Shown here piece by piece: positions 1 to 64,000 of a DNA stretch of 64,000 bases. Position numbers and translations under genes: made by a program. The notes under the pieces were generated by a model. It did no database searches. It saw nothing but the letters and a program-made list of their open reading frames with translations, and had not been told where the DNA came from. Source of the stretch: Squalus acanthias (lineage: Eukaryota); the NCBI GenBank assembly GCA_030390025.1, contig JASTWF010000033.1, positions 5,024,001 to 5,088,000 of the forward strand, in the 5' to 3' direction. The stretch's first letter is position 1. Every line of letters begins with the position of its first letter.

Positions 1-194
1 GAGACTGGCCAAACACCCCGGGACTGGTCAAACACCCGGGACAGGTCAAACCCCCGGGAACGGTCACACCCCCGGGACAGGTAATACCCCCGGGACTGGT
101 CAAACCCCCGGGACTGGCCAAACCCCCCGGGACTGGTCAAACCCCCGGGACTGGTAAAAACTCCAGGGACTGGTCAGAACCCCGGGACTCGTCA
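1..194. repeat. 18-bp GC-rich satellite (GGTCAAACCCCCGGGACY), left part
   Basis: Tandem copies visible directly; the same unit resumes at ~2580 after a CR1 insertion. Confidence 0.95.
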
Positions 195-2579
195 TAGAAA
201 AATAGAAACATAGAAAATAGGTGCAGGAGTAGACCATTCGGTCCTTCGAGCCTGCACCGCCATTCAATGCGTTCATGGCTGAACATGCTACCTCAGTGGC
301 CCATTCCTGCTTTCTCGCAATACCCCTTGATCCCCCTTGATCCCCCTAGTTGTCAGTATTATATCTAACTCCCTTTTGAATATATTTAGCGAACTGGCCT
401 CAACAACCTTCTGTGGTAGAGAATTCCACAGATTCACCACTCTCTGGGTGAAGAAGTTCCTCCTCATCTCAGTCTTAAATGGCTTCCCCTTTATCCATAG
501 ACTGTGACCCCTGGTTTTAGTTTTCCCTAACGTTGGAAACATTCTGCCCGCATCTAATTTGTCTAAACCAGTCAGGATTTTAAACGTCTCTGTAAGATCC
601 CCCCTCATTCTTCTGAACTCCAGAGGATACAAGTTCAGTTGATCCAGGCTTTCTTGATATGTCAGTCTCGCCATCCCAGGAATCAATCTAGTGAACCTTC
701 GTTGCACTCCCTCAATAGCAAGAATGTCCTTCCTCAAGTTAGGAGACCAAAACTGCACACAATACTCCAGGTGTGGCCTCACCAAGGCCCTGTACAACTG
801 TAGCATCACCTCCTTACTCCTGTACTCAAATCCCCTTGCTATGAAGGCCATCATGCCATTTGCTTTCTTGACTGCCTGCTGCACTTGCCTTCCCACCTTC
901 AGTGACTGATGTACCATGACGCCCAGGTCTCGTTGCACCTCCCCTTTCCCTAATCTGCCACCATTCAGGTAATAGTCTGCCTCCCTATTTTTACCACCAA
1001 AGTGGATAACCTCACATTTATCCACATTGTTCTTCATCTGCCATACATTTGCCCATTCACCCAACCTGTCCAAGTCACTCTGTAGCCTCCTAGCATCCTC
1101 CTCATTGTTCACACTGCCTCCCAATTTAGTGTCATCCGCAAATTTGGAGATATTACAATTAATCCCTTCGTCTAAATCATTAATATATAATGTAAACAGC
1201 TGGGGCCCCAGCACCGAACCCTGCGGTACCCCGCTGGTCACTGCCTGCCATTCTGAAAAGTACCCATTTACTCCTACTCTTTGTTTCCTGTGTGCCAACC
1301 AGTTCTCAATCCACGTCAACACATTACCCCCAATCCCATGTGCTTTAACTTTGCACACCAATCTCTTGTGTGGGACCTTGTCGAAGGCCTTCTGAAAGTC
1401 CAAATACACCACATCTACTGGTTCCCCCCCGTCCACCCTATTGGAAACATCCTCAAAAAATTCCAGAAGATTTGTCAAGCATGATTTCCCTTTCACAAAT
1501 CCATGCTGACTTGGACCTATCATGTCGCCACTTTCCAAATGGTCTGTTATGACTTCTTTAATAATTGATTCCATCATTTTACCCACCACTGATGTCAGGC
1601 TGACCGGTCTATAATTCCCTGCTTTCTCCCTCCCTCCTTTTTTAAAAAGAGGGGTTACATTAGCCACCCTCCACTCCTTCGGATCTGAACCAGAGTCTAA
1701 GGAATGTTGGAAAATGATCGTAAATGCATTCACAATTTCCAAGGCCACCTCCTTAAGTACTCTGGGATGCAGACCATCAGGCCCTGGGGATTTATCAGCC
1801 TTCAGTCCCATCAATTTCCCCAACACCTTTTCCCGACTGATAATGATTTCCCTCAGCTCCTCCCTCTTACCAGATCCTTTGATCTATTTTATTTCCGGAA
1901 TGTTGTTTGTGTCCTCCACAGTAAACACCGAACCAAAGTATTTGTTCAATTGATCAGCCATTTCTTTGTTCCCAATTATGACTTCCCCTGTTTCTGACTG
2001 CAGCGGACCTACGTTTGTTTTTACTAACCTCTTTCTTTTTACATATTTATAGAAGCTTTTGCAGTCCGTTTTAATGTTCTCCGCAAGCTTCCTTTCATAT
2101 TTTATTTTCCCTGCCCTAATCAAACCCTTCGTCCTCCTCTGCTGAGTTTTAAAGATCTCCCAGGCCCCGGGTTTGCTGCTACTTCTGGCCAATTTGTATG
2201 CCACTTCCTTGCTTTTAATACTATCCCTGATTTCCCTTGTTAGCCATGGTTGAGCCACCTTCCCTTTTTTATTTTTACGCCAGACAGGGATGTACAATGT
2301 AGTTCATCCATGCGATCTCTAAATGTCTGGCATTGCCCTTCCACTGATAACCCCTTAAATATCGCTTGCCAATCTAACCTCGCCAATTCACACCTCATAC
2401 CCTCAAAGTTGCCGTTATTTAAGTTCTGGACCATGGTCTCTGAATTAATTGTTTCCTTCTCCATCCTAATGTAGAACTCCACCATGCTATGGTCACTCTT
2501 CCCCAAGGGGCCTCGCACCACAAGATTGCTGATTAGTCCTTCCTCATTACACAACACCCAGTCCAGGATGGCCTCCCCT
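195..2579 (-). mobile_element. 5'-truncated CR1 LINE inserted in the satellite (frameshifted ORF2; RT in ORF 288-1826)
   Basis: ORFs 2240-2557, 1884-2297 and 288-1826 give CR1 ORF2 pieces ([35 protein letters not shown]); 3' stem-loop and TTTCTATG-type tail at 195-280. Confidence 0.95.
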
Positions 2580-4740
2580 CAAACCCCCGGGACTCGTCAA
2601 TCCTCCGGGACAGGTAAACCACCGGGACAGGTCACACCCCCGGGACTGCATACACCCCCTGGACCGGTCACACTCCCTGGACCGGTCACCCCCCGGTACC
2701 GGTCAAACCCCCAGGACCGGTCAAACCCCCGACACCGATCAAACACCCGGGACCGGTCCCAACCCCGGGGACAGGTCAACCACCCCGGGACCGGTAACAC
2801 CCCGGGTACCGGTCACACCCCGGGGACTGGTCAACCCCCCGGGAGTGGTCAAAACCCCGGGACCGGTCAAAACCCCGTGACAGGTAAAACCCCCGGGACC
2901 GGTCACACCCCCGGGACAGGTCACACCCCCGGGACCGGTAAAATCCCCGGGATCGTTCAAACCCCCGGGACCGGTCAAACCACCGGGACCGGTCACACCC
3001 CGGGACTGGTCAAACCCCCGGGACAGGTCAAACCCCCGGGACCGGTCAAACCCCGGGACTGGTCACAACCACTGGGATCGGTCACACCCCAGGGACCGGT
3101 CACACCCCCGGGACAGGTCAAACGCCTGGGACTGGTTAAACCCCCCGGGACTGGTCACACCCCCGGAACAGGTCAAACCCCCGGGACCGGTCACACCCCC
3201 CGGGAGTGGTCAAACCACCAGGACCGGTCAAATCCCCGGGATCGGTCAAACCCCTGGGACCGGTCAAACCCCGGGACCGGTCAAACCCCCGGGATTGTTC
3301 AAACCCCCGGGACCAGTCAAACCCCCCGGGACAGGTCAAACCCCCGGGACTGGTCAAACCCCCGGGACCGGTCACACCCCCAGGACTGGTCAAACCCCCG
3401 GGACCGGTCAAACACCCGGGGCGGTCACACCCCTGGGACTGGTCAAACCCCCGGGACTGGTCAAACCCCCGGGACCGGTCACACCCCCGGGACTGGTCAA
3501 ACCCCAGGGACCGGTCACACCCCCGGGACTGGTCAAACCCCCGGGACCGGTCAAAACCCCAGGGACCGGTCACACCCCCGGGACTGGTCAAACCCCCGGG
3601 ACCGGTCAAAACCCCGGGACTGGTCACACCCCCGGGAATGGTCAAACCCCATGGACTGGTCAAACCCCCGGGACTGGTCAAACCCCCGGGTCTGGTCAGA
3701 CCCCCGGGACCGGTCACACCCCCGGGACTGGTCAAACCCCCGGGACTGGTCAAACCCCCGTGTCTGTTCAGACCCCCTGGACCGGTCAAACCCCCGGAAA
3801 CTGTTCAAACCCCCGGGACAGGTCAAACCCCCAGGACCGGTCAAACCCCCGGGACAGGTCACACCCCCGGGACCGGTCAAACACCCGGAACCGGTCAAAC
3901 CCCCAGGACAGGTCACACCCCCGGGACTGGTCAAACCCCCGGGACTGGTCAAACCCCCAGGACTGGTCAAACCCCCGGGACTGGTCAAAGCCCCGGGACT
4001 GGTCAGACCCCCGGGACTGGTCAGTCCCCCGGGACAGGTGAAACCACTGGGACAGGTCACACACCCGGGACTGTTCACACCCCCTGGACCGGTCACACCC
4101 CCTGGACCGGTCACCCCCTGGGACCGGTCAAACCCCCGGGACCGTTCAAACCCCCGACACGGATGAAACCCCCAGGACCGTTCACAACCCCCGGGACTGG
4201 TCAACCCCCCGGGAGCGGTCAAACCCCCGGGACCGGTCAAACCCCCGGGACCGGTAAACCCCCGGGATCATTCAAACCCCCGGGACCAGTCAAAACCCCG
4301 GGACCGGTCAACCACATGGAACCAGTCAAACCCCCGGGACCAGTCAAACCCCCGGGACCGGTCAAACCCCCGGGACCGGTTAAACCCGCGGGACCGGTCA
4401 ATCCCCTGGGAACAGTCAAAGTCCCGGAATCATTCAAACCCCCGGGGATTGGTCACACCCCCGGGACACGTGAAACCCCCGGGACTGGTCAACGACCCAG
4501 AACCAATCAAACCCCTGGGACCAGTCAAACCCCCGGGACGGGTCAAACTCCCGGGACCGGTCAAATCCCCGGTACCTATCAAACCACCGGGATCGTTCAA
4601 ACCCCCGGGACCGGTCAAACTCCCGGGACCGGTCACACCCCTGGGATCGGTCAAACCCCCAGGACCAGTCAAAGTCCCGGAACCGCTTCAAACCCCCGGG
4701 GATCGGTCACACCTCCCGGGACAGGTCAAATCCCCTGGTC
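2580..4740. repeat. 18-bp GC-rich satellite (GGTCAAACCCCCGGGACY), ~2.1 kb
   Basis: Tandem 18-mers; the 6-aa periodicity of overlapping ORFs (TPGTGQ) confirms the period. Confidence 0.97.
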
Positions 4741-5077
4741 CATGATCGGACACACCACTCGATCAGACGCCCCATCCAACCCAGTTTCATCCATCCGACC
4801 TACCTGGTCCTGCTCCGGAGTCCCCCCACCCCGTCCGACTGGAAGCTCGACTGTCAATCAGGCTGACTTCCGGGGTGGGGAACCAGTCAAGGACAAAGGA
4901 CGTATGCTGTGGAGTTAAGACACCCAAACGTCCGGGAATAGCTGGACTTCCTGGTATCCTGTCTGATATTCCACATCCACCCCATACCCACCGGCCATCG
5001 TACATAACCCGCCTCTCTTAATATCCAGGCGGAAGTATATGAGCAGATGCAAAATACGGAGACTGCTTTAATTCTGA

Positions 5078-7100
5078 TAAGAACATAAGAACATAAGAAA
5101 TTGGAGCAGGAGTAGGCCATTTGGCCCTTCGAGCCTGCTCCACCATTCAATGAGATCATGGCTGATCTTCTGCCTCAATTCCATTCACCGGCCTTATCGC
5201 CATATCCCTTGATGCCCTTACTAGTCAGAAATCTATCGACCTGTTTTGAATATACCCAATGACTGAGCATCCACAGCCCTCTGGGGTAGAGAATTCGAAA
5301 GATTTACCACCCTCTGTGTGAAGAAATTTCTTCTTATCCTTGTCCTGAATGGCCTACCATTTATCCAAAGGCTGTGGCCCCCGGTTCTAGACTCCCCAGC
5401 CAAGGGAAACATTCTCCCAGCAGCCACCCTAACAAGCCCTGTAATAATTTTGTATGCTTCAATGAGAACCCCTCTCATTCTTCTGAATTCAAGAGAATAC
5501 AGGCCTAGTTTACCCAATCTCTTCTCATACGACAGATCCGTCATCCCAGGAATAAATCTCGTGAACCTTCGTTGCACTCCCTCGATGGCAAGTATATCCT
5601 TCCTTATGTAAGGAGACCATAATTGTACACAGTACTCCAGGTGTGGTCTCACCAAGGCCCTATAGAATTGGAGGAAGACTTCTTTACTCCTGTACGCAAG
5701 TATCGTCTTGTAATGAAGGCCAGCATACCATTTGCCTTCCTAATGGCTTGCTGCACCTGCACATTCACTTTCAGTGACTCATGTACAAGAACACCCAGGT
5801 ACCCTTTGAGCATCTGCATTCCCCAATCTTTCACCATTTAGGAAATACTCTGCCTTTCCGTTTTTTCGACCAAAGTGGATAACTTCACATTTATCCTCAT
5901 TATAATCCATCTGCTATGTTCTCGCCCACTCACTGAGCCTGTCGACATCCCTTTGAAGCCTCTTCAGATCATCTTCGCAACTGACACTGCCACCTAGCTT
6001 TGTGTCATCAGCAAATTTGGAAATGTTACATTTAGTCACATCATTCAAATCATTGATATAGATTGTGAATAGCTGGGGCCCAAGCACCGATCCTTGCGGT
6101 ACCCCACTAGTAACAGCCTGCCATCCTGAAAAAGACTAATTTATCCCTACTCTGTTTCCTGTCTGTTAATCAATTCTCAATCCATGCTAGTATATTACCC
6201 CCAATTCCAAGTGCCCTAATTTTTTTCACCAACCTCTTGTGTGGGACCTTATCGAAGGCCTTCTGAAAATCCAAATGCACCACATCTACCGGTTCCCCTT
6301 TGTCTACTCCAGTAGTTACATCCTCAAAGAACTCCAATAGGTTTGTCAAACAGGCCTTCCCTTTCATAAAACCATATTGACTCTGCCCAATCTTACTATC
6401 AGTTTCTAAGTGCCCAGTTATTGCATCCTTTATAATAGATTCCAGCAGTTTCCCAACGACTGATGTGAGACTAGCAGGTCTGTAGTTCCCCTTTTCTCTC
6501 TCCCTCCTTTCTTAAAAAGCGGTGTTACATTTGCTATCCTCCAATCTGCAGGAACCATTCCCGAATCTATAGAATTTTGGAAGATGACAACCAATGCGTC
6601 CACTATCCCAATGGCCAACTCTTTCAAAACCCGAGGATGTCGGTCATCCGGTCCTTGGGATTTATTAACGTTTAGTCCCATTAATTTTGCTAGTACTGTT
6701 TTTTTACTAATAATAATTTCATTATGTACTTCATTCTCGACACACCCTTGGTTTTCTTGTATTTCTGGGAGGTTTTTTGTGTCTTCCTCCGTGAAGACAG
6801 AAACAAAGTATTTATTTAATTTCTCTGACATTTCCTCATTCCCCATTATAAATTCTCCCGTCTCTGACTGTAAAGGATCTGCATTTACCTTCGCCAGTCT
6901 TTGTCTTTTCACATACCTATAGAAGTTTTACAATCCGTTTTTATATTTTTCGCTAATTTGTGCTCATATTCCATTTTCCCTTTCTTTATCCATTTCTTGG
7001 TCCCCCTTTGCTGATTTCTAAAAGATCCCAATCCTCAGGCTGACTGTGTTTTCTGACAACTTTATAAGCTTCCTCCTTTTACTTAATACTAGCTTTAATT
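5078..7100 (-). mobile_element. Degenerate 5'-truncated CR1 LINE
   Basis: ORF2 fragments 6430-6912, 6170-6367, 5649-5837, 5233-5655; (TTCTTATG)n tail at 5078-5100. Confidence 0.93.
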
Positions 7101-7104
7101 TATT

Positions 7105-8480
7105 AAAAAAGACAATGCTGTAAACACTCAGCGGGTCAGGCAGCATCTGTGCAGAGAGAAACAGAGTTAACATTTCAGGTCCATGACCTTTCATCAGAAC
7201 TGGACGATTCCAGATATTATCAGTATTAAAGCAATGATAGAGTCACAGAAAAGCGCTTTAGCATAAGGATAGAAAAAAGAGGAATCTCTATGATTGGTTG
7301 GAGGGCAGGAGTGATTCAATGACTAAAGGGATGATGGTGCAAGACGAATGGGACAATCAAAGAAACAGAAGATTGGTCTAGAGGAGGTGTAAATGGTTAC
7401 AGCAGAATAACAAGTGGGAGGGGATGTAGGGCACATGTGGCAGAGAAAGTTGGGTAGACTCCAGGTGTTTGGGCCAGCCCGCTGACCGTGTACCGGGATC
7501 GCCACCCCAAGCCCCAGCCCAAACCTCCTCCACTCCCAGTGGCTCTGGTGGAGCCATCCTCCATGACCAGCACATGTCGTCCGAGAAAACGGGAGCGGAG
7601 GTTATGATCTGAAGTTTTTAAACTTAGTGTTGAATCCGGCAGGCAATAAAATGCCGAATCGAAAAATAAGGTGCTGTTCCTCATTGAGTTTAAAATGGGA
7701 ACAGTGCAGGAGGCCGAGAACAGAGAGTTCAGAGTGGGAGTGGGATGTAGAATTAAAGTGGGAAGTGACCTGAAGCTCTGGACTGAACGGAGGCGTTCAG
7801 CAAAGCAATCACTCAATCTGTGCTTAGTCCACCCAATGTACAGGAGACTGGATCGTGGAAGCGAGTATGATTTACTGAAATGGTGGAAGTACAAGTAAAT
7901 TAGACTTTCACGTGGATGGAATGTTTGGGGCCTTGGCTGGTGGGAAGGAAAGATGGGAAAGGGCAGCTGTTGCATCTCCTGCGCTTGCATAGGAAGGTGC
8001 CGGGGAAGGGGAGCCGATGTTAGTGGTGATGGAAGAGTGGACCAGAGTGCTGCGAGGGCCGGGGGGATGGGAGTGCAGGGGAAGATAGGTTTGTTGTTGG
8101 CCTTAGCTGGACATGATGGAAATGGCAGAGGATGATCCGTTGAATGTGAAGGCTGGTGCAGTGGAAGCTGAGGACAAGAGGTGATGGGAGCAATGCAGAT
8201 TGACACGGTCGAGGGCCCTGTCATTCACAATGGAGGTGAATACTCGGCTGAGGAAATATGAAAACATTTCAGAAGCACTGGTGTGAAAGGTGGCATCGTC
8301 AGAACATATGCAACGGTGGCGGAGAAAATTTGAGAATAGAATATAGCCCTTCCAGGATGCCAGGTGGGAGGAAGTCTACTCAAGATTGCTGTGGGAGTTG
8401 GTGGGATTATAGTAGTTATTGGTGGATGGCCTAGACCCTGAAATGAAGATCGAGAAGTCGAGGAAGGGAATGGAAGATCA
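7105..8480 (-). mobile_element. Degenerate Penelope-like element (GIY-YIG part and terminal repeat)
   Basis: YIGWTKHRLSDCFAERLRSV in ORF 7397-8224; reverse-complement similarity to 26200-27410; terminal segment 7110-7203 shared with 27310-27410 and 57233-57331. Confidence 0.85.
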
Positions 8481-8482
8481 CT

Positions 8483-10625
8483 GTGGTTCACCATTTAAAT
8501 GTTATTCCTGTATTTAAAATGGAAGATAGAACAATTCCATGGATCTACAGACCAGTTAGCATAACGTCGATGTTAGGAAAGTTAATGGAATCCTTACTCA
8601 AAGATGTAACAGGAAAACATCTAGAAACACAAAATATAATAACGAGTAGTCAGCAGGTTTTCCAAAAGGGAATCATAGAATGGTTACCGCACAGAAGGAG
8701 GCCATTCGGCCTGTCGAGCCCGTGCTCACTCTCTGCACATGCACTGCAGCTAATCCCAATCCCCGCCCTTTCACCGTAGCCCTGCAATTCTTTTCCTTCA
8801 GGTAATTATCCCATTTCCTTTTGAAAGCCACGATTGAATCTGCCTCCACCACCCTTTCAGACAGTACATTACAGATCATAACCCAACGCTGCCTTAAAAA
8901 GTTTTTCCTCATGTCACCTTTGGATCTTCAGCACATCAGCAAAAACCTGTGCCCTCTGGTTCTTGACCGTTCTACCAATGGGAACAGCTTCTCTCTATCT
9001 GCTCTGTCTACTCTGTCTAGAACCCTCATCATTTTGATCACCTCTATCAAATCTCCACTCAATCTTTTCTGCTATACTGAGACCAACCCCAGCTTCTCTA
9101 GTATATCTACATAACTGAAGTCCCTCATCCCTGGAAACATTCTTGTGAATCTTTTCTGCACCCTCTCTAAAGCCTTCATGCCCCTTCCTAAAGTGCGATG
9201 TCCAGAATTGGACATAATACTCCAGTTGTGGCCGAACCAATGTTTCATAAATGTTTATCATAATTTCTTTGCTTTTGTACTCTATGACTCTATTTATAAA
9301 GCTCAGATTCCAGTAAGCATTTTTAACCGCTTTCTCAACTTGCCCTGCCACATTCAACGATTTTTGTACATGTACCCCCGGGTCCATCTGTTCCTGCACC
9401 CACTTTGGAATGTCTTGCTTGAGTAACCTTAGTGAATTCTTTGAATAAGTATCAGAAAGATTAGATAAGGGTTATGCAGGAGATATATTTGATTTTTTAA
9501 AGCCATTCGATAAGGGACCAAATAGCAGACTGAATCACAGAGCAAGTGGAGTTAGGAGACAAGCAGCAGAATGGATAGCAAGATGGCTGCAAGAACAGAA
9601 AATAGGGAGTAGTGGATAAAGGTATTTACTCAGATAGGTGGATGGTGAGAAGTGATGTTCCACAAGGATCGGCGTTGCAATCATTGTTGTTCACCATTTT
9701 CATATATTGAATCGGGAAGCAGAAGAACAAATTCAAAATTTGCAGATGAATCCAAATTGGAAGTACAGTTAATACAGAGGAAGAATGCAGCAGAATACCG
9801 GCAGACATTAATACACTTGCAGAAAGGGCATTTAAATGGCAAATTAATTTCAATATAGCTAAGTGAGAGGTACTGCATTTTGGTAGGAAGAATAAGGTTC
9901 CCAAGTGCTCCTTGGAAATCAGAGTGGGAATGAGGTAGAGGGGTACCGGTAACAAATCATTTAAAGTAGCAACGCATATTAACAAGTCCATAAACATGGA
10001 AACAATGCACTGGGGTTCATTTCTAGAAGAACTGAATCGTAAAGCAAAGAGGTTAGCTTAAACTTATATCGAACCTTGGTTATACCACACTGAGCGTACT
10101 GTGTGCAGTTCTGATCTCCATATTACATAAAGGATTGTATGGCTCAGGAGAAAGTGCAATATTTTTACAAGGATGACACCAGAACTGAGACATTATAAAC
10201 ATCAGGAAAGATTGAACAGGCTGTGGCTCCTTTCTTTACAAAAGAGAAGGCTGAGGGGTGGCCGAATAGAGGCCTTTAAATTTTGAAGGGGTAACATCGG
10301 GTAGATGTTTATACTCGTAACGTGAGTGCAAAATTGGAGATTATCGATAAAGGATAGTCACTAATAAATCCAACACGGATTTGAGGAGAAATGTCTTTAC
10401 TCAGAGATTGGTTAGAATGTGGAACTCGCTACAGCTTGGAGTACTTAAGGCGAATAGCAGAGATGCATTTAAGGGGAAGCGAGACAAGTACACGAGGTAG
10501 AAAGCAGTGGAAGGTTATGCTGATAGGGTTTGATGAAGAGGGGTGGGAGGAGGCGCCTGTGGAGCATAAACACTGGTATAACCTAGTAGGGCCGAATGGC
10601 CTGCTTTGTGCTGTAAATTCGAAGG
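8483..10625 (+). mobile_element. Old CR1 ORF2 remnant split by an antisense CR1 fragment at ~8672-9414
   Basis: YRPVSITSMLGKLMESLLKD at 8540-8610 continues after ~9415 (SKFADESKL near 9735); the inner minus-strand piece has LVRPQLEYYVQFW. Confidence 0.8.
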
Positions 10626-10679
10626 AGTTCTCCGTAACTTGAGTACAAATTAATCACATTCATCAGTTCATTTTCCGGT

Positions 10680-12061
10680 AGTGTAGAAAATGCTAGAGTC
10701 CATTATAAAAGATGTAATGGCAGAGCACTTGGAAAATAGTGACACGTTCGGACAAAGTCAACATGGATGTACAAAAGGCAAATCGTGCTTGTCTAATCTA
10801 CTGGAATTTTTTGAGGATGTAATTGGGAAAATAAATAAGGGAGAACCAGAGGATGTGGTGTATTTGGACTTTCAGAAGGCTGTCTATAAGGTCCCGCATA
10901 ATAGATTGCGTGTAAAGTTAAGGCACATGGGATTGGGGGCAAGGTATTGACTTGCATAGATAATTGGTTGGCAGACAGAAAGCAAAGAGTTGGAATAAAT
11001 GGGTATTTTTCTGAGTGGCAGGCGATGACTAGTGGGGTACTGCAGGGATCAGTCCTAAGACCCCAGCTATTCACAATATATATTAATGATCTGGACGATG
11101 GAATTGGATGTAATATATCCAAGTTTGCAGACGACACAAAGCTGGGTGGGAGTGTGTGCTGTGAGGAGGATCCCGAGAAACTCCAGTACGATTTGGACAG
11201 GTTGGGGGATTGGGCAGAAGCATGGCAGATGCAATATAATGTGGATAAATGCAAGTTTATCCACTTTGGTGTCAAAAACAGGAAGGCAGATTATTATCTG
11301 AATGGCAATAGATTGGGAGAAGGGGAACTGCAACGAGACCTGGGTGTCCCTGTGCACCAATCGCTGAAGGTAAGCATGCAGGTGCAGCAGGCGGTTAAGA
11401 AGGCAAATGGTATGTTGGCCTTCGTAGTGAAAGGGTTCGAGTACAGGAACAAGGATGTCTTGCTGCAGTTGTACAGGGCCTTGGTGAGACCACATCTTCA
11501 GTATTGTGTGCAGTTTTGGTCGCCTTATCTGAGGAAGGATTTTCTTGCCATGGAGGGAGTGCAGCGAAGATTCACCAGGCTGATACCCGGTATGGCAGGA
11601 ATGGCGTATGAGGAGAGATTGGGTTGATTGGGCTTATACTCAATGGAGTTTAGAAGAATGAGAGAGGATCTCATTGAAACTTATAACATTCTAACAGGAC
11701 TAGACAGACTAGATGCAGGAAGGATGTTCCCGATGGCCGGGGAGTCCATAACCAGGGGTCACAGTCTAAGGATAAGGGGTGAGCCATTTAGGACTGAGAT
11801 GAGGAGGAATTTATTCACCCAGAGAGTGGTGAACCTGTGGAAATCTCTGCCACAGAAGGCAGTAGAGGCCACTTCATTAAATATATTCAAGAAGGAGTTA
11901 GATATATTTCTTAAAACTAAAGGGATCAAGGGATATGGGGAGAAAGCAGGGACAGGGTACTGAGGTTGGATGATCAGCCATGATCTCATTGAATGGCGAA
12001 CAGGCTCAAGGGGCTGAATGGTCTACTCCTGCTCCTATCTTCTATGTTTCTATGTTTCTAT
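10680..12061 (+). mobile_element. 5'-truncated CR1 LINE 3' end
   Basis: RT fragments 10690-10950, 10947-11627, 11628-11963; 3' stem-loop and (TTCTATGT)n tail. Confidence 0.95.
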
Positions 12062-12627
12062 TTACTCATTGCGGATATTGAAGTGTTTTATTTATTGAAG
12101 CATTATCCGATATATTACATTATTATCAATTTATTAATGCTATTATTTACTGCCCCCGGGGCTGATATCTGTATTGTGAAAACCCGATATGCATGTTCTT
12201 CAGTTATACGTTTCCCTCCTCGCAGGGACGCACCTCACTGAGCTAAAGCCAGAGATCGTTGCAGGTTACCTGTGTAGAGACTCTGAATCAGAAATAAGAA
12301 CTGGTTCGCCAAATCTTAATCAGTTACAGAGGTGGAATAATCAATAACCACAGCCTGTCATCCTGTCTAACGGTAACATAATGAAATTCAGGACTCATGG
12401 TCCACAGATTCTCAGGAATGTGTTGGCGGAAGGGGATTAATCAGCACCAAAACAATTAAAGTGTTTACAATAACTATACATGGAGTCAGAATAAGTCATT
12501 ATAGAGAGGATTTGAATACTGTAACACTGCTATCCTTCTGTTTACCTGTAAGTAATTAGTTAACATCTGTTTCTGTTGGAGCAGTTCATAGGAAACAAAG
12601 CATTATCAATACATTTCACCTTATATA

Positions 12628-13130
12628 TGAACATAAGTTCATAAGAAACATTAGCTGGAGTAGGGCATACGGCCCCTCGAGCCAGCTCCGACATTCAATA
12701 AGATCATGGCTGATCATCGACCTCAAAAGCCCTTTCCTGCCCGATCTCCATATCCCTTGATTCCCCGAGAGTCCAAAAATCCATCTATCTCAGTCTTGAA
12801 TATATTCAAAGACTCAGCATTCAAAGGCCTCTGGGCAGAGAATTCCAAAGTTTCACAACCCTCTGAGTGAAGAATACCCTTCTCATCTCAGTCTCAAATG
12901 GCCTACCCCTTATCCTGAGACTGTGCCCCATAGTTCTCGACACTCCAGCCAGGGAAAACAACCTCTCAGCATCTAGCCCTGGCCATCCCCTTCAGAATCT
13001 TGTATGTTTCAATGAGATCACCTCTCATTCTTCTAAACTGCAGAGAGTATAGGCCCAATCTCCACAATCTCTCATCATAGGACAGCCCTCTCATCCCAGG
13101 AATCAATCTCGTGAAACTTCGCTGCACGCC
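12628..13130 (-). mobile_element. CR1 3' fragment
   Basis: GVQRSFTRLIPGMRGLSY...RMRGDLIETYKIL plus tail repeats at 12628-12650. Confidence 0.9.
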
Positions 13131-13271
13131 CCATTTGCTTATAACCAAACTTCTTCAACCAACAGCTTAAATCTTCCTCTTTGCCATAGATGACTTTGGG
13201 AAAACACAAATGCAGCTCTATGAAGGGGATAGATCAGTTATCTAAAACAATAATTTCAATTTGGAAACGAC

Positions 13272-13908
13272 TTGTTCCACTCCGGTTAGTGACCCACACT
13301 CAGTACAATTCTACAGTGACAGATACTCCCAGTAATACATGGCCACTGGGGTCAGGTGTTCCACTCCGGTTAGTGACCCACACTCAGTACAATTCTACAG
13401 TGACAGATACTCCCAGTAATACATGGCCACTGGGGTCAGGTGTTCCACTCCTGTTAGTGACCCACACTCAGTACTGTTCTACAGTGACAGATACTACCAG
13501 TAATATATGGCCACTGGGGTCAGGTGTTCCACTCCGGTTAGTGACCCACACTCAGTACAGATCTACAGTGACAGATACTCCCAGTAATACATGGCCACTG
13601 GGGTCAGGTGTTCCACTCCTGTTAGTGACCCACATTCAGCACAGATCTACAGTGACAGATACTCCCAGTAATACATGGCCACTGGGGTCAGGTGTTCCAC
13701 TCCGGTCAGTGACCCACATTCAGCACAGATCTACAGTGACAGATACTCCCAGTAATACATGGCCACTGGGGTCAGGTGTTCCACTCCGGTTAGTGACCCA
13801 CATTCAGCACAGATCTACAGTGACAGATACTCCCAGTAATACTTGGCCACTGGGGTCAGGTGTTCCACTCCGGTTAGTGACCCACACTCAGTAGCTCTAC
13901 AGTGACAG
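13272..13908. repeat. 84-bp minisatellite, ~7.5 copies
   Basis: Unit TGTTCCACTCCGGTTAGTGACCCACACTCAGTAC...TGGCCACTGGGGTCAGG recurs every 84 bp (13441, 13525, 13609, 13693, 13777, 13861). Confidence 0.97.
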
Positions 13909-14226
13909 TCCCTTCCACTAATACCTTCTCTCATAGAGTTGCTACACTGAGGTCTGATTCAACAGTACACAATATTACACTAAAGGCAATAACTTCATAA
14001 CACAGCGAGTCCGTGAGTTACAAAAAGAGTTTTAATTTCAGTTGAGGCAATGGAATAAAACCTCAGAAGTAATTCAGGTCAGTTGAATAAACAAAATGTT
14101 ATCACTGATCGGGTGTCTGTATAACAGTGACCACTAGATCAGGATGTAACATTGTTAGTCTCAGAGAAAAACCAGAGACCAGCTCACACACAGATTTACA
14201 CAACTTCACTGGTTATAATCACTTAC

Positions 14227-14293
14227 CAGGAACACCAATGACGGCAATGATCATGCAGCATATTTTCAGGATACCTCCAATTGACTGATGCAT
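14227..14293 (-). CDS. Probable first coding exon of a GPR139/GPR142-like class A GPCR (MHQSIGGILKICCMIIAVIGVP + phase-1 donor)
   Basis: ATG at 14293-14291, 22 codons + 1 nt, then consensus donor G|GTAAGT (14226-14221). The hydrophobic IIAVIGVP matches the TM1 start and exon-1 end recalled for chondrichthyan GPR139-like genes. Exon 2 is not seen in the window. Confidence 0.7.
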
Positions 14294-14379
14294 TTTCTGT
14301 GTGAAGCGATGTGTCCCTTCGTGCTGTAGACAATCTCTCGGAATTATACTCTGAGGCGGGACATTCCCAGAGTCTTTCA

Positions 14380-14385
14380 TTTATA
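14380..14385 (-). promoter_or_regulatory. TATA box upstream of the GPCR-like exon
   Basis: GGTATAAATG on the minus strand, ~90 bp upstream of the ATG. Confidence 0.55.
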
Positions 14386-14811
14386 CCTGCCGGATCTCCA
14401 CGAGAACATTGAGGTTGCAACATCGCTGAATATACTACTTAAAAAACATTTGAACAAACAGATGACGACAGCCGAGTTAATTCCCTGTTGTGATGGAATA
14501 TATCTAGTGCTGAGATTGAAATTGAAAACCCCAAAGACCGGAGAATTCTGGTCACATGAATTAACTAATGACAATTGCCAGCTGTATTCTCCCAGCAATG
14601 GGGTTGTTGTTTCAAACACGACTAGGCCCATCTCCAGACCTCAGATTGTTTCAGTGATGTCCTTCACTCTGCTGTGGCCATTCAGTAATTAAATTCCAAA
14701 TGTTAGAGTGTCCTCTCAGGGCTGTTCTACTGCACTCTGGGATGGGGCTGTCAGCCTGAACTGTGGCCATTTAGTTAAACAATTAAAGTGGGAAATTTGT
14801 GTCGCTAAATC

Positions 14812-16530
14812 ATCAAACTAATACAGCCCCTCAAAATAATACAGTACCTCAAACTAGTATAGCCCCTCAAACTAATGGAGCCCCTCAATCTAATACAGAC
14901 CCTCAATCTAGTATAGATCCTCAAACTAATACAACCCCTCAAACTAATACAGTCCCTGAAAATAATACAGCCTCTCAAACTAGTATAGCCCCTCAAACTA
15001 ATACAGCACCTCAAACTAATACAGTACCTCAAACTAATACAGACCCTCAAACTAATACAGTACCTCAAACTAATACGCCCCCTCAAACTAATACAGCCCC
15101 TCAAGCTAATACAGTACCTCAAACTAATACAGACCCTTAAACTAATACAGTACCTCAAACTAATACGCCCCCTCAAACTAATACAGCCCCTCAAACTAAT
15201 ACAGCCCCTCAAACTAATACAGCCCCTCAAACTAATACAGACCCTCAAATTATTACAGGCCATTAAACTAATACACCCACTCAAACTAATACAGCCCCTC
15301 AAACTAATACAGCCCCTCAAACTAATACAGCCCCTCAAACCTATACAGCCCCTCAAACTAATACAGCTCCTCAAACTAATACAGCCCCTCAAACTAATAC
15401 AGCTCCTCAAACTAATACAGCCCCTCAAACTAATACAGCTCCTCAAACTAATACAGCCCCTCAAACTAATACAGCCACGCAATCTAATACAGCCCCTCAA
15501 ATTAATACAGGCCCTCGAACTAATACATCCACTCAAACTAATACAGCCCCTAATACTAATACAGCCCCTCAAACTAATACAGCCCCTCAAACTAATACAG
15601 CCCCTCAAACTAATACAGCCCCTCAAACTAATACAGCCCCTCAAACCTATACTGCCCCTCAAACTAATAAAGCCCCTCAAATGAATACAGCACCTCAAAC
15701 TAATACAGTACCTCAAACTAATACAGCTCCTCAAACTAATACAGCCCCTCAAACTAATACAGCCCCTCAAACTAATACAGCCCCTCAAACTAATACAGCT
15801 CCACAAACTAATACAGCCCCTCAAACTAATACAGCCCCTCAAACTAATACAGCTCCTCAAACTAATACAGCCCCTCAAACTAATACAGCCCCTCGAACTA
15901 ATACAGCCCCTCATATTAATACAGCCCCTCAAACCTATACAACCCCTCAAACTAATACAGCCCCTCAAATTAATACAGCCCCACAAACTAATACAGCCCC
16001 TCAAACTAATACAGCCCCTCATACTAATACAGCCCCTCAAACCAATACAGCCCATCAAACTAATACAGCCCATCAAACTAATACAGCACCTAAAAAAATA
16101 CAGCCCCTCAAACTAATACAGCCCCTCAAAAAAATACAGCCCCTCAAACTAATACATCACCTCAAACTAATACAGCCCCTCAAACTAATACAGCCGCTCA
16201 AACTAATACAGCCCCTCAAACTAATACAGCTCCTCAAACCTATTCAGCCCCTCAAACTAATACAACTGCTCAAACTAATACAGCTCCTCAAACCTATACA
16301 GCCCCTCAAACTAATACAGCCCCTGAAACCTATACAGCCCATCAAACTAATACAGCCCCTCAAACTAATACAGCCCCTCATACTACTACATCTCCTCAAA
16401 CCTATACAGCCCCTCAAACTAATACAGCCCCTGGAACTAATGCAGCTCCTCAAACTAATACAGCTCCTCAAACTTATGCAGCACATCAAAGTAATGCAGC
16501 TCCGTAAACTAATACAGCACCTCGAACTAG
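14812..16530. repeat. 18-bp satellite (AAACTAATACAGCCCCTC), ~1.7 kb
   Basis: Direct tandem repeats; ORF periodicity PQTNTA / RGCISL. Confidence 0.97.
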
Positions 16531-16724
16531 TAGCCAGTCCCGCCCACCAACTCTCTGGTCCAAAATCCTGTAATCTCGTATTCCCACGAAGTCACAGTGC
16601 ATGATATCTCTCTTGCCAGACAAGATTAGTTCGTTACCAGGCTGACAAAAACTGATTTTACAGATTATTTGAAGAGTTTAACAATGCGAATTCTAAATAC
16701 ATTTTTAAAAGTCTTGATTTTATT

Positions 16725-18765
16725 TCAGGAGGTGGTCACACTGTAGCTTAAGGGTGTGCAGGCAGAGAGGGAATGGGTGACCGCCAGACAGTAAATGAGG
16801 ACAAGGCAGGTAGTGCAGGAGTCCCCTGAGTGCATCTCGCTCTCTAACCGGTATTCAGTTCATTATACTGGAGAGGACGATGGTTCATCTGGCGAGTGCA
16901 GCCAGAGCCATGTCCAGAGCACCTCGGGTGGCTCAGCTGTGCAGTGGGAGGCGGGGCGGGTGGGGGGAGAAAGATCAGGAAAGCAACAGTGATAGGGGAT
17001 TGAATAGGTAGGAGAGTAGAGAAGCGTTTCTGCGGCCACAGACGTGAATCCAGCATGGTATGTTGCCTGCCTGGGGCCAGGGTCAAGGATGTCACTGAGC
17101 GGCTGAGTAACATTCTGAGATGCGAGTTTGAATAGCCAGAGGTCATTCTCCCTATCGGTACCAATGACATAATTAGAAAGAGGGATGATGTTCTGTAAGC
17201 AGATTTTAGGAATCTAGGAAAGAGATTAAAATCAGGACCTCCAAGGGTGTCATCTTCGGATTACTCCCGGTGACTGTGCTGGTGAGTATAGAAATAGGAG
17301 GACAGAGCAGATGAATGCGTGGCTGTGGAAATTGTACAGGAGTGAGTGTTTTATATTCCTGGGAAATTGGGACCGGTTCTCGGCGAGGTGGGACCTGTAC
17401 AGGCCTGAGAGGTTGCACCTCAACAGGGCCGAAATCAATCGCCTCGACGGTGCGGGGGGTATTGCTCGTGCTGTTGTGGAGGTTTTAAACTAATTTGGGA
17501 GGGGGTGGGCACCAGGCTGTAGCTTTAGAAAGGAGAAACAAGGTGCACAAAGGATTGGGAGAGACAGATGGCACAAGACTAATAAATAATAAGGTATTGG
17601 CCTAGAAATTCGGGTGGCCGGTTTGCCGCGTGGGTAAGGATTGCGCGCGCTCTGACCCACCGCGCCTGCCGTTGTGTTTCGGGTCTACAGGAACTTCGGG
17701 TCCTGGGCCTCTCCCTGGTGCCGGCGAGCAGTGCTTGCGTGTTCCAGCGACGCAGTTGGTGCGATGCGACCCCTAGGATCACGTGAGCCATGGAGAGCCA
17801 ATGGCAGCACACCATCTTTCATTCATAAATTTGACAGGAGACCTGTCAAATCTGTGAATTGAAATCGGCCCCAAAAGAACAGCTGAACCTCAAATAAATT
17901 TTTAAAAACCATCACATTAATAAAATAACTATAGTTAAATAAATTAAACACTTTAAACAAACATTTTAGTTTTTGAAAAAATTTAAATACTTTTTAAATG
18001 TTAGAAGAATAAACTTACCTTTCTTTAAAGTCTCTAAAAAAGATAAACCTGCTGAAAACATTTTAAAATTATACTTAATTAACTACTTACCTTGTTCAAA
18101 AGGGGTCTTACGCCTCCTTTTTACTTGCGTAGAATCTTCACTACTTCCCCTCGCGTTGAAACCTGAAATAAAACCTTAGTGTGCTGCGTGCGCGCAGCCT
18201 CTAGTGCGCACGCGGCTCACCTTGGAACCGCCCCCGATGCCATACCGGAAGTGCCGGTTTCCCGCGCATGTGCAGTACATGCAGGAAACCGGCACTTCGG
18301 GAATGAATACGGGTGAGTTCACAGTCGGTACTCACCCGAGAACGGCCGAATTTTTGGGCCATTATGTGGGGTCAGACTAAGAGAATACAATACAGGCTTA
18401 CAGTGCATGTGGGTAAATGCATGAAGTGTGATAAATAAGGTTGGTGAGCTGCAGGCGCAAATAGCCACATGGGAAATTGATTTCATGGTGAAAACGGAGA
18501 CATGGCTCAAAAAAGGGCAGGATTGGTTACTAAATATTCCTGGGTAGAAGGTGTTCAGGAAAGAAAAGGAATGGAAGAAAGTAGGAGGTGTGGCAGCATT
18601 GATTCAGGAGAATGTTACAGTGCTGGAGAGAGAGGATGTCCTGGAGGGGTCAAGGACAGAATCTATTTGTTTAGAGTTAAGAACTAATAGAGGTGCCATT
18701 ACATGACTAGGTGTATTTTATAGAACAGCAACTAATGGGAAACATATAGAGAAGCAAACATGCTA
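16725..18765 (+). mobile_element. Degenerate CR1 5' part (ORF1 esterase to ORF2 endonuclease start), interrupted by a MITE
   Basis: VVQESPECISLSNRYS, VCCLPGARVKDV and MNAWL..RWDLY ORF1 motifs; endonuclease-like NKVGELQAQIATWE after 18430. Confidence 0.8.
17599..18360. mobile_element. Non-autonomous DNA transposon (MITE, PIF/Harbinger-like), 3-bp TSD ATT
   Basis: Termini GGCCTAGAAATTCGG / CCGAATTTTTGGGCC; ATT on both sides; homologous in inverted orientation to 52753-53505. Confidence 0.85.
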
Positions 18766-18769
18766 AACA

Positions 18770-21700
18770 GCGGAAGCAGCATGTTATAGACACTGCTAAG
18801 GGATTCCACAATCAAAGGATCAGAACAAAGCTCTGCAGTCCTGCCACATCCAGTCGTGAATTTTGGTGGACCATTAAACAGCTAACGGGAGGATGAGGCT
18901 CCAGGAATATCCCCAAACACAATTAGTGCAAAAGACAAGACTGAAGCGTTTGGAACCATCGAAGCCAAACGTGCCAAGTGGATGATCCATATCGGCCTCC
19001 TTCTGAGGTGCCCAACATCACAGAACCCAGTTTTCAGTCAATTGGATTCACTCCACGTGATAACAAGAAAAGGCTGAGCGCACTGGATACAGCAAAAGTT
19101 ATCGGCCTGACAACATCCCGGATGTCGTGCTGAAGACTTGTGCTCCAGAACTAGCCGCAACTCTAGCCTAGCTGCTCCAGTACAGCTACAACACTTGCAT
19201 TTACCCGACAATGTGGAAAACTGCCCAGATATATCATGTCGACAAAAAGCAGGGCAAATACAATCCGACAAATTACCACCCCATCAGTCCACTCTCAATC
19301 ATTAGTAAAATGATGGAAGGTATCATCGATAGTGCTATCAATCGGCACTTACTCTGCAATAAGCTGCTCACCAACGCTCAGTTCAGGTTCCGCCAGGATC
19401 AATCGGCTCCAGAACTCATTACAACTTTTGTCCAAACATAGCCAATAGAGCTGAATTCCGGAGTTGAGGTGAGAGTGACTGCCCTTGAAATCAAGGCAGC
19501 ATTTGACCGACTATGACATCAAGGAGCCCCAGGTAAATTGAGGTCAATGGGAATCGGGGCGGGGGGGGGGGACCGCTCCACTGGCCGGAGACATACCGAG
19601 CACAAAGGAAAATGGTTGTGGTGGTTGAAGGTCATTCATCACCGCCCCAGAACTTCGCTGCAGGAGTTCTTAACGGCAGAGTTATAGGCCCAACCATCTT
19701 CAGCTGCTTCATCAATGGCCTTCCCTCCAATATAAGGTCAGAAATGGGGATGTTCGCTGATGACAGGAAGGAGAAAAGCAAAAGTGGAAGGCAGAGAAAT
19801 CAGGGGAGTAAATCAAACAGGGCCACAGTAAATAATAATTCTAAAAGGACTAAGAGTGTTAATGCAATGAGCATTCGTAATAAGATGGATGAATTAGCTG
19901 CACAAATAGATGTAAACAGATATGATATAATTGGGATTACGGAGACATGGCTCCAGGATGACCAAGTCTGGGAATTCAACATGCAGGGTTATTCAATATT
20001 CAGGAAGGACAGTAAAAAAGGAAAAGGAGGTGAGGTAGCAATCCTGGTTAAAGAGGAGATTAACACAATAGTAAGGAAGGATATTAGCTCTGATGATGTG
20101 GAATCTGTATGGGCAGAGCTGAGAAATACCATGGGGCAGAAAACGTTAGTGGGAGTTGTATACAGACCCCCAAACAGTAATGCAGAGTTTGGGAATGGCA
20201 TTAAACGGGATATTAGAGACGCGTGCAATAAGGGCACAGCAGTTATTATGGTTGACTTTAATCTACATATAGATTGGTCTAACCAAATTAGTAACAATAC
20301 TGTGGAGGAGGAATTCCTAGAGTCTATACGGGATGGTTTCCTGGAACAATATGTCGAAGAACCAACGAGAGATCAGGCCATCTTAGACTGGGTGTTATGT
20401 AACGAGAAAGGATTAATTAGCAATCTTGTTGTGCGAGGCCTCTTGGGGAGGAGCGATCACAATATGATAGAATTCTTCATTAAAATGGAGAGTGAAGTAG
20501 TTGATTCAGAGACTAGGATCCTGAATTTAAATAAAGGAGACTACGATGGTCTGAGGCACGAGTTGGCTAGGACGGATTGGGAAACGTTACTTAAAGGGTT
20601 GACGCTGGATAGGCAATGGCAAAGATTTAAAGATCACATGGATGAATACAGAATTTGTTCATCGCTCTTTGGCATAAAAATAAGACAAAAAATGTGACTC
20701 AACCGTGGCTAACAAGGGAAATTAGGAATAGCTTAAGATCCAAGGAGAGGGCATATAATTTGGCCAGATAAAGCAGCAAACCTGAGGATTGGGAGCAGTT
20801 TAGGATTCAGCAAAGGAGGACAAAGGGGTTAATTAAGAGGGGGAAAATTGATTGTGAGAGTAAGCTTGTAGGGAACATAAAACTGACTGTAAAACCGTCT
20901 ATAGATATTTAAAGAGACAAAGATTTGTGAAGTCAAGCGTAGGTCCCTTGCAGTCAGAATCAGGGGAATTTATAATGGGGAACAAAGACATGGTGAGCAA
21001 ATAAACACATGCTTTGGTTCTGTCTTCACAAAGGAGGACACAAATAACCTCCCAGAGATGTCGGGGAACATAGGGTCCAATGCGACGGAGGGATTGAATG
21101 TAATCAGTATTTGAAGGGAAATGGTGTTAGGGACATTGATGGGATAGAAGTCCGATAAATCCCCTGGGCCTGATAATCTACATCCTAGGGTACTTCAGGA
21201 AGTGGCCCTAGAAAAAGTAGATGCATTGCCGGTCATCTTCCAAAATTGTACATAATCTGGAACAGTTCCCATGGATTGGAGGATAAAAGATGTAATAACG
21301 GAGCACTTGGAAAACAGTGACAGGATCGGACAAAGTCAACATGGATTTACAAAAGTTAAATCATGCTTGACTAATCAACTGGAATTTTTTGAGGATGTAA
21401 TTGGTAGAATAGATAAGGGAGAGCCAGTGGATGTGGTGTATTTGGACTTTCAGAAGGCTTTCGATAAGGTCCCGCATAAGAGATTAGCGTGGAAAGTTCA
21501 ATCACACGGGATTGGGGGTAAGGTACTGTCTTGGATAGAGAACTGGTTGGCAGACAGGAATGAAGAGTTGGAATAAACCAGTCTTTTTCTGAGTGGCAGG
21601 CAGTGACAGGTGGCGTATTGCAGGGATCGGCGCTAGCACCCCAGCTATTCACAATATATATAAATGATCTAGACGAGGGAACTAGATGTAATATCTCCAA

Positions 21701-23537
21701 GTTTGCAGACGACACAAAGCTGGGTGGGCGTGTGTGCTGTGAGGAGGATGCAGAGAAACTCCAGTATGATTCGGACAGGTTGGACATTGGGCAGAAGCAT
21801 TGCAAATGCAGTATAATGTGGATAAATGCGAGATTATGCACTTTGGTGGCAAAAACAGGAAGACAGATTATTATCTGAGCAGCAATAGATTGGGAAAAGG
21901 GGAAGTGCAACGAGACCTGGGTGTCCTTGTGCACCAGGTGCTGAATGTAAGCATGCAGGTGCAGCATGCGGTTAAGAAGGCAAATGGTAAGTTGGCCTTC
22001 ATAGCGAGAGGATTCGAGTGCAGGAGCAAGGATGTCTTGCTGCAGTTGTACAGGGCCTTGGTGAGACCACACATTGAATATTGTTTGCAGTTTTGATCAA
22101 CTTATCTGAGGAAGGATGTTCTTGCCATGGAGAGAGTGCAGTGATGATTCACCAGACTGATACCTGGGATGGCAGGAATGATGTATGAGTATAGATTGGG
22201 TCGATTAGGCTTATATTCAGTAGAGTTTAGAAGAATGAGAGGGGATCTCATTGAAACATATAATATTCTAACAGGACTAGACAGACTAGATGCAGGAAGT
22301 ATGTCCCCGATGGCGGGGTAGTCCAGAACCAGGGGTCACAGTCTAAGGATATGTGGTAAGCCATTTAGGACTGAGTTGAGGAGGAATTTCTTCACCCAGA
22401 GAGTGGTGAACCTGTGGAATTCTCTGCTACACAAGGCAGTTGAGGCCAATTCATTACATATATTCAAGAAGGAGTTACATATATTTCTTAAGGCTACGGG
22501 GATCAAGGAATATGGGGAGAAAGCTGGGACAGGGTACTGAATTTGGATGATCAGCCATGATCTCATTGAATGGCGGAACAGGCCCGAGGGGACGAATGGC
22601 CTACTCCTGCTCCTATCTTTTATGTTTCTATATTTCTATGTTTCTATGTCTGCACAGTGTTCAGCGCCATTCACAACTCCTCAGATAATGAATCAGTCCA
22701 TGCCCGCATGCAACAAGACCTGGACAACGTTCGGTCTTTTGCTGATAAGTGGCAGGTAACAATCGCACCACACAAATGCCAGGCAATGACTATCTCCAAC
22801 AAGCTAAAGTCTAACTACCTCCCTTTGACATCCAACGGCATTACCATCGCCGAATCCCCCACCATCAACATCCTGGGGGTCACCATTGACCAGAAAGTTA
22901 AATGGACCAGCCACTTAAATACTTTGGCAACAAGAGCAGGTCAAAGGCTATGTATTCTGCGGCGAGTGTCTCACCTCCTTACTCCCAAAAGCCTTTCCAC
23001 CATCTACAAGGCACAAATAAGGGGTGTGATGGAATAGTCTCCACTTGTATGGATGTGTGCAGCTCCAACAACACTGTAGAACTAGGACAACATCCAGGAA
23101 AAAGCAGCCCGCTTGATTGGCTCCCCATCCACCACCTTAAACATTCACTCCCTGCACCACCGGCGTACCGTGGCTGCAGTGTGTACCATCTACAAGATGC
23201 ACTGCAGCAACTCACCAAGGCTTCTTAGGCAGCACCTTTGAAAACCGCGAACTCTCCCACCTTGAAGGACAAGGGCAGCAGGCGCATGGGAACACCACCA
23301 CCTCCAAGTTACCCTCCAAGTCACACATCATTCTGACTTAGAAGAATATCGCCGCTCCTTCAACGTCGCAGGGTCAAAATCCTGGAACCGCCTAGCTAAC
23401 CCCCTACCCTTCACCAGACGGACTGCAGCGGTTCAAGAAGGCCGCGCACCACCACCTTCTCAAGGGCATTTAGGGATGGGCACTAAATGCTGGCATTGTC
23501 AGCGAAGCCCACATCCCGTAAACGAACAAAAAAAAAA
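18770..23537 (+). mobile_element. Second LINE family (poly-A tail), split by a CR1 insertion
   Basis: NPTNYHPISPLSIISKMMEG and GPTIFSCFIN..GMFADD (to ~19763); resumes CTVFSAIHNSSD at ~22650; A-rich end at 23521-23537. Confidence 0.85.
19764..22649 (+). mobile_element. CR1 LINE (ORF2 endonuclease + RT, disrupted) nested in the other LINE
   Basis: NAMSIRNKMDEL, GITETWL, VGVVYRPP, SDHNMIEF, YLDFQKAFDKV, KFADDTK; tail at 22615-22648. Confidence 0.93.
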
Positions 23538-24019
23538 TTCACGGCATCACCCCTTAAAAAGATAGTATCAGGCTTAAAAAGTGAAGCGTAGATTTACTAG
23601 AGTGCTACAATTACAATGGGAGATTACACAAACTACGGTTGTATTCCCTGGAATTTGGAAGCTTAAGTGGTGATTTGATTGAAGTATTCACGATATTAAG
23701 GGGACATAGCCTCAACATTATTTCCAAGCCTTTCAGGAGTGAAGTTAGGAAAGACTTCTACATGGAATGAGTGGTAGAAATTTGTAACTCTCTTCCACAA
23801 ACAATAGTTGAAGCTGGGTCAATTGTCAACTTTGATTGATATATTTTTGTTAACCAAAGGGCTTAAGGGATCTGGAGCAAAGAGATGGAAACAGAGTTAG
23901 GTCACAGATCTAATTGAATGGCAGAAAGGCTCGAGCGGTTAAAAGGCCTACTCCTGTTACTATTCTCATTGTTAAAGGATCAGAACACGAATGTACAGAT
24001 GATTACCGCGATTTAAAAG

Positions 24020-24084
24020 CAGCGCTTGGAACCCTGAACCCTCAGATTAAAAGTCTGATGCTCCACCGACTAAGCTACCCGTGC
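24020..24084 (-). pseudogene. tRNA-Lys(TTT) pseudogene, 3' end damaged
   Basis: Reverse complement reads GCACGGGTAGCTTAGTCGGTGGAGCATCAGACTTTTAATCTGAGGGTTCAGGGTTC. Confidence 0.85.
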
Positions 24085-25194
24085 TTTTGTTGGCTAAAGC
24101 GCAGAAAAGGACTTTCATTTGCTGCCGTGCTTCATTGTAGCCTCGGCAAATTACATTTCTTGTCCAGTAATCCAGCCTGTGCAGCGCATTTCTCTCACAA
24201 ATCCAGACTGACTGCCTCAAACCTGCTTCAATTCAGAAATATTCTCCCTCCCACAAACGACACGCTCTTTAGCAGCAGCGTCAGATGTGACAAGTGCCGT
24301 CCCCCAGATATCCGTATTGGATCTTCAACTTTTAACCGTATTTATAATTGACTTGGATGGGACAATAGAGCGCTGTAGATCCAAGTTTGAAGATTGCACT
24401 AAGTTAGGAGGCACGGTAGTAGTGCAAATGGGAACGTGGAGGTAACTAAAGGGGCAGAGACAGACGATGTAAGCGGGCAAAACAATGGCAAATCGAGTTC
24501 AGTGTGCGCAAGTGTGACACCATCCACTTTGGAACAAAGTAAGATAGTTCGGAGGATTTTCTAAATGCACGCATACACACACTTTTAGAGATGTCCAAAA
24601 GTGCTTCACAGAGGTTTAGTCAAAACTTGGATGCCAAACCCCAAAAAGGAGCTATTAATGTTCCCAAAAGACTGCTGAAAGATCTCGGTTTATGGAGCGT
24701 GTGAAAGGAAGCGACGGAGAGGTCCAGGTGGAGGGCTTTAGGCAGGGAATTCCAGAGCATGACGCCTACACTAATATTGTATCATTTTCTCATGTGCTTG
24801 TTATCGGGCCGCAGTGTCACCAAATTTACATTAACAGATATGAAGTTATTACATGCGGGTAAATTATCATTAAAATGGACCAACATGTTCTGAATTGTTA
24901 CCCGAATCCCAGCCACAAAGTAAATGTAGCCTCACACGGTTGCAGTTCTATATATGTATACATGGAATCAGTTCCCATTAGTTCATTTTAATGGAGGAAC
25001 ATGATCCATCTACAATGTTTTATAAATCATTTTATTTGAAATGAGTACTCGTGAAAGTGTTTGAGTGGGAATGCATTGGATAACAGCGCAGCTGCCAATG
25101 GTTGCGGAATATTTTTTGTGCACCCAAAGCGCACATTGACAACTTGAAACAGTTTGGAACTGAATCCTTAAGGGAAATAAAACAGTTCAAGGTT

Positions 25195-25263
25195 CTGTGC
25201 ATGGGCGGGTTCGAATCGCCAACTTTTACGGTTAAAGACGCTATCCGAGTGCACTGCAGAGAC
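25195..25263 (-). pseudogene. Highly decayed tRNA-Asn pseudogene
   Basis: Positional paralogue of 36087-36160 in the duplicated spacer; begins GTCTCTG and retains GTTGGCGATTCGAACCCGCCCA. Confidence 0.65.
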
Positions 25264-25529
25264 TAGTGCCAGCTAATATAAGACGCCCTGAACCAGGGTG
25301 TCAGTGAATTAAACCTTCAGATTGCTCGGATCAGGATGCAACTTGTCCACTATCAGTTTTACTGTTAAAATAAAGGGTGGGATATTGATTGTGGATAATT
25401 GCAGCAGTCTGGTCCCGCACACAGCAGACACATAAATGTCACCGCCAACCAGCTCTCCCGCAACTGGCGCGGTCTCACATCCAGACTTGTCTGTGACGAA
25501 GTATTCTGATTGTCTCGAAGCCGGTATTA

Positions 25530-27412
25530 GGTTTAAGCCCTGTTTTCTCCCATTCTCCAGTCTCTTCCCACCTACATCCGCGACTCTTCCAACACGCTCC
25601 GCCATTTTAACAGTTTCCAGTTTCCTGGACCCAACCGCCTCCTTTTCACTGTGGATGTTCAATCCCTCTACACCTCCATTCCCCACCAGGATGGCCTGAG
25701 GGCGCTCCGCTTCTTCATTGAACAGAGACCCAACCAGTCCCCATCCACCACCACCCACCTCCGCCTGGCTGAACTTGTTCTCATATTGAACAACTTCTCC
25801 TTTTACTCCACTCATTTCTTCCAAATCAAAGGTGTTGCTATGTGAACCCGCATGGGTCCCAGCTATGCCTGCCTTTTCGTGGGATATGTGGAACATTATT
25901 TGTTCCAGTCCTACTCAAGTCCCCTCCCTCACCTCTTTTTCCGGTACATTCATGATTGTATTGGTGCCGTTTCCTGCTCTCGCCCTGAACTTTCATTCAC
26001 TTTGCTTTCAATTTCCACCATTCCCTCACCTTCACCTGGTCCATCTCCGACTCTTCCCTTCACTTCCTAGACTTCTTCGTCTCCATCTCTGTGGATAGGT
26101 TATTGACAAACATTCACCACAAGCCCACTCAATCCCACAGCTACCTGGACTGCACTTCCTCCCACCCCGCCTCCTGTACGGACTCTATTCCCTTCTCCCA
26201 GTTTCTCCATCTCCGCTTCATCTGCTCTGACGATGCCACCTTCCATACCAGTGCTTCCGACATGTATTCCTTTTTCCCCAATCTAGGATTCCCCTCTACT
26301 GTGTTTGGCACGGCCTTTGACCGTGTCCGTTCTATCTCCCGCACTTCTGCCCTCACCTCTTCCCCTCCCTCCCTGAACCACGATAGGGTTCCCCTTGTCC
26401 TCACCTTTCACGCCACCAGCCTCCACATTCAACGGATCACCCTCTGCCATTTCCGCCACCTCCAGTGTGATCCCACTACCAAACACATCTTCCACTCACC
26501 TCCCCTTTCAGCATTCCGTAGGGACCACTCCCTCCGCGACACCCAAGACCACTCCTCTACCACCGCCAGCACCCCTTCCCCTTCGACCGGCACCTTCCCG
26601 TGCAAGCGCAGGAGATGCAGCACATGCCCTTATACCTCCCCCCCTTCCCACTGTCCAGGGCCCCAAACACCCCTTCCAGGTGAAACAGCGATTTACTTGT
26701 ACTTCCTGCAATTTAGTATCCTGTATTCGCTGCTGACGATGTGGTCTCCTCTACATTGGGGAGATCAAACGCAGATTGGGTGACCACTTTGCGGAACATC
26801 TCTGTTCAGTCCGTAAGGGGGACCCCAAGCTCCCAGTCGCCTGTCACTTTCATTCTTCGCACCACTCCCACTCAGACCTCACCGTCCTCGGTCTCTTGCA
26901 TTGTTCAACTGAAGCTCAGTGCAAGCTCGAGGAACAGCACCTCATCATTCGATTAGGCACTTTACAGCCACCTGGACTCAAATAGAGTTCAACAATTTCA
27001 GATCATAACCTCGGCCCCTGTCATATATATATTTTTCATCCAGACGTTGTGTCTGTGCGTTTTCTTCTTCTCTCCCACATGGCAGCTGTCTTTTATTCTG
27101 CCAGCGCGATTCACACTTCATCGAGAGCCATCCTTTGTTTCTTAACCTGTCCCATTACCATCTCCTTTTGCCTTGAATATCTCTTAATGTCTCTTAACCT
27201 CTCCTGCCTTCTATCCTATCACAGACCTTCCCTTTTGTTCTTTCATCCACTCCCCCCTTTCCCAGCCCCTTGCATTTGCTTAAAAATCTGTTCCATTTCT
27301 GCTTTTTTTCCTGTTCTGACGAAATGTCATCGACCTGAAACGTTAACTCTGTTTCTCTCTTCACAGATGCTGATTGACCTGCTGAGTATCTCCAGCATTT
27401 TCTGTTTTTAAT
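25530..27412 (+). mobile_element. Penelope-like element (RT + GIY-YIG, frameshifted)
   Basis: MDVQSLYTSIPH, FFQIKGVAM, MGPSYACLF, FFRYIHD, YIGEIKRRLGDHFAEHL; the empty site is visible in the paralogous spacer at ~36445. Confidence 0.92.
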
Positions 27413-27714
27413 TTATGTTAGTTTTTAATTCCTGATGTGCAGTCGCGAGAATCTTTTAAATGGCTCCGAACAGTTAACTTCCCCACTAACATCAGGGTAA
27501 ATGTTCCAGCATCTTAAACCTGGGAAATGTGCTTTGACCGCCTCTGGTCAGTCGGGCAGTTCAGCCCTTCATTCTCCTCTCATTCCGTTTCCCAAAGCTT
27601 TTGTATTGATTCTAAAACTGCTAAATGTGTTTTCTTGTTTGGTTCTTTTCGATGTTTCCCGCTCCCAAGTGTCACTATTTCCAAATGTCGTCGCAATCCT
27701 CCGCCTTAAATCAT

Positions 27715-28175
27715 GTCCAGGGATGAGGGTCTTCAGTGATGTGGAGAGGCTGGAGAAGCTGCTATTTCTCCTTATGCCACAGTAGGTTAATGGGAGATTT
27801 AATAGATGTGTTCACAATGATGGGGCGGGTGGGGGGCGTTGATAAAGCAGACAGGGATAAACTGTTTCCACTGACAGGAGAGTCGGTTACAAGAGGACAC
27901 AGATTTAAGATAATCGGTAAAACAATAAGCCCGGAATAGGCGAGGCGAATTTTTTTAGGCAGCGAGTTGTTATGATCTGGAATGCACTGTTTGAAAGGCC
28001 GGTGGAAGCTGATTCAATAGTATCTTTCAAAAGGGAAGATGAAAAAGAAAAGCATTGCAGGGCTGAGAGTAAAGAGCTGAGGAGTGGGACTAATTGGAAA
28101 GCTCTTTCAAAGAGGCGGCACAGGCACGATGGGCCAATGGCCTCCTTTAGTGCTGTATGATTCTATGATTCTATG
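27715..28175 (+). mobile_element. CR1 3' fragment
   Basis: GDLIDVF..LFPLTGESVTRGH, MIWNAL; (ATGATTCT)n tail. Confidence 0.85.
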
Positions 28176-28381
28176 TCCCATCGTTGACAGCAGCCCCTAC
28201 CCGCGGGAAGCGTTTCCCCACCTCTCCCGTGTGTGAGCTGTAAAATGCAGTGGAGGAGATGGATTGAGAGCTTTTCGTGTGGGACACAAGTGATGTTGTT
28301 TAAGGCAAACCAACACATTCCCGATCAGCACAGAGGGAGTTCACTGGTGAGGTCCCCTCTGCTGTCTCTGTAATGTCAGCG

Positions 28382-28454
28382 GGTTCCGTAGTGTAGTGGT
28401 TATCACGTTCGATTTACATGCGAAACATCTTCGGTTTGATCCCGGTTGGATTCA
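28382..28454 (+). pseudogene. tRNA-Val(TAC) pseudogene
   Basis: GGTTCCGTAGTGTAGTGGTTATCACGTTCGATTTACATGCGAA; T-arm degenerate. Confidence 0.8.
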
Positions 28455-28832
28455 TTATGTTTCAACTTGCTGTGGATTAACATCGAGAGGCGAGTTTATT
28501 CTCCTGTCAAAATGGCTGCAGTGGCTGGTCCCTTATTATTTAACTGCTCTTTATTTCACTTCATTCATAGATAAACTTTGAGTGAGAGGAGACTGATTCA
28601 CAATGACGCACATTACATCTTTTGTTCCCTTGGGAAACTCCGACTCCTTCCCGAGTAAAGTTCAGAAATGTGTTCCTTAATCTGCATGGTGGCCGTCAGT
28701 AAGAAGCCTTTTCTGTCTGGATCCGGGATTGGAGCTGGTTTCAGGCTGAAGATTGCCGACTCAGTCGATAGAATTGTGGTGGGTAAGGGTATTAATGGCT
28801 GGGGAACCTAAGCGGGTAGATGGAGTTAAGAT

Positions 28833-30900
28833 AATAAGAACATAAGAACATAAGAAATAGGAGCAGGAGTAGGCCAATCGGCCCCTCGAGCCTGCTCCGC
28901 CATTCAATAAGATCATGGCTGATCTGATCCTAACCGCCAATCTATTATCTATCACAGAACCATCTCCTGCATCTAACAGAATTGCACACACGAAATAGGA
29001 GCAGAATCAGGCTACACGGTCCCTGGGCCCGCTCCACTACCCACAGGGTCATGACCGATCCGAACCTAGACTCATGTCCAAATTCCTGCCCGCTCCCCGT
29101 AACCCTTAATGCCGTTTATTTGTAGGAAACTGTCTATTTCTGTTTTAAATTTATTTAATGATGTAGCTTCTACAGCTTTTTGTGGCAGCATATTCCATGG
29201 ACCTACCACCCTCTGAGTGAAGTAGTTCCTCCTCATCTCAGTTTTGAAAGAGCAGCCCCTTATTCTAAGACTATGTCCCCTAGTTCTAGTCTCACCCGTC
29301 ATCGGGAACATCCTCCCCGCATCCACCCAATCCAACCCCTTCACAATCTTATATGTTTCAATAAGATCGCCTCTCATTCTTCTGAACTCCAATGAGTAGA
29401 GTCCCAATCTACACAACCTCTCCTCATATGACCACCCCCTCATCCCCGGGATTAACCGAGTGAACCTTTTTTGCACTGCCTCGAGAGCAAGGATGTCTTT
29501 CCTTAAGTAAGGACACCAAAACTGTATGCAGTATTCCAGGTGCGGTCTCACCAATACCTTGTACAACTGAAGCAGTACCTCCCTATTTTTATATTCTATC
29601 CCCCTAGCAATGAAAGCCAACATTCCATTTGCCTTCTTAATCACTTGCTGCACCTGCATACTAACCTTTTGAGTTTCGTGCACCAGGACCCCCAGATCCC
29701 TTTGCACTTCAGTACTCTCCAGTTTCTTGCCATTAAGATAATAAATTGCTCTAGGATTTTTCCTGCCAAAGTGCATCACCTCACACTTTCCAGTGTTGTA
29801 TTCCATCTGCCAAATCTCTGCCCACTTACTTAGCCTGTCTATGTCCCCTTGCAGGTTTTTTATGTCCTCCTCACTCACTACTTTCCCTCCCATCTTTGTA
29901 TCATCTGCAAATTTTGATATGTTACACTTGGTCCCTTCCTCCAAATCGTTAATATAGATTGTAAAGAGCTGGGGACCCAGCACTGACCCCTGTGGAACAC
30001 CACTAGTTACTGCTGGCCAGTCTGAGAATGAACCATTTATCCCAACTGTTTGCTTTCTGTTAGATAGCCAATCCTCTATCCATGCCAAAATATTACCCCC
30101 AATCCCGTGATTTTTTACCTTAAGCAATAATCTTTTGTGTGGCACCTTGTCAAATGCCTTTTGGAAGTCTAAATACACTATGTCCACTGGTTCCCCTTTA
30201 TCCACTCTATATGTTACTTCCTCAAAGAACTCCAGCAAATTTGTCAAACATGACTTCCCCTTCGTAAAACCATGCTGACTTTGTCCTATTAAATTATGAT
30301 TATCCAAATGTCCTGTTACTGTTTCCTTAATAATGGACTCCAAAATTTTACCTACCACAGATGTTAGGCTAACCGATCTATAGTTACCAGCCTTCTGTCT
30401 ACTGCCCTTTTTAAATAAGGGTGTTACATTAGCAGTTTTCCAGTCTGCCGGGACCTTAGCGGAATCCAGGGAGTTTTGAAAAATTATTACCAATGCATCT
30501 ACAATCCCTACCGCCACTTCCTTCAAGACTCTAGGATGTAAGCCATCAGGTCCAGGTGATTTATCCGCCTTGAGTCCCATTATTTTACCGAGTACCACTT
30601 CCTTAGTAATTTTGATCGTGTTTAGCTCCTCTCCCCCTATAGCCCCCTGTTTGTCCAGTGTTGGGATATTCTTAGTGTCCTCTACTGTAAAGACTGATAC
30701 AAAATATTCATTCAGTGTTTTTGCCATCTCCATATTTCCCACCATTAATTTCCCGGTCTCATCCTCTAAGGGACCAATATTTACTTTAGCCACCCTTCTT
30801 CTTTTTATATAACTATAAAAACTCTTACTATCTGTTTTTATATTTTTTGCTAATTTACTTTCATAATCTATCTTCCCTTTCTTAATCAATCTTTTTGTTA
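28833..30900 (-). mobile_element. Young 5'-truncated CR1, open 605-aa RT/C-terminal frame (29072-30889)
   Basis: Uninterrupted ORF nearly identical to the C-terminal part of 58090-61041; sits inside an older plus-strand CR1 3' UTR (28785-28832 / 30901-30958). Confidence 0.97.
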
Positions 30901-30995
30901 TGATCTAACTGATTGGCGTACAGGCTCCTGGGGCTGAATGGACTCCTCCTATCCCTATTGAGTCGCTGCAATGCAATGCACCCCAGTGCTGGAGG

Positions 30996-31069
30996 GTTTC
31001 CGGTGTGTAGTGGTTATCGCTAGTCCGCTAACACACGAAATCTCAACGGTTCGATAGTGGGTAGAGACA
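30996..31069 (+). pseudogene. tRNA-Val(AAC) pseudogene
   Basis: GTTTCCGGTGTGTAGTGGTTATC...CTAACAC...GGTTCGA...GAGACA. Confidence 0.75.
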
Positions 31070-31462
31070 ATCTGATGCCTTTTCTCCATTCAAGTTTAAT
31101 AAATATGAAAACTGCAATAATTTACATGTTTGGTTAAGTATAAATAAAATACGCATTGACAGGCGGATTATGCCATTCAAATGGCAAAGCTACAGTGAGT
31201 GAAATAATTCTCAATGATATTTCCCATATAGGACACAGTTTTGGTTGTGGACTATGAGTTCTTTATCGGGAAAGTTAGCGCGGATTTAGGGAATCTCGCC
31301 CTCACGTGTCGCTACTGAAGAGGTGGACTTATTTTAGGTAAAAATTGAGGCTCGGAACCTTCTCATTGAGAATTTGGGATCAGAACAACACAGATTTATA
31401 GGAAAACACAGGGTCAGCGACAGGATTCGAATTACAATTGGAATCGGTCTGGGTGTCCTTTT

Positions 31463-31548
31463 AGAAAGTTAGTCGAGGGACGTGATTCTCGTTTCGGGAA
31501 TGTTGGTTGAATTTTGCGAGGTGCCGGGTTCAAATCCCGGACGAGCCC
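31463..31548 (+). pseudogene. tRNA-Pro(CGG) pseudogene with 16-nt insert after position 37
   Basis: TGATTCTCGTTTCGGG [AATGTTGGTTGAATTT] TGCGAGGTGCCGGGTTCAAATCCCGGACGAGCCC; 5' acceptor strand lost. Confidence 0.85.
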
Positions 31549-32375
31549 GAGATTTGAACTTGAAGTTGAAACTTATAACAAGAAAGACTTGCCTTTCTAC
31601 AGCGCATTGTACCCACTCAGGCTGTCACAAAGTGCTTTACAGCCATTGAAGTACCTTTGAAGTGTTGTAATGTGGGGAAAGGTGTGCCCAATTCATCTCA
31701 CACAAATCTCAACTCTTCGGGCAAGAGTTCGGTGCAAATAATCAGGCGCTTCAATGATGTGGACTTTCTTTGAATGAGTTCTGCTTGTAACTGCACTCGA
31801 CCTTGACACAGCACCTGGGCTTCCATCTCACGGGAGCACAGTGTGGTCGATGTGTAGCGGTTCGCGAGTAGGTGAAGAGGTTGGGGTTCAGATTCGTCGC
31901 TTTCAATCTTTGAAATTTCACCAAGGGCCAGAGGAAAGAAACGTGAATGGAACTGTCCCTGTGAGCGATGGATTGAAGGGAACGTCGCTCCAAGCACAGC
32001 TGGAAAACAGGCATTGCAGTGATAGAGTTCGCATCATTAAATGTCAGAGTTAATAATCATACAATAATTAAACATACACTTAACACCAGTATTTACGACA
32101 AAAACCTGCGAGTTTTAGCCGGAGAACTCTAACATGTGATAGTTCCGAGCTCTATATGGAGGTGGGATTTCGAAAACTCGCCTCCAAAAGAGCGGGCACT
32201 CGTACGATGGGCCGAATGGTTTGCTCTGCTTACACAGAACGCATGCGCAGGATAACTGGAATACTATTTATTCTCGACCCGAAATCTTCTCTCAGCATTT
32301 ACGGAGGACAAGAATGAGTGAAACTTTCTCTGGGCCTCTGGGGAAATTCAGGCACATTGAAGGCCTGTCCCATGC

Positions 32376-32458
32376 GTGAGGGTGGCCGAGAGGTTTCAGG
32401 TGCTGCGCTTCGATCGCAATATTCCCTGATGGCCTGGCTTCGAAAATCATTTCTGACA
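32376..32458 (+). pseudogene. tRNA-Leu (CAG-type body) pseudogene
   Basis: 83 nt: GTGAGGGTGGCCGAGAGG...GCTGCG...TCGCA...TTCGAA...CTGACA aligns with vertebrate tRNA-Leu(CAG). Confidence 0.7.
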
Positions 32459-32589
32459 TACAGTTCTTCTCACTTTTACGAGCAATTATATCTTGTGGAA
32501 ATAGCAGAAGCTGATTTTTAAACCCAGTTCATTCGTTCCTGTCATAAAACTCACCCCACCTCCATCCACCGCATGTTGTGACGTCACAA

Positions 32590-33977
32590 TTCAAAAAGTG
32601 ATGCAGACAAGAGGAAGCAGCTGATTGGGTGAGTACGGCCAGGTGAGTATTTATACTACTCGGTAGTTTGACAGTTAAGTTTAGTAGTTTATCAAGATTC
32701 GAAGGCCCTAATTTTTGTGGTTGTAGTTTCTAATGTCTCTATTGTGTAGCAGGGAGTGCTAGTATACAAGGGCCCTTCAGTATATCATTTAATTTTAGTG
32801 TAATTTGTGGTATTGATTTGAGTTAATTTAAATTAATTAAAGGATAAGTCATGGCAGCACAGTTCAGCCCCGTGGCATGCTCCTGCTGCACTATGTGGAA
32901 AATCGGGGACACTTCCTGTGTCCCTGTTGACCATTTGTGCGGGAAGTGTATACGGCTGCAGCTACTGGCAGACCGCATTGCGGCGCTGGAGCTGTGAATG
33001 GATGCATACCGGAACATTCGCGATGCTGAAGATATCGTGGATAGCAAGTTTAGGGAGTTGATCACACCGCAGGTAAAGGCTGCCCAGGCAGGAAGGGAAT
33101 GGGTGACCACCAGGCTGAGTAGTCGGCGCACGCAGGTAGTGCAGGGGTCCCCTGTGGACATCCCCCTCTGAAACAGATATACCACTTTGGATATTGTTGT
33201 GGGAGATGGCTTATCGGGGGAAGGCAGCAGCAGCCAACTTCCTGACACCATGGATGGCTCTGCTGCACAGGACGGGAGGAAAAAGAGAGGGAGATCTATA
33301 GTGATAGGGGATTCTATTGTCAGGGGAATAGATAGGCATTTCTGTGGCCACAAAAGAGACTCTAGGATGGTATGTTGCCTCCCTGGTGCAAGGGTCAAGG
33401 ATGTCTCGGAGCGGTTGCAGGGCATTCTGGAGGGTGAGGGAGAACAGACACTTGTCGTGGTGCATATAGGTACCAACGATATCGGTAAAGAACGGGATGT
33501 GGTCCTAAAAGCTGAATATAGGGAGTTAGGAGGTAAATTAAAAAATAGGACCTCAAAGGTAGTAATCTCAGGATTTCTACCGGTGCCACATGCTAGTCAG
33601 GGTAGAAATAGAAGGATATTTCAGATGAATACGTGGCGAGAGGAATGGTACAAGGGGGAGGGATTCAAATTCCTGGGACATTGGAACCGGTTCTTGGGGA
33701 GGTGGGACCAGTACAAACCGGGCAGTCTACACCTGGGCAGGACCGGGACCGATGTCCTCGGGGGAGTGTTTGCGAGTGCTGTTAGGGAGGGTTTAAACTA
33801 AAATAGCAGGGGGTTGGAAACATGTGTAGGGAAACAGAGGTAAAGGAAGCAAGGATAGAAACAAAAGACAGGAAGGAGTAAAGCAAAAGTGGAAGGTCAG
33901 CCATGATCTCATTAAATGGCGGAGCAGGCTCGACGGGCCGAATGGCCTACTCCTGCTCCTATCTTCTATGCTTCTAT
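32590..33977 (+). mobile_element. CR1 derivative: 5' UTR + ORF1 (32851-33801, internal stops) joined directly to the 3' UTR; ORF2 absent
   Basis: MAAQFSPVACSCCTMW..LCGKC, VIGDSIVRG, VHIGTND, LHL (SGNH esterase); junction to CAGCCATGATCTC..tail at ~33897. Confidence 0.9.
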
Positions 33978-34159
33978 ACCGCACCAAGAGCCGATCACAC
34001 ATCTCCTGAATGCACTAACCTACAATGACACGCTGGCCTCTCAATGCCCCAAAATTCAAATTCACATCCTGGGATTTAAATCTTTTCATGATATCCTCCC
34101 TCCCTATATATTTTACCTTCACCGGCGCTACAATACCCCACCCACGCTCTCAGTTACTA

Positions 34160-34800
34160 GCTTGCTGAGGGAAGCTAGGGTGCAGATAGCAGAGGCTCTG
34201 ACCACAATATTTGACTCCTCCTTGGATCGAAGTGTGGAGTGGTGCCAGATTGCAAATGTTACACACTAATTCATAAAATGGGCGAGGGATAAGCCTTAAA
34301 CCACAGGACAATCAGTCTGATGTCAGCGGTGGGAAAACTATTCGAGTCCATTGCCAAGTTTTGCATCTGTTGCACACTTCGAAATTGTACTCCCTAAAGC
34401 CAAGTCCAGACCACGTATACTTAACAAGTAAAGTAATGATCCTAATTAATTGTCAAATTAATTCTCACTTGGAGAAGCATACCGGACAGCCAGCATGGAT
34501 TTGTTAAAGGGAAATCGTGCCTGATCTATCTGATTGAGTTCTTTGAAGACCTAACATAAGGTGTTGATGGAGGGGTGGGGGAGTGGATGTTGAATCTATG
34601 GACTTTCAAAAGGCACTTGATTAAAATACCACGAGCAGACTTACTCTGAGAATAGAAGTACATTGATGAAAGGCACGGTGGTAACTTGGGTTTGTAATTG
34701 GCTAAGGGATAGAAGGCAGATGTAGTGGTGAACGGATGTTTTTTCTGACTGGAGAGATGTGGGCTCCCCCAAGGGTTGCTGTCAGTATTTAGGACAATTG
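34160..34800 (+). mobile_element. Decayed CR1 RT fragments
   Basis: IAEALTTIF, CAGCATGGATTTGTTAAAGGGAAATCGTG and GACTTTCAAAAGGC motifs. Confidence 0.7.
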
Positions 34801-35372
34801 CTTTCCTTGTCACTTTTGGTAACATATCTTAATAGCTCTCTCTTTGGATTTGGCTTTCATATTTTTGATTCCAACTCTATTGGGAGATCCCCTGGAACTG
34901 CGGAGCGGGGCATGGTTTATCAAGCTGTGTGGAACACTTCACAGAATATGTGTGTTCGTGTCTGCTTGTTGCATTAATTAAATGAGGACATCAGGCGATT
35001 CTCGGCCTGACACTGGGGAACTAGTGAGACAGACTTTAGGGCAAGGTTCTGGTTATTGTGAAAAGACAAAACAAACATGGGCCTTGAAATTGCAATCGGA
35101 GGCTTGCCGCCCGTATACGCCTCCGAACCGCAAGAAAACTACGTACGTACCTTGTGTCTCCGGAGCTTTGGACTATAAAGGTCCTGAATCCCCATAAGCA
35201 TCAAGGAATCTCCCTTTGTCATTGTTTGGCCTGGCCCACGTGATCCCAGGTACGCTTCCAAACCGGGACCTGTGGGCATTTACGCAGTCGGACGCCTGCA
35301 GTCCCAGTACCGGAAGAGTCCGAAGTTCCGGAGACACCAGGTCACTTCTTATTTTTTTTGTTTCGGAGGCAT

Positions 35373-35760
35373 AAGACTTGCATTTCTACAGCAGCTTTCC
35401 CCACCACTGGACATCTCAAAGCGGTTTACAGCCAATGAAGTACTTTTTGAAGTGGAGTCACTGTTGTAATGTAGGAAAAGCGGCAGCCAATTTTTGCACA
35501 GCAAGCTCCCACAAACAGCAATGTGACAATTATCAGATCATCTGTTTTTCTTATGTTGTTTGAGCGATAAATATTGGCCCAGGACACCGGGGGTAAATCC
35601 CCTGGACGTCTTTTAAATAATACCATGGAATCTTTTACATCCCCCTGATAGAGCAAACTGCGCCACGGTTTAACGTCTCATTCAAAAGACGGCACCTCCG
35701 CCACTGCAGCGCTCCCTCAGTACTTCACTGGAGTGTCTACCTAGATGTGTGTGTTCAAGC
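35373..35760 (-). mobile_element. DeuSINE-like SINE (SacSINE1/AmnSINE1-type central domain)
   Basis: Reverse complement contains GGAGGTGCCGTCTTTTGAATGAGACGTTAAACCG and GATGTAAAAGATTCCATGG; a 3' fragment also lies at ~31580-31700. Confidence 0.75.
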
Positions 35761-36086
35761 CAACAATTAAATGTAGCCTCACACGGTAAAACGACGTGTT
35801 CCCGTTCAATATATGGATCATAGAATGAATTTTCATTTGTTTATTTAAATCCCATAAAATTAAATTTATTTCCAAAGAGTTGGAAACAGGAATATGATCC
35901 ATCTACATTTAGTCATCATTTTACGTGAAATAAATACTCGTAAAAGTATTGGAGTGGGAACTCAGTGGATAACAGCACCCCTGGCAATGTTTGTGGAATA
36001 TTTTCTTGCAGCCAAAGCGCACATTAACAACCTGGAAGTGTGTGGGACTGAATCCGCAGGGGGAAAAAAAAAACAGTTACAGACTT

Positions 36087-36160
36087 CGTCCCTGGGTGGA
36101 GTCGAACCACCAAACTTTCGAGTTAACAGCCGAACGCGCTAAACAACTGCGCCACAGCAA
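36087..36160 (-). pseudogene. tRNA-Asn(GTT) pseudogene
   Basis: Reverse complement CTGTGGCGCAGTTGTTTAGCGCGTTCGGCTGTTAACTCGAAAGTTTGGTGGTTCGACTCCACCCAGGGACG; 5' end mismatched, 1-nt insertion. Confidence 0.88.
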
Positions 36161-36684
36161 AAGATGCAAACCCCTTTTGCAACGCATCCCAAACCAGGGT
36201 GTCAGTGAGTTAAAGATTCAGATTGCTCCGATCAGGATGGAACTTGTCCACTATCAGTTTTACTTTTCAAAAATAAAGGGTGCGACATTGATTGTGTATA
36301 CCTGGCAACAGTCTGGTCTCGCTCACTGCTGACACATCCATATCACCGTCAACCAGCTTTCCCGCAACAGGCGCGGTCTCCCTTCGAGCCTTTCGGTGCC
36401 TTGTCTGTGAAGAAGTATTCTGATTGTCCAGATGCCGGTATTATGTTTTAATTCCTGATCTGCATTAACGAGAATCTTTTATATTGCTCTGATAAGTTAA
36501 CTTCCCCGCTAACATCAGAGTAAATGTTCCAGTATCTTAAACCAGGGAAAGGTGCATTGACCGCTTCTGGTCAGTCAGGCAATTCAGCCCTTCATTTTCC
36601 TCTCATTCCGTTTCCCAAAGCGTTTCCAAAGATTCACAAAACTGCTAACTGTGTTTCGTTTTTTGGTTCATTCTGATTTCCTGC

Positions 36685-36765
36685 TTCAGGCTGGTGGAGC
36701 GGTCTAAGGCGCTGGATTTAGATTATAGATTGCTCTGGCCGTGGGTTAGAATTCCACTTCTGCCA
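36685..36765 (+). pseudogene. tRNA-Leu(TAG) pseudogene
   Basis: GAGCGGTCTAAGGCGCTGGATTTAG...CGTGGGTTAGAATTCCAC..TGCCA; downstream flank resembles that of 32376-32458. Confidence 0.8.
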
Positions 36766-37697
36766 TACGGTTCATTTCAATTTTAGTGCAATTATATCTT
36801 GTGGAATTAGCTACAACTTCTTTTTCAGCCCAGTTTATTTGTCATTCGGTAAAGCGATACAAACTACATTTCCTTGCCTTCTGTAAAATGCCAGCTGTTT
36901 CAACAAAGCCAGCAGGAAATGACTAGCACTTTCTGTCAACATGTAGAACGAGACACTTTCAATGTTTACATGCCCACATTTAACGCAGCTCACAGTGTCA
37001 GAACAGTCAACCTTATCACTAGCCTTCCATGTATCTTGTTGAACTGCATCTCCCCAACAACCTTAGCTTATCACAGCACGGCTATCAATCAATTCATTGC
37101 CAGTGTGAAAAATGCACCATCTGAAACTTAGCAACGTGTGCAAGACTGGAATCAGAGAGTGTCTGGGCCGTGGGCAGTGATAACTTATACTGAGCATTAA
37201 GATATTCATTAGTCCTGAGCTCTTCCTGTATTGCTCAGTAGCCCACTGAGTGAGGAACTAAGAGACCACAGGCCGGGGATGGAGCCTGGGCATTTTCAGT
37301 TCTGTGTGGGGCTCAACAACTTACCTGCTGCTGAAGATTGAACTTGACATAATTTCAGCAGCTCGGGATCAGTGCGGCTTAGTTGGAGTTCAACCAGTCG
37401 CACCCTTCACAACCCATCAGTGCCGAGAAAACAACGGAGAATTTTATACATGTGTTGTGTTCTGTAACTTTATATGAACATTTCAGTTTATTTCACGCTG
37501 TGACCAACACTGTGAGGATCCCACTGGTGTATCATCTTCGTATCTTTATCAGCACTCCAGCTTTACATTAACACAACCTGAGCTCCGCGATCTGGTCGGG
37601 TCCCATGCTCTGAAGTGAGGAATGAGCGGGAGTGGCAATTCCACCCGGGGTTAGAAAATCCTCCAAAATCATGACACAATATTTAGTTTACTGCGCA

Positions 37698-37771
37698 GCC
37701 GCAATAGCTCAGTTGGGACAACGTTAGACTGACAGATCTAAAGGTCCTTGTTTAAATCCCAGGTTTTGGTT
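37698..37771 (+). pseudogene. tRNA-Phe(GAA) pseudogene
   Basis: GCCGCAATAGCTCAGTTGGGACAACGTTAGACTGACAGATCTAAAGGTCC; 1-nt insertion in the anticodon. Confidence 0.88.
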
Positions 37772-38177
37772 ACTTTGCGTCTCCTTCATTATAAGAGGAG
37801 AGAATCAGGAGAGATTTTCCGTTCCTGAACCCGCATCTCCGAATCGAATGGGTGTGAAACCGCATCTGATCCTCTGGATCTTGCTCCAGCCCCCCGCTGC
37901 GGGTGTGAAGCCGGCTCATTTTATACCGGGACAGTGTTTGATGGAGGTGATGTTCAGCGGTGGTGGAATAATAATTTTCAGAATAAAGTTTGGTAAATTA
38001 AAGAGCTCTTTTTTCTGTTACTTTCGATTTAAACTCTGCCCAGTTGTATATATGAACAGTTAACAATGTTTAAGCGATGTGCTGTGTTCAATATTTTTAC
38101 AGTAACTCTGTCACCCAGTGTGAGCCTGAATTACAATCCCCCAGCCTGGGCTCGAACTCATCCACTGGGCACTTTGT

Positions 38178-38240
38178 GGCCGGTTACCTCTGTTGATGCG
38201 AACGGGGTGATACTTCTACCAATGGTCGCGGGTTCGATCC
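38178..38240 (+). pseudogene. tRNA-Ile(AAT)-derived pseudogene, 3'-truncated
   Basis: GGCCGGTTA..TC.GTTG...CCAATGGTCGCGGGTTCGATCC, cut off by the 5S fragment. Confidence 0.7.
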
Positions 38241-38305
38241 TAAACAAGCCTGACTGTGTCTTAGTTTCCGAAATCGGACGTTTTCAGACGAGTATGGCCG
38301 TCGGC
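38241..38305 (-). pseudogene. 5S rRNA pseudogene, 5' part with internal deletion
   Basis: Reverse complement GCCGACGGCCATACTCGTCTGAAAACGTCCGATTTCGGAAACTAAG; upstream spacer shared with the other two 5S copies. Confidence 0.85.
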
Positions 38306-39349
38306 ATCCGCTATCTGACATTCTCTTTACTTAAAGGCACATAGGGCTGTCGTCCATTCTTTTTTCTTCATCTATGCGTTCATACAAGCATAAACACTCA
38401 ATTTCTATTGCTTTATTTTACACCCCCGCCCCCAAGTTTTCTTAGTTCACTTAGTCCCACACAAACAAACTAAAAGCCCAGCCCTTCATTGCCTTCTAAT
38501 AAGCTGCATAACTACCTTCCTTTCACCATTCACTCAATCACCCCCAAATTACCGACTCACTAATCACCCCCTCCACCCGACCGCAAATTCATTCGCTCAA
38601 ACAAATCACTCTCTTGAGCAAAAATGCTGCTTTTCATGTCTCAAAATACAGATAATCGGGCGCAGTCTTTTCTCGCAAGTTGTGTGACCAATTCGGCCTG
38701 GAGGGATTCCTGGATGTGGGCTTGTGTCAGCATACCACAACATGACAGCTGACCATGTGCTGCCTGATCATGTGACATCTGCTTACGACTTCTACAAATG
38801 TTATTCCATTGTAGCCAGGATTGTTCATAGAGTCATACAGCCATTCAGGCACAGAAGGAGGCCATTGGGCCCATCGAGCCCATGCCGGTTCTGTGTAGAG
38901 CAATCCAGTCAGTTCCATTCCCCCGCTTGTTCCTCGTGGCACTGCAAGTTTATTTCCTTCAAGTGCGCATCCAATTTCCTTTTGAAATGATTGATTTTCT
39001 CCGCTTCCACCACCCACGTCGGCAGCAAGTTCCTGGTCATTACCACTCGCTGCGTAATCAAGTTCTTTCTCACATCACCCCCGTTTCTCTTGCGCAAAAC
39101 CTTCAATCTGTTTCCCCTAGTAGTTGTACCATCAGCTAATGGGAACAGCCTTCCTCTGTCTACAATGAAGGGTAGGGTGTGTAGTATGTCTGTGTGGGAC
39201 TAAGTGCACTAAGAAGAGTTGGGGTCGGGGGAGTAAAATAAAGCAATAGAAATTGAATACTGTGTGCTTGTTTGAACGCATAAATGAAGAAAAAAGAATG
39301 GACGACAGTCCTATGTGCATTTAAGTAAAGAGAATGCCAGATAGCGGAT

Positions 39350-39472
39350 ACCTACGGCCATACTAGTCTGAAAACGCCAGATCTCGTCTTACCTCTGGAA
39401 GTCTAAGCAGAGTTCAGCCCTGGGTAGTACTCAGGTGGGAGATCGCCTGGTAATATCAGGTGAAGTAGACTT
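39350..39472 (+). pseudogene. 5S rRNA pseudogene (full length, degenerate)
   Basis: ACCTACGGCCATACTAGTCTGAAAACGCCAGATCTCGTC...TAGTACT...GGGAGATCGCCTGG...CAGGTG..GTAGACTT. Confidence 0.9.
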
Positions 39473-39799
39473 CTGCTGCCGCCACAGGCAGCTCACGATC
39501 TGCACACACACTGCTGTTAATGAATCAATAACCTTTTTTGTTGCTCACTCGCATTCCTTAGACCATTTCTTCGCAGCACATTCTCCTGGTGCTACACAAA
39601 CACAAGGGGCTCGAGACAGAGGGCTGGAAAAGCAGAAGAAGAAAATAAGATAGCCAAAAAAAACACTGACGGAGGGGCTCCCCGACACAGCAGTAGAGAG
39701 GAGAGACAAGGTGCATAGAAATCTAGGAGCGACAAACAGAAACAGATTAAATAATAATGTAGAAAGAGCAGCAGTTAAAATGACGAAAAAATCAAAGCC

Positions 39800-41372
39800 A
39801 ACTAGCATGCTGTTGGAATGCATGTGTGTTAATGCGAGGAGTGTTACAGATAAGATTCACGAGCCGCAGGTGCAAGATGCCACATAAGGTTATGAAATAG
39901 AGGATATAACGGAGACCTGGCTTAAAATGGGCATAATTGGATACTGTCTTGCATCTCAGGTTACAAGGGGAAGTTGGGGTGCAGAAAGCAGAAGGGTTTG
40001 CCTTAATCTTCCAATCTTCCCTAGATGCTGGGGAGGTGCCAGAGGATTGGAAAGTAGTAGATGTGACATCCTTGTTCAATATGTGGAGATGCCGGTGTTG
40101 GACTGGGGTGGACAAATCCTTGTTCAAGACAGGGTGTAAGGACAAACCTAGTAACTACAGGCCGGTCAGTTTAACATCAGTACTGGATAAGATTTTAGAA
40201 ACAATATTCAGGGAAAAATTAACAGGCATTTGGAGAGGTTTAAGTTAATTAAGGAGAGCCAGCACGAATTTGTAAAATACATATTGGGTTTGACTAATTT
40301 AATTGATTTTTTTGATGAATTAACAGAGAAGGTTGATATCGGGATTGTAGCGGATGTTGTCTATATGGATTTTAAGAAAGCGTTTGGGACAAAATACCAC
40401 ATAAAACGCTGGTTAACAAAATTGAGACTCAAGGAATAGGAGGGTCGGTGACAGATTGGATAAGAAATGGGCTTATGGACAGAAAACAGCGAGTCGAGGT
40501 AAATGGTTGTTTTTCAGACTGGAGGATTGTAGACAGTAGTGTTCTCCAAGTGTCAATGCTAGGGACCCTGCTTTTTTGAAAAATATAAATGAATTGGATA
40601 TTGGAACACAGAGTAATATTTGGAAATTTGCCGATGATACCAAACTTGGAGGTGTGGAGGATACCAATCGACTGCAAAAAGACATAGATAAAGTTAGCAG
40701 AATGGGCAGACAAGCGTCACATGGAATTTATTACAGAGAAGTATGAGGCGATGCATTTTGGCTGAAGGGATAGGGAGAGGCAATATAGACTGAATGGAAC
40801 ACTTCTAAAGAGTGTGCAGGGAGAGAGGAACCTCGTGGATCATGTGCTTAGATCTTTGAAGGTGGCAGGTCATATTGAGAGAGTAGTGATCAAAACACAT
40901 GGGATCTTGGGCTTCATAAATAGAGCTATTGAGTACAAAAGCAGGGAAGATATGCTGAACCATTATACAACTCTGGTTAGGCTACAACTAGAGCATTGCG
41001 TGCATTTCTGTTCACCCCACTTTAGGCAGGATGTGAAGGACCTTGAGAGGGTGCGGAGGAGATTCACAAGAATGTTTCCAGGGATGAGGGATTTTAGCTA
41101 CAATGCCAGGTTGGAGAAACTGGAGTTGTTCTCCTTGGAGCAAAGGAAATTGAGGGGAGGTTTGATGCAGGTGTACAAGATTATGACGGGTTTCGATAAG
41201 GTAGAAAGAGAAAGGCTGTTCCCATTAGCTGATGATACAAGGACTAGAGGACACAGACTTAAGGTTTTGGGCAAGAGATAAAGTGAGAATGTGAGGAAGA
41301 ACTTTATTATGCAGTGAGTGATAATGACCTGCAACTCGCTGCCGACTAGGGTGGTGGAAGCGGAGATGATCA
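39800..41372 (+). mobile_element. Decayed, internally deleted CR1 downstream of the 5S copy
   Basis: CVNARSV endonuclease start, then [37 protein letters not shown]. Confidence 0.85.
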
Positions 41373-43016
41373 AACATAGAAACATTGAAAAATAGAGCAG
41401 GAGTAGGCCCTTCGAGCCTGCTCCACCAATCAATATGATCATGGCTGATCCTCTATCTCAATATTCCCGCTCTCTCCCCATACTACATGATGCCTTTTGT
41501 GTCTAGAAATCTATTCTATCTCCTTCTTAAATATATTCAGTGACTTGGCCTTCACAGCCTTCTGTGGTAGAGAATTTCATAGGTTCACCATCCCCTGAGT
41601 GAAGAAATGTCTCCTCATCTCAGTCCCAAATGTACTACCCCGTATCCTGAGACTGTGACCCCTCGTTCTAGAACCCCCAGCCAGGGGAAACATCCTCCCT
41701 ACATCCAGTCTGTCTAGCCCTGTAAGAATTGTATACGTTTCAATGAGATCCCCTCTCATTCATCTAAACTCTAGTGAATACAGGCCTCGTCGATCTAATT
41801 TCTCCTCGTACGACAGTCCTGCCATTCCAGGAATCAGTCTGGTGAACCTTCGCTGCACTCCCTCTTTGGCAAGTATATCCTTTCTTAGGTAAGGGGACCA
41901 AAACTGCACACAGTACTCCAGGTGTATTCTCACCACGGCCCTGCACAACTGTAGTAAGACATATTTGCTCCTGTACTCAAATCCTCTTGCAATGAAGGCC
42001 AACATACCATTTGCCTTCCTAACTGCTTGCTGCACATGATTGTTTGCTTTCAGTGACTGGTGTACAAGGACATCCAGGTCCCTCTGTACATCAACATTTC
42101 ACAATCTTATCACCATTTAAATAATACTCTAGATTTCTGTATTTCCTACCGAAGTGGATAACTTCACATTTATCCACGTTATACTGCATCTGCCATGTAT
42201 TTGCCCACTCACCCAATTTGTCTAAATAGTCTTGAAGCCTCTTTGTATCCCCTCACTAATCACAATCCCACCTAGTTTCATGTCGTCAGCAAACTTGGAA
42301 ATATTACATTTGGTTCCCTCATCAAAATAATTGATATATATTGTGAATAGCTGGGGCCCAAGCACTGATCCTTGCGGTACCCTACTAGTTACCGCCTGCC
42401 ACCCCGAAAAATACACATTTATTCGTACTCTCTGTTTCCCGTCTGTTAACCAATTTTCAATACATGCCAGTATATTACTCCCAATCCCATGTGCTTTAAT
42501 TTTGCACACTAACCTCTTTTGTGGGACTTAATCAAACGCCTTCTGAAAATCCAAATACACCACATCCACTGGTTCGCCCTTATCTATTCTAAAAGTTACA
42601 TCCTCAAAAAACTCAAGTCGGTTTGTCAAACACGATTTCCCTTTCATAAATCCATGTTTATTTTTCTAATCCCGTTGATATTTTCTAAGTGTCCTGTTAT
42701 CTCTTCTTTTATAGTAGACATTATAGCACTTTCCCTACTACTGATGTGAGGCTAACCGGTCTGTAGTACCCTGTTTTCTCTCTCCCACCTTTTTAAATTG
42801 TGGTGTTACATTTGCCACTCTCCAAACTGCAGGAAATGTTCCATAATCTATAGAAATTTGGAAGATGATAACCAATGCATCCACTCCTTCCATGTCTACC
42901 TCTTCCAGTACTCTAGGATGCATATTATCAGGCCCTGGGGATTTATCAGCTTTCAGTCCCATTAATTTCTCCAGCACTTTTTTTTTACTAATAAAAATTT
43001 CCTTTAATTCCTCAAT
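41373..43016 (-). mobile_element. 5'-truncated CR1
   Basis: ORFs 42738-43070, 42222-42509, 41760-42035, 41577-41759; tail at 41373-41395. Confidence 0.92.
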
Positions 43017-43676
43017 AATTTCAAAAGGATATTGGATGGACACTTGAGGGAAATGAACTTGCAGGGTCACGGGAATAGAGCGGGGGAATGGGACTGATTC
43101 GATTTCTCCACTGGCCTCCTTCTGTGCTGTAATGCCTGAAAGACTCTATAAACAACCCTGGCTGCAATGCAATAACATTTGTAGAAGTTGTGTGGTTACA
43201 TGTCACTTGATCAGGCAGCACATGGTCAGATGTCATGTTGTGGGATGGTGACACGACCATACATCCAGGAATCCCTCCATGCAGAGTTGGCAACACGACT
43301 TGCGAGAAAAGACTGCGGCCCGATTGTTTCTATTTTGAGGCCTGAGGAAGCAGCATTTTTGCACAAGTGAGTGATTTGGCTCATGGAGTGAATTTGCGGT
43401 GGGGTGGAGGGGGGTGATTCGTGAGTCGGTAATTTGGGTGTGAGTGAGTAAATGGTGAAAGGGAGGTAGTTTTGCAGCTTAATAGAAGACAATGAATGTT
43501 AAGTCTTGTAGTTTGTTTGTGTGGGAGTAGGAGCACCATAAGAGTTGGGGGGCGGGGGAGTAAAATAAAGCAATATAAATTGTGTTCTGTATGCTTGTAT
43601 GAACCCATAGACGAAGAAAAAAAGAATGGACGACAGCCCTATGTGCATTTAAGTAAAGTAAAGCCAGACATCCGAT

Positions 43677-43797
43677 GCCTACGGCCATACTAGTCTGAAA
43701 ACTCCCGATCTTCTCTGATTTCAGAAACTAAGCAGAGTCAGGCCTGGTTAGTTACTTGTTTGGGAGACCGCCTGGCAATGTCAAGTGCAGTATGCTT
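43677..43797 (+). pseudogene. 5S rRNA pseudogene/variant with TTTT terminator
   Basis: GCCTACGGCCATACTAGTCTGAAAAC...AACTAAGCAGAGTCAGGCCTGGTTAGTTACTTG..TGGGAGACCGCCTGG...GCTTTT; AT-rich TTTAAGTAAAG near -30. Confidence 0.9.
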
Positions 43798-45308
43798 TTG
43801 CTGCCGCCACAGGCTGCTCACGGTTCTGCACACGCACTGCTGTTAACCCTTCGATTACATTTTTGCTGCTCTCTATCGCTTTCCTTTGACCATATCTTCG
43901 CTGCACATTCTCCTGCTGCTACACAAACACAAGGGGGTCGAGACAGAGGGCTGGAAAAGCAGAAGAAGAAAATAAGATAGCCTAAAAACACACACTGCGG
44001 AGGGGCTCCCCGACACAGAAATTCAGATGAGAGACAAGGTGCATAGAAAATTAGCAGAGACAAACCGAAACAGAACAAAGAATAATGTAGAAACCGCAGC
44101 AGTTAAAGTGAGGAAAACAGCAAAGCCAACTAGCATGCTTTTGCATTGCATGTGTGTTAATGCGAGGAGTGTTACGAATAAGATTGACGAGTCGCAGGCG
44201 CAAGATGCCACATAAGGTTATGAAATAGAGGCTATAACGGAGACCTGGCTTAAAAATGGGCACAATTGGAAACTGTTTTTCATTTCAGGTTACTAAGGGA
44301 ATTTGGGGTGGAGATAGCGGAAGGGCTTGCCTTAAGCTTCCAATCTTCCCGAGATGCGGGGGAGGTGCCAGAGAATTGGAAAGTGGTAAATGTGTCATCC
44401 TTTTACAAAAAAGTGTGTGCGGACAATCCTAGTAACTACAGGCCGGTCAGTTTATCATCGGTGATGTGGAAGGTTATAGAAACAAAAATCAGGGGGAAAT
44501 TAACCGGCACTTGGAGAGGTTGAAGTTAGTTAAGTAGAGCCAGCACGGATTTGTAAACGGCAGATTGTGTTTGACTAATCTAATTTAATTTATTGATGAA
44601 GTAACAGAGAAGGTTGATGTAGGGAATGTAGCGGATGTTGTGTATATGGATTTTAAGAAGCTGCGGTTGCTTTCCTCACAGGTTTAAGAGGACATTTAAT
44701 CGAGGTTTTCAAATTTACAAGGGGCATTGATAGAGGAAATAAGGAGCAACCGTCTCCAGTGACAGTAAGATCGGTAACCAATGGACACCGATTGAAGATA
44801 ACCGACAAAAGAACTAGAGGGGAGATGAGGAGAATTTTCTTACACAGCAAAGGCTCAGGCCTAACCAATATCTTAATGCTCAGGATAAGTTATCACTGCC
44901 CAGGCACTCTCTCATTCCAGTTTTGCACACGTTGCTAAGTTTCAAATGTCGTATTTTTGACACTGGCAATGAATTAATTGATAGCTGTGCTGTGATAAGC
45001 TACTGTTGTTAGAGAGATGCAGTTCAAGAAGATACATGGAAGGCGAATGATAAGCGGAACTGTTCTGAAACTGTGAGCTGCAGTTAAATGTGGGCATGTA
45101 AACATTTAAAGTGTTTCATTCCAAATGTCATTTCCTGCTGACATGAGGCATTTCACAGAAGGCCAGGAAGAGTATTTTGTATCGCTGTACCGAATGATGC
45201 GCTGCCGAATGTTGAGGCAGCAACGGTGTGGAAAGTTAGATCAGGAGCGAGCATAGCTTCGCGCGGTGCTCTGATTGGTGGCATTTCAAACAACCCCAAA
45301 ACAGACTT

Positions 45309-45374
45309 TTCCCTGAAAGGGAATCGACCCCGGCCCGCGAAAGAGCCGAATCCTAACCACCAGATCAGCAGGGA
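45309..45374 (-). pseudogene. tRNA-Glu(TTC) pseudogene with deletion
   Basis: Reverse complement TCCCTGCTGATCTGGTGGTTAGGATTCGGCTCTTTCGCGGGCCGGGGTCGATTCCC. Confidence 0.85.
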
Positions 45375-45957
45375 AGCTGCAGCAAGCTTCCTGCCAGCAA
45401 GCAGAGCAACGCAGTCCTTCCGCCTTGCTGCTTTGTAATTCAGATCGCCTTCACGCCAGGCAAATTTTTCGTACAAAATGACATGTTCTAGAAACCAAAG
45501 CACCAAGTGCGGGCAGGCATCCATTTGAAATCTATTTCCTTCTCTGCTTTTCTCAGAGACACAGAGAGACAGACAATCAGAGAGAAGCTGTCGGGGAATT
45601 GAACACTCACCACTATAATATCAAGGACATTGTAGAGGAAATGGTTATGCAGTGCATGAGACAAAGACTCAAACACACACACTTGTGTGCGCGCTCTTTG
45701 TGTGTGTATGTCCCACACTCCCGCTTTTTCTGTGAATCCCTGTTAATCTCATGTTCTCTTTCACTCGTCCGTGCAGCACACAAAAGGGAGAGGCTAAGCA
45801 CTATACTAACGAGGAACAGGTGCAGGAAGTTGTTATACAGTTATTTTTATGCCGGTATATCTTTTCAAATTATTTTAGTTGATTATTTTCAATTCATCTT
45901 TTCCAACGAGCATTTTAAGGAGCTGCTCATAGGATTAAAATTGGGGATTTAAAAAAA

Positions 45958-46030
45958 TCCCCCTGTCGGGGAACTGAAGCCCGGTCTCCCGCGTGACATG
46001 CGGGGATACTCACCAATATACTAACAAGGA
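45958..46030 (-). pseudogene. tRNA-Asp(GTC) probable pseudogene followed by a T-run
   Basis: Reverse complement TCCTTGTTAGTATATTGGTGAGTATCCCCGCATGTCACGCGGGAGACCGGGCTTCAGTTCCCCGACA; B-box altered. Confidence 0.88.
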
Positions 46031-47243
46031 ACTGGCAGATGGCGGGTCTGTTAGAGCAAGAATCGACCTGTGAACAGAGTGAGAAAGATGCAAGAGACAG
46101 ACATAAGAATACAAACAGAAGAAATAGAAGCAGGGGTAGACAATTCGGCCCCTCGAGCATGCTCCGCCATTCAATAACTTCATGTCTGATCAGATCTTAG
46201 CCACACTACAATGCCACTTTCCCGCCCGCTCCCCATAACACTTGACTCCCCTGTAGCGCAAATATACATATGGAATATATTCAATGTCTCCACCCCCACT
46301 CCTCTCTGGGGTCGAGAATTCCAAACATTCAAGACACTCTAAGAGAATAAATTCCTCCTCATCTCCGTTTTAAATGGACGAACCCTTATCCTGAAACAGT
46401 GCCCCCTAGTTCTAGATTCCCCAACAGGGGAAACATCCTCCCTGCATCTACCCTGTCAAGCCCCCTCAGAATCTAATACAGAGAGAGAGAGAATCAGGGA
46501 CAAAGAGAGACACACACAGAGCGAGAGCCTCGGTTTGACGTCTCACAGATTGGTCATCATGGATGAGGGACTTCAGTTATGTTGAGAGAAAGGCGAAGCT
46601 GCGATTGCTTTCCTCAGAAATTTAAGAGGAAATTTAATAGAGGTTTTCAAAATTACAAGGGGTTTCGATAGAGTAAATAAGGAGAAACCATTTCCAGGGG
46701 GGTCGGTAACCAGAGGTCACCGATTGAAGATAATCAGCAAAATACCCAGAGGGGAGTAGAAGAGAATTTTCTTACGCAGCAAGGGCTCAGGCCTAATGAA
46801 TATCTTAATGCTCAGGGTAAGTTATCACTGCCCAGGCACTCTCTCATTCCAGTTTTTCACACGTTGCTAAGTTTCAAATGTTATATTTTTGAAACTGGCA
46901 ATGAATTGATTGATAGCCTTGCTGTGATAAGCTAAGGTTGTAAGGGAGATTCAGTTCAAGAAGATACATGGAAGGCTAAAGATAAGCGTGACTGTTCTGA
47001 AACTTTGAGTTGCAGTTAAATGTAGGCATGTAAACATTTAAAGTGTTTCGTTCCAAATGTCATTTCCTGCTGACATGAGGCATTTCACAGAAGTCCAGGA
47101 AGTGCATTTTGTATCACTGTACCGAATGATGCGCTGCCGACTGTCGAGGCAGCAACGGTTTGGAAAGTTAGATCAGGAGCGAGCATTGCTTCGCGCGCGG
47201 GTGCTTTGATTGGTGGCATTTCAAACAACCCCAAAACAGACTT

Positions 47244-47316
47244 TTCCCTGACCGGGAATACGAACCCGGGCCGCAGCGGTGAAAGAGCCGAATCCTAACC
47301 GCTAGATAACCAGGGA
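47244..47316 (-). pseudogene. tRNA-Glu(TTC), best-preserved tRNA copy (1-nt T-loop insertion, D-stem change)
   Basis: Reverse complement TCCCTGGTTATCTAGCGGTTAGGATTCGGCTCTTTCACCGCTGCGGCCCGGGTTCGTATTCCCGGTCAGGGAA. Confidence 0.88.
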
Positions 47317-47941
47317 ATCTGCAGCAAGCTTCCTGCCAGCAAGCAGAGCAACTCAGTCCTTACTCCTTGCTGCTTTGAAATTGAGATCGCTTTCACGCCA
47401 CGCAAATTTTTCGTACAAAATGACATGTTCTAGAAACCACAGCACCAAGTGCGGTCAGGCATCCATTTGAAATCTATTTCCTTCTCTGCTTTTCTCAGAG
47501 ACACACAGAGACAGACAGTCCGAGAGAAGCTGTCGGGGAATTGAATACTCATCACTATAATATCAAGGGCATTGTAGAGGAAATGGTTATGCAGTGCATG
47601 AGACAAAGGCTCAAACACAAACACGTGTCTGTGCTCTCTTTGTGTGTAGATGTCTCAGATATACATCTGAGTTTCATAGATTCATGGAGGCTGGCAGCAC
47701 AGTGGGAGGCCTATCCCTGTTATCTCATTTTCTCTGTCCTCTGTCCCTCCTCAGTGCCCCACACAAAAGGGAGAGGGAAGCAGAGCACTATACTAACGAT
47801 GAACTGGTGCAGGAAGTTGTTATACAGTTCTTCATATGCCAGTATATTTTTAATTATTTTAGATCATTTTTTGCTGTTCAACTTTTCCAAGGAGCAATTT
47901 AAGGAGCCGCCCAAAAGGTTAAAGATTGGGGATGTTAAAAA

Positions 47942-48015
47942 TCCTCCGCGTGAGGGAATTGAATCCCTGCTTCCCGCTTGAGAGGCGGGGATACTCACGA
48001 CTATACTAACGAGGA
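47942..48015 (-). pseudogene. tRNA-Asp-derived pseudogene with anticodon reading CTC
   Basis: Reverse complement TCCTCGTTAGTATAGTCGTGAGTATCCCCGCCTCTCAAGCGGGAAGCAGGGATTCAATTCCC. Confidence 0.82.
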
Positions 48016-48325
48016 ACAGAACACTGCAGAATCTGTCAGAGCAAGAATCGACCTTGAACAGAGTGACAAAGAAGAGAAGGGACAGACATAACAATAAGAA
48101 CAGAAGTACTGGGAGCAGGAGTGGGCCATTCGGCCCCTCGAGCCTGCTCCGCCATTCAATAAGATCATGGCTGATCTGAACTTGGCCTCAACTCCACCTT
48201 CCTGTCCGCTCCCCATAACCCTTGACTCCCCTGTAGCTCAAATATATGTCCATCTCCGCCTTGAATATATTCAATGACTCCGCCTCCACAGCTCTCTGGG
48301 GTAGAGAATTCCAAAGATTCACGAC

Positions 48326-48867
48326 TGATGTGGAGTATTTATTCAACACTCGACACAAGTCTGTCAGGTACAAATCAAAAGTCTTTATTACACCGGTGGG
48401 GAGACAATCTCTTACTGGCGCACCAGCAGACTTCTGCAAATTGATACAGTAAGCGTTACATATTTATGCTTTCAAAAGTCGTGGTAACCTCGTACATAAT
48501 CCGTTACAGTGCTTTAATTGGCTTAAAGCCCGCGTGCACATTTGCTGAGTGGCTAATTCCCTATCTCGCGTCACATGACTGTTTGCCTATATTTATTGTC
48601 ACATGATCTTTATGATCTCACCTGTTGTTATAAGTTTGCGACCTTCAGTAAAACCACATGTCTGCATTTCTGTCTTGCTGTGCACCGTGTGGTTTTACTT
48701 ATCTCTAGTTTCCATAGTTTGTGGTTGGTGCTTCTGAGCTGTTTACATCTAATTTTGCAAAAGCTTCGAGACCTCTGGTCAACATGTCTGACCTGTTTTC
48801 GCTGGTCTCGTGTGCAAGCTGCATTGTTAACCCCTTAATTCCTGAAGGGCGCCGCTGCTCCACTTCA
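48326..48867 (-). repeat. 3' LTR, preceded by polypurine tract AAAAGGGGGGAC (48868-48879)
   Basis: TGATGTGG...CCACTTCA termini; direct repeat of 55314-55862; AATAAA on the minus strand. Confidence 0.93.
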
Positions 48868-48927
48868 GTCCCCCCTTTTGGTCCTTGGCAAAACTTCCCA
48901 AGATGACCAATTACTGCTACTACTGCC

Positions 48928-50583
48928 TTAGGCATCCCGCCCCGCTTGCAGTGGCCAGCTGCTAGGTTGTGAGCACCTAGTGCGTTTAGAGCTAAATAAT
49001 TCCTTCGTCTTGCACACGTTTGAGCAGCTTACTCTGTTCCTTAACTTCGCCTTTGCCCTGGTTTTGTTTCTACGTTTCGACCAAGCAGCACAAGTCATTC
49101 TAAGCCAACCTAATGTTAATATTAATTGTAGCGCTGCCAGTACATGAGAGATGATGCGGATCCAAGGGTGGATATCTACCTTCAAGCCCCAGTTCCAGGC
49201 TGTTTCATACCACGGGATCTTACGGAGCTCGGTTTCGATCTGCTTGTCAAGTTAACTCTTGTTTTAGGAGATGGGACCATTTTATGTTCTCGCGTGGACG
49301 GTGCCGAAGCTTCTTCAGATCTTCTGGGAGATGCGGGGTATTCCTCGTATAGCCCCAGGCCGCTCTTAACTGGTAGGCTGGGGGTGAAGCAGAATTTAGG
49401 GTTCGTGATATTACATGTCAGGCCACCATAATCGTACATCCGTTGGTTTGTCGTCACGCAGTACTCGTCCTTTCCCCGGTAGGCAGCGTGGGTCGGTTCA
49501 GATTCCGCTGGGCTTATTTCCAGCACACATCCCACAGTCTGATTGAACCCGCACCCATCCTTACTACCTTGCCCCAGCGGGTGTGAGCAGATCGTGAGGC
49601 TTCCTTCCCTGCGGCACCCAATCAATGAGACCCTTCTCATGGTTCCGTTTCTTTTGATCGTGTATTGATCCATTGGGTAATACCGCAGGTAATCCCTTCC
49701 CCTGATCAGTCCTATGTTCTCCACCTCGGACTGCGGTATGGTTTTGCATCTCCAGTCATTACCGGGATCATTAGCACCAAACCTATCAGCGAGGTGTGAG
49801 ACTCAGTGCATCCACCCGGCACAGGGTAGACCCTTGTCATGCCCTTTAATGTACAGCCATCCAGTGATGCTGGGTGCTGTGCCAACTGCAGTAGGTGGGT
49901 ACTATTGATCCAATCGGGGGCCCTGCCTGTCTGCATCTGGTCCAGGTTGTGTCGGACTTGTCCTATCATCCATCCCCCATATGCTGCCCCAAGTCTACTC
50001 CCGTCCGGACGTCCCCCGTGTGCCTCTGGAGCAAAATCCGCACAGTCTCTTTAAGACTCTCGGAGCTTGCTTTCACGGGTTGGATATTCAGGGCATTTAT
50101 AAGGGACGTGCCGGTATTTACGCCAGTCAACACGTCATTGACTAAACCTTGCTTATGTTGGAGGAACCCTGTGTGTCGAGGCACCGCATATAGTTAACGC
50201 TCGGCCACATGTTTCTATAGGCATGTAGTATCTGTGGCATCCCTGGTAGATACCTGAACTTAATCCACATACATCTCTGATGTGGCCGCCCATACCCTCT
50301 CACTACCACATTCAATACACAAGGTCCTATTGTACTTTAACTCAACGCCCAATATCGTGGGTTGGGTTCCCTTACACCCACAAAATGTTCGGCCCGTTCC
50401 GGGAATTGGTGCCCTTCTGCCGGAATATACCCGTCAGATATACTCTCATCTGACGAGGAACTGTCGGTAATTCTGATCTCCCTGGTGCTCTGTATGTTCG
50501 CGATTTCTCAGAACGTCTCCTGTTCCTACGGCGTCTAGTAGTGTCCCCAGTACTGTCAGGATCGTGGTGTATAGAGGCAACAT
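48928..50583 (-). pseudogene. env: env pseudogene (signal peptide, early cleavage site and fusion peptide, Cys-rich ectodomain, TM)
   Basis: MLPLYTTILTVLGTLL at 50583; QHKQ|GLVNDVLTGVNTGTSLINALNI at ~50160; Cys-rich ORF 49182-49724; WNWGLKVDIHPWIRIISHVLAALQLILTLGW TM region. Confidence 0.8.
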
Positions 50584-50970
50584 TCTGTGGGTAGAACTTA
50601 GGGTGGGTGCCTCGAGTGTCTGTCGTCCAAGGCCAAAGTTACCTGTAACTTAAGCAGAAATCTGGTCGTCACCAGATGTTAGTTTATCTCCGATGTTTAT
50701 TCCATTGTTCCTGTGGGATTTAAAGTCAGCTGCGTTATTGTTGTATCGTTTTAATTGGGTCCCATGTTTCCACCGACCCTTTCCCCTCTTATCTATGCAT
50801 GCGCACGTGTCCCCGCTTATTTAGACCTCGTCCACTGAGGGGCAAACCCCGTTCGCCCGGGCAGACCCTTAACCATAACCTTCTCTCCTAGTGGTGGCAC
50901 GCTGCCAGACACCCCGTATCCTGGTTTTGGTCTGCACCACTCTTGTTGTTCCCTTACCTCCTGTCGTAAT

Positions 50971-51396
50971 TAAACATAGAAACTAGGAGCAGGAGCAGGC
51001 CATTCGAGCCTGCTCCACCATTCAATACGATCATGGCTGATCATCCAAATGCAGTACCCTGTCCCTGCTTTCTCACACAGAATCCCCATCGAGCGTGCAC
51101 CAACACATATCCCACCCTATCCCCGTAACCCCACGTATTTAATTCCCCCTAACATATCCCATCCTATCCCCGTAACCCCACATATTTAATCCCCCCCTAA
51201 CACTAAGGGTCAATTTATCATAGCCAAATCAACCTAACCCGCACATTTTTGGACTGTGGGAGGAAACCGGAGCACCCGGAGGAAACCCACGTAGACACGG
51301 GGAGAATGTGCAAACTCCACACAGACAGTCGCCCGAGGCCAGATTCGAACCCGGGTCCCTGGCGCTGTGAGGCACCAGTGCTAACCACTATGCCAC
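50971..51396 (-). mobile_element. tRNA-headed HE1/V-SINE-like SINE with CR1-type 3' tail, flanked by CGTAAT
   Basis: Reverse complement GGTGGCATAGTGGTTAGCACTGG..GACCCGGGTTCGAAT..TGTGTGGAGTTTGCACATTCTCCCCGTG..GGGTTTCCTCCGGGTGCTCCGGTTTCCTCCCAC. Confidence 0.88.
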
Positions 51397-51484
51397 CGTA
51401 ATCCTTTTAGTAGTATACTCAATTCCATTACATACCGTCGGATTGGTCCCTTAGTGGGCCAAGATCTGATCCTCCCGTTACTAT

Positions 51485-52559
51485 TCATTCCGGTAATTTC
51501 ACAGCTCGCCCTGTCATCAGCTCATAGGGGGTTAGCCCCGTAGTCCCGTTAGGGGTTGCACGCAACCTCATGAGGATGGTGGACAGCAATTCCGACCAGG
51601 ATTGACCTGTCTCCTGTATAGCTTTGGCCAATGATATTTTCAACGTACTATTCATCCTCTCTACCATTCCCGAACTCTGGGGGTGGGAGGGGATGTGGAA
51701 CGTCTGTTTAATACCCATCATTGTACACAATTCTTTGATTACATTTCCGGTAAAGTCTGTCCCTTGATCCGAGTCAATTTGTGCAGGGATTCCCCAACGG
51801 GGAATCACATCGTCTTCCAATATTTTTGGCACAGTGATGGCGGTGAAATTGCCGGTAGCAAATGTTTCCACCCACCGTGTGAACTGAACAATCATCACTG
51901 GACATTATTTCTTCCCCCGAGAGCTGAGTAGTTGCCCAGTAAAATCGATCTGTAAATTCTCCCACGGGCCCCAAGGACGTGGTTGATGCGACAGTCGTAT
52001 CTTCACTGCTTTCCCCGGATTATGCTGGGCACATATCACACATCGGTGACAGTACTCGGCTATCCACCGGCCACCACGAGGCCCGGACAAAACTTGTGGT
52101 AACGGCGGTTCTTCCCCGATGATCGACTCCGTGGTGTAGCTCTATTAGCATAAGTCGTATGCATTCGGGGGCTATTACATGGCCGTCCTTTCGCCATACA
52201 GAGTTCGGACCCTGGGTCCCGCCCTTCTCTTTCCACTCTTTCTTCTCCCTATGGTTGGCATCGGCTTGCAATTTCGCAACGTCTATACTATCTTCTCCGA
52301 GGGTCAAATCTCCCACGGCCTCATCCATGGAAGTCTGGGTCTCCGCCGCACCACGTGCGGGGATGTCTGCTGCCTCATTTCCCTTCAGCACCTCGTTTTC
52401 CATCTTCTGGTGAGCCTTTAGTTTGATGACTGCTGCTTGGGCAGGTTTACTAGCAGCATCCAATAGCAGCGTAATTCGGCCTTCATGTTTGATAGCCTCC
52501 CCTCCTGAGGTGACAAATCCTCGTCTGCCCCAGGCGGTCATGTGATCGTGTACTCCCAA
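51485..52559 (-). pseudogene. pol: pol remnant: RNase H C-terminus + integrase (frameshifted)
   Basis: KLKAH..GNEAAD (RNase H); HHGVDH/CHRCVIC zinc finger; LQIDF, IDSDQGTDF, HPQSSGMVERMN (DDE core). Confidence 0.92.
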
Positions 52560-54082
52560 AAATTGGTAACGGGTTGCTCAACGCCGTTTGTACTACCTGT
52601 TTAAAATCATTATAATCTGTTGTTCGATCGGCCAGCGTGGCTCCCAGTTCCGGGACACAGGTCTGGTTCTTTATGTCATCCGCCAATGTGTTCCAGATGT
52701 CCCGGGGGCACTTGGCCCGGACGAGTTGGTGAACATCGCGTTCGAACATATTGGCCCAGAAATTGATCCGGCTGCGCGAGAGTACGCACAGTGTACACTC
52801 ACGCAGCCAGACTTCAATTGCCGGTTTTCAGCATGCACTGCGCATGCACTGAAAACCGGCAATTGATCTTTCGAAAAGGGGGCGGGTCCTCAGTGCACCG
52901 CGTGCGCGCTACAGGCTGCGCGCACGCAGTGCACTTCATCGCTTGCGCACGCAGGTAAGTATTGAAGAATCTGGAAAAGAAAAAAGGAAGCGCAGGAGAC
53001 TCTTTTAACCAGGTAAGTACATAATTAAGTAGTATTTAGAATTTTTTTTTACAGGTAAATCTTTAGTAGCGACTTTAAAGACAGGTAAGTTTATTTTTAT
53101 AACATTTTAAAAGATTTAAAATTTTTTCAAAAATTTATTTTTTTGTTTAAAAAGGTTAATTTATTTAATTACACTTATTTTAATTATGTGATGGGTTTTT
53201 TTTTAATTTAATGGAGGTTTAGCTCTTCTTTTGGGGGCTTGTTGTATTCCTAGTTTTCACAGCAGTTCAATGGCCGCTGTGAATTCTATGAATGAGAGCT
53301 TGGTGTGCTGCCATTGGCTGTAACTCAGTCACGTGATCCCACAGTACGCTCGAACTAACTTCGCACTGTGGGATCACGATGCACTCGCAGCTGATGGCTG
53401 GAACATGAAGTTCCAGCGAGCTGGGACTGAAAAAGCCAACGCGCAGTGAGACATCGCGGGAAGGGCTTACCCTCGCACGAACCCTCACACTGCAATTTCT
53501 GGGCCATTATGTATGTCGTACATTTCTTCTAACGTTCGCCAAAAGTCGGTATTGCCGTGTCTGGGATTCAATGAGGGCAAGTCTTTCAAAATGGATTGTT
53601 TCTCGCCCGGGATGAATGCCTGATACGACAATAACCCCCCCGGGGTGATATCTCCCTGGGAGTTCGGAGGCCGACTTCGGGCCTCAAGTGGGGCCGCAAA
53701 CACAGCAGCCGACTCTAATTCTGGAGCCGTCACCATTCCATATGGTGGCGAGTCGTCTCCGTTATCGGTATCATGTCCGGCAGACCAGGTACCGGCCCAA
53801 ACCTACTAGTCTGTTGCCGTTCATTTTGATGGAATAGTTTGAGCTCCTACAATTTTGAATGCATTTTCTTCATTAAATCAACGATATTGCCAAGTTATCA
53901 AGAGTCCTGCCTTGTCACACCTTTCCTTTGATTGCGTCTGCCAACAAACCTTCTGTTTGGCGGGATCCACAGATGGGTCCCACCCATCCTTTTTCATTTT
54001 AATAATTATTTTTTATTTTTCTCCGCGAAAAACTTAGTTCGAGACCCTTCTGGTCCCACTTTTCTTCCATAAAATTAGCCAT
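52560..54082 (-). pseudogene. gag: gag remnant interrupted by a MITE
   Basis: ATG at 54082 after the leader; ORFs 53485-53736 and 52483-52749 join in frame (EEMYDIHN-MFERDVHQLV) once the MITE and one TSD are removed; position between PBS and pol. Confidence 0.72.
52753..53505. mobile_element. MITE (same family as 17599-18360), TSD ATT
   Basis: Perfect TIR GGCCCAGAAATTG / CAATTTCTGGGCC; ATT at 52750-52752 and 53506-53508. Confidence 0.9.
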
Positions 54083-54170
54083 ATCCCCACTATGGTATTA
54101 CCTTTTAAATACCCACAGTCCCACTGAGGTATTATCATTTAAATAAATATAGATTATTTTAGTCCCCAAT

Positions 54171-54991
54171 ATGGATAAATGCGAGGTTATCTACTTTGGT
54201 GGCAAAACAGGAAGACAGATTATTATCTGAACGGCAATAGATTGGGAAAAGGGGAAGTGCAACGAGACCTGGGAGTCCTTGTGCACCAGTCGCTGAAGGT
54301 AAGCATGCAGGTGCAGCTGGCAGTTAAGAAGGCAAATGGTATGTTGGCCTTTATAGCGCGAGGATTCGAGTACAGGAGCAAGGATGTCTTGCTGCAGTTG
54401 TACAGGGCCTTGGTGAGATCACACCTTGAGTATTGTGTGCAGTTTTGATCGCTTTAGCTGAGGAAGGATGTTCTTGCCATGGAGGGAGTGCAGCGAAGAT
54501 TCACCAGACTGATAACTGGGATGGCAGGAAGGATGTGTGAAGAGAGATTGGGGTCGATTAGGCTTATATTCGCTAGTTTTTAGAAGAATGAGAGGGGATC
54601 TCATTGAAACTTATAAAATTCTAACAGGACTAGACAGACTAGATCCAGGAAGGATGTTCCCGATGGCGGTGGAGTCCAGAACCAACGATCACAGTCTAAG
54701 GATAAGGGGTAAGCCATTTAAGACTGAGATGAGGAGGAATTTATTCACCCGGTGTGTGGTGAACCTGTGGAATTCTCTACCACAGAAGGCAGTTGAGGCC
54801 AATTAATTTAATATATTCAAGAAGGAGTTAGATATATTTCTTAATGCTAAAGGGATCAAGGGATATGGGGAGAAATCAGGTACAGGGTACTGAATTTGGA
54901 TGATCAGCCATGATCTCATTAAATGGCGGAACAGGCTCGAGGGGCCGAATGGCCTACTCCTGCTCCCATCTTCTATGTTTCTATGTTTCTA
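54171..54991 (+). mobile_element. CR1 3' fragment inserted in the proviral leader
   Basis: ORFs 54179-54448 and 54537-54806; (TTCTATGT)n tail. Confidence 0.93.
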
Positions 54992-55293
54992 TCCTATTCC
55001 TTAGAAGCAGCTACAGTCCCACTGTGGTCTTACCTTTCAAATGCCCACAGTCCCACTGGGTTCTTATCTTTTATATAAATAGATACTCTATTACTCCCCA
55101 ATCCTCTTCCTTAGAAGCAGCCACAGTCCCGCTGGGGTCTTACCTTTTAAGATCTTTTAATTTGTCCTCAGACTTTTTACTTCATTCGAATCCCCCGGCG
55201 GAATGACACTTAACGGCACAGATTTTACAGTGGTATTTTATCGTACTCACTATGTGATGGTCCGCCTCAGTCAGTAGTTTGTCCTCCGGGTGG

Positions 55294-55311
55294 ATCCTGC
55301 TGACTACGCCA
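55294..55311 (-). promoter_or_regulatory. Primer binding site, tRNA-Ser
   Basis: TGGCGTAGTCAGCAGGAT, 2 nt inside the 5' LTR boundary; complementary to the tRNA-Ser 3' end ATCCTGCCGACTACG-CCA with one mismatch. Confidence 0.88.
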
Positions 55312-55313
55312 AT

Positions 55314-55862
55314 TGAAGTGGAATATTTATTCAACACTCGACACAAGTCTGCCAGGTACAAATCAAAAGTCTTTATTACACCGGTGGGGAGACAATCTCT
55401 TACTGGCGCACCAGCAGACTTCTCCGAATTGATACAGTAAGCGTTACATATTTATGCTTTCAAAAGTCGTGGTAACCTCTTGCATAATCCGTTGCACTAT
55501 TTTAACTGGCCTAAGGCCCGTCTGCACAGTTGCTGATTGGCTAATTCCCTATCTCGCGTCACACAGCCTTCCGCCTATACTTTATTGTCACGTGACCTTT
55601 ATGATTTCATCTGTTGTTATGTTTTGTAATCTTTAGTATAACCACATGTCTGCATTTCTGTCTTGCTGTGCCCCGTGTGGTTTTAATTATCTCTAGGTTC
55701 CATGGTTTGTGATTGGTGCTTCTGAGCTAATTTAATCTAATCAGGCAAAAGCATCGAGACCAATTGGTCAGCATGTCTGAACTGTCTCCGCCGGTCTCTG
55801 TCTGGTGTGCAAGCTGCATTGTTAACCCCTTAATTTCTGAAGGGCGCCGATGCCCAACTTCA
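55314..55862 (-). repeat. 5' LTR
   Basis: TGAAGTGG...CAACTTCA termini; direct repeat of 48326-48867. Confidence 0.93.
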
Positions 55863-56115
55863 CACCCACAGTGCCGTGAACTTGGCTCTGGCTGCATTCC
55901 CCAGATGAACCATCAGTTTCACCGTTACCCAACACAGAAAAACAGTTGTTGAGTGAGATGCACTCTGGGGCTTTTCTGACTACCTGCCTGCCCAACTTCT
56001 TCTGACTGGTGGTCACACATTCCCTCTCTGACTGCACTTTTTTAAGCTGCGCGGAGACCACGTCTGAAAACGTGCAATCCACATAACTCTCAGCCTCGCG
56101 GATACACCGCACTGT
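55863..56115 (-). mobile_element. CR1 ORF1 fragment
   Basis: IREAESYVD..RQVVRKAPECISLNNCFSVL..GSSGECSQSQVHG, similar to 16790-16930. Confidence 0.8.
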
Positions 56116-56116
56116 C

Positions 56117-56287
56117 AGGGACAGAGGGAGATAGAGAGAGACAGGGACAAAGGGCGATAGAGAGAGAAACAGCGGGAGAGAAGGACAGAGAGAGATAGAG
56201 AGAGAGAGACAGGGACAAAGGGCGATAGAGAGAGAAACAGTGGGAGAGAAGGTCGGAGGGAGAGAGACACACAGCGAGAGAGAAAGG
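56117..56287. repeat. GA-rich simple repeat with an internal duplication
   Basis: (GA)n-like tract; AGGGACAAAGGGCGATAGAGAGAGAAACAG occurs twice. Confidence 0.85.
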
Positions 56288-57232
56288 TGAGGGTCCAGGC
56301 GCGAGTATTCTGTTACCGGGGACTGAGCAGCGGCCGCACTTAGGAACAACACAGGTGGAGGTGCAGCACATGTACAATGGCCGCGGGAAGGAGGTGAATT
56401 TTTTTTTTTAATTCGGAAAATTGTTTAAAGCCGGAAAAAGTACGGCAAAATGAAGTTGAATGTCCCGCGGTAAGTTCCAGTTAAATTTTGCGAGATGTTG
56501 TCCCCTATTTGAAAGAGTTTATCAGTTTTATTTAAATGATGTTATGAGAGAGAAAAAAAGATTGTGCCCCCGTTTGTACCTCTAATTCTGTGAAAGATGA
56601 AGGGAACGGCAGCAGAAATAGAGGAAACAACTTCTCCAGAACTGATCCCAATTCATCGCCAGGGCTGGGGAGAGAAAACCTTCTTAGGAAGTTTAATCAC
56701 TCGATTCACTTTCTTATTTGAGCTCCGTTTGGAATTCGAGTTTAATTTATTTATTTGTTGTATGATTAACTACAGCATTGAAGAGGGAAAGAGAAACTTG
56801 AATAACTTCTTCTTTCAAAGCTGCAACGAGACGAGGAATAATTTAATGAACTTTTTTAAATAAATGAATGTTAAAAACACTTTTATCCCCCTAAGCTTCG
56901 AATATGATTTTGGAAGAAATAAGCAAAAATCAATTTTCCCCACATCTAAACAATTTTCAACCTGGTCTTGAATTGTGAACGCTTTTAATGAGGCTCTGAA
57001 TTGCTTAAAACTTTTTTAAATTGAAATTACTCAGTATTTGATGTTGAACGATCGACTGAAGTGAGTAGCTTCACACAAACATGCAACCATGCTGTTGAGA
57101 AGGGGAAGGACAGGGGAGGATTTGGGGGAGTTACATACTACTTCTTATTGACTTTTTAAAAATATAATTAAGACGGTTAGAAAGAGGACCAAAAAAGGGG
57201 GAAAACACAACAATTATATTTTACATAATATA

Positions 57233-57625
57233 AAAACAGAAAATTCTGGAAATACTCAGCAGGTCAGGCAGCATCTGTGGAGAGAGAGAGAGAGTTAACG
57301 TTTCAGGTCTGTGACCTTTCGTCAGAACTGGACAAAGTTAGAGATGTAACAGATTTTAACCAGCTGCAGAGGAAGGGAAAGGCGGGATTGGAGGATCGGA
57401 CAAAAGGGATGGTCTGTGATATGGTGGCAGGCAGGAGTGGTTAAATCCGGCCTCTGCACCTGGTTAAAATCTGTTACATCTCTAACATTTTCCAGTTCGG
57501 ACGAAAGGTCACAGACCTGAAACGTTAACTCTCTTTCTCTCTCTCTCCACAGATGCTGCCTGGCCTGCTGAATATTCCCGCATTTTCTGTTTATATTTCA
57601 GGTTCCAGCATCTGCTGTATTTTGC
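57233..57625. mobile_element. Fold-back Penelope-terminus element (inverted arms ~140 bp)
   Basis: 57233-57371 is the reverse complement of ~57451-57591; both arms match the Penelope ends at 7110 and 27310. Confidence 0.88.
57291..57331 (-). ncRNA. Minimal type I hammerhead ribozyme motif (Penelope type)
   Basis: AGTT-CTGACGA-A-AGGTC-ACA-GACCT-GAAA-CG-TT-AACT: intact core, stem II hairpin, palindromic ACGT stem III. Confidence 0.7.
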
Positions 57626-58089
57626 TACTGTGAACGATATCAGGAAGATATCAATAAATTGGTCAGGTGGGCAGAACAGTGGCAAATGGAATTCAATCCG
57701 GAGAAGTGTGAGGTAATGCATTTGGGGAGGTTTAACAAGTAAAGGGAATACACATTAAATGGTAGGATATTGAGTAGTGTAGAGGAACAAAGGGACGTTG
57801 GAGTGCATGTCCACAGATCCCTGAAGGTAGCAGGCCAGGTAGATAAGGTGGTTAAGAACATAAGAACATAAGAACATAAGAAATAGGAGCAGGAGTAGGC
57901 CCCTCGAGCCTGCTCCGCCATTCAATGAGATCATGGCTGATCTGATCCTAACCGCCAATCTACTATCTATCACAGAACCATCTCCTGCATCTAACAGAAA
58001 TACACACACGAAATAGGAGCAGAATCAGGCTACACAGTCCCTGGGCCCGCTCCACTACCCACAGGGCCATGACCGATCCGAACCTAGAC

Positions 58090-61041
58090 TCATGTCCAAA
58101 TTCCTGCCCACTCCCCGTAACCCTTAATGCCCTTTACTTCTAGGAAACTGTCTATTTCTGTTTTAAATTTAATTAATGTTGTAGCTTCTACAGCTTTTTG
58201 TGGCAGCATATTCCATGGACCTACCACCCTCTGAGTGAAGTAGTTCCTCCTCACCTCAGTTTTGAAAGAGCAGCCCCTTATTCTAAGACTATGTCCCCTA
58301 GTTCTCGTCTCACCCGTCATCGGGAACATCCTCCCCGCATCCACCCGATCCAACCCCTTCACAATCTTATATGTTTCAATAAGATCGCCTCTCATTCTTC
58401 TGAACTCCAATGAGTAGAGTCCCAATCTACCCAACCTCTCCTCATATGACCACCCCCTCATCCCCGGGATTAACCGAGTGAACCTTTTTTGCACTGCCTC
58501 GAGAGCAAGGATGTCTTTCCTTAAGTAAGGACACCAAAACTGTATGCAGTATTCCAGGTGCGGTCTCACCAATACCTTGTACAACTGAAGCAATACCTCC
58601 CTATTTTTATATTCTATCCCCCTAGCAATGAAAGCCAACATTCCATTTGCCTTCTTAATCACTTGCTGCACCTGCATACTAACCTTTTGAGTTTCGTGCA
58701 CCAGGACCCCCAGATCCCTTTGCACTTCAGTACTCTCCAGTTTCTTGCCATTAAGATAATAAATTGCTCTAGGATTTTTCCTGCCAAAGTGCATCACCTC
58801 ACACTTTCCAGTGTTGTATTCCATCTGCCAAATCTCTGCCCACTTACTTAGCCTGTCTATGTCCCCTTGCAGGTTTTTTATGTCCTCCTCACTCACTACT
58901 TTCCCTCCCATCTTTGTATCATCTGCAAATTTTGATATGTTACACTTGGTCCCTTCCTCCAAATCGTTAATATAGATTGTGAAGATTTGGGGACCCAGCA
59001 CTGACCCCTGTGGAACACCACTAGTTACTGATTGCCAGTCTGAGAATGAACCATTTATCCCAACTCTTTGCTTTCTGTTAGATAGCCAATCCTCTATCCA
59101 TGCCAGAATATTACCCCCAATCCCGTGATTTTTTACCTTAAGCAATAATCTTTTGTGTGGCACCTTGTCAAATGCCTTTTGGAAGTCTAAATACACTACG
59201 TCCACTGGTTCCCCTTTATCCACTCTATATGTTACTTCCTCAAAGAACTCCAGCAAATTTGTCAAACATGACTTCCCCTTCGTAAAACCATGCTGACTTT
59301 GTCCTATTAAATTATGATTATCCAAATGTCCTGTTACTGTTTCCTTAATAATGGACTCCAAAATTTTACCTACCACAGATGTTAGGCTAACCGGTCTATA
59401 GTTACCAGCCTTCTGTCTACTGCCCTTTTTAAATAAGGGTGTTACATTAGCAGTTTTCCAGTCTGCCGGGACCTTAGCGGAATCCAGGGAGTTTTGAAAA
59501 ATTATTACCAATGCATCTACAATCCCTACCGCCACTTCCTTCAAGACTCTAGGATGTAAGCCATCAGGTCCAGGTGATTTATCCGCCTTGAGTCCCATTA
59601 TTTTACCGAGTACCACTTCCTTAGTGATTTTGATCGTGTTTAGCTCCTCTCCCCCTATAGCCCCCTGTTTGTCCAGTGTTGGGATATTCTTAGTGTCCTC
59701 TACTGTAAAGACTGATACAAAATATTCATTCAGTGTTTTTGCCATCTCCATATTTCCCACCATTAATTTCCCGGTCTCATCCTCTAAGGGACCAACATTT
59801 ACTTTAGCCACCCTTTTTCTTTTTATATAACTATAAAAACTCTTACTATCTGTTTTTATATTTTTTGCTAATTTACTTTCATAATCTATCTTCCCTTTCT
59901 TAATCAATCTTTTTGTTATTTTTTGCTGCCTTTTAAAGTTTTCCCAATCCTCTGTCCTCCCACTAGATTTCGCTACCTTATATGCCCTTGTTTTTAGTCG
60001 AATACTATCCTTAATTTCTTTACTTAGCCACGGATGACTGTCCTTTCTTTTACACCCTTTTCTTTTCAGTGGAATATATTTTTTTTGGAAGTTGTAAAAT
60101 AACTCCTTGAATGTACACCACTGATCATGTGTCGTCTTACCCTTTAATCTATTTTCCCAATCCACTCTACTCAATTCCGCTCGCATACCTTCATAGTCTC
60201 CTTTATTCAAGCTTAGCACGCTTGTTTGAGATCCAACCTTCTCACCCTCTAATTGAATATGGAATTCAAGCATGTTATGGTCACTCATTCCAAGGGGATC
60301 CTTTACTAGGACATTTTTAATTAATCCTGTCTCGTTACACAGGACCAGATCTAAGGTTGCTTGCCCCCTGGTCGGTTCAGTTACATACTGCTCAAGAAAC
60401 CCATCCCTAATACACTCAATGAACTCATCCTCAAGGCAGCCCTGCCCCATTTGATTTGTCCAATTAATATGATAGTTAAAATCCCCCATAATTATAGATG
60501 TTCCCTTATTACATGCCTCAACTATTTCCTGATTGATACTCCGTCCAATAGAGTTGCAACTGTTCGGAGGCCTATAGACTACGCCCACTAATGTTTTTTT
60601 CCCCTTATTATTCCTTATCTCCACCCAAACTGTTTCATTATCATGATTTTTTGACCCAATATCATTACTCTGTATTACAGTGATTCCTTCCTTTATTAAC
60701 ATAGCCACCCCACCTCCCCTTCCTTCCTGCCTGTCCTTCCTGATCGTTAAATAACCTGGTATGTTTAATTCCCAGGCATTGTCACCCTGCAGCCATGTTT
60801 CTGTAATGGCCACAATATCATAACCATATGTAGTTATTTGTGCCATTAACTCGTCTATTTTGTTACGAATGCTACGTGCATTCAGATAGAGAACTTTCAA
60901 ATATGCTTTGTGGCACTTAGTTCCTGCTTTTTCACTTTTTACCAGTTTACCTTTTACTCCACACACTCTGTCCCTTCCTGCCACGCTCTGATTTGTGATT
61001 CCCCTACTGCTACCTATGTCTATGACCCTCTCTGTTGTCAT
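58090..61041 (-). CDS. CR1 ORF2: APE endonuclease + reverse transcriptase, 983 aa, uninterrupted
   Basis: [54 protein letters not shown]. Confidence 0.96.
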   Translation of the reverse strand: MTTERVIDIGSSRGITNQSVAGRDRVCGVKGKLVKSEKAGTKCHKAYLKVLYLNARSIRNKIDELMAQITTYGYDIVAITETWLQGDNAWELNIPGYLTIRKDRQEGRGGGVAMLIKEGITVIQSNDIGSKNHDNETVWVEIRNNKGKKTLVGVVYRPPNSCNSIGRSINQEIVEACNKGTSIIMGDFNYHINWTNQMGQGCLEDEFIECIRDGFLEQYVTEPTRGQATLDLVLCNETGLIKNVLVKDPLGMSDHNMLEFHIQLEGEKVGSQTSVLSLNKGDYEGMRAELSRVDWENRLKGKTTHDQWCTFKELFYNFQKKYIPLKRKGCKRKDSHPWLSKEIKDSIRLKTRAYKVAKSSGRTEDWENFKRQQKITKRLIKKGKIDYESKLAKNIKTDSKSFYSYIKRKRVAKVNVGPLEDETGKLMVGNMEMAKTLNEYFVSVFTVEDTKNIPTLDKQGAIGGEELNTIKITKEVVLGKIMGLKADKSPGPDGLHPRVLKEVAVGIVDALVIIFQNSLDSAKVPADWKTANVTPLFKKGSRQKAGNYRPVSLTSVVGKILESIIKETVTGHLDNHNLIGQSQHGFTKGKSCLTNLLEFFEEVTYRVDKGEPVDVVYLDFQKAFDKVPHKRLLLKVKNHGIGGNILAWIEDWLSNRKQRVGINGSFSDWQSVTSGVPQGSVLGPQIFTIYINDLEEGTKCNISKFADDTKMGGKVVSEEDIKNLQGDIDRLSKWAEIWQMEYNTGKCEVMHFGRKNPRAIYYLNGKKLESTEVQRDLGVLVHETQKVSMQVQQVIKKANGMLAFIARGIEYKNREVLLQLYKVLVRPHLEYCIQFWCPYLRKDILALEAVQKRFTRLIPGMRGWSYEERLGRLGLYSLEFRRMRGDLIETYKIVKGLDRVDAGRMFPMTGETRTRGHSLRIRGCSFKTEVRRNYFTQRVVGPWNMLPQKAVEATTLIKFKTEIDSFLEVKGIKGYGEWAGIWT

Positions 61042-61079
61042 TTTTATTTTTTGCTCTCTTGAAACCTCCCCCCCACTAA

Positions 61080-61990
61080 TTAGTTTAAAGCCCTCTCCAC
61101 AGCCCTAGTTATTCGATTCGCCAGGACACTAGTCCCAGCACTGGCCAAGTGAAGTCCGTCCCAACGGAACAGCTCTCTCCTGCCCCAGTACTGGTGCCAG
61201 TGTCCCAAGAAGCAAAACCCATTTTTTCCACACCAGTCTTTGAGCCACGCATTCAACTCCCTGATTTTATTTACCCTAGCCAAATTTGCTCGTGGCTCAG
61301 GTAGTAATCCAGAGATTATTACCCTCGAGGTTCTGCTTTTTAATTTGGCCCCTAGCTGCTCAAACTCCCTCAGCAGAACCTCTTTCCTTGTCCTATCTAT
61401 GTCATTGGTACCAACATGGACCACGACAACTGGATCCTCCCCCTCCCACTCCAAGTTTCTCTCCAGCCCAGAGGAGATGTCCTTAACCCTGGCACCGGGC
61501 AGGCAACACAGCCTTCGGGACTCTCGCTCTTGGCTGCAAAGAACCCTATCTATCCCCCTAATGATACTATCCCCTACCACTACAACATTTCTTTTTACTC
61601 CCCCCACTTGAATGGCCCCCCTTACCACGGTGCTGTGGCCAGGTTGCTCATCCTCCCTGCAGTCCCCGCTCCTATCCACACAGGGAGTAAGAGCCTCGAA
61701 CCTGTTGGACAAGAGCAAGGGCTGCGGCTCCTCGAACACTACCTCCTGGATCCCTGTACCTGCCTCACTCGTAGTCACACCTTCCTGTCCCTGACCACGG
61801 GCTACTTCTGAATTAGTTACTCTAATTGGTGTGACTACCTCCTGAAACACGGAGTCCAGGTAACTCTCCCCCTCCCTGATGTGTCGCAGTGTTTGAAGCT
61901 CGGACTCCAGCTCATCAACACGGAGCCGGAGTTCCTCGAGCAGCCAACACTTACTGCAAATGTGTTCACCGTGAACATCAATGGTGTCCA
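61080..61990 (-). CDS. CR1 ORF1 (Cys pair/leucine zipper + SGNH esterase), N-terminus truncated
   Basis: CSKC..LRLRVDELESEL, VVGDSIIRG, HVGTND, DGLH; the first ~17 aa of the called ORF come from flanking DNA. Confidence 0.9.
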
Positions 61991-63609
61991 TTAAGAGAGC
62001 ATACGGAATGCTTGCCTTTATTAGCCGTGGTATAGAATACAAGAGCAGTGGGGTTATGCGTCAACTGTATAAAACACTAGTTAGGCCTCAGCTGGAGTAC
62101 TGCGTGCAGTTCTAGTCACCACATTACAGGAAAGATTTGATTGCACTAGAGAGGGTACAGAGCAGATTTACAAGGATGTTGCCGGGTAGAGAATCTTAGT
62201 TATGAGGAAAGACTGGATAGGCTGGCTCTGTTTTCCTTAGAACAGAGGAGGCTGAGGGGAGACCTTATTGACGTGTATAACATAATGAGGGGCCGAGATA
62301 AAGTGTATAGAAATACCTATTTCCCTTAGCGGAGGTGTCATAAACGAGGGGGCACAGATTTAAAGTAATTGTTGGAAGATTAGAGGGGGTTTGACGGGAA
62401 ATCTCATCACCCAGATGGTTGTTCAGGTGTGAGAACTCACTGCCTGAAAGGGTGGCAGAGTCAGGAACACTAACCACATTTAAAAAGTTCTTGGATGTGC
62501 ACTTGGGATTCTCTAACCTGCAGTGCTATGGACCAAGAGCTGAGATGTCGGATTAGGTTGGATAGCTCTTTGTTGGCCGGCGCGGACATGATGGGCTGAA
62601 ATGGCCTCCTTCCGTGCTGTGACGTTCTATGAGTCTATGATTCTATTTGTCTGTCGTTCTATAGTCTGAACAAGCCCCAGAAATATAGATTTCCTCTTAA
62701 AAGTTTAGTGGAGTGTTAGTAGAAACAAGAACTCTAAACTGATGTATGAAAATGTAGGAAGCTACTTTAGGAGAAACCATTATTTGTATATTGAGAAAGA
62801 CGAACAAAATACTTTGATTAAACTGATAATGTACAATTTAGAATTAGTTTAAATGTTTGAATAAGAAGATTAAAAATTGAGAGCACAGTGAAGTTTGTTT
62901 CCAGCTATTTAATTGGGAAGTACCTAAAATAATTCAACACTTTTCGTGATAAGAGCAGGGATTAATATTGTGGAGAATGTTTGAGAGAAAAAACATTGGA
63001 AGCAAAATTTGTAAATTTACATGTTTACGTCAACATATTAGTAAATCCTTCCAAGTCAGTCTGATTGTTCTCTTGTCCAGGCAGAATGATGAATATTTAT
63101 TTGTGTTAAATCATAGCTTTTCCTGCTGTTTGTTTTTAATCAGTGTGTTTTTCTGCACTTGTGAATAAGTGCTGCATTTCTGACATGTTACATGGGGGGT
63201 GTGTGCTGTTTCAACAAGACCACATTTATTAATGGAAGTGATTGATGTTGGAAATACGTTCAATTTGTTCAATTATTTTCAATACTGTGAACTAAAGAAC
63301 TACAACACTTTATATTTGTTGGTTGTCTTGTTGCATTGTGATTAATATTCTAATGACATAGCTGGACGTAAAGCACGTCAGCGCCATAGGAAAAGCCGCT
63401 GCTCCTGCTGCTTGTGCAGCCATTTCTATAGTGACATGAGGGATGGGCTAATACGTTGAAAACCTTAAAATTAATACAAATTGCACGAATAGATCTGCCT
63501 CATTCAGATCACCTTGGGCTTTTGGATTGTTTGTCGATGTGTAACTGAGTGACGTTTCTGAATGTTAATTCATTATTCTGCAGTTCTTATTTATCCCAGT
63601 AATTTCTGA

Positions 63610-63950
63610 CAAGGATGTATTTAAATAGAGTTTGTACATGACCAACTAAAAGCTTTTAATTAATTCTACCATAAACAAACTTGCAGAATGGGCTGCAAAT
63701 GACAACTTAATTTCAATATGGGTTAGTGTGAGGTGATGCATTTTGGTGGCAAGAATAAGGACTCCAGCTACTCCTTGGAAAATAAGTGTCTAAATGGGGC
63801 AGAGGTGCAAGGGATCTAGGGGTATAGATTCACAAATCATCAGAAGTAGCAACTAAGGTTAAAAAGCCATAAAAGTGCAAATAAAGCACGGGGTAATTTA
63901 TAGAGGAACGTATTTCAAAAGCAGGGAAGTAATGTTAAACATGCAGAACC
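63610..63950 (+). mobile_element. Decayed CR1 fragment
   Basis: GAATGGGC..TGTGAGGTGATGCATTTTGG..GATCTAGGGGTA; similar to 9820-10080. Confidence 0.7.
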
Positions 63951-64000
63951 TTGTATGATTGTCTCATGATTTGAGACGGTGGGGTGACAATATCTTATTA

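Follow-up and report, generated by a model that had tools for sequence, protein, structure and literature searches.

A damaged tRNA-Pro(CGG) gene lies at 31468-31548 of the window, by which we mean the whole stretch of 64,000 nucleotides of Squalus acanthias DNA analysed here (G000:C2561:5024001-5088000, from an assembly of 3.71 Gb). Its anticodon loop is interrupted by 16 nt. Is this insert an accident that befell a dead gene, or is it the trace of an intron carried by a living family of tRNA-Pro genes?

The relic and its history

The relic and its immediate surroundings consist of the following parts, where L008 is an intact gene used for comparison.

30903-31469, plus strand: upstream segment that derives from elsewhere in the parent C21 tRNA cluster, joined to gene base 6 by a deletion
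31468-31498, plus strand: what is left of the tRNA-Pro(CGG) 5' exon (base 6 through G37), with damaged D arm and A box
31499-31514, plus strand: the 16-nt insert between bases 37 and 38, which comparison with L008 identifies as a decayed tRNA intron
31515-31548, plus strand: 3' exon, including the B box and the acceptor strand of that side, carrying a 2-nt deletion and one T-stem substitution
31549-32163, plus strand: 3' flank homologous to that of L008, in which a 13-nt deletion took out the T4 terminator
26974-36985, plus strand: section of a segmental duplication that holds decayed tRNA genes, the relic among them, 99.3% identical to L109

The anticodon CGG occupies 31495-31497 and is followed by G37 at 31498. 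The insert sits at exactly the site of the 16-nt insert of L008 and shares 12 of its 16 bases with the L008 intron, so that its placement between bases 37 and 38, proposed in the initial annotation, is borne out. Base -3 of the intron is T, and the anticodon-intron (A-I) pair with U32 is lost. The 5' exon differs from the intronless gene L061 at 10 of 35 positions (36-base exon, anticodon base 34 omitted), several changes relative to L008 fall in the D arm, and the paired acceptor stem is absent, bases 1-5 being replaced through a deletion. The loss of the 5' acceptor strand had been noticed before and holds: the first 5 bases differ at 4, and homology to the parent begins at 31468. The 3' end, described initially as intact, is so for the most part; the exceptions are the T-stem substitution and the 2-nt deletion, which in comparison with L008 sits directly after the anticodon stem. 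The Pol III terminator is missing together with the A-I pair, and the first T4 lies 564 nt downstream. Neither ARAGORN (default) nor Rfam calls the relic. Judged by its sequence, the flagged copy is an ordinary pseudogene of the 16-nt CGG lineage, which would be neither charged nor spliced at the 3' site.

The relic descends from the 16-nt CGG lineage of C21, with 81.5% identity to the L008 region across 31468-32163. In the C21 cluster the homologue of 30903-31469 lies upstream of the Pro gene, at a distance of 3.8 kb in L095 and of 3.0 kb in L094. The deletion that removed bases 1-5 has a 2-nt microhomology at its junction and measures about 3.8 kb against L095 and 3.0 kb against L094. The match to L109, elsewhere on the relic's own contig, spans all 10 kb compared, which is the minimum extent of the duplicated block. 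Of 528 candidate places for further copies 40 were scored, and 15 of these show 94-100% identity across 131 bases. T is present at intron position -3 in 30 of 30 decayed relatives (L031-L060) as well as in the relic, a pattern that we read as one inherited loss in a single shared ancestor. The history of this copy is as follows: it lost bases 1-5 to the deletion, it lost the pair and the terminator, and it spread via segmental duplication.

The relic is surrounded by a decayed cluster (24019-48016) with remnants of Lys, Val, Asn, Asp and Glu tRNAs and with two 5S rRNA copies, at 39350-39471 and 43677-43796. A retroelement piece of about 2 kb occupies 28834-30900, with an ORF on the minus strand (29072-30904, 610-codon open frame) that carries an RVT_1 domain; from its motif we take it to be probably a CR1-type LINE. 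It is present in the window and in L109 but absent from L110-L112, therefore it was inserted after part of the duplications.

The intron-bearing genes of the genome

A pattern of the Pro-CGG anticodon arm with an 8-30 nt insert matches the genome 184 times, while the reversed control pattern matches 0 times, so the insert pattern is not due to chance. These 184 matches, some of them in genes that are still intact, establish the intron-containing tRNA-Pro(CGG) family that the initial annotation had supposed from the relic. The family is broader than CGG and includes all three Pro anticodons plus Arg-TCG; L008, L015 and L065 are examples of loci with intact genes. The corresponding AGG/GGG/TGG pattern with insert gives 376 matches, and the 100 matches listed are AGG and TGG. 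There are 447 tRNA-Pro genes with both ends intact; 437 have the spacing expected with an intron and 10 have intronless spacing (1 CGG, 4 AGG and 5 TGG). Intronless loci are found on C5, C6, C7 and C20. The counts come from exact-match patterns, the assembly may have merged or doubled some arrays, and the insert patterns admitted lengths up to 30 nt only.

The insert falls after base 37 throughout, in AGG, CGG and TGG genes (compared with the intronless L061 and by ARAGORN -i), and its length in the family is 16-22 nt. Most copies stand in tandem arrays with a unit of about 1.60-1.62 kb on C26 and on unplaced contigs. The unit comprises Pro (18-nt insert), Arg-TCG (17-nt insert at 37/38) and an intronless Ser-GCT; damaged tRNAs are present in some units. 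Most array Pro genes differ from the intronless gene at 0-1 exon positions, and the joined exons form a full cloverleaf tRNA. The 18-nt array genes lack a T4 terminator up to a point 55 nt downstream.

Hence, a one-off insertion into a dead tRNA-Pro copy has next to no likelihood as the source of the insert. The flagged copy is dead, as that explanation requires; its insert, however, is inherited from the intact genes L007/L008, and 437 intact-ended Pro genes carry inserts, so that the refuting condition set in the initial annotation, an insert in no other Pro gene, clearly fails.

Anticodons other than those of Pro are found on some family bodies and array units. Intron genes with a Pro body include one with a TCG-like anticodon (C26:41121120-41121207), and an AGT anticodon occurs on a damaged Pro body (L066:2778). 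At L106 (C394) and L107 (C247) the Ser-GCT gene of some AGG array units reads GTT at its anticodon but keeps the Ser body and its long variable arm; most of these genes have T-arm damage, and L107:5006 is largely intact in appearance.

The Arg/Trp stem pattern with an insert gives 394 matches, all 100 of those listed being TCG. The same pattern without an insert gives 100 matches, namely 98 CCA (Trp), 1 TCA and 1 TCG; it misses Arg-TCG isodecoders having another stem. In the common intron variants of Arg-TCG, C32 is found with G at -3. The gene with the 17-nt intron at 37/38 occurs at L015:1211-1302, in C26 arrays and in Pro's own array unit. The ends of the Arg-TCG intron loosely resemble those of some nearby Arg-TCT introns. 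An origin of Arg-TCG as an anticodon-switched Arg-TCT is ruled out, as the bodies differ; a transfer of the intron from Arg-TCT would be a conceivable source.

Tyr-GTA, Arg-TCT and Leu-CAA, which belong to the standard intron families, occur here as well, and their layout is that of Pro. They are amplified too, in tandem arrays of dozens: Tyr on C8 and C3821, Leu-CAA on C13, C575 and C3704, Arg-TCT on C26, C27, C319 and C460. Other isotypes except Thr and Ile-TAT were scanned with exact-match promoter-spacing patterns. For A boxes of the Val/Gln/Asp/His/Gly type, none of the 70 of 70 matches is a convincing intact intron gene; they comprise repeat-like sequences, decayed sequences and a single decayed Pro. 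The same holds for 10 of 10 matches of the Glu/Arg-CCG/CCT type, which comprise four decayed Pro genes with inserts and noise. Among the 100 of 178 matches listed for the Asn/Trp/Arg-ACG/iMet type only Arg-TCT and noise are found, and among the 100 of 139 listed for the Ala/Cys/Lys/Phe/Met type only Tyr and noise. The Ser/Leu type yields Leu-CAA apart from two internal duplications among the 100 of 139 matches listed. Also present is a tRNA-like family, multi-copy and decayed, whose frame resembles that of Arg-TCT and contains a long insert (C26:39537195, C394:86764, C3245:937733); it adjoins some 16-nt Pro-TGG genes.

Conserved pairing and the predicted splicing of the family

Four intron-bearing Pro lineages are distinguished among the loci compared: the 18-nt arrays of C26 (AGG, CGG, TGG), the 16-nt TGG genes of C26, the 16-nt CGG genes of C21 and the 21/22-nt AGG genes of C10. 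Between lineages the exons are 0.96-1.00 identical (0.93-0.97 for one damaged copy). The introns (0.38-0.67) and the 100-nt flanks (0.45-0.64) have diverged to random level, the shuffle baseline being 0.54. When the four introns are compared for a shared origin, no pair exceeds its shuffles (fraction 0.09-0.69). Gene conversion could be an alternative cause of the exon identity. Within the 18-nt lineage an identical intron with identical flanks occurs with different anticodons (L009 CGG and L080 AGG; L085 CGG and TGG), which points to anticodon switching as the likely source of this diversity.

One base of the intron is constant. All 19 distinct introns, in all 22 anticodon-intron combinations, have A at -3, and in each combination -4 also pairs with U33; the count covers genes with at most 2 exon mismatches at loci L001-L122 and is not a random sample of the 437. 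Pro genes with more exon damage, such as L064, L002 and the relics, sometimes have C or T at -3 instead. When the introns are shuffled, one per lineage, all four lineages show A at -3 in 0.9% of trials and both pairs in 0.3%; these values overstate independence and set an upper bound on the strength of the result, because the four lineages may share one origin. Two AGG introns of C10 pair with all five loop bases 32-36.

Hence, we suggest that the 16-22 nt insert of the intact Pro genes is, with high probability, a canonical tRNA intron that would be removed by the TSEN endonuclease and the RTCB ligase. The A-I pair is described as required for 3' cleavage by human TSEN in PMC8479045, and tRNA introns of 6-133 nt are given in PMC4090602, a range that includes the family inserts. 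The proposed pathway, in which transcription, end processing, cleavage and ligation are taken from established knowledge of TSEN and RTCB, is as follows. Pol III would transcribe the intact genes, and the ends of the pre-tRNA would be processed. The distance to the tRNA body would set the cut at 37/38, and the A-I pair would position the 3' cut. The exons would then be ligated into a mature tRNA-Pro that does not differ from the one made by the intronless genes. A search of the genome for the TSEN catalytic domain (PF01974) gave no match, such an exon-by-exon search being able to miss split domains, and MFE folding of the pre-tRNAs did not yield the cloverleaf.

Each of the three Pro anticodons is also served by intronless genes, so that the cell could in principle do without the intron genes; this, the distant T4 of the 18-nt array genes and the damaged tRNAs of some units weigh against the splicing reading. 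In the main rival explanation the intron genes would be mostly silent passengers of satellite-like arrays, with the 10 intronless genes supplying tRNA-Pro and the exons kept by gene conversion and recent amplification. The near-identity of the tandem units and the damage in many units and dispersed copies fit this explanation, as does the full coverage of the anticodons by intronless genes. However, conversion from intronless genes would not preserve the A-I base inside the introns, the exons are near-perfect in four lineages with unalignable flanks, and Arg-TCG has 1 intronless match versus 394 with an insert. We consider silent arrays quite unlikely and retain splicing of the intact genes as the preferred reading.

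Origin of the introns and known systems

The spliced tRNA set of vertebrates is usually taken from human and mouse and comprises four families. A low-scoring intron-bearing Pro-AGG entry is present in older human tRNA lists. The relic truly points to a tRNA intron of canonical type in tRNAs for which none is reported in human. No report of vertebrate intron-bearing Pro or Arg-TCG genes was found in the largely open-access literature covered, which includes passages of PMC8450103, PMC4090602, PMC13578239, PMC11552497 and 10.1101/2022.09.02.506201. It is very likely that standard tRNAscan-SE annotation of shark genomes already marks these genes.

Were the introns gained in cartilaginous fishes or retained from an ancestor? 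A serious but minority possibility, in our view, is that the introns of Pro and Arg-TCG go back to an ancestor and disappeared in mammals. Same-site Pro introns are common in other eukaryotes (at least 124 genes in at least 120 metagenome loci), and the four lineages are old enough for their flanks to be unalignable; on the other side, lineage-specific gains are described in yeasts (Yoshihisa 2014, PMC4090602). Among the 124 metagenome genes listed, none has exons identical to those of this genome, with at least 6 mismatches in complete ones, and therefore these genes say nothing on descent. In a further-reaching reading, which we hold to be less likely than not, cartilaginous fishes would have newly gained TSEN introns in Pro (three anticodons) and Arg-TCG and would have a two-tier supply: splicing-dependent genes, arrayed by the hundred and possibly serving oocytes or early embryos, would work alongside about 10 intronless genes with identical products.

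If the family is spliced, the vertebrate set is not fixed, two isotypes are added to it, and 437 of the 447 intact-ended Pro genes depend on TSEN; part of the reported shark excess of intron-containing tRNA loci would then be explained by isotype. How tRNA introns arise and why they are kept are open questions of the field, according to PMC4090602 and PMC10275265. The coexistence of intron-bearing and intronless genes with identical exons makes a direct test of intron gain and retention possible. If the introns were newly gained in cartilaginous fishes, their gain and spread could be dated in a vertebrate, and the purpose of the intron could be tested at constant mature tRNA.

The human intron-containing families are Tyr-GUA, Ile-UAU, Arg-UCU and Leu-CAA (PMC10275265 and PMC8479045). 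As in these families, the insert of the shark genes lies one base 3' of the anticodon, is short and varies in sequence among members, pyrimidine 32 pairs with a purine at intron -3, and a few intronless genes stand beside the intron-bearing ones. Unlike in human, the hosts are Pro (AGG, CGG, TGG) and Arg-TCG, which the accessible parts of the same two papers do not list for human, the copies number in hundreds in tandem arrays, and splicing is a prediction.

Many intron-bearing tRNA genes were found in shark genomes by tRNAscan-SE, according to the Squalomix preprint. These loci are probably the same as those of the Pro/Arg-TCG family; the main text of the preprint, to the extent accessible, names no isotype and has 0 mentions of tRNA-Pro or proline.

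The tRNA-Pro genes of metagenomes share the intron site, with a purine at -3 in 115 of the 124 genes listed. However, their exon sequences differ from those described here, and their hosts are probably fungi and protists, not vertebrate as far as can be told.

A parallel for a possible gain is given by yeasts, where PMC4090602 describes lineage-specific introns in Ala-UGC of Lachancea and Gly-UCC of Kluyveromyces. As in the yeast cases, an isotype that is intronless in relatives carries introns in one lineage, and the introns spread to other anticodons by switching. Unlike there, the host is a vertebrate, and intron-bearing and intronless genes with identical exons persist side by side.

Follow-up and report, generated by a model that had tools for sequence, protein, structure and literature searches.

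The provirus and its surroundings

The window, that is the whole stretch of 64,000 nucleotides of Squalus acanthias DNA which we analysed, carries on its minus strand a provirus of a multi-copy endogenous retrovirus (ERV) family. Protease, reverse transcriptase (RT) and tether are missing; env is present but broken. The 5' LTR (55314..55862, minus strand, termini TGAAGT...ACTTCA) and the 3' LTR (48326..48867, minus strand) differ by a K2P distance of 0.12 over 541 columns. An 18 nt primer-binding site (55294..55311, minus strand) is complementary to the 3' end of tRNA-Ser(AGA), and a polypurine tract lies at 48869..48879 of the same strand. The primer site has 77 matches in the host genome against 0 for the control, and tRNA-Ser AGA was called at five of six loci. 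Priming by tRNA-Ser, proposed in an earlier note on this DNA, is thus borne out by the host's own tRNA.

No target-site duplication was found at the LTR flanks (55863-55880 and 48310-48325), and each flank derives from a different LINE part. The mismatch suggests that two proviruses recombined or that flanking DNA was deleted. For these reasons the LTR divergence of 0.12 may not date a single insertion; it would translate into about 27 My at a rate of 2.2e-9, or into 275 My at 2.2e-10, the rate assumed in PMC4422223 (cited papers are represented throughout by the portions of their text that were available).

The interior is interrupted by three later insertions. One of them, a LINE fragment (54170..54990, ends approximate), sits in the leader and the start of gag and is missing from sister copy L167. 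The gag remnant is split in two. Its first part (53506..54111, minus strand) matches the sister Gag L039 with an E of 5e-10. It is separated from the second (52560..52752, minus strand) by another insertion, a MITE (52753..53505) which has a 3-bp duplication (ATT) along with its terminal inverted repeats and is missing from the duplicates L046 and L140. The MITE shows 74% similarity to DNA flanking a transposase-like, presumably Harbinger-like ORF in L214 (1267-3814). The second part of gag is fused directly to mid-RNase H, and L167, L171, L172 and L140 are collinear across the same gap; the further window-type copies L214-L216 gave no match to RT either. The pol remnant (51397..52577, minus strand) comprises the C-terminal half of RNase H, a zinc finger and the integrase (IN) core with an ORF at 51488-51904 (Pfam rve, E 9.8e-9; RNase_H, E 0.019). 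The third insertion, a SINE (50971..51396) presumably of an HE1-like family, interrupts the integrase tail and is missing from the duplicates L138, L140 and L177.

Around the 12 closest env matches the flanking DNA is shared as well, at 95-99%, so that these are segmental duplicates of one insertion. Beside the provirus, window positions 36086-48016 hold a decayed cluster of tRNA (Asp, Glu) and 5S rRNA sequences in repeats of roughly 2 kb and 4.3 kb; the segment which contains this cluster was duplicated at least 12 times.

The envelope gene and its predicted fold

The env pseudogene (48928..50583, minus strand) is of the class Ib, F-like type and is marred by deletions, frame changes and stops. 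It opens with a signal-peptide-like N-terminus (50520..50583, minus strand; ATG at 50583; hydropathy 1.88 for residues 6-16). Exactly 145 codons downstream of this ATG stands QHKQ|GLVNDVLTGVNTGTSLINALNI, a decayed furin-type cleavage site (50149..50160, minus strand). The adjoining segment (50083..50148, minus strand) aligns with the post-cleavage part of the lokiretrovirus and snakehead retrovirus (SnRV) Envs; judged by its sequence it comprises a putative fusion peptide and the start of heptad repeat A. The Cys-rich β-domain ectodomain, equivalent to F domains I and II (49340..49985, minus strand), is distributed over two frames and has about 94% DNA identity to sister copy L040; eight Cys columns are kept in all eight aligned members of the env family. 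A transmembrane segment (49108..49164, minus strand) is followed by a basic cytoplasmic tail. The gene has deletions of 124 nt (first heptad region) and 71 nt (close to the membrane-proximal region), and it can be read only across small indels and stop codons, using all three frames. A CX6CC motif is absent from the three minus frames of env, in a scan which was positive for eight of eight gamma-, delta- and type-D control Envs. No immunosuppressive domain was seen by eye or matched in Pfam; the pattern used for it missed five of five gamma controls and is hence uninformative.

In the genome, the best 150 of 6,549 env candidates were scored, using a query whose first ~19 residues are out of frame. 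The copies fall into a near (82-99% amino acid identity) and a far subfamily (~54%). The cleavage site was surveyed at 30 loci, 13 of which belong to one segmental-duplication group. R-x-K-R occupies the cleavage position in 11 of the 13 readable copies among the 17 dispersed loci, the other two ending in a stop; in the duplication group it occurs in none of the 12 readable copies (13 loci). QHKQ was therefore correctly read by the earlier note as a former furin site. In the family, the putative fusion peptide and the heptad repeats come after a furin site, and it is this site which has decayed in the window copy.

The situation is different for the N-terminal subunit. Relative to the natural copy L164, a deletion of 514 nt, near 50176, directly precedes the cleavage site in the window. 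In L164 the N-terminal subunit has 323 codons and contains the F2-equivalent core, a segment present at four of the 30 loci, L164's own included. The 145-codon in-frame spacing in the window arose by chance from several indels. The short N-terminal subunit claimed in the earlier note thus had to be given up; the rest of the layout drawn there, i.e., a signal-like start, QHKQ at codon 145, a Cys-rich ectodomain, a TM and the absence of CX6CC, stood. An alternative would be a minimal F protein without a receptor module, whose N-terminal subunit is short by nature in the manner of paramyxoviruses. Some facts are on its side: 26 of 30 loci have no match to the F2-core segment, and the subfamily of L032, L132 and L134 has only ~65 residues ahead of the core. 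Yet the missing piece in the window is the F2 core, a part required by the fold, and the 323-codon form L164 has an N-terminal module which aligns to an intact homologue from Mustelus, P0005, from residue 39 onward (29% identity). We consider a naturally short subunit very improbable, and for the window subfamily we reject it, given the deleted core and the long form in L164. Across the family, the modules ahead of the F core vary from ~65 to 330 residues (L031/L033, L032/L132/L134, L133, L135, L164), which suggests swappable receptor modules or deletions.

Pfam contains no meaningful env match to the window env and its sister copies, Fusion_gly included, and a single-sequence search of the PDB with P0005 returned nothing. 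An AlphaFold model of P0005, which is ~45% identical to the sister copies, has a pLDDT of 64 and a pTM of 0.46; a model of sister copy L040 has a pLDDT of 60. Both are of middling confidence, with TM-scores of 0.2-0.3 by query and high rmsd in the comparisons. At this level, Foldseek against the PDB retrieved hPIV3 F as the best match of P0005 (E 1e-10), together with RSV, henipavirus and NDV F. With VIA the top seven rows were F or foamy chains (NDV F: Z 10.4, rmsd 18.0, 367 aligned). In BFVD the Envs of WEHV1/WDSV matched with E 4e-12 and 4e-11, along with lispivirus glycoproteins and baculovirus F. For L040, the leading Foldseek match was foamy Env (E 2.4e-9), with hMPV F next; VIA was weak, the best Z of 7.5 standing among unrelated helical rows. 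ESM Atlas neighbours had Fusion_gly in 85% and 21% of their members, plus Baculo_F, a result of low recognition value. The N-terminal module was modelled with a pLDDT below 50 and found no usable match in the ESM Atlas. Together, the Foldseek matches of both models, the VIA rows of P0005 and the Atlas neighbours bear out an F-like fusogen rather than the gamma-type SU-TM arrangement, as the earlier note had it. The env family is predicted to adopt the class Ib domain I/II/III fold of paramyxo/pneumovirus F and foamy Env; trimer formation and membrane-fusion activity would be predicted from membership of this class.

Homologues of this env occur in four shark and three frog genera, and nine of ten entries in one homologue list are named as shark proteins, the tenth having no name, which points to a cartilaginous fish as host. 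The frog representatives are from Pelodytes (P0060), Mantella (P0064) and Xenopus tropicalis (P0094); the Mantella protein belongs to a 16-member cluster, with 677 aa in 12 of the 15 members listed. Using hhalign, the family profile matched lokiretrovirus Env at 97.6% (E 3.5e-12; 363 columns, 19% identity) and SnRV Env at 79% (E 1.6e-5), the latter with cleavage sites in register. A family HMM scored two lokiretrovirus Envs at 50 and 46 bits, WDSV at 19.5, SnRV at 13.2 and nine foamy Envs at -7 to 17.2 bits; gamma, delta and beta Envs reached at most 3.4 and 205 shuffled or reversed controls at most 1.4 bits. The homology to lokiretrovirus Env, which the earlier note had suggested, is confirmed by the hhalign result and by the top HMM rank. 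The top PDB match by sequence is foamy Env (E 0.0026). An Env tree from 16 post-cleavage stretches did not resolve the deep branches.

The backbone is very probably not that of a lokiretrovirus

The window has no RT. Placement by RT was taken from copies with the same env and LTRs but a sister pol, whose IN is 65-69% identical. Trees were calculated from subsets (57, 32 and 27 rows) of 106 RT stretches, or from 20 Pol stretches, after redundant and short ones were dropped. The labels gamma, delta, beta, foamy and epsilon of reference contigs are our presumptive assignments from gene layout. The lokiretrovirus references are metagenome contigs which closely resemble the Loki RTs in the supplement of Wang & Han. 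The viral contig L051, found with the sister RT, has an RT matching the SnRV sequence printed in the same supplement.

The RT trees recovered the published topology with lokiretroviruses outside, and placed the family inside canonical retroviruses (99/97) and outside the foamy clade. The RT+tether tree again put it inside canonical retroviruses (100/98), as sister to SnRV at 86/91. This sister position had a support of 80 in a quick RT tree and collapses in careful RT-only trees. Holding the family together with lokiretroviruses was rejected (p-AU 0.034 for RT alone, 0.0002 for RT+tether). An RNase H tree which included the window half grouped it with SnRV at 87/90, away from lokiretroviruses plus foamy viruses; the window half and the family sit with SnRV, gamma and epsilon at 96/95. 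The best outside match of Gag is SnRV for L039 (E 1e-10) and L130 (8e-7), with lokiretroviruses at best at 0.39; for Gag of L127, WDSV (2e-5) is about equal to SnRV (5e-5). The window IN falls inside the family clade (95/94). In one tree this IN clade joined lokiretroviruses at 85/79, a position lost once a coelacanth sequence was added; IN did not group with SnRV, a constraint which was not rejected (p-AU 0.073). As a side observation, a metagenome retroelement Pol (L054) with an apparent tether and second RNase H branched outside both lokiretroviruses and retroviruses and is possibly Odin-like.

A true chondrichthyan lokiretrovirus, as suspected in the earlier note, would fit the F-like Env with its homology to loki Env, the weak grouping of IN and the presence of a tether plus RNase H, and the window copy lacks an RT of its own. 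However, tether plus second RNase H, seen in L043 and L039, are common to all retroviruses and hence not diagnostic. The AU tests speak against a union with lokiretroviruses, as does the window RNase H half with its gamma/epsilon/SnRV character. The family RT has the motifs PQG and LLQYVDD as in SnRV, versus PFG and SxWP in the Loki RTs of the supplement. No loki-like RT above 41% identity was present among the best 150 of 14,701 candidates in the genome, and in the available part of Table S2 of Wang & Han none of six chondrichthyan genomes is starred. Thus, lokiretrovirus identity is largely refuted by the AU rejections, the RNase H half and the RT motifs, and we consider it very improbable. 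RT, RNase H and Gag of the family belong with canonical retroviruses next to SnRV.

The likeness to SnRV and its clade Huo extends from RT, RNase H and Gag to a homologous Env core with aligned cleavage site and to an in-frame gag-stop-pol in shark sister copies. There are also differences: RT identity is only 38-43% and support is moderate, the shark element has a shorter Env and a tRNA-Ser primer, and no accessory ORFs were seen. SnRV itself uses tRNA-Arg as primer. SnRV-like Pol has been known in cartilaginous fish as clade Huo (PMC6001957) and as CmiERV lineage I of the elephant shark (PMC4422223); the available text of either paper does not describe the clade Huo Env as F-like.

With a probability of about 75%, we conclude that the window contains a defective provirus of a multi-copy, likely SnRV-related ERV family whose broken env is likely derived from a class Ib fusogen with an F/foamy-like predicted fold. 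The element is most likely an SnRV-related ERV and not a lokiretrovirus. In the ancestral Env, the signal peptide would have routed the protein into the secretory pathway. By analogy to class Ib fusogens (PMC11468914), furin would cut at R-x-K-R, so that the C-terminal subunit begins with a free fusion peptide, and the heptad repeats would refold into a six-helix bundle and bring about membrane fusion. The ~240-residue module ahead of the F2-equivalent core is a putative receptor binder, in a layout reminiscent of coronavirus spikes. The family may have spread while env was useful, as purifying selection indicates. In ten near-subfamily pairs dN/dS is 0.23-0.52 and in one far pair 0.78, in copies selected for long ORFs; between env subfamilies dN is ~0.4 and dS is saturated. 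These values suggest that env was under purifying selection during the spread. Deletion derivatives such as the window copy, without RT and F2 core, probably spread by copying in trans; segmental duplication then multiplied the window copy itself.

Exchange and origin of the envelope

Within this Pol clade env is not a constant. At least three pol sublineages are associated with F-type envs. L131, a member of the clade, has a gamma-type env with CX6CC, which the family HMM scores at 8.0 bits, in the membrane-proximal part only. The env of L130 looks gamma-like by eye, and L127-L129 lack an env ORF. L130 and L131 are young proviruses with identical LTR stretches. The env-less family of L127-L129 is very young, with ~40 loci of equal RT score among the matches listed, and a 1187-aa pol frame in many loci; in L128 the two LTRs are 100% identical. 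A second family of shark ERVs (L221-L226) possesses a more distant, P0047-type F-like env; its RT, usable at four of six loci, forms a clade of its own among canonical retroviruses and is by score closest to coelacanth sequences.

Class III or SnRV-like Pol together with gamma-type Env has been reported, i.e., in XtERV-S (PMC8278194) and in SnRV-related ERVs (10.1101/2021.11.23.469661), the latter with the very combination seen in the sisters L130 and L131. By its description XtERV-S resembles the shark element in its class III-type backbone and a tRNA-Ser(AGA/TGA) primer site; it differs in an ERV-L-related Pol with dUTPase. The Envs of both groups have an immunosuppressive domain and a gamma-type TM, as opposed to the class Ib env of the window.

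F-like Envs are known from lokiretroviruses (lokiortervirus; PMC7947760, PMC9040795) and from foamy viruses, whose Env is a class Ib fusogen alongside paramyxo/pneumovirus F (PMC11468914). With the loki Env, the shark family shares signal peptide, RXKR, fusion peptide, coiled coil and TM, all at the family level and broken in the window. It differs by its long N-terminal module before the F2 core, which loki Env does not have, by more ectodomain cysteines and by its non-loki RT, RNase H and Gag. The likeness to foamy Env and F lies in the predicted fold and a weak sequence match to the foamy TM subunit; the foamy Env, however, has its extra module inserted between the subunits and a leader peptide which the shark Env lacks, its own extra module being N-terminal, and the shark RT is outside the foamy clade. 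Walleye WDSV/WEHV1 Env, similar by structural match and, for WDSV, by HMM score, is much longer and comes with a class I epsilon Pol. The epsilon Env was left unclassified as neither gamma- nor beta-type (10.1101/2021.11.05.467493, 10.1101/2024.07.05.601823). In the literature searched, we found neither a class Ib Env on an SnRV-type backbone nor an Env described as F-like for shark, epsilon or SnRV-like ERVs; the available text of PMC12583693, PMC11521997, PMC12440569, PMC10536682, PMC13709493 and 10.1101/2023.10.26.564294 describes no such case.

The combination of an F-like env with the canonical-retrovirus polymerase of its relatives implies that retroviral envelopes with this type of fusogen are likely both old and widely distributed. 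Since SnRV, walleye epsilonretrovirus, foamy viruses, lokiretroviruses and the second shark family share the fold, the class Ib Env may be ancestral. A paramyxovirus-F-like class Ib fusogen would then have been the Env of the ancestor of all retroviruses and lokiretroviruses, kept in foamy, SnRV-like and epsilon viruses and in at least two shark lineages; gamma-type Env would be a later replacement in some lineages, sisters in the same genome included. We give this proposal an even chance. A lateral capture of the F-like env by an SnRV-type backbone, with a lokiretrovirus or an RNA virus bearing F as donor and without ancestry to canonical retroviruses, appears possible but rather doubtful. 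Among named sequences loki Env gives by far the best match (46-50 bits versus 20 or less), IN joined lokiretroviruses in one tree at 85/79, env exchange is evident within this Pol clade and it is documented in anamniote ERVs (10.1101/2021.11.23.469661). On the other hand, in the multiple alignment identity to loki Env is 13-19% and does not exceed that to WDSV, SnRV or foamy Env, and the genome search revealed no loki-like RT above 41% identity among its best 150 candidates. Further, SnRV, WDSV, foamy viruses and the second shark Pol clade share the fold, so that several captures would be needed.

The copy in the window is no more than a dead remnant with deletions. Published work, as far as it was available, treats the F-like Env as peculiar to lokiretroviruses or foamy viruses. 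Wang & Han (PMC9040795) favoured independent Env origins in lokiretroviruses and canonical retroviruses, with no detectable Env similarity, and Fernandez et al. (PMC11468914) regard the F-like fold as setting foamy viruses apart from orthoretroviruses. An ancestral class Ib Env, if true, would overturn the preferred model of an independent gain of Env by lokiretroviruses and canonical retroviruses. The shark and frog Env family is a sequence bridge: a single profile finds the Envs of lokiretroviruses, walleye epsilonretrovirus, foamy viruses and SnRV, which makes the origin of the retroviral Env testable by phylogeny. The unclassified Envs of epsilonretroviruses and SnRV thereby acquire a predicted fold. 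Finally, a natural system for studying the exchange of envelopes is offered by a single genome in which members of one Pol clade have a class Ib env, a class Ia env or none.
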